Origin: an uncultured bacterium
GTDB lineage: Bacteria > Babelota > Babeliae > Babelales > Vermiphilaceae
Reading direction: 5' to 3'
DNA: 64,000 bases
Assembly: GCA_963702025.1 (NCBI GenBank)
Contig: OY969699.1
Span: 1,024,001-1,088,000 of the forward strand
A program made the position numbers and the translations under genes. Shown one piece after another: positions 1 through 64,000 of the stretch. A model generated the notes under the pieces. It was not told the DNA's origin. It did not search any database and saw only the letters and a list, made by a program, of their open reading frames with translations. Position 1 is the stretch's first letter, and the number at the start of each line of letters is the position of its first letter.

Positions 1-225
1 CTTCTAAATTATACTGTTCAAAAAAAGCAAAAGTATTCTGAATCTTTATCAAAGGCCGCGATTATGGCTGCAGAATATGGGCACTCTGACTGTCTGGAAT
101 TGCTGTTAAATCATGGCGCGGTAGTAAAAAATAAATATTATTGCGGCTTAACAGCAATGCAATTTGCGGTCAAAAATGGACATACATCATGCATTGAACT
201 TTTAAAGAGTAGAGAAAACGCATAA
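1..225 (+). CDS. Ankyrin-repeat protein, 3' part (runs off window start)
   Basis: Frame 1 translated by hand: ...AAIMAAEYGHSDCLELLLNHGA...GLTAMQFAVKNGHTSCIELLKSRENA*, two ankyrin repeats; not in the ORF track. Confidence 0.85.
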   Translation, partial: LLNYTVQKKQKYSESLSKAAIMAAEYGHSDCLELLLNHGAVVKNKYYCGLTAMQFAVKNGHTSCIELLKSRENA

Positions 226-334
226 ATTGTAAGGATATCAGATTTATGAAAGTACTATCAATCAGTTCGAAGCTTGCCCTAATAGTAGTAATTTTATGCG
301 GAGCAATCCCTCTCGCGGCAATGAGAACTATTCC

Positions 335-1564
335 CTTAAGTTCGGACAATTTCATTTTAACAATTCCTAAAGGCTCTTAACCAAACAACATCATCTGAAT
401 TATTTTCAAGCAGATGGAATTCAACTTGACGTAGTGCTTTCCGAAGTTTGGATCGAGAATATGAATAAATCATATTAAGCAATAAATGCAAACCGCTGAA
501 CTTAAGCCTTTCGCGCTTCGTGAGCACTTGTAATCGCAGCATTTCGCCTATCAAAATCAATAGATTGTAGGCAATTAATCCAATGAGGAGCATTTTAAGG
601 AGATTGCCTAAAGTTTTATTCATGATTTTTGTAAAGCCCAATTTATCTTTTATATCTTTGAAACTTTCCTCTATTTTCATGCGTTTTTTATAGTATTTTA
701 AACCTTCACTTGGCTGACAATCTGTAATTATATACATTGGCTCAGGCATATTGCTTTGCCATTCAGCAGCAATATTTACTTTGATTTTCCCTTTATAATA
801 AACCCCTTTCCAATTTTTCTTTGAGCCGCGAGTAATAGAAATGTTAATCCTGCTGCCTTTTTTGTCAGTAATAATAATTTGGTTTTTTCCAGCACTTATT
901 TTTAAGCGTATTGAATAATGAATTTGATGTTTATGAAAGAACTTGATCATCTCCTCATTGCAAAGTTCACGATCAATGACAATTATCTTACTCTGAAGCA
1001 AAGGAATTAATGGGCGTAAAGCTTCTTGAATAAGCTTCCACTTTCCAGTTGCGCTCTCAGCAATGATTGAAGAAGATATTACATCAGCAAATATTATTTT
1101 AGATCTTCCTTTGAATGGTACACTCAGTGCCAATATGCTGTAGCCAAGTGTTTCTCCATCTTTTAAATATCCAATATAAGCAGTGCGTTTAGCATTTTTT
1201 CGAGTCATCTCAGTAAAATCGAGCAATAGGATATCACTCGCTTGGTCCTGAAATGACAAAAGAGCTTCTGAAAGCTGAGAAACTTCTAATTTATTTAGAG
1301 ATCTTGTGATGTTTTTATAGTTAGATTCATACTTGCCGGGTGATGCAGCAGAAATGCTGGAAATTCTAAGCTTTTTTGCTTGTTGGAACCCCCAAATCAT
1401 CGATCCGATGAAGTCGGCAACATGAATGTTAAATACTTTTAGCGAATTAATCATTTTTATGATATCTTTTTTGGCAATCATGATTCTCCTGTTTTTGGTG
1501 TTTCTTTGTTTTTTTTAAAAATACACCAGAACAGGAGTCTCTTCTATTTATGTCCGAACTTCAG
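335..1564 (-). mobile_element. IS4-family insertion sequence
   Basis: 14-bp terminal inverted repeats CTTAAGTTCGGACA (335-348) and TGTCCGAACTTCAG (1551-1564), 1 mismatch, enclosing a transposase; no target duplication seen. Confidence 0.85.
357..1481 (-). CDS. IS4-family DDE transposase
   Basis: LLLDFTE, VIDRE and the YREK motif YKKRMKIEESFKDIK. Confidence 0.9.
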   Translation of the reverse strand: MIAKKDIIKMINSLKVFNIHVADFIGSMIWGFQQAKKLRISSISAASPGKYESNYKNITRSLNKLEVSQLSEALLSFQDQASDILLLDFTEMTRKNAKRTAYIGYLKDGETLGYSILALSVPFKGRSKIIFADVISSSIIAESATGKWKLIQEALRPLIPLLQSKIIVIDRELCNEEMIKFFHKHQIHYSIRLKISAGKNQIIITDKKGSRINISITRGSKKNWKGVYYKGKIKVNIAAEWQSNMPEPMYIITDCQPSEGLKYYKKRMKIEESFKDIKDKLGFTKIMNKTLGNLLKMLLIGLIAYNLLILIGEMLRLQVLTKRERLKFSGLHLLLNMIYSYSRSKLRKALRQVEFHLLENNSDDVVWLRAFRNC

Positions 1565-1585
1565 TTTTATTAAATTGAGGTTTTT

Positions 1586-1978
1586 ATGAAATTGTTTAAC
1601 CTATTTCTTCTTACCCTTCTTGCACCTACCAGTTTTGCTTTTGCGCGATACGAAGTTCACAACCGTGCAGAAAAAGTAAATACCCCCTTCACCATCACGC
1701 TGCCCTACCCGGCATCATGGAAAATAGATGTGGGCTATGAAGACCGGGCACCATTCAAAAATGCAATATTCCTTCAGTATCCTCAACCGGCCATTTCTTT
1801 TGATCAAGAAATATGCGCGCTGCCTTCAAAGCCCGGAGAATGGGGAATAAAATCCTGCACGTTTACTGCGTGCATTCGCGGCGCAGCAACGATTACGTTT
1901 AGCTTGCCATACAAGACAGAAAATGCAGAAATCCCTGATAATGTGGTAATTACCTATCATATCGATGGACTAGAGTAA
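1586..1978 (+). CDS. Exported protein, possibly chagasin-like (I42 cysteine protease inhibitor fold)
   Basis: Signal peptide; FTITLP..W and PGEWG...TFTA...G.ATITF pattern. Confidence 0.5.
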   Translation: MKLFNLFLLTLLAPTSFAFARYEVHNRAEKVNTPFTITLPYPASWKIDVGYEDRAPFKNAIFLQYPQPAISFDQEICALPSKPGEWGIKSCTFTACIRGAATITFSLPYKTENAEIPDNVVITYHIDGLE

Positions 1979-2028
1979 AATCTGAATTTTAATTTGGCTT
2001 AACGTCATAAATAGCTTCTTTAGAAGGA

Positions 2029-2997
2029 TTGATTACCTTGAAAAGGTTAAATATTTTATTCTTTGCTTCGTCTTTATTCTGCATGCCAATAACTGCTATG
2101 CAGAAAGAAAACCTAGCTTTGAAGGAGATAATTTATTCTCGGAAGCTTGAACGGGAAGATCAATCTGCCTGCCAATATTATTTGGATGCTTCAAATACCC
2201 AAGGTGAATTCTCAATAATTGGAATATTGCAAGGATCAGAACTAAGGAGTGCTAGTCAATTGCTTACTTTTTTTGATCCCGGAATGCTTAAAAAATTAAA
2301 TGCAGCTCTTTTAATTGTCGAAAAACCTGGTATAACACATACGAATTTTGATAAAGATTGTTATTTACGAATGAATAGTCTTGACCGACGTGCGCAAGAT
2401 TTTGAAATGGTATTAAATCATATACGTGTAACAAATCCTGAATGGAATAATAAATTATTTTTATGTGGAATTTCAGAAGGGGCTACTCTTGGTGCATTTC
2501 TAAGTGAACGGTTGGTAGAAACTAAAGGATTGATAATGTTTTCTGGCGGTTGTGGCATGACCTTGTGTGATGAAATTCTATTGTTAGAATTAAAAAAACC
2601 TTCGATGGGAATAGTTGATATCAGTAAAAAATATGGAATGATGTGTTATATAAAAATAATGATTTTTCTGGCAAAAATATTTCCTAATAGTACCTATACC
2701 TGTATTGGTGGAACTAATACCCTTAAATATTGGAATTCCATTGCTCATTATAATCCGGCATCAAGTTTACAAAAGCTTTCGATTCCCCTTTATCTTGCAC
2801 ATGGGAGTTCTGATGTTGATTGCCCAATAGAAAGTGCTGAGGCATTAGTTAACTCTTTTGCTCAATTAAAAAAGACAAATTTATATTTTCAACGGTACGA
2901 GAATTTGGATCATAATTATTTTGATTCTGATGGTAAGACTTATTGGAATTCTGTAATAGATGATGCATTTGCATGGGCTTTGAGCAATATACATTAA
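2029..2997 (+). CDS. Exported alpha/beta hydrolase
   Basis: Signal peptide; GISEG nucleophile, HGSSD, LDH triad motifs. Confidence 0.85.
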   Translation: MITLKRLNILFFASSLFCMPITAMQKENLALKEIIYSRKLEREDQSACQYYLDASNTQGEFSIIGILQGSELRSASQLLTFFDPGMLKKLNAALLIVEKPGITHTNFDKDCYLRMNSLDRRAQDFEMVLNHIRVTNPEWNNKLFLCGISEGATLGAFLSERLVETKGLIMFSGGCGMTLCDEILLLELKKPSMGIVDISKKYGMMCYIKIMIFLAKIFPNSTYTCIGGTNTLKYWNSIAHYNPASSLQKLSIPLYLAHGSSDVDCPIESAEALVNSFAQLKKTNLYFQRYENLDHNYFDSDGKTYWNSVIDDAFAWALSNIH

Positions 2998-3068
2998 AAT
3001 TTGAATTTTAATTTTTTTACACAATGGTTCACAAATAACTAAAGTTATTCGTGAACCATTGCGCGGAG

Positions 3069-3524
3069 CTAATTTTTGACTATGGCAATACCACATAAAA
3101 TAATCTTAAGAGCTTCATCTTCACCAAGCATCAAAGGCATATCTTTAATTTCTTCCGGCCTTGCCCAGATATAATTAACATGTTCATGGGTAATGCGTAC
3201 CACCGGCATTGATGCTAAGTTAATTTTAAATAAATGGTACGTAAAATCTGCCGTTGATACGCGCACATAAAATGTACCAAAGAATTCTAACACAATTGAG
3301 GGATCAATATGGATGCCCGTCTCTTCAAATAATTCCCGCCGCGCTGCTTGCTCGGGGGTTTCATGCATTTCTACTTTTCCGCCCGGGCTCCCCCATGCGC
3401 CAGCATGCCGTTCACGCGAACCTCTCTGCAGAAACAAAAATTTTCCATTGCATTCAACGTAGCAACCAGTTGTCTGTCCGCGCGAATTAAAATCTGTAGG
3501 CTTACTGGTATGTATTTGTATCAT
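3069..3524 (-). CDS. NUDIX hydrolase
   Basis: Nudix box GGKVEMHETPEQAARRELFEETG. Confidence 0.92.
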   Translation of the reverse strand: MIQIHTSKPTDFNSRGQTTGCYVECNGKFLFLQRGSRERHAGAWGSPGGKVEMHETPEQAARRELFEETGIHIDPSIVLEFFGTFYVRVSTADFTYHLFKINLASMPVVRITHEHVNYIWARPEEIKDMPLMLGEDEALKIILCGIAIVKN

Positions 3525-3570
3525 ATCAGTCCTCTTTCATAGCGGTAATATTTTAGCAAATCACCATTCA

Positions 3571-4383
3571 TCATGCGTCATGTTTTACTGCTAATTTTTG
3601 TAGATCAACATCCTCAATAGAAACAATGCAACGCAAAATAGGAAATTCGGCATTTATTCTGCTTTGTATCTTCTGAGCAAGATCTTGAGAGAATTTATTT
3701 AGTCCAATTGGTAGTATTTCTAGATGGTCATAATTGGGAGCCGTGTAAGCAATGCAATCAGAACCAAACTCCCGTATAATATTCCCAACATTGTCACGTG
3801 CATCAATAAAATCATTGATTCTTTGCTTTTCTGCTATTGCTTTTGTAATCGTGTGCGGAGATTCGTTTTTGTAATTCATTATTTCATGGTCGGCACCCAA
3901 AGATAGAAGAGTCATAATATTCTCTACATTGCGCTCAATTGATTCTTTAACTGCATCAAGGAGAGGAGTATTGCCTTCTGCATCTTGCTTATTAATAAGA
4001 TTACTAGGGTTATTGAATGGTGGGTTTGCGTGCGCCAGAAGCGTAATGATGGCAGGATTTCCAAATCGTGCAGCAATATGCAGTGGTGTTTTATAATCAT
4101 CATATCTGGAACTTGCTTGAACAAAGCATAATGCTCGGCATACTCCATTAAAATTTTTGTCTTTAATTGCATCTAAAAGGCGCTCTTTCCACATAAGTTC
4201 TTCTTTTTTTTCTTGAACATAAAAAGGCCACCCGTGAACTTCATTGCTTGGAGTAATGCCGTACGCAAGCTTCTGGAAACGTTCCTTGATAGTTAAACTG
4301 TCTTCAGAAGGAATCATGCCATTCATTTTTGCGCATGAGATTAGCACTATTATCAATGCATAGATATTTTTTGTTATTAGCAT
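3571..4383 (-). CDS. Exported ankyrin-repeat protein
   Basis: Signal peptide; KTPLHIAARFGN, GNTPLLDAV. Confidence 0.85.
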   Translation of the reverse strand: MLITKNIYALIIVLISCAKMNGMIPSEDSLTIKERFQKLAYGITPSNEVHGWPFYVQEKKEELMWKERLLDAIKDKNFNGVCRALCFVQASSRYDDYKTPLHIAARFGNPAIITLLAHANPPFNNPSNLINKQDAEGNTPLLDAVKESIERNVENIMTLLSLGADHEIMNYKNESPHTITKAIAEKQRINDFIDARDNVGNIIREFGSDCIAYTAPNYDHLEILPIGLNKFSQDLAQKIQSRINAEFPILRCIVSIEDVDLQKLAVKHDA

Positions 4384-4735
4384 TTTTGTCCTAATATCTT
4401 TAAAAATTTATCGATTTTGACAGTCAAAGTATATATTTTTTTGGCTATACTGAACAATAATAATCGCGTTTAAAATAATGCGGGTAAAATTTTTTAATTA
4501 CCGGTATTGCAATAGTGCCATTCGACAATGTAATTGCAAATATCTTTTGGTATATGAGGAAGGCAGGCTTTCTTACTTGACAAATATAGGACAAGTAATA
4601 ATAATTATATAATTAAAAAATCATCTATTTTAAAAAGAATATTTTGTTAATAAATAAATAATAGCACTATTATAATTGGCCATGCGATCATTGCATAGGT
4701 GGGATAAGCCAAAGCCATTAAAGAAAATCAATATC

Positions 4736-5257
4736 ATGAAAAGTAAGTATTTTTTTGTATTCATTTTTAGTGTGTGCCAATCTTTTGCAGTGCCTATTCA
4801 GTTGTATAAATATGGCACTATTAGTGCGCGGGCTATTGTCGGTACTTTTCTGGTAGCATCTTCAGTATTAGATATAGCTAAAGAGCATAAAACAATAAAA
4901 GTAATTAACAAGCTTTATAAAGAAGGCCATTATGGGTCATTAATGAACGGTTTATATGGGATAATAAAATATCATAAAATTGATTGTGCGATGGTGCAAG
5001 ATGTTGATCGCAGATGTCGCCTGGCTATCCTAGAAGAAGAGGACAGGGAATCATATACTGCAAAATGTACTGAGTGGCGAGCAAAAGAATTAAAAAAAAT
5101 GAGAGAAAAATTGTGCATTGAAGAAGTACTGCCTGCTCTTAAAAAGCGACATCAAGAAATAGATATTGCCGGTAAAAGATTACCAAATACACCGGTAAAA
5201 CTTGCCTTTTTAGCAGTAGGCCTTTTTCAGTTGCAAAAAGCTATCACTCAAAGATAA
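4736..5257 (+). CDS. Hypothetical exported/membrane protein, paralog of the IS-disrupted gene downstream
   Basis: Start moved to MKSKYFF (signal-like); C-terminus LPNTPVKLAFLAVGL resembles LPNTLLRLSFAITGL of the 6415 ORF. Confidence 0.7.
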   Translation: MKSKYFFVFIFSVCQSFAVPIQLYKYGTISARAIVGTFLVASSVLDIAKEHKTIKVINKLYKEGHYGSLMNGLYGIIKYHKIDCAMVQDVDRRCRLAILEEEDRESYTAKCTEWRAKELKKMREKLCIEEVLPALKKRHQEIDIAGKRLPNTPVKLAFLAVGLFQLQKAITQR

Positions 5258-5306
5258 AAGACTAAATATGTTGGAATGATTGTTATGAATAGTAAAGTTT
5301 ATATTA

Positions 5307-6401
5307 GACCTTATGCGTAATAAGAAGTAATTTTTTGTAATTCTTTGAAATTTTTGGTAAAAAAAGGTCGGATCAAACTCAGAAAAGGAGACCCGACCAG
5401 TGAAATTTCTTGATAAACTTAGCAGAAAAGAAAACATATTTCAACGTATTGTTGGCTTAAATTTTAAACAATTAGACCAGCTGACCAAAGCAATAAAACC
5501 ACTCTGGGAAAAGTCCGAAAAAGAAAGACTAGATCGGGCAGAACGAAAGCGAAGCATTGGCGGTGGCCACCCGTATAAACTTGAGACTTTACGCGAAAAA
5601 ATTATTGCCACTCTAATCTACTACAAGCAATATCCAACTCAGGAATTTTTGGGGATAATGCTTGGAATCGATCAAAGTGCTATATCAAGGCTTCTTCAGA
5701 AGATGCTACCGCTCATCGAATATGCGGCCGATCCAGAATTAAGAACTTATTTAGCTCAAGCAAAAGAAGATTGGGAAAAGAAAAAAGTAAGCAATTGGAA
5801 TGAATTTTTTCAAAAGCATCCTGATTTGAGAGATGTGTCGGAAGATGCCACAGAACAACAATGTTTTAGAGCCACCAATTATGAGGAACAAAAAAAATAT
5901 TATTCCGGCAAATCAAAACAGCATGCGATAAAAACTCAAATAGCTGTTTCTTCACGTGGACGCATTCTTGATGTATCAAAATCATATCCTGGAAGTGTGC
6001 ATGATAAAACAATCATCGATGAAGAAGAAACTATTAAAAAATTTCCCGAAAAAATTTCTCAAAGATTTGATTTAGCATATCTAGGAGCCAATAAAGATAG
6101 TCCAGAACATTATATTATTTTACCGGTCAAAAAACCGAGAAAAGGAGAACTAACAGAGCTTGATAAAGAATATAACAGGGCCAATAGTAAACGAAGAGAC
6201 GTAGCTGAACATGCATTATCCAAAATTAAAAAATTTAGGATGCTTGCAGGAGTGTTTAGGCAGTCTCTGAAGGGGTATAATCAAGCGTTTAGAAATGTTG
6301 TAGCTTTAGTTAATTTTAAACGACAAAATTCTGTGACGGCAGCATAAAAAATGGGGATGGGGGAAGTGTTATCTTAAAAAATTTTTATTACGCATAAGGT
6401 C
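5307..6401 (+). mobile_element. IS5-family (ISL2-like) insertion sequence
   Basis: Perfect 17-bp TIRs GACCTTATGCGTAATAA / TTATTACGCATAAGGTC flanked by a TA duplication (5305-5306, 6402-6403). Confidence 0.92.
5400..6347 (+). CDS. IS5/ISL2-type transposase (HTH plus DDE)
   Basis: DATEQ, YSGKSKQH, PGSVHD, FDLAY, VAEHALSKIKKF. Confidence 0.92.
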   Translation: MKFLDKLSRKENIFQRIVGLNFKQLDQLTKAIKPLWEKSEKERLDRAERKRSIGGGHPYKLETLREKIIATLIYYKQYPTQEFLGIMLGIDQSAISRLLQKMLPLIEYAADPELRTYLAQAKEDWEKKKVSNWNEFFQKHPDLRDVSEDATEQQCFRATNYEEQKKYYSGKSKQHAIKTQIAVSSRGRILDVSKSYPGSVHDKTIIDEEETIKKFPEKISQRFDLAYLGANKDSPEHYIILPVKKPRKGELTELDKEYNRANSKRRDVAEHALSKIKKFRMLAGVFRQSLKGYNQAFRNVVALVNFKRQNSVTAA

Positions 6402-7017
6402 TATTTTTATTGTTTTGCTTGGCCAAATAAGTGCGATCAATGCCGCGCCGGCATATAAATTTATGTTTAATAGTGGTAAAGTGGTGGCCGGTAGTTTATT
6501 GGCAGTAAAAATGGGCTACGATATTGGAAAAAATCTCTACTTTCTTAATAAAAAAAATAAGACATTCAAATATTGTGACGAATTACTGAAAAACAAACAA
6601 TATGATCACATGATTACGATTTGTTATCGTGACCAGGAACATAGAAAGCAAATAGATCGACAGATTGAAGCTACTGTAAAGCATGAGTTTTTAATGCTGG
6701 AATATTCACCGCACAAAGAAGATATAGAATTTGCTGACTCCTTAAAAAATAATAAGGAAAAGTATTATGAATGGAAAAGGCAAATTATAGAAAGAGAGCA
6801 AGAGAAATTTTGCAACGAAGTTATTATGCCTGGCTATAGAAATAAATATAATGTTGACGAAGCACATAAGTATAACATTTCTCTTCCTAATACACTTTTA
6901 CGCTTGTCATTTGCGATTACTGGCTTAGATATAGTGAAAGACGGCATTCAACATATCGTTCGATAGAATAATTTGGAAGTTTTTATAGATGCTAAAACCA
7001 AAAGAAAATGAGCAATA

Positions 7018-7878
7018 ATGAACATAGAAACAGGGATTGTACAAGTAGGGAAATTTCAACTTCGCTATCACGCGGAAGGGAAAGGACCAATAGCGCTTGT
7101 AATCGGCGGCTCCATTTATTATCCGCGTATTTTTTCTCAAAATTTGCGTAATTCATTACGTCTTGTTTTTGTTGATCATAAGGGGTTTGTTTTGCCAGAT
7201 AGTACCGTTGATATATCTGAATATGATTTTGAAATTATTTTGGATGATATTGAGCGTGTGCGTGATCAACTTAATTTAGGGCGCATCATTATAATTGGCC
7301 ATTCTGGCAATGCTTTTATGGCACTTGAATATGCCAAAAAATACCCAGAACATGTATCGCATGTTGTTATGCTTGGCACAGGGCCAAGTTTTAGTGATAT
7401 AAATACGCAAGCTGTTGAGCAGTATTGGCAAGAATCAGTATGGCCCGAACGAAAGGCAGCACTTGAGCAAAATTTAAAACGTTATCCCGATGCACTGCTG
7501 AATGAATTGACTCCCGGGCAGCGATTTATCGCAAACTATATAAGACTTGGGCCAAAGATTTGGTTCGATTTTAATTTTGATTCATCTCCCTTGTGGGCCA
7601 ATATTAGTCTTAATATGCCGATGATTGATCACGTATGGGGAGTTGTATTTCGTGATATTGATATAACTCAAGGATTAGAGAATTTCAACAAACCGGTGTT
7701 TCTTGGGCTTGGCCGCTATGATTTTATTGTCGCGCCGCCCAATTCTTGGGATACAATTCGGCCAAAATTTAAGAATATTACGGTTCGTGTTTTTGAGCAT
7801 AGCGGGCATACACCACCCTATGAAGAGCCAAATTTATTTGACCAAGAACTTTTGGCTTGGCTGTCTCAAAATTCATAG
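7018..7878 (+). CDS. Alpha/beta hydrolase (proline iminopeptidase-like)
   Basis: GHSG nucleophile, GRYD, SGH motifs. Confidence 0.85.
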   Translation: MNIETGIVQVGKFQLRYHAEGKGPIALVIGGSIYYPRIFSQNLRNSLRLVFVDHKGFVLPDSTVDISEYDFEIILDDIERVRDQLNLGRIIIIGHSGNAFMALEYAKKYPEHVSHVVMLGTGPSFSDINTQAVEQYWQESVWPERKAALEQNLKRYPDALLNELTPGQRFIANYIRLGPKIWFDFNFDSSPLWANISLNMPMIDHVWGVVFRDIDITQGLENFNKPVFLGLGRYDFIVAPPNSWDTIRPKFKNITVRVFEHSGHTPPYEEPNLFDQELLAWLSQNS

Positions 7879-7886
7879 CAATGAGA

Positions 7887-8594
7887 TCAATTATTTGCTG
7901 GCGGTGTAACGATCAGTAATCCAATATCTCTTTGTGTGCCATCGTAATGCCCTGAAAAGAATTTTTCGAATACCGGCCAACGTCTATGATACAGCAATGT
8001 GATATTGTTAGATTGTAAAATTGATTCGCACGCACAAAAAAATGCTATCTCTTTGAGTAAATATTGAGATCCTTCATCAAGCACGGCTTCTGTTACAACT
8101 TGCTTTTTCTGGCTATATCCCTCAATAACTTTTGCTGTTTCTGCGCGCACATCTTCATAGAACTCTCTATTATTCTTATAGAGCGCATTAATATATGCAA
8201 GCTGCTCCCGGTATTGTGCAACATGTTCAATATCGTGATTCCAGTCCATAATTTGAAAATCAGTTGAAAGATATTCCTCATTGACGGCTTGAACAACTCG
8301 CGCGCTATGATTTTTGAGCCCATTTCCTTTTTGGCGTGCTTTTCGTGCTGCCAGGATTGGGGGGTAGCCAAGCGCCATATAGGTATGCGTTGCAGGGATG
8401 TCGGGAGTCCAAATAATCACTTTGGTGAATTCTTTTGCGGCAAAAGCGATAAGATCATGAATGATTTGCTCTTTAAAATAGCTATTGCCGGGGCTCATGC
8501 CAATAATAGCAGTTCCTTTGTTTTGAGTGGCTTTGTAGCCATTTTCAAAGCATTTTCCGGGTAAATTCTTGTGTATCTCCATAAAAACCTCCAT
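7887..8594 (-). CDS. tRNA-dependent cyclodipeptide synthase (CDPS), NYH subfamily
   Basis: IIGMSPGNSYF (catalytic Ser, Asn), YLLKE (catalytic Tyr/Glu), LYH; ~235 aa, typical CDPS size. Confidence 0.9.
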   Translation of the reverse strand: MEVFMEIHKNLPGKCFENGYKATQNKGTAIIGMSPGNSYFKEQIIHDLIAFAAKEFTKVIIWTPDIPATHTYMALGYPPILAARKARQKGNGLKNHSARVVQAVNEEYLSTDFQIMDWNHDIEHVAQYREQLAYINALYKNNREFYEDVRAETAKVIEGYSQKKQVVTEAVLDEGSQYLLKEIAFFCACESILQSNNITLLYHRRWPVFEKFFSGHYDGTQRDIGLLIVTPPANN

Positions 8595-8597
8595 CTA

Positions 8598-9272
8598 TTA
8601 ATTATTTTCAGATAGAAATATTATAGCAAGGAAAAGAAGGCTTGGCAAGGGGGCTATTGCTTTAAAAGCCGAAGGATTTGGGTTTGTGGCAATATAATCT
8701 AAGATAGTTTGGGCGGCTTCTTGAGGTGTCATTTTCGAGGTATCAATTTCAAGATCATATTTTTTACCGTGCGAATGAACCAGTTCAATGAGTGATCGGC
8801 CCAGACCAATTACTCGGTCATTTCTTTCATGTTCACGCTTTTCTATCACTTCCACGGGAGCCTTAATCCCAATAAAATAAACGATATGATCTTTTAATAC
8901 TTCAAGGTAATCAGTTAAACGATTGTTTTCAAACAGAACTTCATCGACAATAATTTTATTACCCGTATCGGCAAGTGCTTTGATGCATAATGGCATCGCT
9001 TTAAAAAGACGTTTGCCATATTCACCAATGTGCAATTTGATTGGTTGTTCCGGGTCTTTTGTAGTTTCAAAGAGAAGGCCGTCATGCGCTCTAGCGCCAT
9101 GGATCATAAACTGCGGTGGCAACATCTCTAAAAAAAATGAATCAATTCCGGTATATATGAGCGGATCTTGAGAAAGCGTTTGTAACGCTCGTGAAATTGA
9201 GGTTTTTCCGCTGCTGCTTGTCCCATTCAGAAATATGATGAATGGTTTATTTTCGATATGATTTTGTTCCAT
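8598..9272 (-). CDS. Chloramphenicol phosphotransferase-like P-loop kinase
   Basis: IIFLNGTSSSGKTS, IIVDEV, REHERNDR..GLG, YDLEIDTS; start uncertain because an in-frame signal-like segment without ATG lies upstream of MEQ. Confidence 0.85.
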   Translation of the reverse strand: MEQNHIENKPFIIFLNGTSSSGKTSISRALQTLSQDPLIYTGIDSFFLEMLPPQFMIHGARAHDGLLFETTKDPEQPIKLHIGEYGKRLFKAMPLCIKALADTGNKIIVDEVLFENNRLTDYLEVLKDHIVYFIGIKAPVEVIEKREHERNDRVIGLGRSLIELVHSHGKKYDLEIDTSKMTPQEAAQTILDYIATNPNPSAFKAIAPLPSLLFLAIIFLSENN

Positions 9273-9360
9273 TGTTTGGCAAGCGAATGTTAAAAACAGT
9301 ATGCCCAGCAAGGCAGTGATCTTTAATTTATGCTGATGGTCAATTGGCTTGCTTAAAAAC

Positions 9361-9996
9361 TTATGGCTTTGGATCAAAGTATCGCCGTTTGTAGTGCTGC
9401 AATTCTTTGAGTGCTTCAAGTGCATTGCCATGCGCGCTAGGCTGCTCGGAGCTAACATATAGACCTCGGGGATCCCAAAGCTGGACCAACTCGGTGATTG
9501 GAAATCCAAATGCTTTTATGCTGATACGCTTTGCAAGATCGCCCATTTCGTCTTGCATGATGTCACCGCGACCCCAGAAATCATTCATATAGGCTTCTGG
9601 TTTTAAGTTCGGAAAATGCGTATCAATAAATGAAATAAGCGCAGCTTCGGCCTTATGACTTTCTACTGTTGCTGCTTTTAATTTTTCCAACAATCCTGAC
9701 TTGGCATATTCTTCTTTTAATGGGCCTTCTATCCGTTCCAAAAGCCATGCCGGTCGTTTAATTATATATGACTCGCTTTCAATAATATTCAACTGCTTAT
9801 CAGTAATAATTGCCGCAATCTCTAATACGCGATTATCTTTTTTTTGATCAAATTGCCGATTTGAGGTTTTGCAACCGAGCCACAGCAGTTTTTTGTCCTG
9901 CTGCGCAGGATTTTGTTCTTGTTGCTCCATTGCATAAACGAGTGGACTTATAACTAACATTATTACGATGTATGCATTGAGACCTGTATTCTTCAT
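9361..9996 (-). CDS. Exported oligoribonuclease (Orn)-like protein with degenerate DEDDh site
   Basis: Signal peptide; LLWLGCKTS...RVLEIAAIITDKQLNII and C-terminal ELQHYKRRYF align with Orn. Confidence 0.75.
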   Translation of the reverse strand: MKNTGLNAYIVIMLVISPLVYAMEQQEQNPAQQDKKLLWLGCKTSNRQFDQKKDNRVLEIAAIITDKQLNIIESESYIIKRPAWLLERIEGPLKEEYAKSGLLEKLKAATVESHKAEAALISFIDTHFPNLKPEAYMNDFWGRGDIMQDEMGDLAKRISIKAFGFPITELVQLWDPRGLYVSSEQPSAHGNALEALKELQHYKRRYFDPKP

Positions 9997-10067
9997 CCTA
10001 ATTCCTTGTTAAAAATTATTTCGTTATACTTATCATCATTCAAATATTACGATAGAGGAAAACAAAA

Positions 10068-11078
10068 ATGAATCATTTGAAAATGTATAGTATTTTCTTG
10101 TGCGGTGCAATGTTCTTAGGCAATGCGCGAGCGCGCACCATCGATCCACAAACACGCACATTTCTTGATGCGTATTGCGCGCAAGATATACATCTTGCAG
10201 AAATTCCTCTTGTAGAATTTCGTGCTGATGAAACATTGTTTGCTCCGGAACAACCAATGCCGGTATTTAATGCCCAAGATATTTCTATCGAAGGCGATTA
10301 TGGGCCATTTGCCTTACGCATATATCAGCCAAAACAATCAGATAATCCACTGCCGATGCTTCTTTTCTTTCACGGTGGCGGATGGGTGTGGGGCAGTCTC
10401 AATAGCCACGATGGATTTTGCCGAGAATTGTGCATGCGTGCCAGCGTGATCGTAATTTCAGTTGATTATCATCGCGCGCCAGAATATAAATTTCCTGCAG
10501 CAATAAGTGACTGTTATACCGCGGTCTGCTGGGTTGCTCAAAATGGCAAGCAATTTGGTGGCGATACTTCGAGGATCGGTGTTATTGGCGATAGCGCCGG
10601 CGGCAATCTTGCCGTGGCAGTCTGCCTTATGGCGCGGGATCAACAGTTTCCGCCATTGCAGTATCAGATTCTTATGTATCCGGTGCTTGATTATAATTTT
10701 GAACGCCCATCATACCAAGAAAACGGGGCCGGTTATTTTCTTACCACACCAAATATGCGATGGTTTTGGCATCAGTATCTTGCTGATATTGAGAGCGATC
10801 AGAGCAATCAATATGCGGTGCCTTTACGTGCTGAAAATACTCATAATCTGCCACCGGCATTTTTGTTACTCGCCGAATTTGATCCGCTCCGCGATGAAGG
10901 ATTGGCTTATTATAAACGGTTGCAAGAGGTGGGTAATGATGCGCAATGCAAGATCTATAATACTATTCACTGCTTTATCGGTTTTGGGCGTTATTTGGCT
11001 ATTGGAAGAGTAGCAATCGATGACATAATTGCATATATCGCATTAAAGAATAAGAACTTACAAAAAGCAGATGGTTAA
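10068..11078 (+). CDS. Esterase/lipase of the hormone-sensitive lipase family
   Basis: HGGGW, GDSAGGNL, FDPLRDEG, IHCF. Confidence 0.93.
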   Translation: MNHLKMYSIFLCGAMFLGNARARTIDPQTRTFLDAYCAQDIHLAEIPLVEFRADETLFAPEQPMPVFNAQDISIEGDYGPFALRIYQPKQSDNPLPMLLFFHGGGWVWGSLNSHDGFCRELCMRASVIVISVDYHRAPEYKFPAAISDCYTAVCWVAQNGKQFGGDTSRIGVIGDSAGGNLAVAVCLMARDQQFPPLQYQILMYPVLDYNFERPSYQENGAGYFLTTPNMRWFWHQYLADIESDQSNQYAVPLRAENTHNLPPAFLLLAEFDPLRDEGLAYYKRLQEVGNDAQCKIYNTIHCFIGFGRYLAIGRVAIDDIIAYIALKNKNLQKADG

Positions 11079-11716
11079 TCATGAGTATTTACCATAAGCC
11101 TATGAGTCTCAGGATTGTTTTGTGCTGGTAGATTGCCAAGCTCATTTTCCATTAAGAAAGTCATCTGTTGCACTGATAGCTCAAAATCATCATTGATGAT
11201 GCAATAATGATGCATTTTTTGCATTTCTTCATCAACAATTTCTTTTTTTGCTTGTTTGAGGCGCTTTAGAAGCTGTTCGGAATCTTCGCTATTGCGTTGA
11301 AGAAGACGTTTTTCAAGTTCATTGAGTGGAACAGTGAGCCAGATTAAAATCGCATTTTTAATCATTTGGGACATATTTTTTGTCCCGTTACGATCCAAAA
11401 TAACGATAAGATTCTTGCCGTCCCTGAGATCATCTATCAAAGAGCATGGACAGCCATATTGCTTATTTAAATAATCGTTGGTATCAATAAAAAAACCGGT
11501 TTCCTGCTTTGCCGCAAATTCTTCCTGCGTTATGAAGTGATAATCCTTTCCATGGACCTCAAAAGGACGAGGTGCTCGACAGGTATAGGTAATCACTTGA
11601 GATACCGATGCATGTCTTGCTATTTTTTGTATTGCTGCAGTAACCAAACTTGTTTTCCCGGAGCCACTTGGCCCATAGACTAAAAATAATTTACCTTTAT
11701 AATCTGCTTGGTTCAT
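11075..11716 (-). CDS. gmk: Guanylate kinase
   Basis: GPSGSGKT, TCRAPRPFEVHGKDYHF. Confidence 0.88.
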   Translation of the reverse strand: MNQADYKGKLFLVYGPSGSGKTSLVTAAIQKIARHASVSQVITYTCRAPRPFEVHGKDYHFITQEEFAAKQETGFFIDTNDYLNKQYGCPCSLIDDLRDGKNLIVILDRNGTKNMSQMIKNAILIWLTVPLNELEKRLLQRNSEDSEQLLKRLKQAKKEIVDEEMQKMHHYCIINDDFELSVQQMTFLMENELGNLPAQNNPETHRLMVNTHD

Positions 11717-11729
11717 AAGTTCTCATGAT

Positions 11730-12383
11730 TTAAGAATTATTTTTTTTCTCATTCATAATTTTCAAAGCAGCTTCTCTGGCGTTTAGATGAATGAATGCGA
11801 TATGGCTAGAAAGAGGTGTAAAACCATTTAGGTGTAATACTTGCTTGCAAGCAGTTTCAAGTGCAGCTTTATTAGCTTTTTCGAATGCATCTTTATATTG
11901 CTTTCGATTATCTATTATTTTTTGGATTGATGCTTTTAGTGAATCTTTTTTTGTTTGATATGAAACAAAGTCAAGATCGAGATTCTGATCAAAAAGAATA
12001 AATCGGGTTTCTTGAATAGTCTTTATATGGTCGGATGTAAAATCATTGAACGGGTTCTCTAGCCATTGTGCACCTTTATGTCTATCTTCATCGAGAATCT
12101 GTTCTTTGTGCTCAACTAACATGTTTATCACGCGCATTGCCTGGCTGTGGGGCAATGAATAATAAATGCCTTCTTTTTCTAAATCAGCAAAAACAACAGA
12201 ATTATTTACATCGATTGCAATGGTGCCGGAGATATATGCCTCAACAAATGATTTTGCTTGATGCATGTTCTGGGCAAGATCGAGCGTGGCCATTTCGCGT
12301 ATTCGTATTTTTGGTGAGGCGTTTTCCATGGGATAAAGAATGCTTATGAAGAGCAGTGATAGGGAGAAAAAATGTCTTTTCAT
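11730..12383 (-). CDS. Hypothetical exported protein
   Basis: Signal peptide ending YP-ME; no recognised domain. Confidence 0.7.
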   Translation of the reverse strand: MKRHFFSLSLLFISILYPMENASPKIRIREMATLDLAQNMHQAKSFVEAYISGTIAIDVNNSVVFADLEKEGIYYSLPHSQAMRVINMLVEHKEQILDEDRHKGAQWLENPFNDFTSDHIKTIQETRFILFDQNLDLDFVSYQTKKDSLKASIQKIIDNRKQYKDAFEKANKAALETACKQVLHLNGFTPLSSHIAFIHLNAREAALKIMNEKKNNS

Positions 12384-12481
12384 TGCAATATTCCTTTATA
12401 GGGTTGAAAAGTAAATTGTAGTTAATTGTAGCTATTGTTAATCAGAAGTAAAGAGTGTGTGATAACCTATAAAAGAAGATC

Positions 12482-12547
12482 GTTATTAAAGAGTTCTTTA
12501 ATAAGATAACAAAATCATCATAGTTATTAAAGAATCCTTTAATAAGA
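12482..12547. promoter_or_regulatory. Pair of palindromic operator-like repeats
   Basis: GTTATTAAAGAGTTCTTTAATAAGA (12482-12506) and GTTATTAAAGAATCCTTTAATAAGA (12523-12547), each an inverted repeat, 41 bp apart. Confidence 0.6.
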
Positions 12548-12640
12548 GGCGGGCAGTTTCTCAACTCATCATGGAATTCATTTTTCATTGATTTCATGAG
12601 AAATCATCATTAAGCTCTAAATATAATCGAAAACACAAAA

Positions 12641-14074
12641 ATGGAAAACATGGCAAATACCCCCTTTTATGGAAGAATTGACGAACTTAATCGGCTCAAT
12701 ATTTTATTGAACAAAAAATCCTCTAGTTTGATAGTGATTAAAGGAAGAAGGCGGATTGGCAAAAGCCGTCTTATTGCGGAATTTAGCAAAGAATTAAACT
12801 CATTAATGTTTATCGGTTTGCCGCCGGAAAAAAACATTACCGCGCAAACACAGCGCGACTATTTTGTACAACAAATGCAGCGATTATTAAAGATTGGGGA
12901 AATTAAAACGGACGATTGGGGAGATATCTTTTGGCGCCTTGCACAAGAGACTGCCCATGGTCGGGTGATACTGGTTCTTGACGAAATTAACTGGATCGGT
13001 TCTTTTGATCATACTTTTTTGGGAAAATTAAAATCCGCATGGGATCTGTATTTCAAAACTAATCCCCAACTGATATTAATTCTGAGCGGATCGATGTCCA
13101 GCTGGATCGATGAGAATATATTAAGCAGTACCGGTTTTATGGGAAGAATCTCACTTGAATTAACTCTCGATGAGCTGCCATTGCCGGTATGCAATCTTTT
13201 TTGGAGAAAGAAGGCAAAACTAATTTCCCCCTATGAAAAGTTTAAAGTGCTTTCGGTTACCGGAGGAGTGCCCCGTTACCTAGAGGAAATAGATCCCGAT
13301 CTTTCAGCTGAAGAGAATATTTACAACCTAGCCTTTACCAAAGGGGGCCTGCTTGTTCAAGAATTCGACCGGATTTTTTCAGATCTTTTTTCAAAACGGT
13401 CGCAGCGGTATAAGCAGATTGTTGAAAGACTCATCGAAGGAAGCGCAACACTTGATCAGATCTGTAATGCAATAGATTTGGAAAAGGGTGGTACTATAAG
13501 CGAATACCTTGAAGATTTAGTGGAAACCGGTTACGTCATTAAAGATCACACATGGAACATTAAGGATGGCCGGGAATCAAATTTATGTAAATTTCGCTTA
13601 AAGGATAACTATCTCCGTTTTTATCTGAAATATATTGAGCCTAATCACGCGCACATTGAAAAGAACAGAATAAAAAATCCGCCGGCTTGGACAACCATTA
13701 TGGGGATCCAATTTGAAAATTTGGTTCTGAATAATTTTCATCGTGCGTACGCACTTCTTGGCATTGATGCGAGTGAGGTTATTTATGATAATCCCTATTT
13801 TCAACGGGCAACCAAAGAGCGGTCCGGATGTCAGATTGATTATTTGATTCAAACCAAATTTAATACATTGTATGTTTGTGAAATTAAATTTTTAAAAGAA
13901 CCGATTGGTCCGGGAATTATCAAAGAAGTACAAGAAAAAATCGATCGGCTTTCTTATGCAAGAAATTTTTCCGTCAGGCCCATTTTAATTCATGTTAACG
14001 GGGTTAAAGATTCAGTGATTGAAAGAGATTTTTTTGCAAAAATAATCGATTTTGGGAAATTTTTGGCAAATTAA
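12641..14074 (+). CDS. AAA/archaeal-type ATPase with winged helix and C-terminal PD-(D/E)XK-like domain
   Basis: FYGRIDEL, GRRRIGKS, LVLDE, TGGVPRYL, QIDY...CEIK. Confidence 0.88.
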   Translation: MENMANTPFYGRIDELNRLNILLNKKSSSLIVIKGRRRIGKSRLIAEFSKELNSLMFIGLPPEKNITAQTQRDYFVQQMQRLLKIGEIKTDDWGDIFWRLAQETAHGRVILVLDEINWIGSFDHTFLGKLKSAWDLYFKTNPQLILILSGSMSSWIDENILSSTGFMGRISLELTLDELPLPVCNLFWRKKAKLISPYEKFKVLSVTGGVPRYLEEIDPDLSAEENIYNLAFTKGGLLVQEFDRIFSDLFSKRSQRYKQIVERLIEGSATLDQICNAIDLEKGGTISEYLEDLVETGYVIKDHTWNIKDGRESNLCKFRLKDNYLRFYLKYIEPNHAHIEKNRIKNPPAWTTIMGIQFENLVLNNFHRAYALLGIDASEVIYDNPYFQRATKERSGCQIDYLIQTKFNTLYVCEIKFLKEPIGPGIIKEVQEKIDRLSYARNFSVRPILIHVNGVKDSVIERDFFAKIIDFGKFLAN

Positions 14075-14097
14075 AAATCGCTTATGAGGAGTTTGCT

Positions 14098-15138
14098 ATG
14101 ATGCGTGTAATGTTTTTGAGCATTCTGCTTACGTGTACTAACAGTGTATGGCCTATGGAAAAAGTTGCAGAGCCGGCCAGCCCTAATCAACAGCTTTTTA
14201 ATGAATATGTTGCAGCCTGCCAAACCGGTAATGAGCGGGCGGTGTTAGATAAACTTGCTCAAGCAGATGAATATAGAAAAAAGATCTGTTGGTTTAGCCT
14301 TTTTTTTGACCAGGTGGCAGGGGATAGTGTTGCTAATGATAGTGTGCTTTGTGAGAATGGTTTACGAAAAACTGCGGTGAATGATACCATTCCCGATCTT
14401 ACTAAAATCAAACAAGCATTGAGCGATCTTTGTACCGAGTCTACCCTGCGGACTGTTTTACGAAATGTCTTATTATTTAAAACATTTGAGTTGGTTAAGC
14501 ACAAAAATGCAATAAAAAAATTGCTCGATGGTGAACGGCTCGATAAAGAAGTGTTGCGTGAAATTGCAACGGATGCAACGCGTCTGGCAGCCCCGGAGGT
14601 GATAGAATACATGATTGATAGATACCCTGCGTTGATGCTGGAAAAACGGGTTTGGCAATTTGCTTTTCATAATTATGGCGACAGTGCTCGATTTAAGAAT
14701 CCGAATCCTCAGGATATCTGGCATGAACCAAAATCATTGAGTTGTATAAAAAAGCTCCATGCTCATGCGCATGCATCGAATAAAATACCGCATACCCTCT
14801 TGCATGATCATGTGCGAGCCATTGAGCCAAGCGAAGCTGTTATTGCCTGGTTTTTAGAGAATGGATATAACCCCAATGAAAAAAATGAGCAGGGATACAC
14901 TGCATTGGATGTTCTTTATCTTGAGATTAATCAAATTGATAATGACGGCAGTGCCATACCTTCCCGGAGCGCTTTAGCAGCAGCGCAGAAATTAATAGAG
15001 GCCGGCGCGCGGTTTGGGTCTCGACAAAAAGTAACCCGTGTAATTGCGCAAGCGCTCAATAATCCTGATAAAAGAGATGTCGAAAAAATGAATATAAGGG
15101 AAATGAAGAAATTGTTGCAGGGAATGCAGCAACTTTAA
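14098..15138 (+). CDS. Exported protein with C-terminal ankyrin-like repeats
   Basis: Signal peptide; FLENGYNPNEKNEQGYTALD. Confidence 0.7.
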   Translation: MMRVMFLSILLTCTNSVWPMEKVAEPASPNQQLFNEYVAACQTGNERAVLDKLAQADEYRKKICWFSLFFDQVAGDSVANDSVLCENGLRKTAVNDTIPDLTKIKQALSDLCTESTLRTVLRNVLLFKTFELVKHKNAIKKLLDGERLDKEVLREIATDATRLAAPEVIEYMIDRYPALMLEKRVWQFAFHNYGDSARFKNPNPQDIWHEPKSLSCIKKLHAHAHASNKIPHTLLHDHVRAIEPSEAVIAWFLENGYNPNEKNEQGYTALDVLYLEINQIDNDGSAIPSRSALAAAQKLIEAGARFGSRQKVTRVIAQALNNPDKRDVEKMNIREMKKLLQGMQQL

Positions 15139-15235
15139 TTGCTGGTAGTGTAACTAAAAAAGATAGTTCAAACTAGTCTCATCTCTTGGTATACTGAAGA
15201 AAATAGCGACTAATCCTCCCAAAAATGAGAAATCT

Positions 15236-15466
15236 ATGGTAAAAAAAGGGCTTTATAAGCATTACAAAAATAAGCTATATGAAGTTATTGGCACTGCGCG
15301 CCACTCAGAAACATTAGAAGAATTGGTAGTGTACCGCGGACTGTATGATGACCCGAAGTTTGGACATCAGTCTCTCTGGGTTCGGCCGGCACAAATGTTT
15401 CTGGAAGAGATAGAGATTGATGGAGTTATGAAGCCACGATTTGAATATCAACAGCAGAATACATAA
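15236..15466 (+). CDS. DUF1653 family protein
   Basis: GLYKHYKNKLYEVIGTARHSETLEELVVY...WVRP..MF. Confidence 0.9.
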   Translation: MVKKGLYKHYKNKLYEVIGTARHSETLEELVVYRGLYDDPKFGHQSLWVRPAQMFLEEIEIDGVMKPRFEYQQQNT

Positions 15467-15481
15467 AAGGAAGATAATCAT

Positions 15482-15892
15482 ATGATTTTTATAAAACACG
15501 TTTTTTTTGTGATTGGTTTTTTGTTCATGATTCGGCTATGCGGTATGCACGAGGCTGAAAAGCTAGACGTATATCTTCATGATAAATTCACCATTAAAAT
15601 AGGAGAAGGTGGGCATGAGGAATCCCTACAACCTATATCCACCACTTATGGTTATTATCTTGATGAAGAAAGTGAAAAGATTATCAAATTTGTTGATGAC
15701 GAGTACAAAGCTGATCGAATAACACGTGAGATGTATCATCCTACTGAATATTTGCCGGGCCCTGGACCCAAAGGGGGGCGGATCCATGAGTTTATCTTTA
15801 AAGCGAAAAAAGCAGGAACTGCCCGGATCATTCTGAGAAATACACAAAAGCCGCAAGAAATAACAAAAATCTACCAGGTAACTGTTAATTAA
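15482..15892 (+). CDS. Exported chagasin-like (I42) protease inhibitor-fold protein
   Basis: Signal peptide; STTYGY and GGRIHEFIFKAKKAGTARIIL. Confidence 0.55.
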   Translation: MIFIKHVFFVIGFLFMIRLCGMHEAEKLDVYLHDKFTIKIGEGGHEESLQPISTTYGYYLDEESEKIIKFVDDEYKADRITREMYHPTEYLPGPGPKGGRIHEFIFKAKKAGTARIILRNTQKPQEITKIYQVTVN

Positions 15893-15902
15893 GAATAATC
15901 AC

Positions 15903-16508
15903 ATGTCAAAAATCCTCTATCTTGCATCAAAATCGGCATCACGTAAAATATTGCTACAAAAAGTTGGCATTCAGTTTCAAATCTTAGAACAAGATGCTGA
16001 TGAATCGCAATGCGATTGGGGCATGCCGCTTCACAAAGTGGTAGAAAGTATTGCGTTACAAAAAATGAATCATGTTATCATGCCGGCGGGCAAAGAAGGG
16101 CAGATTGCCTTTGTGGTTACTGCCGACACGTTGAGTGTTGATACCACCGGTGCTATTCGCGGCAAACCGGTTGACCGAGCCGATGCCTTGAACATGTTAC
16201 ACAATGCGCGCGGGGCCAATAATCTGTGCGGCACTGCATTTTGTTTGGATAAAAAAGTTTATCAAGAGGGCAAGTGGCACACGCAAAAAAGAATCCTTGG
16301 TTATGCGCAAGCATTCTATACTTTTGACATTCCCGATTCGTGTATCGATGATTATATTCGGGATGCGGAGGCTCTTAATGCTGCCGGCGCTATTAAAATT
16401 GAAGATGGTGCTCAGTTTGTTCAATCAATCAACGGATCATATACTGCCATTGTGGGCTTGCCGATTTTTGAATTGTGGCAGGCGCTGCGGGAGATCGGAT
16501 TTTTTTAA
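15903..16508 (+). CDS. maf: Maf-family nucleoside triphosphate pyrophosphatase
   Basis: LYLASKSASRKILL, TADT, GKP, GSYTAIVGLP. Confidence 0.92.
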   Translation: MSKILYLASKSASRKILLQKVGIQFQILEQDADESQCDWGMPLHKVVESIALQKMNHVIMPAGKEGQIAFVVTADTLSVDTTGAIRGKPVDRADALNMLHNARGANNLCGTAFCLDKKVYQEGKWHTQKRILGYAQAFYTFDIPDSCIDDYIRDAEALNAAGAIKIEDGAQFVQSINGSYTAIVGLPIFELWQALREIGFF

Positions 16509-16523
16509 TGAACTTCCCTATTT

Positions 16524-16660
16524 TTAAATAAAATACCTCGCTTTGGGTAATGTGAGTAATGGAGAAGTTTCATTTTTTTGCTCTTGCAGTAGTTCCATTG
16601 CATGAACAGTCCCAACGTTGTTATAAAAAGTGGTATAAATAATAGTTTTTTGAATGTCAC
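16524..16660 (-). pseudogene. Frameshifted, truncated remnant of an exported F-box-like gene
   Basis: GTG start: MTFKKLLFIPLFITTLG, frameshift, TVHAMELLQEQKNETSPLLTLPKARYFI*; leader resembles MKRLLFIPLLFTLGCPAMEL of the 37676 gene. Confidence 0.6.
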
Positions 16661-16751
16661 GATTTCTCTCATTAAATTAATTTTTTCTTAGCAAGAAATA
16701 ATTCTACGAATTTATTTTTGCGGATTGCGTAGTCAACCGCGGTTACGCCAT

Positions 16752-17207
16752 TTAAATCGGGCATATCACTGTCTGCGCCGTGATTAAGCAAGAGGGTATT
16801 AAATAAGCCGGACCCAGATCAATTACTCTTTTTAATAAAGCGTTCGAATATTTATTAAAATCGACAAAATCTAAGAAGATGATATCTAATTCTTTGGTTA
16901 AACGGCTAATATGTACTGCCATTGTATGCGGGACTCTTTGGAATTTAGATTCCGTATCTTGAAAGATATTTACGAATGAATATGTTTCATTATATATTTG
17001 TTCATCAACGTTCTGATAGTCGCGTTTATACCGTTCCTTCAGAATGATAATTGCTTCGAGATATGTTTTGCCTTGTGCCTGAAGAGCATTCAAGTCAGAG
17101 TTTATTTTTGTTCTGGATATTCTTTCTTGTGGCAAATCCATGCTGTGTGTTAAGGAAGTGGCAAGCAATGGTGTAAGTATTAACAGTTTGATTTTCCTGT
17201 GTTCCAT
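16752..17207 (-). CDS. Hypothetical exported protein
   Basis: Signal peptide ending HS-MD. Confidence 0.65.
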   Translation of the reverse strand: MEHRKIKLLILTPLLATSLTHSMDLPQERISRTKINSDLNALQAQGKTYLEAIIILKERYKRDYQNVDEQIYNETYSFVNIFQDTESKFQRVPHTMAVHISRLTKELDIIFLDFVDFNKYSNALLKRVIDLGPAYLIPSCLITAQTVICPI

Positions 17208-17771
17208 CTATATTAATTTTTCTTTTTTAAAGACAAGCAAATCTAATTGGTTTTTTTCTAAGGCAATATCGTAGGCGGATTTGCCATCTTGATTTGGTAC
17301 AAAGATGTCAGCGCCATTGTCTAAGAGAATTTTTAATTTACAGGGGTATTGGATAAGTACTTCTTGAAGCAATGTTTTCTTTTGATTTGGTATATTTATG
17401 TCTATGCCAGTTTTAATGTGTGTTTTTAAAACTGCTTCAAATGAAGGGTAAAAATAATAACTTCCTTCTATGAACTTGTTGATTGCAGCATGTTGCAATT
17501 TTTGATTATCACATTCTTTAAATAGACTGACAATCATTCTTGCATGCTCAAGCTTGCCGATTAATAAATAAAGTTCATAATAATTAATTAAATCATCTAT
17601 ACTCGATTGCTCCCCTGATTTTATGAGCTGTTTCAAATAATCTAAATTATTTTCTATAAGTGCTGAGGTTATTTTATTTTTAATCTCATCCTCAGGTTTA
17701 ATCATCGCCTGCGATGAAGCAGCTATAAGAAGTGATCCAAGCGCACTAAAAATAAGATTTTTATAATTCAT
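17208..17771 (-). CDS. Exported protein with ankyrin-like C-terminus
   Basis: LLDNGADIFVPNQDGKSAYDIA. Confidence 0.75.
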   Translation of the reverse strand: MNYKNLIFSALGSLLIAASSQAMIKPEDEIKNKITSALIENNLDYLKQLIKSGEQSSIDDLINYYELYLLIGKLEHARMIVSLFKECDNQKLQHAAINKFIEGSYYFYPSFEAVLKTHIKTGIDINIPNQKKTLLQEVLIQYPCKLKILLDNGADIFVPNQDGKSAYDIALEKNQLDLLVFKKEKLI

Positions 17772-17801
17772 AATGGTCCTCCAAATAATGGTTAATATTT
17801 T

Positions 17802-18770
17802 TTACTCAATTTTTTTAACTGTTTCATTATTTCTTAATAATTTTATGAAAATATCATCGCTTGGATATGGCAGGTCATGTGCAATACTCATCGCTGTTTG
17901 GCCATCGTTGGTGATAATCTGGGCATCCGCACCATGTACAAGAAGTAATTGCGCAGCCGGCACATTTTCATTATAAATAGCGTTCATTAACAAGGTATAG
18001 GAAGTTTGAGGGTCCTTAAGATTTGGATTACCCCCAGCGGCCAGAAGCAAATCTAAATACCGTGTGTCGTTGACATCTGTTGCCAGAATAAGCAATGGTT
18101 TTTGATAATGATCATTGCCCATCATATTTGGATCGGCGCCCGCTGCTAGCAGATTTTTGCATTGTGCGTACCAGTCATACTGTTTTGTGCTATTTTTGAA
18201 GGTATTAAATAATTCAAAAAGGTGCTCAGATAATTTGTTTTTGCAAAATTGTGGTGAATATACTTGAGCAACAACTTTCCATCCATTTAAAAATACTGCA
18301 TCATTAACTGTCAAAAGACCATATTTCAATTGCCAAAGAATTGCTTTTTTATGGTGCGGCTCTTGAATGAATTTCTTAAGCCATTCCATTGCGTGAGCAT
18401 TATTCAGTGAGAGAGCCATTAATATTTTTGATTCCGGTTTTGGCCTGTTATTAATAATACGTGAGATGAAATAATTAGTGTTAACCAAGCCGCGTATTTT
18501 CTTATTGGTTAGCTCTATAGATTTTAAGTTGTTTAATGCTTCGTTCGTGGTTTTTCCGATTGCGCCATATTCAAATATCAGCAGTAATAATTCATTCGGA
18601 AGTTGGAATAAGTAGCTTTCTGGAGCTTTATTTTCTTCGTAACAAGTTGTTTCAACCTTCTCAAGTATAGGTTTTTCCATGCTTACAAGGACATAGTTGC
18701 TGCAAAGGGCAAAGAGTGATATCAGCATCTTACAAGATTTGAATAGTCTATTCATAATAAATTTCTCCAT
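17802..18770 (-). CDS. Exported F-box plus ankyrin-repeat protein
   Basis: Signal peptide; LFQLPNELLLLIFEY (F-box-like); several LLAAGADPN-type repeats. Confidence 0.82.
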   Translation of the reverse strand: MEKFIMNRLFKSCKMLISLFALCSNYVLVSMEKPILEKVETTCYEENKAPESYLFQLPNELLLLIFEYGAIGKTTNEALNNLKSIELTNKKIRGLVNTNYFISRIINNRPKPESKILMALSLNNAHAMEWLKKFIQEPHHKKAILWQLKYGLLTVNDAVFLNGWKVVAQVYSPQFCKNKLSEHLFELFNTFKNSTKQYDWYAQCKNLLAAGADPNMMGNDHYQKPLLILATDVNDTRYLDLLLAAGGNPNLKDPQTSYTLLMNAIYNENVPAAQLLLVHGADAQIITNDGQTAMSIAHDLPYPSDDIFIKLLRNNETVKKIE

Positions 18771-18904
18771 TTAGTAGTTTTATCTGTATTTAATATCTAT
18801 TCTAAAGAAAAAAATACAAATTGCAATATTATGCATTGAAGTCGCTTAGGATTGGATAGGGTATTTGAGTGTGTATTTTGAGAGGTTTTAGGAGAAGGGG
18901 CATT

Positions 18905-18934
18905 AAAAAAGGCCCTCAAAAGAGAGCCTTTTTT
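18905..18934 (-). terminator. Rho-independent terminator (A/T tails on both sides)
   Basis: AAAAAAGGCCCTC-AAAA-GAGAGCCTTTTTT downstream of the 18997-19479 gene. Confidence 0.7.
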
Positions 18935-18949
18935 GAACATTTCTAATTA

Positions 18950-18987
18950 TCTCTCGACTCGCATGAATGCTCGCTCGAGACGAACGG
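18950..18987 (+). repeat. REP-like hairpin unit
   Basis: TCTC-TCGAC...GCTC-GAGA-CGAACGG. Confidence 0.6.
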
Positions 18988-18996
18988 AAGGAGGCC

Positions 18997-19479
18997 TTAG
19001 TTCATCATATTTTTGGTTGGTTTCCACCGTTTCAAGAGTTCTTTAAAGAGTAACTCTTGAGCATTCGCTTGTGGATACATTTCTGATTTGGCGGTCGCTT
19101 TTTCCAAGCTTGAGCGCACTGTGGCGTCATCACATACCTTTGAATCGATATGATCAACAGTTGGCATCAAATTCTTTTCTACTGCTCGTTGCGCCGCTTG
19201 TTCTTTAATAGATTCGATAAGCAGTGTTTCAAGCATGCTAAAAAATTCAATAATGCTGTGTTGTATCTCTTCAATCATCTCAGGATCAGCATTCACATCA
19301 CCCAGTTGTTCAAACTGTTTGATGTCCTCTTTTAATCCTGAGGCAAGAGCCTTGGATACCATTTTTTTTATTTTTTCGACATCATTTTCTAAAAGCCAAC
19401 GGAGCAAGCATAATAATTCATATGAAATTACAAATTGCTGCGCTTGGTTATTATTGCTATTAAATGAATCATTGTTCAT
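18997..19479 (-). CDS. Hypothetical protein
   Basis: 160-aa ORF co-oriented with hspR, AAGG-type RBS. Confidence 0.75.
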   Translation of the reverse strand: MNNDSFNSNNNQAQQFVISYELLCLLRWLLENDVEKIKKMVSKALASGLKEDIKQFEQLGDVNADPEMIEEIQHSIIEFFSMLETLLIESIKEQAAQRAVEKNLMPTVDHIDSKVCDDATVRSSLEKATAKSEMYPQANAQELLFKELLKRWKPTKNMMN

Positions 19480-19608
19480 ACCGCGGGTCCCTTTCCTTGG
19501 TTTTTTTGGTAACCTGATATCCCTGTATATCCTAGCTCTAACAATTTTAACAGGTCTTTAAAATAATTTTAACGAAGTTATTTAATAGTGCCTATAAGGG
19601 AGCGATTT

Positions 19609-20106
19609 TTATTCGTCATATTCGATTTCCCAGTCATCTGCTTCAAAGATTTTGCTTTGTGCTTCAGGATTCTGCTTGGTAGATGCTGGTTTAATCTGTT
19701 CCTGAGTGCTTACTGCTACATCTATGGCACTGTTGTTTTTAATTTTCATCAACTGTTTTGCCGCCGTGGAAACCACCTCTTTTGACTGTTCAATTTCCTG
19801 ATCAAGTTCTTTTTGTGATGTTTCAAAAATCTTGTTCATCTCTTTTTGCATCTTGCTCATCTGTTTTTTGAGCTTAAAAATCATCTGGACACCAGCTAAA
19901 TTAACCCCTAGTTGATGGGTTAAATAGATGATTTCTTCCAATTTATCTACATCTTCTTCAGAAAAAAGTCTGGTATTGCCCATCGATCGCTTGGGGTTAA
20001 TAAGACCTTCTTTCTCATACAAGCGGATCGTTTGCTGATGTACGGAAAACATCTTAGCAACTGCCGAAATGGAAAAATAACCTTTTTTTCTTTTTAACAT
20101 ATTCAT
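19609..20106 (-). CDS. hspR: MerR-family heat-shock repressor HspR
   Basis: SISAVAKMFSVHQQTIRLYEKEGLINPKRS.GNTRLFS...LT..LGVNLAGV. Confidence 0.85.
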   Translation of the reverse strand: MNMLKRKKGYFSISAVAKMFSVHQQTIRLYEKEGLINPKRSMGNTRLFSEEDVDKLEEIIYLTHQLGVNLAGVQMIFKLKKQMSKMQKEMNKIFETSQKELDQEIEQSKEVVSTAAKQLMKIKNNSAIDVAVSTQEQIKPASTKQNPEAQSKIFEADDWEIEYDE

Positions 20107-20238
20107 GGCAAAACCCTTTTAAAGGTTCCTGAATGGCCGGTTTAGTACTCATTTTCTGAATTTACCTAAGTATAGCATAACAAGCAACTTTTTGAATGAC
20201 CCCATAAAAGGGGGGGTTCCATGTGTCATATAAAAAAA

Positions 20239-20266
20239 TTGACAAACTGAATATTTTTGGCATAAT
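20239..20266 (+). promoter_or_regulatory. Sigma70-type promoter
   Basis: TTGACA-N16-CATAAT, then GGAGG RBS before 20287. Confidence 0.5.
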
Positions 20267-20286
20267 CAGAGTAATGGAGGTTTTTT

Positions 20287-21135
20287 ATGAAGAAGATAAT
20301 AATAGCCCTTTTAATAGGGGCATTTCTGACGATTTCAGGTAGTTTGGTCCTCAACAGCCAATTTGGCCCAAAAAAGGCTGTTTTTAGCCCTTTTAAGGGG
20401 TCAAAAATGGCTCAAGAGCTCTTTTTGGAAAGAAAGGCGATACATGACCATTGTTTGCTCAAAATCAAGGAAGAATTTAATATTCCCGAAGGATCATGGC
20501 ATGATCTGATAGAATCGCATTTTAAGGGCTTGGTTGAAACAGATGATTTGATGGGTGCTAGCACCCATCCTGCTAATTCTCAAGATCCTTCAATTGTTGC
20601 TTTTGCCAAGCAGGCATTGGTTGACTATGGGGTGAATCCCCATAAAGTTGCCATACGCTTGGTGGCCAAATCAGGGAGCCCATGCAGGGCAGTGCAAGAA
20701 ATTGTCTATGGGTCCAACAACAAAAATACGATTGCGCATCGTCTCGATATCAATGAGCGATGGGTAACTCAATACCCGCAAGCAATGCAACAGGCATTTA
20801 TTCGCCACGAAATTATCCACTTAATTCATTACGATTCTTTGGAGGGTGGTCATATTATTGCTCTGTTAAATCAACTTGGGTTGCAAGAAGCCGATTATGC
20901 GCATAAACAATCAATTGTTGAATATCGCCATCAGCGGGAAATGCGCGCCGATATTTTATCATTGTGCGATTATTGCGCGGCAGCAAAAGCAGCACAAGAC
21001 TATTTTGATGCAGCAATGAAAAAAGACCCCAAACAAGATGATCCACAATTATGGTTAACCCATCCGTCGGATAAAAAACGGCATGAACAAATAACGCAAT
21101 TATTGGCAAAGAATAATACAATTACTCTTGCCTAA
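20287..21135 (+). CDS. M48-like zinc metallopeptidase
   Basis: N-terminal hydrophobic segment; HEIIH, EMRAD, THP...R. Confidence 0.8.
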   Translation: MKKIIIALLIGAFLTISGSLVLNSQFGPKKAVFSPFKGSKMAQELFLERKAIHDHCLLKIKEEFNIPEGSWHDLIESHFKGLVETDDLMGASTHPANSQDPSIVAFAKQALVDYGVNPHKVAIRLVAKSGSPCRAVQEIVYGSNNKNTIAHRLDINERWVTQYPQAMQQAFIRHEIIHLIHYDSLEGGHIIALLNQLGLQEADYAHKQSIVEYRHQREMRADILSLCDYCAAAKAAQDYFDAAMKKDPKQDDPQLWLTHPSDKKRHEQITQLLAKNNTITLA

Positions 21136-22634
21136 ATTGGCATAGTTCCACGGGCTGCCATTCTTCCCTCAAGAATGGCAGTAACCACTTCATGGGCGTC
21201 CGGCTCATCATCATAAGCAACAATTACACAATCCGCGTATTCTTTGATAAGTTCAACCGCGTATGGTGAACCATAAAGAACAACCGTTATTTTTTTGCCT
21301 TCGTTGTGCAACTTTTTAATAAGCTTCAATGTTTCGGGTAAAATACCAAAATGAAGATGCTTTAATTTATTCATACCGATCAGAGAAATAACCTGATCCG
21401 CATCACTTGGGTTGCCAAGGCGATTATAGGCAATGGTTACCGCGTTTCTATAAATCTCTTTTTTAAGGTTTTTTGTTTGTTCAATAAGTTCCGGCCATGA
21501 TGGCAACTCATTTTTTGGTGTGCCATACTTTTCTTTCATTCTCAACACGCGAAGCACTTTTTCATCAATAGCCTCTTGAGCTAATCTGCCGCTTTCTACT
21601 GCGCGAACAATATACGCGATAATATGCGGAATTGGCATTCTTTTATTAGCGGGGCAAAGAAGCACATCAACACCTGCTTCCAGCGCTTTAACTTCCAATT
21701 CTCCCGCCTGATGATGATCAGAAATTCCTTTCATGCCGATGCCATCGGTCATTATTATACCCTTAAAGCCAAGTTCTTCTCGTAATAAATGAGTAATAAT
21801 ATTTGCTGATAACGTGGCAGGAATTTTTGGATTGGGTTCCAATTTTGGCATTTGGATGTGTGCCGTCATAATTGCCGGCACATTTGCGCTAATTGCGGCA
21901 CGGAACGGCACCAGTTCAATGGCGTCTAAGCGTTCGCGCTCGTGAAACATAACGGGCAATGCATAATGAGAATCGGTATTGGTATCACCATGGCCGGGAA
22001 AATGTTTTGCGCAGGATGCAACCCGTGCCCGCTCCAAACCACGTATGTAGGCCACCACCATTTGTGCAACTCTATCAGGATATGCGCCAAAGGAGCGGAT
22101 ATTAATTACCGGATTATCCGGATTATTATTAACATCGGCCACGGGTGCCAAATTCATATGAACGCCTAATTTTTGTAACAAGAGCCCAACCAGATAACCG
22201 TATTCTTCTACCAAAGCTGGATCGGGCAATGCGCCGAGCGTCATGTGATGCGGCAGTTTTAACTCGAGCGGTAAATTTTGCAGACGCATGGCTGGCCATT
22301 CCGCGTCAAGGGCAATAAGCAGCGGATCTTTACTCAGGCTTTGAAAACGTGCTGCGGTTGCCGATACATCGTAGGCTATGCAGGCGCCCAAAAATAGTAT
22401 GCCGCCAATATCATGCAGGGTAATTAGTTCTTCAATATGTGGCATATCCATGCGATATGATGAGGTGGCCATAAATTCTTGGTTGTATGCTTCATTGCAT
22501 ACCGCTGCGGCGATAATTAATTGGGCAACTTTTTGCGGGAGCGTTAAGTGTGCCAGTTTTTCTTCCGGCGTTTGCGCAGGTAACAATGGGACGAGGGTTA
22601 CTAGCATTATAATGATATTTTTTTTTCGTAGCAT
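21132..22634 (-). CDS. Exported GH3 beta-N-acetylhexosaminidase
   Basis: APVADVNNNP, RSFG, KHFPGHGDT..DSH, MTDGIGM. Confidence 0.92.
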   Translation of the reverse strand: MLRKKNIIIMLVTLVPLLPAQTPEEKLAHLTLPQKVAQLIIAAAVCNEAYNQEFMATSSYRMDMPHIEELITLHDIGGILFLGACIAYDVSATAARFQSLSKDPLLIALDAEWPAMRLQNLPLELKLPHHMTLGALPDPALVEEYGYLVGLLLQKLGVHMNLAPVADVNNNPDNPVINIRSFGAYPDRVAQMVVAYIRGLERARVASCAKHFPGHGDTNTDSHYALPVMFHERERLDAIELVPFRAAISANVPAIMTAHIQMPKLEPNPKIPATLSANIITHLLREELGFKGIIMTDGIGMKGISDHHQAGELEVKALEAGVDVLLCPANKRMPIPHIIAYIVRAVESGRLAQEAIDEKVLRVLRMKEKYGTPKNELPSWPELIEQTKNLKKEIYRNAVTIAYNRLGNPSDADQVISLIGMNKLKHLHFGILPETLKLIKKLHNEGKKITVVLYGSPYAVELIKEYADCVIVAYDDEPDAHEVVTAILEGRMAARGTMPI

Positions 22635-22654
22635 GACGGGTATCCTTTTTTAAT

Positions 22655-22730
22655 GCTTCGACGGGCTCAGCACGAACGGACTCACCCGTTCGCCCTGAGT
22701 AGAAATCGAAAGATTTCGTATCGAAGGGTC
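22655..22730. repeat. Inverted pair of REP-like hairpin units
   Basis: GCTTCGACGGGCTCAGCACGAACGG followed by the reverse complement of CCCTTCGATAC...ACTCAGGGCGAACGG. Confidence 0.75.
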
Positions 22731-22819
22731 AACTTTTTTCCTTTGCCAATCATAATTCATTTGCTATCATGTAACCATTTTGAAATAGTTTGTTCAAGAT
22801 GTTTTTGCACAAGGAAATA

Positions 22820-23152
22820 ATGTACAGAGTAATGTTGTGTGTCGGAGCTTTATTTTTTAATAGTATTTGTACAATGGAACGTAGCCATTCAATGATAACA
22901 AGATCTCGCGCACGGGTTTTGGAAGAAATGCGTGTTCGGCACGAGAGAAATGAGTTTAAAGAAGAAGTTATCTCTCGTTTCTATAGAACCGCGGGTCTTG
23001 GAATAGTAAGCGTGTGCTGTTTTGGAGGCGCAGAATCAATGGATAGCATAGCGTTAAAGGTATGCTTGGGGTGCGTGGCTTGTGCGTGTGGGCAATTGAG
23101 CTTGATAAGTGGTATGCTCACGGTGAGAGATTATCAGAAATGCAAAGAATAG
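22820..23152 (+). CDS. Cys-rich membrane-hairpin exported protein, array gene 1
   Basis: Signal peptide-MER, charged helix, two hydrophobic segments with VCC and CLGCVACAC. Confidence 0.75.
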   Translation: MYRVMLCVGALFFNSICTMERSHSMITRSRARVLEEMRVRHERNEFKEEVISRFYRTAGLGIVSVCCFGGAESMDSIALKVCLGCVACACGQLSLISGMLTVRDYQKCKE

Positions 23153-23234
23153 GGCGGTACCCTTGTTGCAAAAAGAAAGTCCAAAGCGTTTTGAGTTACC
23201 TTTGTTGTTATGCCGACCAAAAGGAGAACGTTGA

Positions 23235-23765
23235 ATGATATTTGTAATGCTACTCTGTGTTTTTAGCGCTATCACTGCGATGGAGCAACCATCTCAACAT
23301 GAGAAGGGCAAAGCTCTTTTGCATTATAAAAAGGCGCGTGATGCATGGTTTGATTGTGCTTGGGACTCTTTTTATTATCGTGAAAAAGATGACGATGGTC
23401 GCGAAACAATGTTTTGCGCAAGAAAGAATCAATATGAAACCTGGCTTGCGGGAAATCGGAGTCGCATTAAGACCGAATGTATTTGTATAGCGTTAACCTC
23501 GGTCGCAACCATTTGTTGTATAAGTTACTTATTGTCAGAAAATATTACCGATAATTCTCAAGAAGTTTGTAGAAATTTTTCTTTAACAGATTGCTTATGT
23601 TGCTGGGGAGCTACTCTTTGTCCGGTAGAGTGTTATCTGAGCGTTCGCAATCTCTGTGATACATGTAAAGAAAAAAAATCAACTAAAACTTTATTGTGTG
23701 ACTATGAAAAAATTGAACAATTAAGGCCGGTCGAGGTTATAATTCAAAAGATGCACAATGAATAG
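23235..23765 (+). CDS. Cys-rich array gene 2
   Basis: Signal peptide-AMEQ; CICI..TICC; CLCCWG..LC..EC. Confidence 0.75.
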   Translation: MIFVMLLCVFSAITAMEQPSQHEKGKALLHYKKARDAWFDCAWDSFYYREKDDDGRETMFCARKNQYETWLAGNRSRIKTECICIALTSVATICCISYLLSENITDNSQEVCRNFSLTDCLCCWGATLCPVECYLSVRNLCDTCKEKKSTKTLLCDYEKIEQLRPVEVIIQKMHNE

Positions 23766-23796
23766 AGCAGAGTCATCTTTTGTTAAGGTATGGATA

Positions 23797-24171
23797 ATGA
23801 AAAAATTTACTGTCTTTGGTCTTTTATTGTGTGGCATGGTGCACGCAATGAATGAGAAGATTACACATCGATTAGCAGAACGAGAAAAATGGGCAATTAC
23901 AGCGGGATTACGCGAACCGAGTGAAAGTGAACAAGAAAGAATGGAAATAGTGAAAGATCATGCAAAAACAATGAGCTGGCTCAGTGCAGGTAGTTTGTTG
24001 CTTGCCGCGACCTGCTTTGGTATTGGTGCGCAATCATATTCTGCAGAAACAAAACTGCTCACTTCTTTGTGTGGTGAAGTGTGCTGTTATTGTGGACTCG
24101 TCACGTGCGTGTGCGGATGTTGCAGTTGGCGTAAGTATCGGAATGAAAGACGAAGTTGGGGATATAAATAA
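23797..24171 (+). CDS. Cys-rich array gene 3
   Basis: MKKF...VHAMNE; CGEVCCYCGLVTCVCGCC then basic tail. Confidence 0.78.
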   Translation: MKKFTVFGLLLCGMVHAMNEKITHRLAEREKWAITAGLREPSESEQERMEIVKDHAKTMSWLSAGSLLLAATCFGIGAQSYSAETKLLTSLCGEVCCYCGLVTCVCGCCSWRKYRNERRSWGYK

Positions 24172-24554
24172 TGAAGAAACTATTTATGGTTTTTTTGTTG
24201 TTGCATTGCGCATTGAGCTGTGCCATGGCCGATAAAGACAGGAGAGAGCTCAGGGCAATATCTGAGCGGAGCAAGAATGAAGAAAAACAAGAAATCAAAA
24301 TATATGCGCTTCTCTCGGCAGTGTCTTTTTCTAGTACATTATTCGGCTTATACGAGTCACGCAACTTTTTAAGAACAATGTATGATAATGAAATGCAACA
24401 GCGGTGTTCGGTGCGCACTCAAAGTTCACTAAAAGATTCGCAGAGAGTGGTTGGCTGCATTGTTTGTGGTATAGTAACTTGTGTAGTCTGCTTGGGGCTC
24501 TGTGATCACTGTCAACGACATTGCAAATATAAGAAGGCACTCCGTGATTTATAA
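24171..24554 (+). CDS. Cys-rich array gene 4
   Basis: CALSCAMAD; GCIVCGIVTCVVCLGLCDHC..HCKYKK. Confidence 0.78.
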   Translation: MKKLFMVFLLLHCALSCAMADKDRRELRAISERSKNEEKQEIKIYALLSAVSFSSTLFGLYESRNFLRTMYDNEMQQRCSVRTQSSLKDSQRVVGCIVCGIVTCVVCLGLCDHCQRHCKYKKALRDL

Positions 24555-24987
24555 AACAATCTCATTTCTTTTTTTCTCAGTACTCATGATGAGTACACAA
24601 GGTATGGAAGAGGAAAAGCGAAAACAATTACAATGCAAAATAAACGAAGAGTGTTCGAATGCGGCTCGCGATAGAAAGAGACTCGAATTTAAAAAATATG
24701 CGGATTTCTATAAAGAAAATCGCAATACTATGCTTCTGTGGGGTTCGGGCACTGGTACAATAACGGCGGCATGTTCTTATGCGCTACGCGATATCTTTGG
24801 CAAAAGTTTGGAATTTTTAACTGCAGAACATCCCGAAATAGTGCCCCCAATCATGCTGGGGCCCAAAGAACAATGGGCTTGCATTTGCTGCGTATTTTGT
24901 GGACTTGGCACCGCTAGCTTTTGTTTTTTTGCATGGGAGGAGTGCCAGAAATATCGTGAACATGATAAAAAATATCATGAACAATAA
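24544..24987 (+). CDS. Cys-rich array gene 5 (GTG start)
   Basis: STQGMEE; CICCVFCGLG...C...WEECQKY. Confidence 0.75.
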   Translation: MIYKTISFLFFSVLMMSTQGMEEEKRKQLQCKINEECSNAARDRKRLEFKKYADFYKENRNTMLLWGSGTGTITAACSYALRDIFGKSLEFLTAEHPEIVPPIMLGPKEQWACICCVFCGLGTASFCFFAWEECQKYREHDKKYHEQ

Positions 24988-25020
24988 GCACCCTGCCCTC
25001 CTGCTGATTATGCACAAGTA

Positions 25021-25449
25021 ATGAGTAAGAGATTGTTATTACTTTTTTTGATATTGAAGTGCGCTTTGAGCAGTGCCATGACCAATGAAGAAGTGCAGCG
25101 GAAAAAAAGAGAAGCGCTTCAAAGAATTGACGAGAGAAATATAAGAAGAGCGCTGGTTGCCCGAGATATGGCGGATGACATAAAAGGTCTCAAACAAAAT
25201 ATAATCTTTGGTGGCTCCTCTTTGCTGGCAACAGTAGGATGTTTTTTTGTTGGACGTCAATCAGTACGATATTTTTATACTGGTATAATAGGGGACCAAT
25301 GTGCTGATGTAACGTTTATTCCTAGTACAGATGCCAATGCATTTTGTTGTGGTCTTTTATGTGGGCTAACAACATGTATTGGTTGCCTTCTGGTATGTGA
25401 TAATTGTCGACGATATAATAAACATAAAAAACGGTATCATGAAATCTAA
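25021..25449 (+). CDS. Cys-rich array gene 6
   Basis: CALSSAMTN; FCCGLLCGLTTCIGCLLVCDNCRRYNK, closest to gene 4. Confidence 0.78.
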   Translation: MSKRLLLLFLILKCALSSAMTNEEVQRKKREALQRIDERNIRRALVARDMADDIKGLKQNIIFGGSSLLATVGCFFVGRQSVRYFYTGIIGDQCADVTFIPSTDANAFCCGLLCGLTTCIGCLLVCDNCRRYNKHKKRYHEI

Positions 25450-25783
25450 TATTGGATTACTAATTCTCATTATCGGTATGCCACTACCGGCCATGAATAA
25501 TGAAAGACACTATGAAACACAACCGAATGTTGAATTTGCAAAATCATTTGTTCAAGGGTTAGTTCTCCTGGGGGCCGGCTCAAAATATTTCATAGTGGCA
25601 GATCGTAATCGCACAAAATATCGTTTACAAGAAAATGGTTCCCAGGCTTTTTCAGAAATATATTATGATGTTGGGCAGAAAGTGGCTTGTTGTTGCGGGA
25701 CTCTTCATTTTTGTTGCGCCTGTGGTATTTTTGGTTACGGATTGTATAAAAAACATGGTCGAAGGAATTTTCGTGAAGAATAA
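25439..25783 (+). CDS. Cys-rich array gene 7
   Basis: LPAMNN; ACCCGTLHFCCACG then basic tail. Confidence 0.72.
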   Translation: MKSNIGLLILIIGMPLPAMNNERHYETQPNVEFAKSFVQGLVLLGAGSKYFIVADRNRTKYRLQENGSQAFSEIYYDVGQKVACCCGTLHFCCACGIFGYGLYKKHGRRNFREE

Positions 25784-26189
25784 GATATTTGTATTACTTG
25801 CAATAACAACGATTAACGTGGGTGCAATGACAAGAAAAGAATTGCGCCTGCGGCATCAAGAACGTCAAGCACGAGAAAAAGTTCAACAAGCAGAAACAAT
25901 AAACTATGAGGAACATAAGGCACGCCAAAAAAATGAACAGTTTGAGATGCTAAAAACAGTTCTTTGTTTTGACGCAGCAACTGTAGCTGCCGGACTTGCT
26001 CTTATTAAATTTGGACCGAATTGCTATGAATTTCCGGCTCCTTGTGGCATAGGTTGCAGTTTGGTTTGCGCCGGATGCGTTACCGCGGGTGCATCAGTTG
26101 ATCATTATTTGTATGAATATAATCCAGAATATAAAGAATGTTGTGACAATGTACTTTGTGGTGGGCCACGCGCAAGTAAGCTGCAATAA
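25773..26189 (+). CDS. Cys-rich array gene 8 (GTG start)
   Basis: AAGGA RBS; VGAMTR; PCGIGCSLVCAGC...ECCDNVLC. Confidence 0.72.
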   Translation: MKNKIFVLLAITTINVGAMTRKELRLRHQERQAREKVQQAETINYEEHKARQKNEQFEMLKTVLCFDAATVAAGLALIKFGPNCYEFPAPCGIGCSLVCAGCVTAGASVDHYLYEYNPEYKECCDNVLCGGPRASKLQ

Positions 26190-26242
26190 GATCTTTTTTT
26201 GATGATTATTTTGAAAACGTATAAATCTAAGGTAAAAACAGT

Positions 26243-26569
26243 ATGAAAAAACTACTATTTCTTTTATTGCTTTCTCTCTCATCATTTAATTGTCATGGCA
26301 TGGTAACGCGCAATCAAGTGCGTCAACGTATATTACAAAGTCAAAAAGTTCAACCGGCCACCTTTACCGATGAAAAAATAAAGGTGCATCTTTCTCGTAA
26401 TAGATTGGATGAGTGTCCCGATTGCGTAGACTTCACATCTTTAGCTGGCCTTGCTGGCTTGACTGCGGCATTTCTTTGCTGTGCTAGTGGTAATTCTACC
26501 GCCGGATACTACTTTGGATTGCCATCAGCCATCGCATTATGTACACAATTAGATGAATGTGGAGAATGA
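26243..26569 (+). CDS. Cys-rich array gene 9
   Basis: CHGMVTR; CPDC, FLCC, two hydrophobic segments. Confidence 0.72.
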   Translation: MKKLLFLLLLSLSSFNCHGMVTRNQVRQRILQSQKVQPATFTDEKIKVHLSRNRLDECPDCVDFTSLAGLAGLTAAFLCCASGNSTAGYYFGLPSAIALCTQLDECGE

Positions 26570-26573
26570 GGCG

Positions 26574-26861
26574 ATGATTGGCTTACGGATGCTCTTTTGT
26601 GTTCTGTGCTTAGTAAGTTTGTCTTCATTTGGTATGGCGCCAGGCAATGGGCCCGGCAACCGTGCTCGAATAAGTCAGCTTAGGGCTAATTGCTATGCAG
26701 TGACGCTTATTACTCTCTGTAACGTGCTGATTTATTTTTCCGATAGATATGAATTTACCTATACAAGTCCACTATTGCTTGACGTTGGTTCTAAGATAGT
26801 TGGGTATAGTGCTATGGGCATTGCTTTGTGGGCAAGTATGGTTGCTCATAATGAGTTGTGA
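26574..26861 (+). CDS. Array gene 10 (membrane hairpin, fewer Cys)
   Basis: SFGMAP; two hydrophobic segments. Confidence 0.62.
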   Translation: MIGLRMLFCVLCLVSLSSFGMAPGNGPGNRARISQLRANCYAVTLITLCNVLIYFSDRYEFTYTSPLLLDVGSKIVGYSAMGIALWASMVAHNEL

Positions 26862-26935
26862 TGATTTTGTTGATTTTTATTTGTGGTTTCGACTACAACT
26901 AGAATAACTAATAATTCACAAAAAGGAGTACCGGT

Positions 26936-27289
26936 ATGGCAACCATTCATTTGAATAAAAAAGGGCTTGAACAAGCGGAACGGCTTATTAAAGCGGGTGA
27001 AATTGAGACTTTTGATACCAATTGGGCAGCAGAAAAACCAACAACCGATGAAGTGCTTAACTACATTAACGCGCACTATATGGATGAATACGGCAGCTGG
27101 TTTTTGGGAGTGAATGTTGATATGCCCAAAGATGTTAAAGAACACTATGATTATCCCTATGGCGATTTAAAAACAGTGCAACGTAGTGCGCTTGTTGATA
27201 CTATTGCGCGTGCAGATAAAGCAGGGCATAAAGATATTGCGCAAGTGGCCAAACGGTTGCTCGAAATGGTTGATAAACGAGCAAAGTAA
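26936..27289 (+). CDS. Conserved-looking hypothetical protein
   Basis: AAGGAG RBS; EYGSWFLG...YDYPYGD...V.R pattern. Confidence 0.8.
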   Translation: MATIHLNKKGLEQAERLIKAGEIETFDTNWAAEKPTTDEVLNYINAHYMDEYGSWFLGVNVDMPKDVKEHYDYPYGDLKTVQRSALVDTIARADKAGHKDIAQVAKRLLEMVDKRAK

Positions 27290-27292
27290 TTG

Positions 27293-27489
27293 TACCTTAT
27301 GCGTAATAAGATGCATAAAAAATGAATTCGCCAGAAACCGCTCATGGTGAGTGATTGCGAAGCAATCGTATCGAACCATAATTTGAAAAATTTAAATCAT
27401 AAGAACCCTTCGATACACCGCTCTGCGAGCGGCACTCAGGGCGAGCGGAACAAGCGTACCTTTTTGTTAAAATAATTACGCATAAGGTC
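27293..27489. mobile_element. MITE with IS5/ISL2 ends carrying two REP-like units
   Basis: ACCTTATGCGTAATAAGA (27294-27311) equals IS left end 5308-5325; ATTACGCATAAGGTC+TA (27475-27491) equals IS right end; 197 bp, no transposase. Confidence 0.85.
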
Positions 27490-27491
27490 TA

Positions 27492-28829
27492 TTATATTCC
27501 TGTCGGATAGGTTTCGGGGAATTCGGCGCTGATCCATGCGGGAGTTTTTTCCAGCGGTTCAACTGCTTTTGTCTGGTCAAGGTGAATAACGGCATCGAAT
27601 TGGCTTGAAAGTGCTGCATTAAAATAATGGCTGGTCCGTTCGGTTTCCGGGCGATAGATAACGCCGATGGCCCGTTCTAATTTTACCTGTTGGAACGCTT
27701 TTTTAAGTTCTTGATTTTCCTGTAAAAAGAGCATGAAATTAGGTATTTCTGCTTGGTGGAGCACCGCTTCGTAGCTATTGGCAAGCGCCGGGCGCACCTG
27801 TTTACGTTCAACCGTGCCATCCCATTCGGTTGCGGCCGAAACGGTTCCTGAATAGGTAGTAAATCCAATGAGCTTCGCCTGATCTTTATAGGTTTCTTTC
27901 ATTAATTGCCCGATATTAATTTCTCCTAATTGGCCTAATTGGGTTGCTTTCGCGTTGCCGATATGAGAGTTGTGGGCCCAAATAACCATTTTTGGTGTTT
28001 CACCTTTTTTGCTGATGTGATCAATAATTGCTTGCGCTGTTTGCATCATATGAGTATCTCGGATGTTCCATGAATCGGCCGGCGACCCAAAAAAAAGTGA
28101 GCGGTAATAATGCTCGGCATCTTTTATCAGCTGGGCATTTTGCTGCGCAAAAAAATATTCTTCAACCGCTTTTTGCCCGTCTTTGCGCAATAGTTCCAGT
28201 GAATTTTGGTGTATATCTTTTAGCTGCTCTAAAACTTGTTGCTGGCACGAGGCGCTGATATCAAACATCGTTGCATAGCCATATTGTTGCGCATTGCGTT
28301 CATACAGTTGCAAACAATTATAGCGCGATCGTGCCCGTTGGGCGGCTGCCGCGTCTGTTTTATCAAGGTAAGATAGAACTTCATCAATAGATTGGTAAAG
28401 GCTGTATAGATCCAGGCCATAGAGGCCCACCTGTTTGATGTCTTTGACGGTGCGGTTGTGATGATAAAGAGCACTGACGAATTCCACCATGGCGGTGTTG
28501 CGCCACATCCATTGCGGGAACCGCTTAAAGCCATCAAGGGCGTGAATGGTATCCGTATCCATTTTTTGACCCTGAATATACCGGTTGATCCGGTAGGCGT
28601 CGGGCCAATCCGCTTCAAGGCCGATAGCATTAAACCCTTTTTTGGTGATTAATTCCAGGGTGATCCGAGCGCGTAACGCATAGAATTCATGGGTGCCGTG
28701 CGTTGCTTCTCCCAGTAATACGCAGCGCGCATCGCCAATATAATCGAGCAAAGAATTGAGTTCATCCTTTTTTCCCGTTAAGGGGCGTGCATATTTTTTG
28801 CAGAATGCAATCAGTTCTTTTTCAACCAT
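27492..28829 (-). CDS. Erythromycin esterase family protein
   Basis: LLGEATHGTHEFY, EADWPD, FPQWMWRN, WAHNSHIG, ERAIGVIY..SHY. Confidence 0.93.
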   Translation of the reverse strand: MVEKELIAFCKKYARPLTGKKDELNSLLDYIGDARCVLLGEATHGTHEFYALRARITLELITKKGFNAIGLEADWPDAYRINRYIQGQKMDTDTIHALDGFKRFPQWMWRNTAMVEFVSALYHHNRTVKDIKQVGLYGLDLYSLYQSIDEVLSYLDKTDAAAAQRARSRYNCLQLYERNAQQYGYATMFDISASCQQQVLEQLKDIHQNSLELLRKDGQKAVEEYFFAQQNAQLIKDAEHYYRSLFFGSPADSWNIRDTHMMQTAQAIIDHISKKGETPKMVIWAHNSHIGNAKATQLGQLGEINIGQLMKETYKDQAKLIGFTTYSGTVSAATEWDGTVERKQVRPALANSYEAVLHQAEIPNFMLFLQENQELKKAFQQVKLERAIGVIYRPETERTSHYFNAALSSQFDAVIHLDQTKAVEPLEKTPAWISAEFPETYPTGI

Positions 28830-28927
28830 TTCTTTTCCTTTTTTTAAGCCGTTGGCGCTTCATTTGTAATTTATCATAGTAAGTAGGAGTAATTTTGCGC
28901 AATACTGTATAAAAAAGGGGGACAGTA

Positions 28928-29560
28928 ATGTTTAAAAATCGTTTTGACGCGGGCAAACAACTTGCGCAAAAGCTTATGGAGTATAAAGATAATCCCAATG
29001 TAGTAATTTTAGCCATCCCGCGGGGGGCTCTTGAGATTGGCAGCGTGTTAACGCAAGAGTTACATGCGCCGCTGGATGTGGTACTCACCAAAAAAATCGG
29101 TTATCCAGGAAATCCTGAATACGCGATTGGCGCGGTGAGTCTTGATAGTGTTATTATCGATAAACGGGCTCTGGAATTTTCTGGTGACTTGGAAGCGCAT
29201 CTAAAGCAAGAAATTGCGCAAATTAAAGCGCTACTCCAACAGCGCTCCGCCCAATATCATGGTGTGCGCGAACCGATTCCGCTCAACAATAAAATTATTA
29301 TTCTGACCGATGATGGTATTGCAACGGGTAAAACACTAGAGGCAACTATTGATCTGATTAAAAAGCAAAGTCCACAAAAAATTATTGTTGCCGTGCCGGT
29401 GGCGTCACGCGAAGCATTGCATCTCATTAAAAAGAAGGTTGATGAGGTGGTTTGTTTACTGGTGCCGGATATTTTTATGAGTGTTGGGCAATGGTATGAA
29501 AATTTTGATCAAGTGAGTGATGAAGAAGCAATTGAGTTGCTGCAAGGATCATTTGTATGA
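28928..29560 (+). CDS. Phosphoribosyltransferase-family protein (Rv2030c N-terminal type)
   Basis: FKNRFDAG..LA, IPRG, DDGIATG, VAVPV, VGQWY..F.QV.D. Confidence 0.9.
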   Translation: MFKNRFDAGKQLAQKLMEYKDNPNVVILAIPRGALEIGSVLTQELHAPLDVVLTKKIGYPGNPEYAIGAVSLDSVIIDKRALEFSGDLEAHLKQEIAQIKALLQQRSAQYHGVREPIPLNNKIIILTDDGIATGKTLEATIDLIKKQSPQKIIVAVPVASREALHLIKKKVDEVVCLLVPDIFMSVGQWYENFDQVSDEEAIELLQGSFV

Positions 29561-30408
29561 TGGTTTTTTTTACCCGGTCAACGGCACATTTGGTCCCCTC
29601 GATGGCAGTGAATCGCGGTGCTTATAGCAGTAAACAATTTACTGATGGTGAATGGTACGTTTCGCTTGAATCTGATGTGAGAAACGAGCACATTTGGGTT
29701 GTCACTGCAACCAATCCGCCCGCCGATCATCTTGTTGAATTACTCTTATTGCTCAATGTTCTTGAACGCAATGAACCGGCATCAATTAACCTGTTGTTTA
29801 CCTATTTTGGCTATGCGCGCCAAGATCGCCCGTTGCCAAATGAGGCATCGAGCGCGCAAGTGATAAGCCATATTTTTAAAGATTTTAAGCTTGCCAAAAT
29901 TATCATTATTCACGCACATAGTCCTCTGCTTGCCAATTATTTAAGCTTTGAAAACATTATTCCTGTTGATCTCATGTGCCGTACCGCGCAAACTTATAAA
30001 ACAATTGCCGCACCGGATGAAGGAGCGTATAAACTGATAGAATATCTTGCGGGTCACTGCGATCTTGAGCCAATCTATTTGAGCAAAATTCGCCCGGAAC
30101 AAGAAGCGGTAAAAATTCTTGAATATGATGGCATTGTGCGCCAGAAAAGAATTTTAATTATCGATGATATTATCGCAACGGGCAATACGATTATAGAGGT
30201 TGCCAAAATGCTCAAAAAATTAGGGGCCGATGAAATCAGCGTCTGGGCCACACATGGTATCTTTTCCAACGGCGCCCGCGCGCGCATTGCCAACAGTGAT
30301 ATTCATAAAGTCTATGTCACCAACACCTTGCTGCAAGAGAAAAGCTCAAGTAAAATCGAGGTGGTGAATATAGCGCCATTCTTAGAGCAGATTATAAAAG
30401 CGCAATAA
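29557..30408 (+). CDS. prs: Ribose-phosphate pyrophosphokinase
   Basis: FTDGE, YFGYARQDR, APDEG, IIDDIIATGNT, ATHG, TNT. Confidence 0.88.
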   Translation: MMVFFTRSTAHLVPSMAVNRGAYSSKQFTDGEWYVSLESDVRNEHIWVVTATNPPADHLVELLLLLNVLERNEPASINLLFTYFGYARQDRPLPNEASSAQVISHIFKDFKLAKIIIIHAHSPLLANYLSFENIIPVDLMCRTAQTYKTIAAPDEGAYKLIEYLAGHCDLEPIYLSKIRPEQEAVKILEYDGIVRQKRILIIDDIIATGNTIIEVAKMLKKLGADEISVWATHGIFSNGARARIANSDIHKVYVTNTLLQEKSSSKIEVVNIAPFLEQIIKAQ

Positions 30409-30465
30409 GCAAGAGGGGGCACGCCATCGTAACGCGCCCTCTTTATTACCTAATTAAAAATAATA

Positions 30466-32145
30466 TTACAGTTTTGCCCGTAACTGCGCTGCATCAGCTA
30501 CCCGTTTAAAATATTTCGATCCGTCTTTTGGTGATCGTTTTAGTTCCGGCGTAGTGCGATCAACGTTATAAATGCCATAATGGCTCTTATATTGGCCCCA
30601 TTCATAGTTGTCAATCAATGACCAGTGGATATAACCACGTACATCAAAACCGTCATGGATTGCTTTTGCCATTGCATACAGATACCGTTGATTGTGCAGT
30701 GTGCGGTGCGCATAATTATCGGTGCCGATACCATTTTCAGTAATATAAATCGGTATATCTAATGGTTGAGCAATAGAATCTGAAATCTCTTTAATGGCGC
30801 GATACAGGCCCTCGCCATAAATGGTATAACGGGGATTGGCTTGTGGAATTTCAACATCAGGATTTTGCTCGCGAACTACCTGACGATCTTTGGTCATATA
30901 ATTATGGCAGTAATAGTTTAGGCCAATAAAATCGAGGCACTTACCACCATTTTTAATATATTCATTTGTTCTTGGCGCGGTGGCAAATCTAATTGAGGTT
31001 GGTACATTCACACCAAAGATTTTTGTCTTATTAACACCGCGCGGAATTTTGACATAAAATTCACCGGTTGTTAAATAGCGATATGTTACTTCGTTTTGAA
31101 TCTCTTGGCCAAAATAAGCATTAATAAGGCATCGGGGATCGAGAGGGTTCCATGGATCAAGTTGTAAAATGTTCTTTAAAATACCAATGCGTGATTCTTG
31201 TCCGCCCGGTAATTTTTTGAGCTCACGGTATACGGCAGTGTGTGCCTCAAGAACATTGTATAAGACCTCAAGAGCAAGTTCCATATCTGTTTTTGCCGGT
31301 GGTTTTGCGCCGGTGAGCCATCCGGTTAATGCAATACTTTCTGGTGCATTAAAGGTGAGCCAGAGATACACATCTTGTTGAAGTTCGTTAAATACGGTGG
31401 TGCAGAATTCAACAAAGTATTTGATATTTTCTGCTTTCTCAAAACCACCCATGTTATAAAACCATTGCGGCTCTGCATAGTGGTAAAGGGTTACAACCGG
31501 TTCAATTCCCGCCGCGCGAAGCTTTTTGCAGAAATTTTTATACCGAGTAAGTTCAGCATGATCAATGCGATTTGGTACAGGATAGATTTTTTCCCATGCC
31601 ACCGAAAAGCGATAGGCATTAAAGCCCATGTTGACCAAATTTTGAATATCTTCATCTTCATGGTTTTGCGCGTCGCAACCAATGCCGACCGGTTCAACAA
31701 TCTTGCCTTCTAAAAGTGCAGGTTTTCCATTGATTATTGGAGCTATCCAATTGCCATCTTTGTCTTTTTCTTTTGCTTCAAAGAGGTTCCATTGCGTGTT
31801 GGTATTACCACTTTCAACTTGGTGTGCGGAAGTGCCGGCACCAAGCAGAAATTTATTTTGCGCGGGAGTGCGATTTTCTTGCAAGTTTGCCAAATGCTCT
31901 GCGTGCAAATGTAGAAATTGGCCAATAGGGAAATTGCCAATTTTAGTTGCATCTATGTTTTTCCAATTCCAGTGAATTGGATTGATGTAGAGGGTATCAA
32001 CTGTTTTATAGGCAGCTGCGCCGAGTGCAACGGCGCCAAGTGTTCCTGCAGCAATTCCTGCTTTTTTTATCATGCCGTTGGATTGTAATGGCTGCAGGCC
32101 GATACCGGCGATACATATGCTTAAAAGAGTTTTAGTGTAATTCAT
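30466..32145 (-). CDS. Exported GH1 family protein with acid/base Glu replaced (TFNAP)
   Basis: GTSAHQVE, YRFSVAW, TLYHY, GLNYY, ITENG, WSLIDNYEW. Confidence 0.92.
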   Translation of the reverse strand: MNYTKTLLSICIAGIGLQPLQSNGMIKKAGIAAGTLGAVALGAAAYKTVDTLYINPIHWNWKNIDATKIGNFPIGQFLHLHAEHLANLQENRTPAQNKFLLGAGTSAHQVESGNTNTQWNLFEAKEKDKDGNWIAPIINGKPALLEGKIVEPVGIGCDAQNHEDEDIQNLVNMGFNAYRFSVAWEKIYPVPNRIDHAELTRYKNFCKKLRAAGIEPVVTLYHYAEPQWFYNMGGFEKAENIKYFVEFCTTVFNELQQDVYLWLTFNAPESIALTGWLTGAKPPAKTDMELALEVLYNVLEAHTAVYRELKKLPGGQESRIGILKNILQLDPWNPLDPRCLINAYFGQEIQNEVTYRYLTTGEFYVKIPRGVNKTKIFGVNVPTSIRFATAPRTNEYIKNGGKCLDFIGLNYYCHNYMTKDRQVVREQNPDVEIPQANPRYTIYGEGLYRAIKEISDSIAQPLDIPIYITENGIGTDNYAHRTLHNQRYLYAMAKAIHDGFDVRGYIHWSLIDNYEWGQYKSHYGIYNVDRTTPELKRSPKDGSKYFKRVADAAQLRAKL

Positions 32146-32157
32146 AAAAATAATCCT

Positions 32158-33522
32158 TCATTGTTTGGTTATAATACGATGCATATCAAGGTGCCAGTCT
32201 TCAAATTTTTCTGCAGTTTTTAAGATGCCAAATGAGTCAAAATTATAGTTGCCGATCATGCCATACGGCGTGTTTGGTGATACGCAAAAAGTGCATACTA
32301 CGCCATCCCATAATTTACCGGCCGGTTGTTTGACTCCTGTTGGTAGCCATAATTTTGCAACGCCGGCATCTTCGGGTTCACTTAAGTTGTCGTGATTCAA
32401 AATGCGGGGCAATGTGCGATCATTATGTTGATGCGCGCGGAACACACCACGAATTGCGCAGCTTGGGGTACTATCAAGCGATAATAAATATTTAGTAAAA
32501 TGTTCGGGAAATTCCCAACCGCGGCCTTCCTGATAATGTACAAACTGTGTTTGCTTGCCCTTGTTGCAAAATTCAAAATCATTCCACATGAATCCAATGT
32601 CTGCCGGTCTTGGCGATATGACATTGTTGCAATAACCACCGGTGAAACTATTTCTGTACTCTGGAGAAAAACTATGAACACGTTTTTCGCGACTTAATGC
32701 ACGAACCAGGACATATCTGTTACTCCCTGTTGCATTGAGTAATGCATGAGCATGCTCAAAACCAAATTCTAAGCCACCATGGCAGCATAAGAATGCATCA
32801 CTGCCGGATTGCACAAAGAGAGCAACAGGCATATAGTTATAGATTTTGCTGATTTGCGGCATTAAATACTCACCAAATTTGTTGTGTAATTCGGATGAAA
32901 ATCCATAAAAATTATTAATCACGACATCTTCATGGTTACCACGAACGAGTATCACTTGATCTGGATTTTGCAACCACAATTCTAAAATAGTATAGATTAC
33001 TTCAGCGCCCCTATCACCGCGATCGGTATAGTCGCCTAAAAAAACGATAGTAAAATTGGGGTCAACGATCTTGAAGGGATTTTGTTGCTCCATATATCCT
33101 TGTTGCCAGAGAGATTTTATGAAGGCATTTAATGAGAGAATGTCGCCATGCAAGTCGCCGTGAAATGCAGTTGCGGCCTCAGGGCCAACAGTAATTTTTT
33201 GTACAAAAGGCTCAAAAACATTGCCTTGAAAAAATTCCGGGTTAGGCATTGCAGTATCAAAGAGACCCAAGAAACTAGTGTTTACCCACGTATTTTTATC
33301 AGCAAGATTTGTGTTGGCCTGTGCATCACAATATGCAGCAACTTGATTGAGGAGCATCGCTTTTGTTAACGGACTTTTTTGTGCGCTTTTACCGGAACAT
33401 ACTTTTTGGCATGCGTGCTCCCATTGCCAAAAATTTTTATATAAACTGGGTGCATTAACAGCATAGAGTGATGCAGTGTTGAGAAAGATTGGGATCAAGA
33501 TTAGTAAACGCATATTCATCAT
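32158..33522 (-). CDS. Exported PPP-family Ser/Thr phosphatase-like metallophosphoesterase
   Basis: Signal peptide; GDLHG, GDYTDRG, RGNHE, CHGG, RAHQ. Confidence 0.88.
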   Translation of the reverse strand: MMNMRLLILIPIFLNTASLYAVNAPSLYKNFWQWEHACQKVCSGKSAQKSPLTKAMLLNQVAAYCDAQANTNLADKNTWVNTSFLGLFDTAMPNPEFFQGNVFEPFVQKITVGPEAATAFHGDLHGDILSLNAFIKSLWQQGYMEQQNPFKIVDPNFTIVFLGDYTDRGDRGAEVIYTILELWLQNPDQVILVRGNHEDVVINNFYGFSSELHNKFGEYLMPQISKIYNYMPVALFVQSGSDAFLCCHGGLEFGFEHAHALLNATGSNRYVLVRALSREKRVHSFSPEYRNSFTGGYCNNVISPRPADIGFMWNDFEFCNKGKQTQFVHYQEGRGWEFPEHFTKYLLSLDSTPSCAIRGVFRAHQHNDRTLPRILNHDNLSEPEDAGVAKLWLPTGVKQPAGKLWDGVVCTFCVSPNTPYGMIGNYNFDSFGILKTAEKFEDWHLDMHRIITKQ

Positions 33523-35147
33523 TTTTTCCTTGTTGTTTTTTTGCACGTGTTATTTTTTTTTCCGATTGCTTGAGCCGAAATTGGGTTGACAGTAGGATTG
33601 TTTTTCGGTGTTTCACGTATCTTTACTGCCGGCGCTGCTTTGAATTTTTGTACTACATCAATAAAATAGCGGGCGCCCGGACGCACATTTTCACTTCGTT
33701 GGTGTGTTTTGAAATCAACGCCATAGAGCCCGAAATTGATGTCGTAGGATCCCCAATCATAATTATCCATGAGTGACCAGACAATATACCCTTTGATAGG
33801 GCAGCCGATATTCAGTGCGTATGAAAGTACGTATAAATACTGCTTAAAGAAGAGTTCGCGATGTTCTTCATTTTTGGTAGCGATACCATTTTCCGTGACA
33901 TAAATAGGTATGTTGAGTGGTTTTGCCAACTCTTTGGTTAATTCTTGTAGTGCGCGATAGAAGCCTTCCGGGTAGATTGTGTAAATTTTATTTTGAGTGG
34001 TGATTTCACCCGGATGAGTATCAACGTTAAAATTTGTCATCAAGCCATGGCTGTAATAGTTTAATCCAACAAAATCGAGAGATTTGGGGGCAGCAGCATT
34101 ATAGTGATTTACCTTTGCCTTGAATGGAACAGAGACTTTAAAATGTCCCGTTTTAAAATAGGTATAAATGTTATCGCTAAATAGCGCTTGCGCCGTTGAG
34201 ACGCCGGCTTTGTCCCAGAAATTTTTTGCTTCTACTTGATAAATGTTATGACACATACCAATTTGTGCCGTGGCGCCACCGGGTAATTTTTTAAGCGCTT
34301 GATATACTTGAACGTGTGTTTCTAACATGTTTTTGAGTACTTCTTGCATCAGTTGCATATCAGTTTTTCCCGGAGGGGCCATAGAGGCATGATAGGCGCG
34401 CGCTACATAGCTGGTTGGGGAATTAAAGGTGAGCCATAGATGAACATGGGGATTGAGGCGCTCAAAAACTTTTATGCAGAAGTTTACAAAGTGTTTACTG
34501 TTTTCTAGTTTTTCAAATCCGCCTAACTGTGCAAACCAGGTGGGGTTGGTGTAATGGTGCAAAGTGATCACCGGTTTTATGCCATTTGCAACAAGCTCTT
34601 TGCACACCTGGTCATAATGGGCAAGCGCATCAGTGTCATATATACCTTGTTTGGGTTCGATTTTGCTCCATTCAACAGAAAGGCGATAAGTGTTTAACCC
34701 TAATTTTTTGATGAGCTGAATATCCTGTTTATACATGTGCCAGTGGTTGCAGGCAGTATTAGTTGGCGTTAATTTTTTGTGTTTTTCCCACTCTGTCCAA
34801 TCATTACTGCAATTACCTTCTGTTTGATGAGCAGAGGTGGCGACTCCCCATAAAAAATCGGTAGGAAAATAGATATTTTCAGTGTTTATTTCTTTCCAAT
34901 TCCAATAAAGGGGATCTTTTTGAAGCACTGGAGGCGGGGTAAAAGCAGGGAGTATTTCGGGGGATTTTTGAGAAGTTTTAGGCGTTTCAGCTAGTTTCCG
35001 ACCGGGTCCGGGTTCCTTAAATTCGAGTATTAGTGCAGGCTTGGGCTGGCTTTGTTGCAAGAATGAAAGCGTTGCAAAAAGACCAAAACCAACAAAAAGG
35101 CCGGCAAGAAAGAATATGATACGAATTTTATGCATTAAATCCTCCAT
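33519..35147 (-). CDS. Membrane-anchored GH1 family protein with acid/base Glu replaced (TFNSP)
   Basis: WGVATSAHQTEG, YRLSVEWS, TLHHY, GLNYY, VTENG, WSLMDNYDW. Confidence 0.92.
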   Translation of the reverse strand: MEDLMHKIRIIFFLAGLFVGFGLFATLSFLQQSQPKPALILEFKEPGPGRKLAETPKTSQKSPEILPAFTPPPVLQKDPLYWNWKEINTENIYFPTDFLWGVATSAHQTEGNCSNDWTEWEKHKKLTPTNTACNHWHMYKQDIQLIKKLGLNTYRLSVEWSKIEPKQGIYDTDALAHYDQVCKELVANGIKPVITLHHYTNPTWFAQLGGFEKLENSKHFVNFCIKVFERLNPHVHLWLTFNSPTSYVARAYHASMAPPGKTDMQLMQEVLKNMLETHVQVYQALKKLPGGATAQIGMCHNIYQVEAKNFWDKAGVSTAQALFSDNIYTYFKTGHFKVSVPFKAKVNHYNAAAPKSLDFVGLNYYSHGLMTNFNVDTHPGEITTQNKIYTIYPEGFYRALQELTKELAKPLNIPIYVTENGIATKNEEHRELFFKQYLYVLSYALNIGCPIKGYIVWSLMDNYDWGSYDINFGLYGVDFKTHQRSENVRPGARYFIDVVQKFKAAPAVKIRETPKNNPTVNPISAQAIGKKNNTCKKTTRKK

Positions 35148-35247
35148 TCAAGGTACGTTTTTTATAATACCAAAAATAAAAAATTAGTCTATTAAACAAA
35201 TTAATTAACCTATATAATTTCAATTTGAAATATTAACTTATGTTTGT

Positions 35248-35322
35248 CGTTCGCCTCGTAGAGCGCGAAGCGCGAGTGGAGAGGTCTCCATTCGGCCTTG
35301 CAGCCTCCATCGACCCGAACGG
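35248..35322. repeat. Inverted pair of divergent REP-like units
   Basis: Units with arms CCTC/GAGG and GGTC/GACC ending CGAACG(G). Confidence 0.6.
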
Positions 35323-35425
35323 GAGAAGGTAAAAAATGGAAAATTCCTTTTTTTAAGAGCCATTATCAATCTATACTCAAAAGTAGCATAGATTTTTTTG
35401 ATCGTAACCTCACGGAGAAAAATGC

Positions 35426-36598
35426 ATGAATAGTAAGTGGTTAACTCGTAATGTGATAGTGCTCGGACTTGTGAGTCTTTTGTCCGATTTTGGTTCGGAG
35501 ATGGCCACGGCAATACTGCCGGCTTTTTTAATTTCTCTTGGCGGCTCGGCAGCACTTTTAGGGCTCATTGAGGGAATTGCCAATGCGAGCATTAGTGTCG
35601 CCAGTATTTTTAGCGGATGGGCAAGCGATTACACCACCGCGCGCAAACCGTTCGCTGCGGCCGGGTATTTAATGGCTGCGCTCGGCATTGCATCACTTTC
35701 ACTTATGCACCGTGCTTTTTATGTTTTATTTGGGCGGATTTTGACACGTGTTGGAAAGGGTGTGCGTGATCCGGCCCGTGATGCATTGCTTGCCGGTGCG
35801 GGTAATACTAAGGTGTATGGCAGAATATTTGGTTTTGCCCGCGCGCTTGATACCGTTGGTGCCATACTTGGTCCTTTGGCTGCCATTGTTTTGCTTAAAT
35901 TCGTCACCTTCGGCGCAATTTTTATGGTTGGCGCTCTCATTACGTGCCTGGCATTTTTACTCGTGGTTTTCGCCGTGCATGAAGTGAAAGCCCCTTCGGC
36001 TACGCGAAAAAGTTTTACCTTACATTGGCACAGTGTGCCGCGCCAATTTAAATCTTTTTGCAGAGCCATGGGTGTTTTTGGGCTGGGAAATTGCGCGGTC
36101 ACCTTGCTTTCGCTCAGAGTTATTGAGCTTTTAGAACCATCACGCGGCGCATTTACGGCGGAACTCTTTTCCATTGGTTTATACGCGCTCTTCAATGTTT
36201 TTTATGCAGCATTTTCTTTTCCCGTCGGCTATCTTGCTGATTATGTGGGCAAGAAGAAAATCTTATTCATTGGCTATCTGTTTACCGGATTAGTGCTTTT
36301 GGGCTTTGCCTGTATTACTGCGAACTTGGGTTATCTTATCGTGCTTTTTTGCGCTATTGGTTTGGCCTTTGCGATTGTTGACGGTCTCCAGCGCGCGGTT
36401 GCTGCTGATTTATTGCACCACGAAATTCGAGGAACCGGATATGGCATGCTGGCGGCAATAACCGGGGTTGGTAATTTATTTTCCAGCATCGTGGTTGGTT
36501 TTTTATGGACAAACATAAATCCATTCGTTGGCTTTGCCTACGCGGCAATAATGTGCGGGATCGGTGCGTTGTTATTATTGCTGGTTAAAGAAGACTGA
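35426..36598 (+). CDS. MFS transporter
   Basis: About 12 hydrophobic segments; GWASDY..RK, GKGVRDPARDALL, GYLADYVGKK. Confidence 0.92.
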   Translation: MNSKWLTRNVIVLGLVSLLSDFGSEMATAILPAFLISLGGSAALLGLIEGIANASISVASIFSGWASDYTTARKPFAAAGYLMAALGIASLSLMHRAFYVLFGRILTRVGKGVRDPARDALLAGAGNTKVYGRIFGFARALDTVGAILGPLAAIVLLKFVTFGAIFMVGALITCLAFLLVVFAVHEVKAPSATRKSFTLHWHSVPRQFKSFCRAMGVFGLGNCAVTLLSLRVIELLEPSRGAFTAELFSIGLYALFNVFYAAFSFPVGYLADYVGKKKILFIGYLFTGLVLLGFACITANLGYLIVLFCAIGLAFAIVDGLQRAVAADLLHHEIRGTGYGMLAAITGVGNLFSSIVVGFLWTNINPFVGFAYAAIMCGIGALLLLLVKED

Positions 36599-36600
36599 GA

Positions 36601-37599
36601 TTATTGCAGAATGCAATGCCCTTGAGGCGGCATATTATTTTTGAGCATGCTAAGCAATTCTTCTTTATATTTTTTGAATTCTTCGTGGATCTCAACGTTT
36701 TGAGCCTTAAGATAAAATTGTTTTTCTACAAAATCGATGGCGGTGTATTCTTCAGGCGTATCGTCATATGTTACTGAAGGGTCAGCTTTATTATGAAGCA
36801 GAAATTGAATGAGTTCCAGATGATTATTATAGTACACAGCCGCTTCAGCTCTCTCTTTAAATTCTTTTTCAGTCGCCTGTTCTCTAAGGGATATCATAAG
36901 CGGTGTATCAGGTTTTTCTTTTGTTTTTTTTGCATTGATATCAACGCCTAATGTAAGCATATTTTCAATTATTTTTTTGGCATCTGCGCAAAAATGTCCT
37001 CGACTTGCAAACCTGCATGTCGCATGAAGGGGTGTGCCGCCAAAATAACCTTCAGCAAGATCGAAGCGTTTAAAGGAAGTGCGTGTCTCTGGATCCTGAC
37101 AATATTCACTGGCTTTCTCAACGATGAGCCGAGCAAGATCAAACACCCTTTGTTCTATTGCGTAGTGGAGTATTTGCCTGCCTATTTCCTCCCAAGCCAA
37201 ACATTCGGGGCGGTTATTAATATAGTACAGAAAAAAGTCTTTATATGTTTGCATAAAGTTTTTATCGGTACCAAAGTTATTGCCGACTATGGTTACAAAT
37301 ATTTTCGGTGGGTAATATTCTTTTGCAATGTAATTTATCACCGAAGGCGCCTTAATTTTCAAAACGTATGAGGGAAATGTGTATCCTGCTTTCAGTATGA
37401 TTTCATCAATGTAATGTGCATCCTCTCCTTTAAGCAGATGAAAATATTTTTCTAATGTAGGTGTGTCATTTTTAATAAATTGCAGAAAATAAATTTTGAG
37501 ATCTTTTGGAAGGAGCTGAGGGTAGTAACTTTCTTGTTGCATGCCAATGCAGCTATAGGCAAATAAAAGAAAAAATAATAAAGATCTGAAATAGTTCAC
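36601..37599 (-). CDS. Exported F-box-like plus ankyrin protein
   Basis: Signal peptide-MQQ; LLPKDLKIYFLQFI; GTPLHAT, DTPLMIS, FLLHNKADP. Confidence 0.72.
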   Translation of the reverse strand: MNYFRSLLFFLLFAYSCIGMQQESYYPQLLPKDLKIYFLQFIKNDTPTLEKYFHLLKGEDAHYIDEIILKAGYTFPSYVLKIKAPSVINYIAKEYYPPKIFVTIVGNNFGTDKNFMQTYKDFFLYYINNRPECLAWEEIGRQILHYAIEQRVFDLARLIVEKASEYCQDPETRTSFKRFDLAEGYFGGTPLHATCRFASRGHFCADAKKIIENMLTLGVDINAKKTKEKPDTPLMISLREQATEKEFKERAEAAVYYNNHLELIQFLLHNKADPSVTYDDTPEEYTAIDFVEKQFYLKAQNVEIHEEFKKYKEELLSMLKNNMPPQGHCILQ

Positions 37600-37675
37600 A
37601 TCTACATCTTTTGATTAAAATTAAGAGCCAAAATTAAAAAGGTGTTATTTAGTTTATATGATATTGTGAAATTGT

Positions 37676-39025
37676 TTAGAAGAGTTTCCACCAGTTTTGA
37701 TGAACGTTAAAGTGTATTCCATAATCAGTTTCAATTACACCAGATTCGGGTAGAGCAAATTGCTCTAACTTGTCCAGATATGCGGGCATAGTTGCTAAAA
37801 AAAGGCGTAATAATGGCAGAGAGAATGGTGCTATTTCGGGGTCAATGCCATTTTTACCCATTTTAATTAGATAATGGTTTATGGTTTGTATGATTCTTGG
37901 TGCAAAAAAAGGAAAGGTACACATCATGATCAATTTAGCAGAGCTATTTATTGCCGGATGACTATCATGCAAAGAATATTTTCGTGTTATGGATGATAAC
38001 CATTCTAATAATGATTCTGTCTTTGGTAATTGCTTCAACATTTCTTTTGAAAAAGCAATCCCTTTGAGAGAAATTTTCATCGATGGATAACTTTCTAAAT
38101 TTCTACAAATTTCTTTTATCGGATTCCTATCCAAGAGCAACGTAATATATTGTCTATAGTGATAATAATTAATTTGTTCATTGCACAGCTTGGTAATTTT
38201 ATTTTTGCGTAAATCAATGGTATCAAAAACTTTATTCAGCTGCGAGATAAAAAAATCTTTTAAGTGAAAATTATCAATCGCATGACCGGATAGGTTTATA
38301 GAAATTTTAGAATCTTCATAACGAGAATAAAATGTCTGAGCGTCGCTTAATGCTTGCTCAAGGCCTTCCAGGGATTTTATTTTTTTTACTAATCCTAAAC
38401 TTTTTAATTTTTTATGGGAAAAATCATTGGTAGCATTAATGGTACATTTCCCAAATTTGTGCTCATAGTCCTTAATGAATTCAGTAAAATTTTCATAAAA
38501 TAAATATTCTTTCGCAATTTTTTTTAAAACTTTTTCTTGGGTCGAAAGAGTGTTTTTATTTCGTTGGTAAAGGTGGGAACAGTAATCCTGCGCAGCATGA
38601 GCAATGGTTTCTTCTGGCGCCTCAAGATAGTTGGCAAGTTCAAAGCAGGCTAGAGGACCACTTTTTGTTTCTAGGTAATTAATGAATGCAAGTATGTTTT
38701 CTTTTGTGGCAGATGCTGGGGCATACTGATTTGAAAAGTCTGCTTGACCACAGTCAGTAAAAAGATTTTTGTACGTTTCGCACAAAAATAACGTTAAATG
38801 CCGTGAGGGGCTGAGAGTAAATTGTTTTCCATTTTTATCAGTGATGTAATATTGTTTGTCACCTACTTCTTTAACGGGGAGATTCTGCGTGATTTGGCGA
38901 GCATAGTCATCGGCTAATTTTTCAAATTCTTCATGCTCGTCCAGTTTTTGTTGTTTTTCTTCCGGCAATTCCATAGCTGGGCAGCCGAGGGTGAACAAAA
39001 GGGGTATAAATAGTAAACGTTTCAT
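37676..39025 (-). CDS. Exported protein with Skp1/BTB-like N-terminus and leucine-rich repeats
   Basis: CETYKNLF...FELANYLE; INLSGHAI, IDLRKNKI, LLLDRNPI; C-terminal hydrophobic segments. Confidence 0.68.
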   Translation of the reverse strand: MKRLLFIPLLFTLGCPAMELPEEKQQKLDEHEEFEKLADDYARQITQNLPVKEVGDKQYYITDKNGKQFTLSPSRHLTLFLCETYKNLFTDCGQADFSNQYAPASATKENILAFINYLETKSGPLACFELANYLEAPEETIAHAAQDYCSHLYQRNKNTLSTQEKVLKKIAKEYLFYENFTEFIKDYEHKFGKCTINATNDFSHKKLKSLGLVKKIKSLEGLEQALSDAQTFYSRYEDSKISINLSGHAIDNFHLKDFFISQLNKVFDTIDLRKNKITKLCNEQINYYHYRQYITLLLDRNPIKEICRNLESYPSMKISLKGIAFSKEMLKQLPKTESLLEWLSSITRKYSLHDSHPAINSSAKLIMMCTFPFFAPRIIQTINHYLIKMGKNGIDPEIAPFSLPLLRLFLATMPAYLDKLEQFALPESGVIETDYGIHFNVHQNWWKLF

Positions 39026-39060
39026 AATTTCTCCATTAATCTCCATTAGTTTTTAGCCTA

Positions 39061-40017
39061 TAGCGAGCTTCACTAGGCCTCACACATTTCTCCCAATGTT
39101 TTGACTGCGGCCTCATAAAAATCTTTTATTCCCTCTGCGGCCTTTCGAATCGCATTTTTGACAGTAGCCCATCGATGTTCTATCGGGTTAAAATCTGGAG
39201 AATATGGTGGTAAAAAAATGATTCTACAACCAACTGCTTCAATGAGTTCAACTACTTTTTTAGATTTGTGGAAGCTGGCATTATCGATTACAACAACCAT
39301 TCCAGGCTTTAATGCAGGAGCTAAAACTTGTTCCACGTAAGTTTCATAAGTATCAGCAGTTGAATATCCTTCAAATAAAAATGGCGCAAATAATAAATTT
39401 AAATTCAGCGCAGCGGTGATATTATAGCGCGTTATTCTCTCAGCTTTTTTTATTGCGTGGCATCGCTCGCCCTCTGGCGCCCAGCCAGCATTTGGCACTT
39501 CATTATCGTCGATTCCCGTTTCATCAGAATAGACAATGAGCGCAGGATCGATATTTTCTATTTCTTCTAAAAATTGTTTGCGTTTATCTGCATTCGCTTC
39601 GATGTAACCAAAAGTTTTTTTTTGATGTGTAACCAATTTTTTTAAGTGCTCGTTGTATCGTGATATCCGATATGCAAACATTTGTAATTTTTTCCCACTC
39701 AATCGCCATTTTTAATGAAGTAAAATGTTGGTTTTCTTTTGCAAATTCTTTAAATTTTTCCCAATCAGTAATTTTATGACTGTGTCCATTCTGATAGCCG
39801 GATTTTGGCGCAAGGCTATTCACTTCTTGGCGCAACTTAAGCCAGTTATAAATTGCGTTTCGCCCAACTTTGAATAATTTAGCCACATCAGTTATACGCA
39901 TTCCATCATCTACTGCAGCTATTACTCGTTTTCTTAAATCTATGCCAAGTGCCATACTTTCTCCTTAAGTTTGAAGAAATCTTAGCATATCTGTTTGTTA
40001 TTTAAAGAAGTTTGCTA
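39061..40017 (-). mobile_element. IS630-family insertion sequence
   Basis: Imperfect TIRs TAGCGAGCTTC / GAAGTTTGCTA with TA duplications at 39059-39060 and 40018-40019. Confidence 0.88.
39073..39955 (-). CDS. IS630 transposase in two frames (orfA 39584-39955 HTH, orfB to 39073 DDE) joined at an A9 run
   Basis: DLRKRVI HTH; DETG, IDNASFH, LPPYSPDFNPIE; A9 on minus strand at 39615-39623, orfB in +1 frame. Confidence 0.88.
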
Positions 40018-40028
40018 TATTTATACCC

Positions 40029-40056
40029 AGAATAGCAAAAATAGCCTATTTGTCAA
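40029..40056 (-). promoter_or_regulatory. Sigma70-type promoter reading into IS630
   Basis: Minus strand TTGACA-N16-TATTCT with TG just upstream of the -10. Confidence 0.45.
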
Positions 40057-40075
40057 TATTTATTAGCTCGTTTGG

Positions 40076-40210
40076 AGGTATTCTAAAGCCTTAGCAGGAG
40101 ATTCAAAAAAAGTCCGTTTTTTTTCCAGTTCTTTGAGGATTTTGCTACTGGTTACCAGGGGGTAAATAGTTGGGGTTACGCAGAACTACTTTTTTATGGT
40201 TAATGCGCAA
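40076..40210 (-). repeat. Degenerate direct copy of the sulP 3' end (42771-42910)
   Basis: Shared blocks AGGTATTCTAAAGCC, GATTCAAAAAA, TTTTTTTCCAGTTCTTTGAGG, ACCAGGGG, TAAATAGTTGGG, AACTACTTTTTTATGGTTA. Confidence 0.85.
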
Positions 40211-40216
40211 AATCAT

Positions 40217-41002
40217 TTATGCAAGCTCTTTTTGCTCAAATTTCTTCATCGCTTCCACGATTTCTTGAGTATATTTTTTGGTCTCATCATTAAGTATCAT
40301 TTCTCTCTCTGTTTTAACATCGGAGACTTTGCCATTTTTTGTTATAAATACATCATATTGACTTAAATGGTTATTGTTTTTAAATACTGTATTGAGCGTT
40401 AGTGTCAAAGGTTCAGTATATAAAACTCGATGTATTAAATTTTTGGGAAAGACAATTAAAGAATTCTTTTTTAAATAGACTTCTTCAATAAATTTTAATT
40501 TTGCTAAACCAATAAACATAAAATTTTTCTTCTGAAAGTCTTTTAGAATACGATACTGGGCAAATTCATCGCCATCTTTAGCTAATTTATACAACTCATG
40601 TTTGTATCCTCCTTGAATAATAAAGCTTTCAAAGTAACGCGGATGGGTGTGGATACTTTCAGGAAGAATCTCAAGACCGGCTTCTGGATTCCAGTAATTT
40701 AAACGTAGTTTTTCAATTTTATTAGAAAGAGAATTATCAACAGGTATGTTTATCCTAATAAAACCGGATTCATTTTTGTGGCAAGCCAAGTCATCTGCAT
40801 TTTTTTGTAAATAATTTTTTGCGTATTTTACAAAAGAATGAATGTCTGAAGAAAAAACGTTATTAGATGACGAGTAACTTCTATTAAATTGTAGGCTGTA
40901 GTTTTTTAACCCAACCCTCATAGCATGTGAGGGAGAGAAAATAGTAATACTTAGTAATACTAAATTAAAAGTAAGAAAAACATTTTTTTTATTCATAACC
41001 AT
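40217..41002 (-). CDS. Exported cupin-fold metalloprotein
   Basis: Signal peptide; LRLNYW, ESIHTHPRYFES.I..G, LIHRV. Confidence 0.68.
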   Translation of the reverse strand: MVMNKKNVFLTFNLVLLSITIFSPSHAMRVGLKNYSLQFNRSYSSSNNVFSSDIHSFVKYAKNYLQKNADDLACHKNESGFIRINIPVDNSLSNKIEKLRLNYWNPEAGLEILPESIHTHPRYFESFIIQGGYKHELYKLAKDGDEFAQYRILKDFQKKNFMFIGLAKLKFIEEVYLKKNSLIVFPKNLIHRVLYTEPLTLTLNTVFKNNNHLSQYDVFITKNGKVSDVKTEREMILNDETKKYTQEIVEAMKKFEQKELA

Positions 41003-41028
41003 AATAATTTACTCCATATTGTTAACTT

Positions 41029-41577
41029 TTAAATATCATTTTTGGAAATCCATTTTGTAAACATTCTAATAACTGATGGATTATCGGTGGGCAATTCATT
41101 AAAACTTTTACCAATCCAGCGCAATTCTTTCGATTCACGATTTTGGATTATTTGTTCATCACTAACAACTTGAAGGAGAAACCTTATGTCATAATGATAA
41201 TGAGCCTTTTCCTTTTTATTTTCTGGAATAAGATGAATATCAATATCAAAAATTTCAAAACTTATTGGAATAATATTTTTAATTCCTGATTCCTCCTGAG
41301 CTTCTTTAATAGCAACACTCAAAACATCAGGATTTCCATCACAGTGTCCGCCAACCTGAAACCATTTATTAAGTTTTGAATGGTGCATTAAAAGTGCTTT
41401 TGTTTTCTCCTTATTCAAAACCCAAGCTGAAGCAGTTATGTGTCCTATTTCTAAAGATCTTTCAAAACAATTTGGGTATTGCATAATGAATGAAAGCATT
41501 TCTTGTTTAAAAGCAATCTCTTGCGGATTAACAGGAAAATATTTGTACAATTTTCCTAATAATGAATCTCTTATCAT
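41029..41577 (-). CDS. NUDIX hydrolase
   Basis: GHITASAWV, WFQVGGHCDG...AIKEAQEESG, DIDIH.IP, HYHYD. Confidence 0.92.
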   Translation of the reverse strand: MIRDSLLGKLYKYFPVNPQEIAFKQEMLSFIMQYPNCFERSLEIGHITASAWVLNKEKTKALLMHHSKLNKWFQVGGHCDGNPDVLSVAIKEAQEESGIKNIIPISFEIFDIDIHLIPENKKEKAHYHYDIRFLLQVVSDEQIIQNRESKELRWIGKSFNELPTDNPSVIRMFTKWISKNDI

Positions 41578-41843
41578 TTAATATTCCTAATAAATATTAT
41601 ATACAATTGCATCTATTTACTAATAGCATATACTTGGTTTCCACAATGTCAAGGATGATTTTAAATAAAATAATCCTATTTGAAATTATTATTATAAAGG
41701 ATAAAAGAGTTTGTTTTAGATTTAGATGTAGGAAGAATGCGTCTCATTTTTAATCCTAAAAGGATTCCACAAACGTGCATATGCATATAAGCAACTAAAG
41801 TTATGCTAATTCAGAAATTACGCTATCAATTTTAAACTAATTA

Positions 41844-42440
41844 TTACAGTTCTCTTAACAATTCTTGATATACTTCTAAGGGTATTATTCTTTTGGCTTC
41901 TTCTAAGGTTAGTTCACGTCTTTTTATCTTGTCAGCCACTGTTTTAATTGATTGTTTTCGCAAGGTGTGCGGTTGTTGTCTTTTTATGACTTCTATTTTA
42001 GATTGTTCTAAATTCGAACCTTCAAGAATTATAGAATAAAGTAAAAACTCATTAGGGGTTGGTATTTCGTTACAGCTAAATACCCTTGGCGCAACGAAAA
42101 TTTGACCTGCTGTTATAGATCTATACATAATATGCAAATTTATTAGATTCTTATCCCAATTCACATTAAAATCAAGATAGGAGCTAAAGGTTTGGTTATC
42201 AGTATCTAATAAATAGATCATGATCCTTGATTTGCCTGGCAAAAAAATTAATTTTTTTGGGAAACCTGTTGAAACGATCTCATGTCCTTTTTCATCCAAT
42301 ATTTTTAAATTTTTTCCAGTTTTATTTTCAATTTTTTCTAAAATAAAGCATGGTGGGGTATCCATACCATTAATGATTAGCGAATTAAATGTACATATTA
42401 CACTTATAGCTACAAAAATTTTCTTTATATTTATCAACAT
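41844..42440 (-). CDS. Exported protein with SOCS/BC-box-like C-terminus
   Basis: Signal peptide-MDT; PHTLRKQSIKTV...IIPLEVYQELL. Confidence 0.6.
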   Translation of the reverse strand: MLINIKKIFVAISVICTFNSLIINGMDTPPCFILEKIENKTGKNLKILDEKGHEIVSTGFPKKLIFLPGKSRIMIYLLDTDNQTFSSYLDFNVNWDKNLINLHIMYRSITAGQIFVAPRVFSCNEIPTPNEFLLYSIILEGSNLEQSKIEVIKRQQPHTLRKQSIKTVADKIKRRELTLEEAKRIIPLEVYQELLREL

Positions 42441-42751
42441 GAAATACCCAAGTATTAAAACTTAATGAACAAGTATTTTAAGTAAATTATATTATAATTG
42501 AAATTTTATCAATAAAAGACAATAAATTCAATATATTTGTTAATATAAAAAAAATAAACCTGCAAATCGATTCATGCTATACCATCTTGGCCAAAAAAGT
42601 TCCTTGCCTTGGCCGCTGCTTTTCAATAGGGCTGATATATAGGCTGGGGTGCTTACTCCTGCTTGCTCAATACCCATGCGCATGCGCTATGCTCCTCATG
42701 TATAAGGGCGTATATTCTTCTGAATTTTCAGGGCAATTGTAGGTTAATTAG

Positions 42752-44365
42752 CTATTTTTCAGTGTGCTGCAGGTATTCTAAAGCCTGGGAAGAGGATTCA
42801 AAAAAGAGTCCCTTTTTTTCCAGTTCTTTGAGGGTTTTGCTGCTGGTGACCAGGGGATAAATAGTTGGGCTCACGCCGCAGATAACTACTTTTTTATGGT
42901 TAGTGTGCAAGTATTCTACAATTTCAGTCAAGGCGTCAACCCCATCGATATCGATGAAATAGACCACTGCAAGATTGAGAATAAAATGAGTATATTGTTT
43001 GAATCCGGTTTCAAAACGGGCAATATGTGCTTGTCCATTAATATAGGCAAGTTGGCCCTTGAATGAATAGATAAGGGTGGTGGTGCTTGGTGATTTCTCA
43101 CTGCTAATGCCAGCGCCTTCTTTTGTTTTGCCAGCGGGTGTATGTATTTCAAAATAGCCGTGTGAAATTTGCTCCATAAAAATAATAAGCATAATGGCAA
43201 TTCCCACAAGAATGCCGATAATCGGATCTTGATAGAGCGTTATGCCCGCTACGAGTAATGCTATTGCAAAACTTGTTTTATCAAATCGAAAAAGCTTTAT
43301 CAGATGTTCGGCTTCCACCATGCGGAATGCTGTATAGACAAGAATTGCGGCAATTATGGCTAAAGGAATAAAACTGAAATAACTCAAAAAAAGTAATGAA
43401 ATTAAAGTGATGGCTATGCTGCAAATTGTTGCTGACATGCGGTGGGTTGCATGAGATTTTACATTAAGCGCCGTGCGAGCAAGGGCCGCTGTTGCGGGAA
43501 TTCCTCCCATGATGCCGGATGCAATATTTGCCAGGCTCAACCCCAAAAGTTCTTTTCTGGTTGAGTGTTTTGTTTTGGTCATTCCATCGGCAATGCGCGC
43601 GGAAATCATAGTTTCTAAAATAGCAATCAAGGCAAGAATTAAACCGGTGCTTATGAGCGCCTTATCAAAATACCATGTGGGCGATTGAAACAGCATGAAC
43701 GATATTGAACCGAATCGTTGGCCCAATGTTTCAACGGTGAATGGCAGATAATGATGTGACACTGCATAACCCACGGCAATGCCAAGTGGTGTTGCCAAAA
43801 TTACTCCCGGAATGCGCGGTATAAAGCGGGTGCAGGCAAAAAGTAAAGCCAAAAAGAGTAAAAAAAGAATTAACGTTGGCGCCGATAAGGCGGTGATATG
43901 AGCAAATGATTCAACAACGTTATCTAAAAAATGCTCATGAACCGGTAAGCCTTTAAGACCCAAAGCAAAATTGAGCTGGTTAAGCGCGATAATGCAGGCA
44001 ACGCCGAGGGTGAACCCATGAATGGTGCCGGCAGGAATAAATACTAAATACCGCTCAAGATGCATGAAGTAGGCAATCATAATAAAAATTCCGGTAATGA
44101 TTGCAAGCAATGCAAGAGACTGTGCGCCATGGATAAGCGCGTATGATGCCAGTATGCCCGACAAAGCGCCGGTTGGCCCAATAATATTAAAATTACTGCC
44201 GCCAAATAATGATGCTACCAGGCCCGCCCATATTGCGGTGATGATCCCGGCAACCGGAGTTGTTTGTGATGCAACGGCAAGCGATATAGAAAGTGGAATG
44301 GATACCAGCGCTATGGTGAGCCCTGATTGCCAATTTTTTTTTATATTGGTAACGAGTGTAATCAT
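42752..44365 (-). CDS. SulP-family anion permease with STAS domain
   Basis: SGLTIALVSIPLS, FGGS...IGPTG, GGIPATAALART, FIDIDG. Confidence 0.93.
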   Translation of the reverse strand: MITLVTNIKKNWQSGLTIALVSIPLSISLAVASQTTPVAGIITAIWAGLVASLFGGSNFNIIGPTGALSGILASYALIHGAQSLALLAIITGIFIMIAYFMHLERYLVFIPAGTIHGFTLGVACIIALNQLNFALGLKGLPVHEHFLDNVVESFAHITALSAPTLILFLLFLALLFACTRFIPRIPGVILATPLGIAVGYAVSHHYLPFTVETLGQRFGSISFMLFQSPTWYFDKALISTGLILALIAILETMISARIADGMTKTKHSTRKELLGLSLANIASGIMGGIPATAALARTALNVKSHATHRMSATICSIAITLISLLFLSYFSFIPLAIIAAILVYTAFRMVEAEHLIKLFRFDKTSFAIALLVAGITLYQDPIIGILVGIAIMLIIFMEQISHGYFEIHTPAGKTKEGAGISSEKSPSTTTLIYSFKGQLAYINGQAHIARFETGFKQYTHFILNLAVVYFIDIDGVDALTEIVEYLHTNHKKVVICGVSPTIYPLVTSSKTLKELEKKGLFFESSSQALEYLQHTEK

Positions 44366-44371
44366 AACGTT

Positions 44372-45484
44372 CTACACATTAAATCTGATATGAACAATAT
44401 CACCATCTTGAACAAGATAGGTTTGCCCCTCAATGCGCATTTTGCCTGCATCTTTGATCTTTGCTTCCGTGCCCAGTTCAAAAAGATCCTTGCAATTATA
44501 CACCTCTGCGCAGATGAAACCGCGTTCCAAATCAGAGTGAATTTCTCCTGCCGCTTGGCGAATGGTGATTCCTTTGCGAACCGGCCAGGCATGAATTTCT
44601 TTGGGGCCACACGTAAAGAAGGTGATAAGGCCAAGATTTTTATAGGTTTCACGAATTATAGTATCGAGGCTGCGTTCTTTGAGGCCAATAAGCCCCATCA
44701 TTTCTTGGGCATCTTCATCAGTGAGTTGCGCAAGTTCGGCGGCAACTTTTACGCAAATAGGGATCACTTTGTGCGTGCCGAATTTTTCTACCAATTTTTG
44801 ATAGGCAGTATTATTTTTGTAGCCTTCGCCCTCAATCTCATCTTCGGCAATGTTTGCAATAATTAAAAAATCTTTTTGCGTGAGAAGGGGGATTGTTTTT
44901 ACTGTTGCATTATGCACCAGCTCGCGTGCGCGCTCAAGATTATCATTGTCCAGTGCCGCGCGGATGGTGGTAAGCAAATCTTTTTCTGCTTGCAGTTCTT
45001 TAATTTCAGCCGGTTTGCCTTGGGCCTTTTTGATAGCCGGTTCTAACCGTTCTAAACGCTTAACTATCGATTCTAAATCTTTGAGCATTAATTCAGAAAT
45101 AATAATATCGTAATCGCCCAGCGGATCAATGAGACCGCGAGAGCTGATAATATCCGGATCTTCAAAACAACGCAATACATGCAAAATGAGATTGACTGAC
45201 TGTATATGGCTCAAAAATTGGTTACCCAATCCTTCACCTGATGCGGCGCCTTTAACTAAGCCGGCAATATCAACAAAGGTTACCATTGCCGGAATCTGCT
45301 TTTGCGAATTAAATGATTTTTGAAGTTGTTCAAGACGTGGATCGGGCACATGGGTGATGGCAACGTGCGGCTCAATGGTGCAAAAAGGATAATTTTCTGC
45401 CGGCACGCTTGATTTGGTTAATGCATTAAATAATGTTGATTTGCCAACGTTGGGAAGGCCAACAAGCCCCGCTTGAATACTCAT
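44372..45484 (-). CDS. ychF: Ribosome-binding ATPase YchF
   Basis: GLVGLPNVGKST, NYPFCTIEP, DIAGLVKGA..GEGLGNQFL, GFICAEV. Confidence 0.97.
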   Translation of the reverse strand: MSIQAGLVGLPNVGKSTLFNALTKSSVPAENYPFCTIEPHVAITHVPDPRLEQLQKSFNSQKQIPAMVTFVDIAGLVKGAASGEGLGNQFLSHIQSVNLILHVLRCFEDPDIISSRGLIDPLGDYDIIISELMLKDLESIVKRLERLEPAIKKAQGKPAEIKELQAEKDLLTTIRAALDNDNLERARELVHNATVKTIPLLTQKDFLIIANIAEDEIEGEGYKNNTAYQKLVEKFGTHKVIPICVKVAAELAQLTDEDAQEMMGLIGLKERSLDTIIRETYKNLGLITFFTCGPKEIHAWPVRKGITIRQAAGEIHSDLERGFICAEVYNCKDLFELGTEAKIKDAGKMRIEGQTYLVQDGDIVHIRFNV

Positions 45485-45544
45485 GATATTTTTGACTCCG
45501 AAATTAAAGAATATCTCTTAGTGTGGGGTAAAATTAAAATTAGT

Positions 45545-46507
45545 TCAACAACTCTCTTCTTCCGTTTCTTCTATTTTTCTCTTTTTTTGAGGCTCATCTA
45601 ATATTAGTTTAGTACCGTATAAAAGCGTTCTCCATCTGTTATCTTTTTTTAGTAGGACTTGCGATGAGTTATCTATCGGTTTTGCTGGCGATCTATTAAA
45701 TTCAATTATATTGGTCGGCGTTATTTTTTCAGAGATTTTCTTATTTCTTTTTTTTGTTTTTGTCTTTTCTTGAGATTTATCGAATTTTATTTTAGTGCCG
45801 TAGGAATGTGTTCTCAGGATATTTTCTGGATTGAGCACTACTTGCGATGAATTATCTATTGGTTGTGCGGGCAAAGGTTGAGATACTTTAAATTCAAGTA
45901 TGCCGTTTGATTTTTTTTTCAATTCGATATTATTTTTAGTCCGTTTTTTTGCATTTTTCTTTTTTTCGGGTTTATCGAACTTTAGTTTAGCCCCAACTTG
46001 AGATGGATTCTCTATTGGTTGTGCGAGCAAAGGTTGTGGTAAATTAAATTTAGTTATATGCATTTTTATTTTTTCTGATTCGATTTTTTTTTGGATTACA
46101 TTATTCATTACTTTTTCATCGAAATATAGCTTACTTTGGACTCCTTGAGCTGAATTATCGATTGGCTGTCCAGCAGAAGGTTGTATAGAAAATTGAGTTA
46201 TTAGATTTTGCATAGTTCCTGATCCATTTACGTGTTGAGTTTCGCTTTCTATCGTCTTGTTCGTTTCATCCTCAAACATATAGTTTATTGCTTCTGTTCT
46301 GTTATTTGTTGATTCATTGTTTTGTGCTGCAAAATAGTTTAATAATGCTTGTTTAAATTTTGCTTCAAGATCAGCATTTAAAGTAGCTTTAGTAGATTGT
46401 TGGCTGTTTTCCGGCAGCTTTTCCATAGCATTTGATTGAGCAAAGATAGCTAAAAAACTGATTAAAATAACTGAACGATAGCTAATGGTTGACATATTTT
46501 TCTCCAT
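45545..46507 (-). CDS. Exported Lys-rich protein with four internal repeats
   Basis: Signal peptide-AMEK; 4x (Q/K)PI(D/E)N(S/P)(S/A)Q...K(L/I).(F/L)D; C-terminal PQKKRKI. Confidence 0.75.
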   Translation of the reverse strand: MEKNMSTISYRSVILISFLAIFAQSNAMEKLPENSQQSTKATLNADLEAKFKQALLNYFAAQNNESTNNRTEAINYMFEDETNKTIESETQHVNGSGTMQNLITQFSIQPSAGQPIDNSAQGVQSKLYFDEKVMNNVIQKKIESEKIKMHITKFNLPQPLLAQPIENPSQVGAKLKFDKPEKKKNAKKRTKNNIELKKKSNGILEFKVSQPLPAQPIDNSSQVVLNPENILRTHSYGTKIKFDKSQEKTKTKKRNKKISEKITPTNIIEFNRSPAKPIDNSSQVLLKKDNRWRTLLYGTKLILDEPQKKRKIEETEEESC

Positions 46508-46693
46508 TTTATTGTTGTTTTGTATGCTATAACTTTAGCATGTATTGCATATTTGTCAATAATGTAAAATTACCTATTTTCTACAGAGAAGAAGGGGGAT
46601 TTAATGCAGCTATTTACATGGGTAGTTTTTCTATGGTATTACAGATGATGTAGTATTATTTTTACCTATTTTTTCCTTAATCAAGGAGAGCAT

Positions 46694-46969
46694 ATGCTGC
46701 ATCACCATCATCATCAACATTCACCTGCAATGAGAATTGTTTGCATGGTTAGTTGGCTTGTTACGGCGTTAAGTTCACTTTTTATTGGTCTTGACGCATT
46801 GGGCGCCTATATGGGCAAAGATTGGAATATTTGGCATTCTGACTTTATTATTAACCATTTGCCTGCGCTTGTTCAGCCACTTATGTATCTTATCGGTCTT
46901 TGCGGTCTTTTCAGCCTGATCAGTTTTTTTATGTACTGTGGTGGCTCATGTAAGGCCGACAAACGATAA
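46694..46969 (+). CDS. Small membrane protein with His-rich N-terminus (DUF378-like)
   Basis: AAGGAG RBS; MLHHHHHQH; two hydrophobic segments, YLIGLCGL; CGGSC tail. Confidence 0.75.
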   Translation: MLHHHHHQHSPAMRIVCMVSWLVTALSSLFIGLDALGAYMGKDWNIWHSDFIINHLPALVQPLMYLIGLCGLFSLISFFMYCGGSCKADKR

Positions 46970-46987
46970 TATTTGCTTTTCTAATCT

Positions 46988-47025
46988 AAAAAATTGAGGG
47001 GCTCATAACGGGCCCCTCAATTTTT
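46988..47025. terminator. Bidirectional Rho-independent terminator
   Basis: AAAAATTGAGGGGCTC-loop-GGGCCCCTCAATTTTT between convergent genes. Confidence 0.85.
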
Positions 47026-47029
47026 ATCA

Positions 47030-48904
47030 TTAACTGATGTCAGTGTCGATTGGTCCTTGATCCTCTTTTTTTTCTTCAGATGATGAAGGTTGGCCTTGTT
47101 GTTGGCTATAGAGAATCTCGGCAATTTTATGGGATGATGCCATTAATTCATCAGTTGCTTTTTGTAATTCTTGCGCATTCTTTTCATGTTCTTTGAGGGC
47201 AACTTTTGCTTTTTCCAATGCCTGTTCAACTTTGGTTACTTCAGCCGGATCAAGTTTTTCTTTATTTTCTTTGACCGTTTTTTCAACTTGCAGAATCATA
47301 CCATCAAGATGGTTTCTCTTTTCAACCGCTTCCCGTGCATTTTTATCAGAAGCTTCATGCTCCTTTGCCTCTCGGACCATGCGTTCCACTTCTTCTTTGC
47401 TTAGGCCGCTGCTGCTGGTGATGGTTACTTTTTGTTCTTTGCCGGATGCTTTATCTTTGGCAGAGACATGTACTATGCCATTTGCATCGATATCAAACGA
47501 TACTTCAACTTGCGGTACGCCGCGTGCGGCTGCCGGAATGCCATCTAAGCGGAATTGGCCGAGCATTTTGTTGTCTTTGGCAAATTCGCGCTCACCTTGA
47601 AAGATGCGAATATCAACGGCTGTTTGATTATCTTCAGCAGTTGAAAAAACTTGTGATTTGCGTGTTGGAATAGTGGTATTGCGTTCGATCAATTTTGTCA
47701 TAACGCCACCCAATGTTTCGATGCCCAGTGAAAGGGGAGTTACATCAAGGAGTAATACATCGCTGACTTCTCCTGCCAGAATGCCGCCTTGGATTGCGGC
47801 GCCTACAGCAACCACTTCATCAGGGTTAACTGATCTATTTGGTTCCTTACCAAAAAATTCTTTAACCAGTTGCTGTACCTTTGGCATACGGGTTGATCCA
47901 CCCACTAAAATCACTTCATCAATTTGGCTGGTGCTCAATTGTGCATCGGCCAGTGCTTTTTTGCAGGGCTCAAGAAGGCGTTTAAAAATATCGGCGCACA
48001 GAGATTCGAGTTTTGCGCGTGAAATTTTTACATTCAGATGTTTTGGACCAGAGGCGTCTGCGGTAACATAGGGCAGATTAATATCGGTTTCGTGTAATGT
48101 TGATAATTCTTTTTTGGCCTTTTCTGCTGCTTCTTTTAAACGTTGTAGCGCCATGCTGTCTTTGCGGAGATCGATGCCGGATTCTTTTTGGAATTCCTCG
48201 GCAAGATAGTTGATCAAGAGGGTGTCGATGTCATCACCACCCAAATGGGTATCGCCATTTGTTGAACGAACTTCGATTACGCCGTCGCTGATCTCGAGCA
48301 CGGAAATATCGAAAGTTCCACCACCAAAATCGAAGACGGCGATGGTGCCATTTTTTTTCTTATCAAATCCGTAGGCAAGTGCTGCTGCAGTGGGTTCGTT
48401 GATGATACGCATTACTTCAAGGCCGGCGATTTTTCCTGCATCTTTGGTTGCTTGGCGCTGGGAATCGTTAAAATAAGCGGGAACGGTGATTACTGCTTGG
48501 GTGACGGGTTGTCCCAAAAATTCTTCTGCTGTTTGTTTGAGTTCTGCAAGAATCGCGGCAGATATTTCTTGGGGAGTGTATTCTTTGCCTTGTGCCATAA
48601 TGCCAACGTCGCCATTTGCTCTTGCAACAACTTTGTATGGCATTTGCTTTGCTTCTTTTTCTACCTCTTGATAACGGTGACCAATAAAGCGTTTTGCTGA
48701 ATAGATTGTGTTTTCCGGGTTGGTAACTGCCTGGCGTTTTGCCAGGGTTCCTACGAGCCTTTTACCATCTTTGGTAAAGGCTACAATTGAGGGGATAGTG
48801 TTGCTGCCATCTTTATTGGGGATCACTTTGGGTGTGTTTCCTTCCATAAAGGCAACTACTGAGTTGGTGGTACCAAGATCGATACCAATGATTTTTTTTG
48901 CCAT
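47030..48904 (-). CDS. dnaK: Chaperone DnaK
   Basis: [38 protein letters not shown]. Confidence 0.98.
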
Positions 48905-49018
48905 AGTGTTGATCCTTTTTGTGTTAAAATTTTCTTTTTTCATTCTTAATGATTTTTTGAAAACCCAGCTAAATTATAGACTCAGCTCGCTTTAATGTCA
49001 ATATACAGCTCAAAAAAT

Positions 49019-49037
49019 CTTAGTCAGTTACACTAAG
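49019..49037. promoter_or_regulatory. HAIR-like HspR operator upstream of dnaK
   Basis: Perfect inverted repeat CTTAGT-N7-ACTAAG, similar to HAIR CTTGAGT-N7-ACTCAAG. Confidence 0.65.
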
Positions 49038-49289
49038 CTTTTATACTTATTCAGTCGTAATTATTGAGCGGTAGCTATCATATGATTTATTATCTACAAA
49101 CCTGTTATTTTAATTTGAGACAATTTAATGTTAATTATTGTCGCATAATTTTAAGCCTTGCAGGCAGATTCGTTACGCCAGTCTCATTGCTTCTCCATCC
49201 AGAATAAATGCCTTACCATTTTTGGAAAATCGTATTAAAAGGGCCTCTTTTCCGCGCCAGCTCCGCCGCCACCCGCACTCCGTCTTCAC

Positions 49290-49330
49290 CCGAACACCCT
49301 TTTCCCGTGGGGAGGGAAGAGGGTGTTCGG
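49290..49330. other. Strong GC-rich hairpin in a long intergenic region
   Basis: CCGAACACCCT(TTTCCC)...(GGGAAG)AGGGTGTTCGG. Confidence 0.55.
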
Positions 49331-49940
49331 TCTTGACTCCGTGTTAAACAGCAGGATTGTGAGCGCTTTTTACTGATTACATTATGTCTATACGTTACTA
49401 TAGATACAGGGATACCAGCTTTACTGATTATGGGATTAAAATAATCGGAATAATCAAATTAGACAGTTGCCTTAATGCTCTTACCTATACACGAATAGAG
49501 ATCAAGAGAGAAATAAACAAGAGGAAAACAACCATAACGGGTAGGTGTATATCATACTACAAGAACATGGAGAGGTATAAGAAGACGCCCTTATAGTACC
49601 AATCGCACGTACCCGTATAAAGAGCAGTGTACGCACGCGATAACGTTAATTATCTAATAACACTACTCTTTAGATCTGAAGCAGTATTTGTTGTTATTAA
49701 AGGTATATATAGAGTTAGAAAATCACTTGTTTTTAATAAAAGTAAAAAATCCCTTAAAAGGGAAATGCGCGCGCGATTTGACTTCGTTTAAGCTATTTTT
49801 AGCTGTTTTTCTCTGTCTGCATCTGTTGTTTCTATGTGAAAATACCTGTTTTTTTTGCTTGTTTAAAAGAAAAAACCATGTTATTATTACAAGTATGAAA
49901 TAATAATAGGCGTATATTTTAAGGGAATGGAGAAAAATCA

Positions 49941-50525
49941 ATGAAAAATCAGTTGATAAAAATTATTTTAGGAATTTCAGCGATCCCTGCTTTTGCCTAC
50001 TCGATGGAAAAACCACTTGATATCGATTTGTTTGTTGGGGCCGTTCGGTTGAATGATATTGAATTGCTAAAACGATTTATCGATAAGGGTGTAAATCTGG
50101 ATGCAATTGATTCTTTGGGTGATACCGCATTAACTGCTGCCGCAGAAAATAATAACACGGCTGCTGCAAAAGTGCTTTTACGCGGTGGGGCAAGCATAGA
50201 TATTTGCAGGACAATGAACATGACGACTGAAACAGCATTGCATGTTGCATCATATAAAGGGAATTCGGAGATGGTTAAAATTCTTTTGGCTGCTGATGCA
50301 AACCCTAATATTTTAGATTCTGATGGCAACACTCCGCTTACTAATGCGGTGCGATTTAGGATGGGCCCTCATCATCATAATCCGGCTATCATAGAGATGC
50401 TCTTGGATCATGGTGCCGATCCCAGCATTGGCAATAAAGACAGCGCTTTAAAATGGGCAGAAGTTTTATTTAAACCGGATATTTTGGCTTTATTACAATT
50501 AGATAGAAAAAAGAAATTGGAGTAA
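49941..50525 (+). CDS. Exported ankyrin-repeat protein
   Basis: Signal peptide-MEK; GDTALTAA, ETALHVA, GNTPLTNA. Confidence 0.9.
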   Translation: MKNQLIKIILGISAIPAFAYSMEKPLDIDLFVGAVRLNDIELLKRFIDKGVNLDAIDSLGDTALTAAAENNNTAAAKVLLRGGASIDICRTMNMTTETALHVASYKGNSEMVKILLAADANPNILDSDGNTPLTNAVRFRMGPHHHNPAIIEMLLDHGADPSIGNKDSALKWAEVLFKPDILALLQLDRKKKLE

Positions 50526-50529
50526 AAAT

Positions 50530-51057
50530 ATGAAATATATTCTTCGAATTAGTTTTTTAGTTCTCGGTTCTTTTAATGTTGCACTTGGCATGGAAAAACC
50601 GCCACAGCGGACAAAGGTGGTGCTGACTCAAAATCAATTTAAAGGCATCAACCTTTTAGTTAAAGGTAATGAGCTTGAAAAGGCTATAATGAATGGATTT
50701 ACTGATGTTGCTTTGCAATTAATTACTCAATATCCAGCATTGGTTAATGATAAGTATTTAAGAACAGGGAGCACGCCCCTTATCGAGGCCGTAAGGACTA
50801 ACCAAGACGTGTTGGTGCAGGCGATGCTCAAAGCAGGAGCGAACGTTGACGCAACCGATGATAACAAAAATACGCCTTTGATACATGCTGGTACATATGA
50901 TCTGAATGGTTCAATAATAACAATGCTTTTGGGTTACGGAGCTGATCCATTGGCAAGAAATAAAAGAAATTTGAGTACATTAGATTTTGCCAAAGTGGTA
51001 CGAAACGCAAATGCAATCAAAATTCTTAGTGAATATACAAAAGCAAAATTAATATAA
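50530..51057 (+). CDS. Exported ankyrin-repeat protein
   Basis: Signal peptide-MEK; GSTPLIEA, NTPLIHA. Confidence 0.88.
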   Translation: MKYILRISFLVLGSFNVALGMEKPPQRTKVVLTQNQFKGINLLVKGNELEKAIMNGFTDVALQLITQYPALVNDKYLRTGSTPLIEAVRTNQDVLVQAMLKAGANVDATDDNKNTPLIHAGTYDLNGSIITMLLGYGADPLARNKRNLSTLDFAKVVRNANAIKILSEYTKAKLI

Positions 51058-51162
51058 TAGCATAAAATTGGCCGAATGACATAGTTTTATTGACTCTCTC
51101 TTCAATTATTTACTATCATGCAATATGATGAAGCGTGCAATGGATTAAAAGAGGGAGATACT

Positions 51163-52335
51163 ATGAACCGTATCGGCAAAGTTTATACTATTGTAACGTC
51201 ACTTTCTATACTTGTTGCGTTGACCATGATTACTCATTACGTAGTAACACAAATACCTAATGGACTTGAAGAAAATATAGATACTTCTACGCCTCCTACT
51301 GATGTTAATGCATTTGATTCCCGTGGCACTACGCCATTGATGCAAGCAGCAATTGATTCCGATTATGAACGAGCAAAAATACTTATTTCCCAAGGAGCCG
51401 ATGTCAACGCGCGCTCTGCAAGTGCCGATCAGGATTATCCACTCAATTACGCATTGGTAAACGGAGGCAAACTCGGAAGCTTAGATGTTGCAAAACTTCT
51501 TATAGCCAACGGTGCCAACGTTAATGCGGCAAATGCCAGAAAAATGACCACAATGCATACGGTGATGTTTGTTAATAATCTTGAAGATCGTTGGGAAATA
51601 TTTAAAGATCTTATGGATCATGGCGCTCATATCAATGCCCAAGCAGAAGATGGCAGCACGATGATGCATATTTCAGTTACATTATGGAATGATGATTGGG
51701 TTAAGCAATTAAATAGTGAATATGCGCAAATCATTAACTACGGCATTAAAGATAATAAAGGTCGTACGCCCATGGATCTTGCTACCGAGCGGGGCACGGT
51801 TAGCTATATTCCCGGTACACAGAGCGTACAAGAAGCCATACGCATTCGGCCACGTTATATCGGTGACGATTTTAATATAACCGCTACTGATAAATATGGC
51901 AGAAATGGGCTCATGCTGGGGGTATTGCGCAGCGATATGCAATTCGTTGATGCGTTAATTAATCGCGGCACCAATCTTGCCGCCCAAGATAAAAAGGGTA
52001 ACACTGCGTTGCATTATGCGGTGGTTACGCTTGATCCGCAAAAATATGTTTCCTATTTGTTAAGACATAAAGCGCCAATTAACATTGCTAATCAGAATGG
52101 AGAAACGCCGCTCTTTTATGTGATGAGAATTTTTGATCGTCCTACGCGTCATGCGATCGCCCAATTATTACTGGCCGCCGGTTCACCGGTTACCAATAAA
52201 AATAGGGCGGGTAAAACGATCACCGATCTGGCAGTTGCTGACCGCGATAAAAAATTGGTTGAGATGGTACGGCAAGAGATAGAAAAACGAGCATCATGGA
52301 CAAAAGATAAATTAGGCAAAGATTTCAAAAGTTAA
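51163..52335 (+). CDS. Membrane-anchored ankyrin-repeat protein
   Basis: N-terminal hydrophobic segment; many repeats (GTTPLMQAA, GNTALHYAV, GETPLF). Confidence 0.9.
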   Translation: MNRIGKVYTIVTSLSILVALTMITHYVVTQIPNGLEENIDTSTPPTDVNAFDSRGTTPLMQAAIDSDYERAKILISQGADVNARSASADQDYPLNYALVNGGKLGSLDVAKLLIANGANVNAANARKMTTMHTVMFVNNLEDRWEIFKDLMDHGAHINAQAEDGSTMMHISVTLWNDDWVKQLNSEYAQIINYGIKDNKGRTPMDLATERGTVSYIPGTQSVQEAIRIRPRYIGDDFNITATDKYGRNGLMLGVLRSDMQFVDALINRGTNLAAQDKKGNTALHYAVVTLDPQKYVSYLLRHKAPINIANQNGETPLFYVMRIFDRPTRHAIAQLLLAAGSPVTNKNRAGKTITDLAVADRDKKLVEMVRQEIEKRASWTKDKLGKDFKS

Positions 52336-52597
52336 ATTTATTTAATATTCTAATAGTTAAAAAATAGATCGATTGATTTTCAATGTTGAAAATACGGCCT
52401 ATTTTTAACGGACACTCGATTTCAGTACCATTTTATTTATTTACCTAAGAAAATTTTAAAAATGACCCGTTTTCGTTCGCGATCTTTAATCTTACGATCT
52501 GATTGCAGTATTAAGAGAATAAAAATTAAATGTATCTAAGAACGGCAACCGTATGATATACTATAATTGCTTTATTGGGTAAAAGCATATTCTAAAA

Positions 52598-53182
52598 ATG
52601 GACTTTCCCTTCAAAAAAGAAAGGGTTTTTTCCATGGATAGAATTAAAGCGGCAACTTTTTGCGTTGACGAAAAAATTGTCTACCCAGGTCATGGCGTTG
52701 CAAAAATAAATCGCATTGTTGAAAAACAGGTCGCCGGAAGTAGGGCATGTTTTTATGAGCTTAAATTTCTTAATAAAGATATGACAATTTTAGTCCCCAC
52801 TCATAACCTATCGTCAGTTGGCATTCGACGCTTAAGCTCAACAGAACATATTACCGATATTTTCAAGACTCTTGTGCAACCATCACAGCGCATTTCGCAA
52901 GAAAGCGCCACTAATTGGAACAAGCGAAACAAAGACTATCAATGCAAGTTGCGTACCGGCGACTTGCAAGAAATATGCAAGATTTACCGCGATCTTAAAA
53001 ATATGTCCGCCTATAAAGAGCTCTCGTTTGGTGAAAAAGCGTTACTTCAACAAACAGAAATGCTCCTTGCTCAAGAAATATCTCTAGTGCAAAATATGGA
53101 TGAGCAGAAGGCAATTGAACATTTGCGATCGTTGTTTAAAAAGCATTCAAATAGCTCTGCGCATGTTGCCACAATGATTTAG
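52598..53182 (+). CDS. carD: CarD-family transcription factor
   Basis: IVYPGHGV..I, ILVP....SVGIR, NWNKR. Confidence 0.9.
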   Translation: MDFPFKKERVFSMDRIKAATFCVDEKIVYPGHGVAKINRIVEKQVAGSRACFYELKFLNKDMTILVPTHNLSSVGIRRLSSTEHITDIFKTLVQPSQRISQESATNWNKRNKDYQCKLRTGDLQEICKIYRDLKNMSAYKELSFGEKALLQQTEMLLAQEISLVQNMDEQKAIEHLRSLFKKHSNSSAHVATMI

Positions 53183-53256
53183 ATTGTCTATCATTACACT
53201 ATAAAGAGGGTTTGATTCGTCAAACCCTTATTATTTTAGTGATGATAGGGTTCTTT

Positions 53257-54207
53257 GTGCCAAACTATTTTATTGTTATTTATGGGCCAACAGGGGTTGG
53301 CAAAACTGATTTTGCTGAGAAAATAGCTTCGGCAATTTCAGGAGAAATTATTAATGCAGACCTTGGCCAGTTTTATACCCCTCTTTCTGTTGGGACAGCC
53401 AAACCAAAATGGCGCGAATCATTAATTCCCCAACATTTGTTTGATATTATTGATACGCCTCAATCAATAAGTGTGGCACAATATAGAACAATGGCGTTGC
53501 AAGAAATTCAAGCTATCTATGCGCGTAAAGCCACTCCCCTTTTAGTAGGAGGATCTGGCTTTTATCTACGATCATTGTTTTTTCCCCCAACTAGCACGAA
53601 CGCCGAAAAAAACGCCCAATCAGCTCGAGAGATAGTAACTGAAAAAAATTGGGAATTATTACACCAGATAGACCCCTTGAGAGCTTCCCGGATTCATCCT
53701 AATGATACCTATCGGATTAATCGTGCGATCGATCTTTATCATGCTACTGGCCACAAACCTTCTGATTTTGCACCTCATTATGAATCGGTCGGAATCCTTT
53801 TATTTCTCTATCTCACCAGAAATAAAGACGATTTATACCAAAGAATAGACCTGCGGACTGATCTCATGATGAAAGAGGGATGGCTGCAAGAGGTTGAGCA
53901 GTTGCGCAACACTTCTTGGGAACCATTTTTAAAGAAGAAAAAAATAATAGGGTATGATGACATTTTGGAGTATCTAGAAAATAAAAATACTGGTAAGCTG
54001 GAACCGTTGATTCAAACAATTGCCCAAAAGACGCGCAACTATGCCAAACGTCAAATAACCTTTGGCAATCAACTCTTTAAAGATTTACAAAAAGCATTGC
54101 AAGATGCCGGTGATTCTAAGAGTCAGTGTGTGCATTATAATTTGTCCGAAGGTTCTATAGAAAGGCATAGTGAGCAGTTGATGAAAATAATTCAGACAAT
54201 GATTTAA
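53257..54207 (+). CDS. miaA: tRNA dimethylallyltransferase
   Basis: GPTGVGKT, GTAKP, VGGSGFY, IHPND..RI.RA, TRNYAKRQ; start (GTG) uncertain. Confidence 0.93.
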   Translation: MPNYFIVIYGPTGVGKTDFAEKIASAISGEIINADLGQFYTPLSVGTAKPKWRESLIPQHLFDIIDTPQSISVAQYRTMALQEIQAIYARKATPLLVGGSGFYLRSLFFPPTSTNAEKNAQSAREIVTEKNWELLHQIDPLRASRIHPNDTYRINRAIDLYHATGHKPSDFAPHYESVGILLFLYLTRNKDDLYQRIDLRTDLMMKEGWLQEVEQLRNTSWEPFLKKKKIIGYDDILEYLENKNTGKLEPLIQTIAQKTRNYAKRQITFGNQLFKDLQKALQDAGDSKSQCVHYNLSEGSIERHSEQLMKIIQTMI

Positions 54208-54219
54208 AGCGAGGTACCA

Positions 54220-54822
54220 ATGTTTAAGAAGAATTTTGAATCGGATTCTACCGTTACACTCACCGCCCGCACCCTGAGTTTGTTGGTTGCTGCCTTGTTA
54301 GCATTTTCTTTTATTATTTTTATCGCGGGTTACTATTTTGGTAAAAAAAATGCGACGGAAGAATTTTTATATAAAACTGATCAAGATTCTTTTGCCGATC
54401 AAATTTATTCATCGATGTGTGTTTTGTATGATGCCAAAGATGAAAATGAAGATGCTGCTGAAAACTCAGATGATGTAGAAAATGTTGAAGCAAATGATTC
54501 AGTTGAACAAAAAGATGATACTGCACCAAAAGTTGTTACTCTCGATCAACCGGCACAAAAAAAATATACTGTAGCGCTCGCTGGCTTTTCGGCAAGCAGA
54601 AAGATTCATGGTCAGGCAATGGTGGATCGGTTGACAAAAAAGGGGTACGCTGCTCAGTTAGTGGAAATTCCAAGTGAAACAGTGTCAGGTAAGAAAATTA
54701 TTTGGTATCAGGTAAATATAGAATTTTCAGCAGCCGATGATACTCTTGATAAAATTAAACATGAGATTAGTAAAATTGCACAGGTTAATGAAAAAAGTAT
54801 TAGTTTTCATGAATGCGCATAA
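54220..54822 (+). CDS. Membrane protein with degenerate SPOR-like C-terminus (FtsN-like)
   Basis: Single TM, acidic linker, YTVALAGF...LTKKGY...WYQV. Confidence 0.6.
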   Translation: MFKKNFESDSTVTLTARTLSLLVAALLAFSFIIFIAGYYFGKKNATEEFLYKTDQDSFADQIYSSMCVLYDAKDENEDAAENSDDVENVEANDSVEQKDDTAPKVVTLDQPAQKKYTVALAGFSASRKIHGQAMVDRLTKKGYAAQLVEIPSETVSGKKIIWYQVNIEFSAADDTLDKIKHEISKIAQVNEKSISFHECA

Positions 54823-54843
54823 AATTATGAAAGGCTTACGAAT

Positions 54844-56805
54844 ATGATTACCGCAATCCGCAGAAGTTTTAAAAGCAAAATTTACAAAGTTGTCTTGTGG
54901 ATAACATTTTTAGCAGTTGGTGGCGTTTTTTCAATTTTTGAATTTTTTAGAATTTTTTTTAGCGTTGGGAATAAAAGTGAATGGGTTTTGGATATAAACG
55001 GTCATAAGATTTATACTCCTGAATTTGCGCGTGTTGCCGCAGATCAAGAGGAACGCATTCGCATAATGCGAGCTCAGTATGGACAATATGCTGATCTTTA
55101 TTTTCAAATGATGGGAATAAAACTTGATCCGCAATCACTTGCTGCTAACGAGATAATTCGAAAAGAGTTATTGAATGAACAAGCAAATAAACTTCCTCTT
55201 TATGTAAGCAATGATATTGCGCAATCTCAGTTGCAAAATCCAATCGCCATATCGCAAGAATTATCTGACTTGGTACCATTTTCCACCTGGGATCATAGTT
55301 TAAACGGAGTAAATCCTCTCGCGCTTAATCGTTATTTGCAACATATTGGTATGACCACTACTGCGTTTAATCATCAGCTAGCACGGGCAGTTAAAAGAGC
55401 CGATCTTAAAAAATTGATTGAACATAGTTCCTACGTGCCAAATTTTGAAATCAAATCGCAATTTGCTCAAAATTTCTTGAAAAGTAAATTTTCTATTGCA
55501 ACAATTTCGGGGCAAGATTTATTAAATACCGTTAAAAAAGAGGCGGTAAGCGATGAATCACTCAAAGCTTATTATGACCTTAAGAATGCTCAAGAACAAA
55601 AATATAGAGTGCCAGAAAAACGGTCCGCTCGGATAGCCACTTTTGAACCGGCCAATTACGGAATTTCGGTTTCTGATGAGGAGATTGCAAATTATTATAA
55701 CAATAACAAGGCACAGTTCATTGATCAGCCGGCACAAGTGCAGGTCCGCCGTATTCTCTTTAAAGTTGAGGATCCTTCAAAAGAACAAGAAGTAAAAACC
55801 CTTGCGCAAGAAGTGCTTGCTAAAGCAACACAAAATCCAAAAAGCTTTGCGGATCTTGCAAAAGAATACTCCAAAGATGATAAAACAGTTGCACAAGGTG
55901 GTTTAATGCCCTATTTTGCAAAGGGCCAGCACGATAAAACCTTTGAGCGAGCCGCCTTTATTTTAAAAGATGATGGCTCAATTTCAGAGCTGATCAGAAC
56001 TGCCGATGGATACGAAATAGTACAACGGATTGGTAAAAAATTACAAACATTTAAGCCACTGGCAACAGTAAGTAAAGATATCAAAGAAATTGTACTTAAG
56101 AAAAAGTTTGCCGATCAGTTTACTGCCGATACGCGAAAATTATCAAACCAAGCAGATAATAAGGAAGCTGTTGCGCAATTTATAAAAGAAAAGAATGGCA
56201 AAGCAAATGAAATGACTACCACTGAGAATAACAATATGGTGCTTACTCGCATTATTTTTAAGCTTAAAAAAGGGGAAAGCTCATCTTTCCAAGAAAATGG
56301 TGCCGGAAAACTGGTAACATTGAATGATATTAAGCAGAGTTATGTGCCGGAACTTTCGGAAATTAAGGATCGCGTGAAAGAAGATTTCTATGCTCAAAAA
56401 GCTAAAGAGGCGCTGGAAAAACAGCTCAATGAAGCAAAAAACGCCACTCGTTCCTTTGATTCACTGGGTAAAGTAGAAAAGACAGGATGGCTTATTCATT
56501 CTCAGGATAGTAAAGATGACCAAAAAGAACTCACTGAACTGACCAAAAAAGGAATCGACCTGGGCAAAATGTTTCAGCTAGAAAATAAAGGTGCTATAAC
56601 TGGCTACGAAAGAAACGGAAATGGCTATGTCATTCGGCTCGATGAACGTGCTCCTTTTGATGAAACATTGTTTAAAGATAAAAAAGAGCTCCTCCTTAGC
56701 CAGGCTAAAGAGCAGAAAAAATCCTTTATAATGGCCGGATTTGTTGCTTCTTTATATAGAAATGCTAAAATTAACAGAAATAAATCTCAATTTCCAATCG
56801 AATAA
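54844..56805 (+). CDS. PpiD/SurA-type parvulin peptidyl-prolyl isomerase
   Basis: N-terminal [18 protein letters not shown]....QGG.M, FERAAF. Confidence 0.85.
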
Positions 56806-56822
56806 TAAAGAAAAAACACGCT

Positions 56823-57908
56823 ATGAAAAATACATCAAAAGAGACAGCAGCTAAAGGGAAGCCTGCTGAATCTCCTGAGAAAGTTCTTAAAAAGAAGGCC
56901 CTTGAAGTTACCTTTTCTCAAATAGATAAGCAGTATGGAAATGGTGCTGTGATGCTTTTGGGACAAGCAGGTAATACTCGCGTTGAAGCCATTTCAACCG
57001 GCTCTATCCTCATCGACCATGCAATCGGCATTGGTGGGTTACCGGTGGGGCGTGTTGTTGAAATATTTGGACCTGAAGCATCAGGAAAAACCACGCTGGC
57101 AATGCATGCTGTTGCCCAAGCGCAAAGTAAAGGTGGCATTTGCGCTTTTATCGACGCAGAACATGCGCTCGATCCAGCCTATGCAGCCAACTTGGGAATC
57201 AATATTGATGATCTCATTATTTCGCAGCCTGATTATGGCGAGCAAGCTCTTGATATTGCTGAAATGCTTATTAGATCAGGAGCGGTTGATATTGTGGTGA
57301 TCGATTCGGTAGCGGCACTTGTGCCAAAGGCTGAGCTTGAAGGGGAAATGGGTGATTCTCATATGGGTCTTCAGGCTCGTTTGATGTCTCAAGCCCTGAG
57401 AAAATTAACACCTGTTGTGCATAAATCAAAAACAGTGTTAATTTTTATCAATCAAATTCGCCAAAATATTGGCGCAATGCCATTTGCTCCCAAAGAGACA
57501 ACAACCGGTGGCAATGCTCTTAAATTTTATGCTTCGTTACGGCTTGATGTGCGAAGAATCGCAAGTTTAAAAAAAGATGACCGCCATATTGGTAATAGAA
57601 TATCGGTCAAAATTGTAAAAAATAAAGTTGCTCCTCCCTTTAAGCATGTAGAGCTTGATCTGCTATTTAGCGAAGGAATCAGCAAAGAGCTTGAACTTCT
57701 TGATGCAGCGATTAATAATAATGTTATAGTGCAATCTGGATCATGGTTTTCATTTAATGATGCTAAGATTGCGCAAGGGCGCGACCAAGCCTTACAATTT
57801 TTAAAAACAAATAAAGATGCTTTTGAACAAGTATTAGAACGTGTTCTGAATGCAGTGAATATGCAAAAAGTTACTCCAGCAAAGCCTGAACCAGCGAAAG
57901 CATCATAA
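56823..57908 (+). CDS. recA: Recombinase RecA
   Basis: [36 protein letters not shown]. Confidence 0.98.
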
Positions 57909-57920
57909 TATTGGGTGTTT

Positions 57921-58499
57921 ATGGATATATCAAACAAGGGTAATGTGAATTTAAAAGAGAAAAAAGAAACAGGGCCTCTCTTAAATGAGAGAATACGGGC
58001 GCCACGGCTGCAATTAATTGCAGAAGATGGTCACAATATTGGTATTGTTTCTCGTGGTGAAGCGTTAAAATTGGCCCAAGAAGCCGGTCTTGATTTGGTT
58101 ATTATTGCCGAAGAGGGCCGCGAAGGGGTGCCGGTTGCTAAAGTTATGGATTTTGGCAAGGCGCTCTATGAGAAGAAAAAGAAGCAGCATGAAGCCAAAA
58201 AACATCAAAAAGTGATCCAGATAAAAGAAGTTAAAATGGGTCCTAAAATTGGTGAACATGATTTTCAGACCAAAATGCGTCAGGCGATAGATTTTCTCAA
58301 CGAAGGAAAGCGGGTTAAGATAACACTGTTTTTCAAGGGACGAGAAAATGCTAACAAGCATGAACGCGGTGCTGAGCTCTTTGATAAAATTACTAAGACC
58401 TTTGAAGAGCATGATATTCTCAAAAATCTGAACCAAGAACCCGATACTCGAATGGGTTCATTGTGGTCACGCGTTTATTTTTTAAAAAATGTTAAATAA
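57921..58499 (+). CDS. infC: Translation initiation factor IF-3
   Basis: NERIRA, AGLDLV, KVMDFGK, KEVK, FL.EG.RVK; start uncertain. Confidence 0.95.
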   Translation: MDISNKGNVNLKEKKETGPLLNERIRAPRLQLIAEDGHNIGIVSRGEALKLAQEAGLDLVIIAEEGREGVPVAKVMDFGKALYEKKKKQHEAKKHQKVIQIKEVKMGPKIGEHDFQTKMRQAIDFLNEGKRVKITLFFKGRENANKHERGAELFDKITKTFEEHDILKNLNQEPDTRMGSLWSRVYFLKNVK

Positions 58500-58519
58500 C
58501 TAATTGACTGGATTATAAA

Positions 58520-58717
58520 ATGCCTAAAATGAAAACTCGCTCTTCAGCCAAAAAGAGATTTAAAAAAATTGGCAAGCGTCTCATTAAACGCGCAAGAGCA
58601 TTTCGTCGCCATTTGTTGACCAAAAAATCTGCAAAACGCAAAGATCAATTGCGTCGCCCTGCGTACGTAAATCCTTCTGATGTTGGCAGAATTTCTAAAA
58701 TGCTGCCTAATGATTAA
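58520..58717 (+). CDS. rpmI: 50S ribosomal protein L35
   Basis: [14 protein letters not shown]...HLLTKKS. Confidence 0.96.
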
Positions 58718-58753
58718 TAAGTATACAATTAAAGCTTTATTTGGAGCACTACT

Positions 58754-59101
58754 ATGTCACGAGTAAAACGTGGAACGGTTACTAAGAAACGTCATAAAAG
58801 ACTGTTAAAAAAAACTAAGGGATATTGGGGACAACGTAAAAACGTTTTCATGCGTGCTAAAGAAACATTAACGCGCGCTATGGCTTTTGCATTTAAGGGC
58901 CGTAAACTTAAAAAACGTGATATGCGTGGGCTGTTTATAGCGCGAATCAAAGCAGCGAGTGTTGCCCATGGTCTTCCGTATAATCGATTTATCTCGGGTT
59001 TGAAACAAGCAAATATAAATCTTAACAGAAAAATGTTAAGTCAACTGGCGATTTGTGAGCCCCAAGCTTTTGCTCAGCTGGTAGCTATTGCGCAAAAATA
59101 A
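58754..59101 (+). CDS. rplT: 50S ribosomal protein L20
   Basis: MSRVKRG...KGYWG...RK.KKRDMR.LFI.RI. Confidence 0.97.
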   Translation: MSRVKRGTVTKKRHKRLLKKTKGYWGQRKNVFMRAKETLTRAMAFAFKGRKLKKRDMRGLFIARIKAASVAHGLPYNRFISGLKQANINLNRKMLSQLAICEPQAFAQLVAIAQK

Positions 59102-59180
59102 AATAGCATATTCTTGACTTGCTCCGTGCTACTTGTTTAGAATGACGCTGAAATACGCTTTTTAACAAGAAGGGGGAGTA

Positions 59181-59471
59181 ATGGATGCATTAAAAATATT
59201 TGAAGAAAAATTGGTTAAGTTGGCAGAAAAAATTAAGGATCTTCTTGCAGAAAATAGCCAACTTGCCGAGGAAGCAAAAGAATTAAGAACGGAAAACTCT
59301 AATCTTGCAGAAGAAAATGCGCAACTTGCAGCAAAATTGTCGATGCTCGAAAAATCATTATTAGATGATTCTCGCCGCATTGACGAATTGAGACAAGAGA
59401 AGGAATTGACCAGACTTGTTGTTGATGACTTGATTAAAAGTATAGATTCACTCGTTGAAAATCAAAGCTGA
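59181..59471 (+). CDS. ZapB-like coiled-coil protein
   Basis: Heptad repeats (LAEEN...), position upstream of zapA. Confidence 0.65.
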   Translation: MDALKIFEEKLVKLAEKIKDLLAENSQLAEEAKELRTENSNLAEENAQLAAKLSMLEKSLLDDSRRIDELRQEKELTRLVVDDLIKSIDSLVENQS

Positions 59472-59475
59472 TATC

Positions 59476-59766
59476 ATGAAGAATAATTATAAATTATCTA
59501 TTTTTGGTGACGCTTATTCGGTTGTCAGTGATGAATCGATTGCCCAAGTTACTCAAGCAGCTTCGATGGTTGATTCGCTCATGAAAGAAATAACATCAAA
59601 AATCTCCCAAGTTGATGAAAAGCGGATTGCAGTGCTTGTTGCTCTTCAACTTGCCAGTAAATATCTTGCGCTCAAATCACAACTTGAAGAGACTGGAATA
59701 AAACATCGGCAATTGATCAATTATATGGACCAGGATTGCTTGTCACAATTTAAAGAAGATAAATAG
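59476..59766 (+). CDS. zapA: Cell division protein ZapA
   Basis: LSIFGDAYSV, A.MVD..M, RIAVLVALQLA. Confidence 0.82.
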   Translation: MKNNYKLSIFGDAYSVVSDESIAQVTQAASMVDSLMKEITSKISQVDEKRIAVLVALQLASKYLALKSQLEETGIKHRQLINYMDQDCLSQFKEDK

Positions 59767-59796
59767 TTCTCGTATTTTTTTCTTCGTTCAAATTTT

Positions 59797-59822
59797 TTAA
59801 CCATCCATAACTGGATGGTTAA
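59797..59822. terminator. Hairpin, probable terminator after zapA
   Basis: TTAACCATCCA-TAAC-TGGATGGTTAA followed by TTCTTTT. Confidence 0.6.
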
Positions 59823-59928
59823 TTCTTTTATTGGTTTAATTAATCCAAGCGATTAAATATGCTACACTGATGAATAATATATGGTAATTTTATAAATTGA
59901 ATTGAATTAAGTCCTTAGGAAAACGAGT

Positions 59929-61494
59929 ATGGCGGTATCATTGTCTCTACTATTAAACGGTATTGGCGCACTAGGAATCGGTGTGAGCGCAATACTAATG
60001 TATTTGGCACGAAAAAAAGTTGCACTTGCCCATCGATTGCTCAGCGAATCTCATGAAGAATTTAAAAATGCAAAGCGTGAGATCGAAAATGAAAAAAGAG
60101 AAGCATTACTCAAAGTTAAAGATGAAATATATAAAAAACGGAGTGACTTTGACCTCGAAATAAAAAGGGATCGTTCAGAAATAGATCGCATGCAAGCAAA
60201 ACTGAATGCGCGCTATGAGGCGATAGAAAAAAAAGAGCATGATAATGATGATCTTAAAAGGGAATTGCAACAAAAAGAGCGTAATCTTTCTCGTACTGAA
60301 GATATTTTGCGTGCTAATGAAAATAAGCTTAAGACGGTATATGCAGAACTTATTTCTAAGCTGGAGCGCATTAGTGGAATGACCAAAGATGAGGCGCGTC
60401 AAGCGCTTATCAGCACTCTGGAAGATGAAGTGCGGCTCTCTACTCAAAAATGGGTTCAAAAAGTTGAAGAAGATGCGCGCCAGGTGGCTAAAGAAAAGTC
60501 TGTCCAAATCGTTGCCACCGCTATGCAACGGTATACTGCGGATCAGGTTGGTGCTCATTCTTCCAGTGTGGTCCATTTGCCCAACGATGAAATGAAGGGA
60601 CGCATAATTGGCAAAGAGGGGCGTAATATTAAATCATTAGAGATGGCCACGGGGATGGAGTTTGTTATTGGTGAAACACCAGAAATTATTACTATTTCGG
60701 GATTTAATCCTATTCGCCGAGAAATTGCGCGCCGTACCCTTGAAAAATTAATTATTGATGGGCGAATTAATCCAACGCGCATTGAAGAAACGGTGACACA
60801 ATGCGAGAAAGAAATTGAGGAAATGATTCAAGAATATGGTCGCCAAGTGGTTCTTGAGTTTAATTTACAGGGAATACATCCGGAAATTATTACTGCCTTA
60901 GGTAAACTCTACTTTAGAACATCCTATTCTCAAAATGTGCTCGATCACTCAAAAGAGGTAGGTCTTTTTGCGCGCATGATTGCTGAAGAATTGGGTCTTG
61001 ATGGTGCCATAGCATTGCGTGCGGGATTATTACATGACATTGGTAAAGCAGTGACAGCGGAAGTGGAAGGACCTCATGCAAAAATTGGGGGCGATATGGC
61101 AAAGCGCTGTGGGGAAGATGCAATAGTTGTCAATGCTATTGCGGCGCACCATGAAGAGGTTCCCTTTGCCTCGGTGTATGCAATTATTGTGGTGATTGCG
61201 GACACCATTTCTGCCTCACGTCCGGGCGCACGTCGCGAAACACTTGCTGCCTATATCAAACGGCTTGAAAAATTAGAAGAAATTGCATTATCATTTGATG
61301 GCATTAAAAAAGCATATGCATTACAAGCGGGGCGCGAAGTGCGCATTATTGTTGAAGAAGATCTCATGGATGATGAAAAAGCAACAATCTTGGCACGAAA
61401 TATTGCGCGCAAAATTGAACAAGATATGAACTTCCCTGGCCAGATTAAAGTGAATGTGATTCGTGAAAAACGTGCCGTTGAATATGCACGATAA
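59929..61494 (+). CDS. rny: Ribonuclease Y
   Basis: N-terminal TM, coiled coil, KGRIIGKEGRNI (KH), LLHDIGK (HD), SASRPGAR. Confidence 0.96.
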   Translation: MAVSLSLLLNGIGALGIGVSAILMYLARKKVALAHRLLSESHEEFKNAKREIENEKREALLKVKDEIYKKRSDFDLEIKRDRSEIDRMQAKLNARYEAIEKKEHDNDDLKRELQQKERNLSRTEDILRANENKLKTVYAELISKLERISGMTKDEARQALISTLEDEVRLSTQKWVQKVEEDARQVAKEKSVQIVATAMQRYTADQVGAHSSSVVHLPNDEMKGRIIGKEGRNIKSLEMATGMEFVIGETPEIITISGFNPIRREIARRTLEKLIIDGRINPTRIEETVTQCEKEIEEMIQEYGRQVVLEFNLQGIHPEIITALGKLYFRTSYSQNVLDHSKEVGLFARMIAEELGLDGAIALRAGLLHDIGKAVTAEVEGPHAKIGGDMAKRCGEDAIVVNAIAAHHEEVPFASVYAIIVVIADTISASRPGARRETLAAYIKRLEKLEEIALSFDGIKKAYALQAGREVRIIVEEDLMDDEKATILARNIARKIEQDMNFPGQIKVNVIREKRAVEYAR

Positions 61495-61508
61495 CATAAG
61501 AGTTTTTT

Positions 61509-62324
61509 ATGAATATTAAAATTCTGTTCGTTGGTGATGTGGTTGGCGCTCCGGGTAGAGCAATGCTCCAAAAGCATCTTAATCAGCTGCGTGAAAAATA
61601 TAGTATCGATGCCACCATAGTCAATGGTGAAAATGCTGCTGATGGACGGGGGATAACGCCACGCATTATGGAATCATTCAAGCATATGAAGGTTGATGTG
61701 GTGACTTCCGGTAACCATATTTGGGATAAAAAAGATATTGTTCCCTATTTGCAAACACATGATGATCTGCTGCGTCCGGCCAATTTTCCGTCCGAATGTC
61801 CGGGCGTTGGCGTTAAGATTATCCAGGTCAAAGGCCAATCGATCGCCGTTATTAATGTGCAAGGAAGAGTGTTCATGAAAGAACATCTTGATTGTCCGTT
61901 TAAAACAGTTGAATCACTTCTTACCTATCTGCGTGATAAGGCAAAAATAATTCTAGTTGATTTTCATGCTGAAACAACGGCAGAAAAAGCAGCACTTGCC
62001 TATTATCTGGACGGCAGAATAAGTGCCCTTGTTGGCACCCATACCCATGTACAAACGGCGGATGAACGCATTTTACCCGGTGGCGCTGCCTTTATTACCG
62101 ATCTTGGCATGGTTGGCGCGCTTAATTCCAGCTTGGGTATGAAATTAGATTCTATTATTCATCATTTTGTATCACAAATGCCTGTGCGGTTTACCGTGGA
62201 AACAAACGGTCCGATCCTCCTGAATGGGGTGGTTATCGAGATTGATGCTGCGACCGGAAAAGCTCTCAACATTGAACGTGTCAAAATCATTGATGAAGCG
62301 ATTCATCTGGATGAAAAAGAGTGA
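61509..62324 (+). CDS. YmdB/TIGR00282-family metallophosphoesterase
   Basis: GDVVG..GR, NGEN, SGNH, RPANF, DFHAE.T.EK, GTHTHVQT.D. Confidence 0.93.
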   Translation: MNIKILFVGDVVGAPGRAMLQKHLNQLREKYSIDATIVNGENAADGRGITPRIMESFKHMKVDVVTSGNHIWDKKDIVPYLQTHDDLLRPANFPSECPGVGVKIIQVKGQSIAVINVQGRVFMKEHLDCPFKTVESLLTYLRDKAKIILVDFHAETTAEKAALAYYLDGRISALVGTHTHVQTADERILPGGAAFITDLGMVGALNSSLGMKLDSIIHHFVSQMPVRFTVETNGPILLNGVVIEIDAATGKALNIERVKIIDEAIHLDEKE

Positions 62325-62402
62325 AAATTCTTGCTTTTTCTTGAATCTGAGCAGAGTTCTATCTCATAATAAGTTTAATGATTTATAAAAAGGAGACTTA
62401 TT

Positions 62403-63605
62403 ATGTTTAAAAAAATCCTAATATTTTTATTTTTTCCCATTATTTTCTATGCAATGGAAATGCCACCGACTGGCTTTGTAATTTTTAAGGAATCAAAGAA
62501 ATCCTTAAAAAACCGCATAGCACGGCTCACAAAAGCAGCGCATTCCGGAAACATAACAGTACTTCGGGAGTTAGCGGAAGCATTACTAGAAGATAATAAT
62601 CCACAAGAAGCTTTATTTTGGGCAAAGAAACAGAAACTAGTTGCTCCTGAATTATTGGCACGAATTTATCTTGAACTCGATGATATAGAGAATGCTGAAA
62701 CTTACGCGAGAAAAGCTAATAGTTTAGAATCGCAGGCCATCTTAGCACAAGTTTTGGAAATAAAGGGAGAAATTGAGATGGCCGAAACATATTATCTTGC
62801 TGCCGCATTAGCAAGCGAGGAGCGGCTGCTTGAACTTGCTGATTTTTACCGACGACACAAAAACATGGAGAAGGCAAAGGAATTTTATACTAAACTTTCT
62901 CGTGAGTTAATCGGTAACGAATCTCTGGTAGATATCCTTTATCAAGCTAAGGGTGGATTGGCTGAATTGAATAAGAATTGGCAAGAAGCAGCTGACTGGT
63001 ACAAAAAGGCGGATGATCGTGATGCTCTTGCGCGAGTTTACCAAGAAATGGGCGATGAAGAACGGGCACAAAAATTATTTGCTCAAATTGCTCGTGAAGA
63101 AGATTGTGGATATGCCTATTACCAACTTGGTCTTTCTGCCATAAAGCGTAAAGATTTTCCTGAGGCAATTAAGCAGCTTGAAAAATCAGTCACAAAAATT
63201 GGTTGCATACTCGATGATCCGGAGTATCCAGGCGATGCATACTATCATTTGTATAAACTCTATCAACGTACTGACCCAAAAAAAGCAGATGAAATGCTTC
63301 AAAAGGCGGTTTCTCATAAGAATGTGAGAGCACTTGATAAGTTAGGAATTATCTCCAGTGAAAAAAAAGAAAATGAAAAAGCAAAAGAATATTTCCTCGC
63401 CGCGGCCAGCAAGGGAGACTTGAGAGCAAAATATAACTTGGGTGTAATGGCAGAAATTTCAGGCGCCTACGGCGAAGCAAAAAAATATTATGCAGAGCTT
63501 AGCAAAGAAAATTACAAAGACGCCACCAAACGTTTGAAAATTGTTATTAATAAACAATTAAAAAAATATAAAGAAGAGCAGGAAAAAAAACAACAAAATC
63601 CATAA
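62403..63605 (+). CDS. Exported TPR/Sel1-repeat protein
   Basis: Signal peptide-AME; AYYQLG, AKYNLG, AKEYF..AA repeats. Confidence 0.85.
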   Translation: MFKKILIFLFFPIIFYAMEMPPTGFVIFKESKKSLKNRIARLTKAAHSGNITVLRELAEALLEDNNPQEALFWAKKQKLVAPELLARIYLELDDIENAETYARKANSLESQAILAQVLEIKGEIEMAETYYLAAALASEERLLELADFYRRHKNMEKAKEFYTKLSRELIGNESLVDILYQAKGGLAELNKNWQEAADWYKKADDRDALARVYQEMGDEERAQKLFAQIAREEDCGYAYYQLGLSAIKRKDFPEAIKQLEKSVTKIGCILDDPEYPGDAYYHLYKLYQRTDPKKADEMLQKAVSHKNVRALDKLGIISSEKKENEKAKEYFLAAASKGDLRAKYNLGVMAEISGAYGEAKKYYAELSKENYKDATKRLKIVINKQLKKYKEEQEKKQQNP

Positions 63606-63681
63606 AATAATGTGCAGATTCGTTTTTTTGGTTACACTTTAAATAATATCGATTCAACATACTAACCGGAAGATGCCAAAG

Positions 63682-64000
63682 ATGTGGTTAATCCTTCTTG
63701 CCTATTTTTTAATGGCTGCTACCTTTACCTTGGCAAAAACGTCGGTTATCTATATGAAGCCTATTTTTTTTATTGCAATCCGCATGATCATTGCCGGAAG
63801 TTTATTATTGAGTTATTTTTATTGGGTACAGCGTAAAAAGATTAGCATTGGCCGATCCGATCTTAAGTTATTTGCTCAACTGACACTTTTTCATATCTAT
63901 TTCGCCTATATTCTCGAGTTTTGGGCATTGCAATATATTAGTTCGTCAAAAGCATCATTATTGTATAGTTTATCTCCCTTTATTACTGCATTATTGAGCT
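63682..64000 (+). CDS. DMT/EamA-family transporter, 5' part (runs off window end)
   Basis: Hand translation [19 protein letters not shown]...[13 protein letters not shown]...[26 protein letters not shown]. Confidence 0.85.

Follow-up and report, generated by a model that had tools for sequence, protein, structure and literature searches.

What are ten short, cysteine-rich and apparently exported proteins doing side by side in the genome of a Ca. Babeliales bacterium, a member of the Babelota, which are widespread intracellular parasites of protists? The array lies at 22820-26861 of the window, by which we mean the whole 64,000-nucleotide stretch of DNA that was analysed, and consists of ten consecutive plus-strand ORFs of 95-176 aa each (g1 to g10). 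The reading that we favour, with middling confidence and from sequence-based evidence, is that these are Sec-exported helical hairpins placed in a host membrane and S-acylated by the host, with a role like that of chlamydial Inc proteins but without being Incs. The features of the locus are as follows.

21132..22634, minus strand: GH3 glycoside hydrolase gene, the left flank, transcribed away from the array (Pfam PF00933, E 4e-75; in 7/7 congeners)
22651..22735, no strand: dispersed, REP-like repeat in the gap that separates the GH3 gene from the array (39 genomic matches by blastn, self included)
22743..22770, plus strand: candidate sigma-70 promoter TTGCCA-16-TATCAT upstream of g1 (weak; one of two 10/12 matches)
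22820..23152, plus strand: g1, 110 aa, signal peptide then Met-Glu (z 5.3 to g3; family member through g3)
23235..23765, plus strand: g2, 176 aa, 16 Cys, signal peptide then Met-Glu (leave-out profile E 1e-6)
23797..24171, plus strand: g3, 124 aa, signal peptide then Met-Asn, 8 Cys in helix 2, basic tail (leave-out profile E 0.002; absent from genome L130)
24171..24554, plus strand: g4, 127 aa, CxxCG...CDHC, basic tail (leave-out profile E 3e-8; L130 copy frameshifted)
24544..24987, plus strand: g5, 147 aa, GTG start, signal peptide then Met-Glu (z 7.7 to g6; leave-out profile E 2e-5)
25021..25449, plus strand: g6, 142 aa, predicted two-helix hairpin (AF2 model; leave-out profile E 0.003)
25439..25783, plus strand: g7, 114 aa, 6 Cys in helix 2, basic tail (leave-out profile E 0.28; weak family member)
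25773..26189, plus strand: g8, 138 aa, GTG start (leave-out profile E 0.007; absent from L130)
26243..26569, plus strand: g9, 108 aa, a real gene (77% identical orthologue; leave-out profile E 29)
26574..26861, plus strand: g10, 95 aa, Cys-poor, a real gene (82% identical orthologue; leave-out profile E 270)
26936..27289, plus strand: conserved 117-aa gene, the right flank (no Pfam or NCBIfam match; in 30/80 genomes of the family)

The genes follow one another closely, with gaps from g1 to g10 of 82, 31, -1, -11, 33, -11, -11, 53 and 4 nt, and overlap at four of the nine junctions; the original prediction of ten consecutive, often overlapping genes is thus borne out. Two of them start with GTG (g5 at 24544 and g8 at 25773). 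For all ten, the annotated frame has the top hexamer coding score of the six frames, with scores below that of the median gene. Across 786 codons of the seven genes with sister-species orthologues dN/dS is 0.30 (CI 0.24-0.38), compared with 0.095 (CI 0.08-0.11) across 1714 codons of seven flanking genes. The array genes are under purifying selection, yet are evolving three times faster than their flanks, and the existence of seven orthologues at this dN/dS shows that the ORFs are therefore real genes. A shadow-ORF artefact is ruled out by the coding scores together with the orthologue dN/dS, and a recent horizontal island is unsupported by composition (GC 40% versus 39%, GC3 0.33 versus 0.32-0.35). 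Scanning the array region for promoters and terminators gave results no better than shuffled sequences, the sigma-70 sites of the whole scan numbering 11 versus 13.4 in shuffles, with no excess. The REP-like repeat is at most a candidate for a part in the array.

Family membership was assessed by leave-out profile searches, scored against reversed decoys, and by pairwise z-scores. These comparisons show that g1 to g8 form one family by common ancestry, g7 weakly and g1 only via g3. The proposed single ten-member family thus stands for these eight and is unsupported for g9 and g10, which score like decoys in the profile test (g9 worse than its own reversed decoy). The closest pair is g4 and g6, as predicted (z 7.8). 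The leave-out profile misses g1 (E 18), whose L130 orthologue is 80% identical; g2 has no L130 counterpart and finds its nearest relative in the G003 array, in the first of the genes there that is intact; and g7 joins g1 and g3 by single linkage and has a dN/dS of 0.16. The expectation that no named family would be recognised agrees with the Pfam, NCBIfam, PDB and ESM Atlas searches: nothing exceeded the curated cut-offs in Pfam and NCBIfam for the ten proteins or in Pfam for 32 family members, the best E in a PDB sequence search was 0.049, and ESM Atlas gave no usable match with g6 and one 0.76 hypothetical cluster with a G003 member. The 1.84-billion search with query A1 returned six matches, five of them window proteins and one a g1 orthologue. 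A mature-protein profile run over 261 genomes gave no full match outside the array's genus; weak matches of the A3 profile in other genera are mostly due to the signal peptide, and none of 14 such loci inspected contains a Cys-rich hairpin array.

Within the genus, the slot between the GH3 gene and the 117-aa gene holds 0, 1, 4, 6, 7, 8, 9 or 10 genes, and frameshifted or stopped copies are present in the slot of related genomes. The array is missing in 4/7 congeners, and the single slot genes of G001, G005 and G007 match one another and not the array. The tree of the 117-aa gene is mostly unresolved and forces at least two changes of array presence; the GH3 gene as query against the genome contigs gave matches in distant phyla only. 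Gene birth and death thus shape this cluster, which occupies a hypervariable slot and is found in one Babeliales genus, and the description of a diversifying family is upheld by slot content, dN/dS and sequence divergence alike.

The architecture said to be shared by all ten proteins holds in part, with a signal followed by Met in every one, hydrophobic segments that are marginal, and a basic tail that is not general. The loop between the two helices is no longer than 30 aa in 9/10 window genes and 35/39 slot proteins. Cysteine makes up 4.2-9.1% of the ten proteins versus 1.37% genome-wide, and its density falls from 19.8% in helix 2 to 8.1% in helix 1 and 0.9% in the charged helix. Much of the hydrophobicity of the two segments is contributed by Cys, and Ala, Gly, Cys and Ser together account for 49% of their residues; in hydrophobicity they differ little from true inner-membrane helices (median 1.8 versus 1.3 and 0.4, p 0.013). 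The tail is net basic in 6/10 window genes and 20/39 full-length slot proteins, and the Cys-rich tails of G006 members are acidic, so a basic tail as a general feature was not upheld; both observations run against the acylation reading. The AF2 model of mature g6 has helices at 3-72 and 84-122 (pLDDT 80). With pTM of 0.32 and 0.42, the latter for g6, the AF2 models return generic helical hairpins in structure searches. Foldseek against the PDB gave no match at E<=0.001, and the VIA-align wide search gave generic coiled coils (best Z 9.1), a result that is no evidence for a novel fold and none for an established one. A homologous subfamily (the 'f' members) with 0-2 Cys keeps the hairpin architecture; this, with the variable number and position of Cys elsewhere, is more in keeping with lipid sites that are optional than with a set of obligatory ligands.

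The signal peptides, called by an in-house heuristic rather than SignalP, are followed by Met and then by D/E/N/Q in five of the ten array genes; among full-length slot proteins 36/39 have the Met, 25 of these 36 with D/E/N/Q next. The original prediction of a signal ending at Met was thus right for every gene, although the feature does not distinguish the array, being common to 331/676 signal-peptide-like proteins of the genome. It is found on 64/75 signal-bearing ankyrin proteins, and on 24/27 sampled ankyrin, LRR or WD40 proteins versus 4/32 other Pfam-annotated proteins (p 2e-9); the OmpA, secretin and BamA proteins of this genome lack it. CaaX C-termini are enriched in the Met class (13/331 versus 9/1227, p 1e-4), in which C-terminal Cys frequency peaks at position -4. 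The argument for lipidation is made at the level of the class, since a CaaX end is found in none of the ten array proteins. These sequence patterns point to the Met-marked class, whose mark all ten array genes bear, as probably host-delivered and using host lipidation, and they give indirect support to the original proposal of host delivery and acylation by host enzymes.

A possible exit route is present, as the genome has secretins, T2SSE and T2SSF. The type III export gate FHIPEP had no match in this 95%-complete, single-contig genome (control positive in 4/14), and VirB4 was not found. Among the systems covered by these searches, the type II-like secretin system is the sole exit route found, and a type II-like system is the only secretion system on record for Babelota. 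A DHHC search of the genome gave no match, the control search being equally silent.

The mechanism that we envisage for acylated hairpins begins with real, fast-evolving and tightly coupled genes that turn over at one slot. Sec export and signal cleavage are predicted to leave an N-terminal Met, and the proteins would leave the cell through the type II-like secretin system as members of the Met-marked class. Their small-residue, marginally hydrophobic helices may partly evade arrest in the bacterial membrane, although passage of such a hydrophobic-helix protein through Sec and then a type II system is a difficulty for this reading. The hairpin would then lie in or on a membrane, likely the host or vacuole membrane, with the Cys-free charged helix facing the cytosol, and host DHHC enzymes would acylate several of the helix 2 cysteines, as with CYSTM/CYSPD proteins and lipidated effectors. 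More speculatively, the variable charged helices might bind host trafficking or defence proteins, with host pressure driving turnover.

The array proteins resemble chlamydial Incs, including the Cys-rich CrpA/CT442, in being small, lineage-specific and sequence-diverse proteins of an intracellular bacterium, with two putative hydrophobic helices, a short loop and a helical extension; Incs are defined in PMC3048545 by two hydrophobic helices and a loop under 30 aa. However, the likeness offered at the outset does not amount to membership: all ten have a Sec-type signal and the genome no FHIPEP match, whereas Incs carry a type III signal, and the array differs further in belonging to Babeliales and not Chlamydiae, in its weaker hydrophobicity, in having Cys inside the helices and in having no Pfam match. 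CYSTM/CYSPD proteins are described in PMC10840359 as having a C-terminal Cys-dense helix, annotated as transmembrane, that is held at the membrane by multiple palmitoylation. The array proteins share a Cys-dense helix near the C-terminus but, unlike these eukaryotic proteins with a single Cys motif, possess a signal peptide as well as another helix, and the CYSTM/CYSPD Pfam model had no match among the ten at E<=1 or among 32 members at E<=0.5. It is established (PMC5780409, PMC2916131) that bacterial effectors such as Legionella GobX, LpdA and AnkB and Salmonella SseI are anchored in host membranes by S-acylation or CaaX prenylation that the host carries out, and the Met class of this genome has CaaX boxes. 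Those effectors are type III or IV substrates with enzyme or adaptor domains, whereas the array proteins are small hairpins with multiple Cys and without any recognisable domain, and the one secretion system found in their genome is type II-like. For Babela massiliensis, PMC4378268 describes lineage-specific secreted or membrane families in islands, with proposed action on the host via type II secretion; unlike the array proteins, the Cys-rich family in that account is large, with a beta-barrel.

It is rather unlikely that the cysteines serve instead as zinc ligands, in host-delivered monotopic proteins where a single zinc, bound by one CxxC pair at each end of helix 2, would clip together a re-entrant hydrophobic loop, with extra Cys perhaps acylated. 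The model is LITAF, in which CxxC...HxCxxC zinc ligands flank a hydrophobic stretch. A comparable CxxC, Cys-rich hydrophobic stretch and CxxC is found in 9/41 sequences, as CxxCG with CxxC 7-18 residues on, versus a shuffled mean of 0.18, which lends this some support. CxxC (i,i+3) pairs are 2.3-fold enriched, no residue is kept as well as Cys when G002 is compared with G003 (77% versus 56%), and core Cys are kept in their orthologues while accessory Cys change. Such spacing and conservation, expected of metal ligands, run against the acylation reading. However, enrichment extends to pairs at i,i+1, i+4 and i+7, a pattern suggestive of a helical face; the full pattern is missing in 32/41 sequences, and the subfamily with 0-2 Cys retains the architecture. 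AF2 leaves helix 2 of g6 unbroken, which would place the CxxC pairs far apart, and no zinc-finger family was significant in the Pfam search. Unlike LITAF, none of the nine has His before the second pair, their spacer is shorter and variable, and they have no Pfam match.

It is also improbable that these are the bacterium's own variable envelope proteins, with a cleaved signal and two membrane passes, joined by VKOR-oxidised disulfides into oligomers with a role like that of chlamydial Cys-rich envelope proteins, and with pressure from host or phage behind their diversification. Proteins that have a Sec signal and then hydrophobic segments normally end up in the inner membrane, and the segments overlap MFS helices in hydrophobicity; the genome has VKOR and, by motif, exported CxxC thioredoxin-like ORFs, so periplasmic disulfides are possible. 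Against this, no DsbA-family match was found in the genome, the Cys lie within hydrophobic helices and their count is odd in 23/41 sequences, and two passes after a cleaved signal would put the basic tails in the periplasm, contrary to the positive-inside rule. The post-signal Met borne by all ten is missing from the envelope proteins that were identified, and absence of the array from most congeners also counts against an envelope role. Secreted pore-forming or membrane-perturbing hairpins, hetero-oligomers opening the vacuole for nutrients or other effectors, are very doubtful, since the small-residue segments, tightly coupled genes and long charged helix modelled as running into the hairpin would suit them but conservation would be expected of a translocon or a pore for nutrients, whereas this family is missing from four of seven congeners and from other genera, its members turn over one by one and its fold matches are generic coiled coils.

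If the proteins are resident in the envelope, the array is an ordinary hypervariable orphan cluster. The array provides concrete candidates for vacuole- or host-membrane effectors of Babelota. A bolder possibility, put forward tentatively, is that Babelota send several hundred proteins to the host via Sec and the type II-like system, that the eukaryote-style Met-Glu exposed by cleavage is an export or stability mark, and that the array is an independently evolved counterpart of Incs whose hairpins, soluble in transit, would become vacuole-membrane proteins only by multiple host acylation. The Met rule (mostly Met-Glu after the signal, with CaaX enrichment) separates ankyrin-type from envelope proteins and, if true, predicts a host-delivered proteome across the phylum; Met-class export, if true, would be a route to the membrane without type III or IV secretion.

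The ten consecutive, often overlapping plus-strand genes of the original prediction correspond to ten open reading frames (g1-g10) at 22820-26861, with lengths of 95-176 aa; four of the nine junctions overlap and the widest gap is 82 nt, suggesting that they form a single operon. GTG is the start codon of g5 and g8. In hexamer scoring the assigned frame outscores the other five for all ten genes (-0.06 to 0.20 per codon, with other frames at or below -0.19 and a median short gene at 0.24). The predicted Cys-richness is borne out (4.2-9.1%, compared with 1.37% genome-wide), as is a signal-peptide-like start followed by Met in every protein, by a heuristic call. Relative to L130, a metagenome locus from a sister species at ~87% nucleotide identity, dN/dS is 0.30 (CI 0.24-0.38, 786 codons) for seven array genes, g4 being represented by its 3' piece only, versus 0.095 (0.08-0.11, 1714 codons) for seven flanking genes. 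The array genes are thus genuine and under constraint, with a rate of evolution roughly three times that of the adjacent genes; none of the seven exceeds 0.55 against L130, and positive selection is thus not demonstrated.

The array occupies a slot between a GH3 gene and a conserved 117-aa gene. Features of the window and of related loci are as follows.

Window 357-1481, 5400-6347 and 39073-39702: IS4-like, IS5-like and DDE_3 transposases
Window 7887-9509: tRNA-dependent cyclodipeptide synthase (TIGR04539, above cut-off), adjoining a CPT-like phosphotransferase
Window 20287-21135: M48-like gene, on the far side of GH3
Window 21132..22634, minus strand: GH3 gene, left flank
Window 22651-22735 and 27401-27455: REP-like repeats flanking the array region, matched 39 and 8 times by blastn across the genome
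Window 26936-27289, plus strand: 117-aa gene, right flank, without Pfam or NCBIfam match and present in 30 of 80 family genomes; paralogue at G000:C1:612876-613217 (G000 is the source genome)
Window 27492-28829: erythromycin esterase family gene (PF05139), adjoining a phosphoribosyltransferase
G000:C1:784390-786232: three Cys-rich secreted paralogues in tandem (6-9% Cys), which lack hydrophobic hairpins and form a separate family
L106:4432-4770, L107:4559-4882 and L108:4648-4974: single slot gene with signal peptide, 107-112 aa, mutually homologous among G001, G005 and G007

Both flanking genes are present in all seven congeners (G001-G007). Between these two genes, or next to them, lie seven genes spread over two contigs in G003, five intact genes and one frameshifted gene in G006, one 107-112 aa gene unrelated to the array in G001, G005 and G007, and none in G004; G002 has nine genes on two contigs, of which the first gene carries an in-frame stop, and a contig end breaks the connection to GH3. 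Five of eight metagenome loci were read (L130-L134). L130 has eight genes, lacking g2, g3 and g8, with one new gene and a frameshifted g4; L131 has four, and L132, L133 and L134 have no array genes. Ten loci around the 117-aa gene in nine genomes of other genera contain no such array.

Several neighbouring genes also merit comment. The M48-like gene occurs in tandem copies in L107, L108, L109 and L112, with up to about five in G002, forming a second variable array adjoining the first. The erythromycin esterase family gene is in the same place in G007 and absent from L130. Copies of the 117-aa gene have VKOR (the G000 paralogue), DsbD/CcdA-type (L120), MauE (L127), ChaB (L129) and ATP-dependent DNA ligase (L121) genes among their neighbours, which suggests a stress or redox role. 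The pairing of cyclodipeptide synthase and CPT-like phosphotransferase is unusual in a reduced intracellular bacterium.

That the ten genes constitute one diverged family holds for most of the array, but is not supported for g9 and g10. Clear kinship inside the window is limited to g4/g5/g6 (z 3.7-7.8) and g1/g3 (z 5.3). A profile built with all G000 and L130 sequences excluded recognises g4 (E 3e-8), g2 (1e-6), g5 (2e-5), g3 (0.002), g6 (0.003) and g8 (0.007), and g7 weakly (0.28, with the best reversed decoy at 3.4); g9, g10 and g1 (the last linked to the family through g3) are not recognised by it. Reverse profile tests are weaker, with E<0.01 for 4/4 L131, 2/15 G002/G003 and 1/6 G006 sequences, and the family profile A3 recovers four G002 genes outside its training set (E 3e-17 to 2e-9). 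A mature-protein profile has full matches in four of 261 phylum genomes, all of the same genus, at the slot, and themselves contributors to the profile, and two weak partial matches elsewhere. Among 3119 candidates from a 5.8-billion set it finds 12 proteins. Nine of them come from a subfamily with 0-2 Cys, which shows homology to a Cys-rich L131 gene (E 1e-9); the others are g6 and two orthologues of window genes. In other genera, tandem short signal-helix-transmembrane proteins, mostly Cys-poor, are encoded in L154 (G009), L158 (G020) and L175 (G073), and the mature profile does not match them; arrays of this design may be a recurrent feature of the phylum.

In 39 full-length proteins Cys is scarce in the charged helix (0.9%) and rises to 8.1% in helix 1, 4.3% in the loop, 19.8% in helix 2 and 9.7% in the tail. 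The predicted Cys cluster in or after the second segment is present, whereas the basic tail said to follow it is net basic in only 20/39; the loop is neutral or negative in 36/39. Both AF2 runs return a two-helix hairpin (pLDDT 77 and 80, pTM 0.32 and 0.42), and fold searches with these models were uninformative. Nearly half of the residues in the two segments (49%) are Ala, Gly, Cys or Ser. On an insertion scale the segments have a median of 1.8, or 3.3 with Cys rescored as Ser; an MFS and a SulP transporter score 1.3 and 0.4, and typical Met-class proteins (see below) score 5.8 at their best segment. The two segments therefore appear to be marginal membrane segments. Cysteines are kept at 46/53 sites versus L130 (other residues 81%, not significantly different) and at 77% versus 56% between G002 and G003 (p ~8e-4). 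CxxC spacing shows a 2.3-fold enrichment, and 9/41 sequences contain CxxCG...CxxC. Some cysteines are therefore under selection, yet there is no invariant set. A zinc-clipped monotopic hairpin is an unlikely account of these proteins. That they are disulfide-linked envelope proteins is about as unlikely; G000 encodes VKOR, and a search for DsbA families found none. Pore formation is very improbable.

The G000 genome (1.596 Mb, one contig, 39% GC, 95% complete) encodes 331 proteins, among 676 that are signal-peptide-like, with a small residue and Met just past the hydrophobic core (the Met class). Met frequency peaks there at 13%, compared with 1-3% at later positions; the Met is followed by Glu in 155 proteins and by D/E/N/Q in 66% (background 20%). 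The NatB substrate type extends to Met-Asn/Gln. The mark is on 64/75 signal-bearing ankyrin proteins; by a self-built profile the genome has 96 ankyrin proteins in all, as expected for Babelota/Dependentiae. Pfam was run on 150 of 162 signal-peptide-like proteins (12 short ones left out) from twenty 20-kb stretches, spaced roughly evenly but with four chosen to take in envelope or redox genes, and 91 had no match. By hand count 24/27 ankyrin/LRR/WD40 proteins bear the mark versus 4/32 other matched proteins (p 2e-9), several of the 32 being cytoplasmic proteins miscalled as exported. A C-terminal CaaX box ends 13/331 Met-class proteins versus 9/1227 (p 1e-4), with Cys at position -4 in 15 and at other last-ten positions in 1-8 (Poisson 4e-6). 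In relatives' loci the mark is on 101/197 signal-bearing ORFs, which include all four with CaaX ends. CaaX prenylation takes place in the eukaryotic cytosol and is exploited by effectors (PMC2916131), and substrates of the NatB type begin with Met and an acidic residue (10.1101/014324). We infer that the Met class would reach the host cytosol and use host lipidation.

Published Babelota/Dependentiae are intracellular protist parasites that encode numerous signal-peptide proteins and in which type II is the sole secretion system detected (PMC6561590, PMC4776705 and PMC4378268). G000 has two secretins, two T2SSE ATPases, two T2SSF proteins and BamA; neither FHIPEP nor VirB4 was found in this 95% complete genome. 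The array proteins would leave by Sec and be released by a type II-like system, to sit on or in the host or vacuole membrane as hairpins; host DHHC enzymes would S-acylate the helix-2 cysteines, and the variable charged helix would serve as an interaction surface. We consider this scheme the most likely one, at about even odds. Typical acylation sites are cysteines at membrane-cytosol junctions, and host enzymes acylate effectors (PMC5780409); yeast CYSTM proteins demonstrate that a Cys-dense 'transmembrane' helix can serve as a multiply palmitoylated anchor (PMC10840359). The weak points of the scheme are the passage of hydrophobic helices via Sec and type II and the inconsistent basic tail.

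In a library with few subscription papers, literature searches found no account of the array family or of the Met or CaaX patterns in Babelota, a question to which the family tables for B. massiliensis may be relevant. The array proteins do not qualify as chlamydial Incs, as defined in PMC3048545, on type III secretion (no FHIPEP found) and phylum, but would function similarly to Incs and to host-lipidated effectors. The array family is real, previously unnamed, genus-restricted and fast-turning. All ten of its genes in the window carry the Met mark and none has a CaaX end, and the mark is possibly a host-delivery mark of Babelota.
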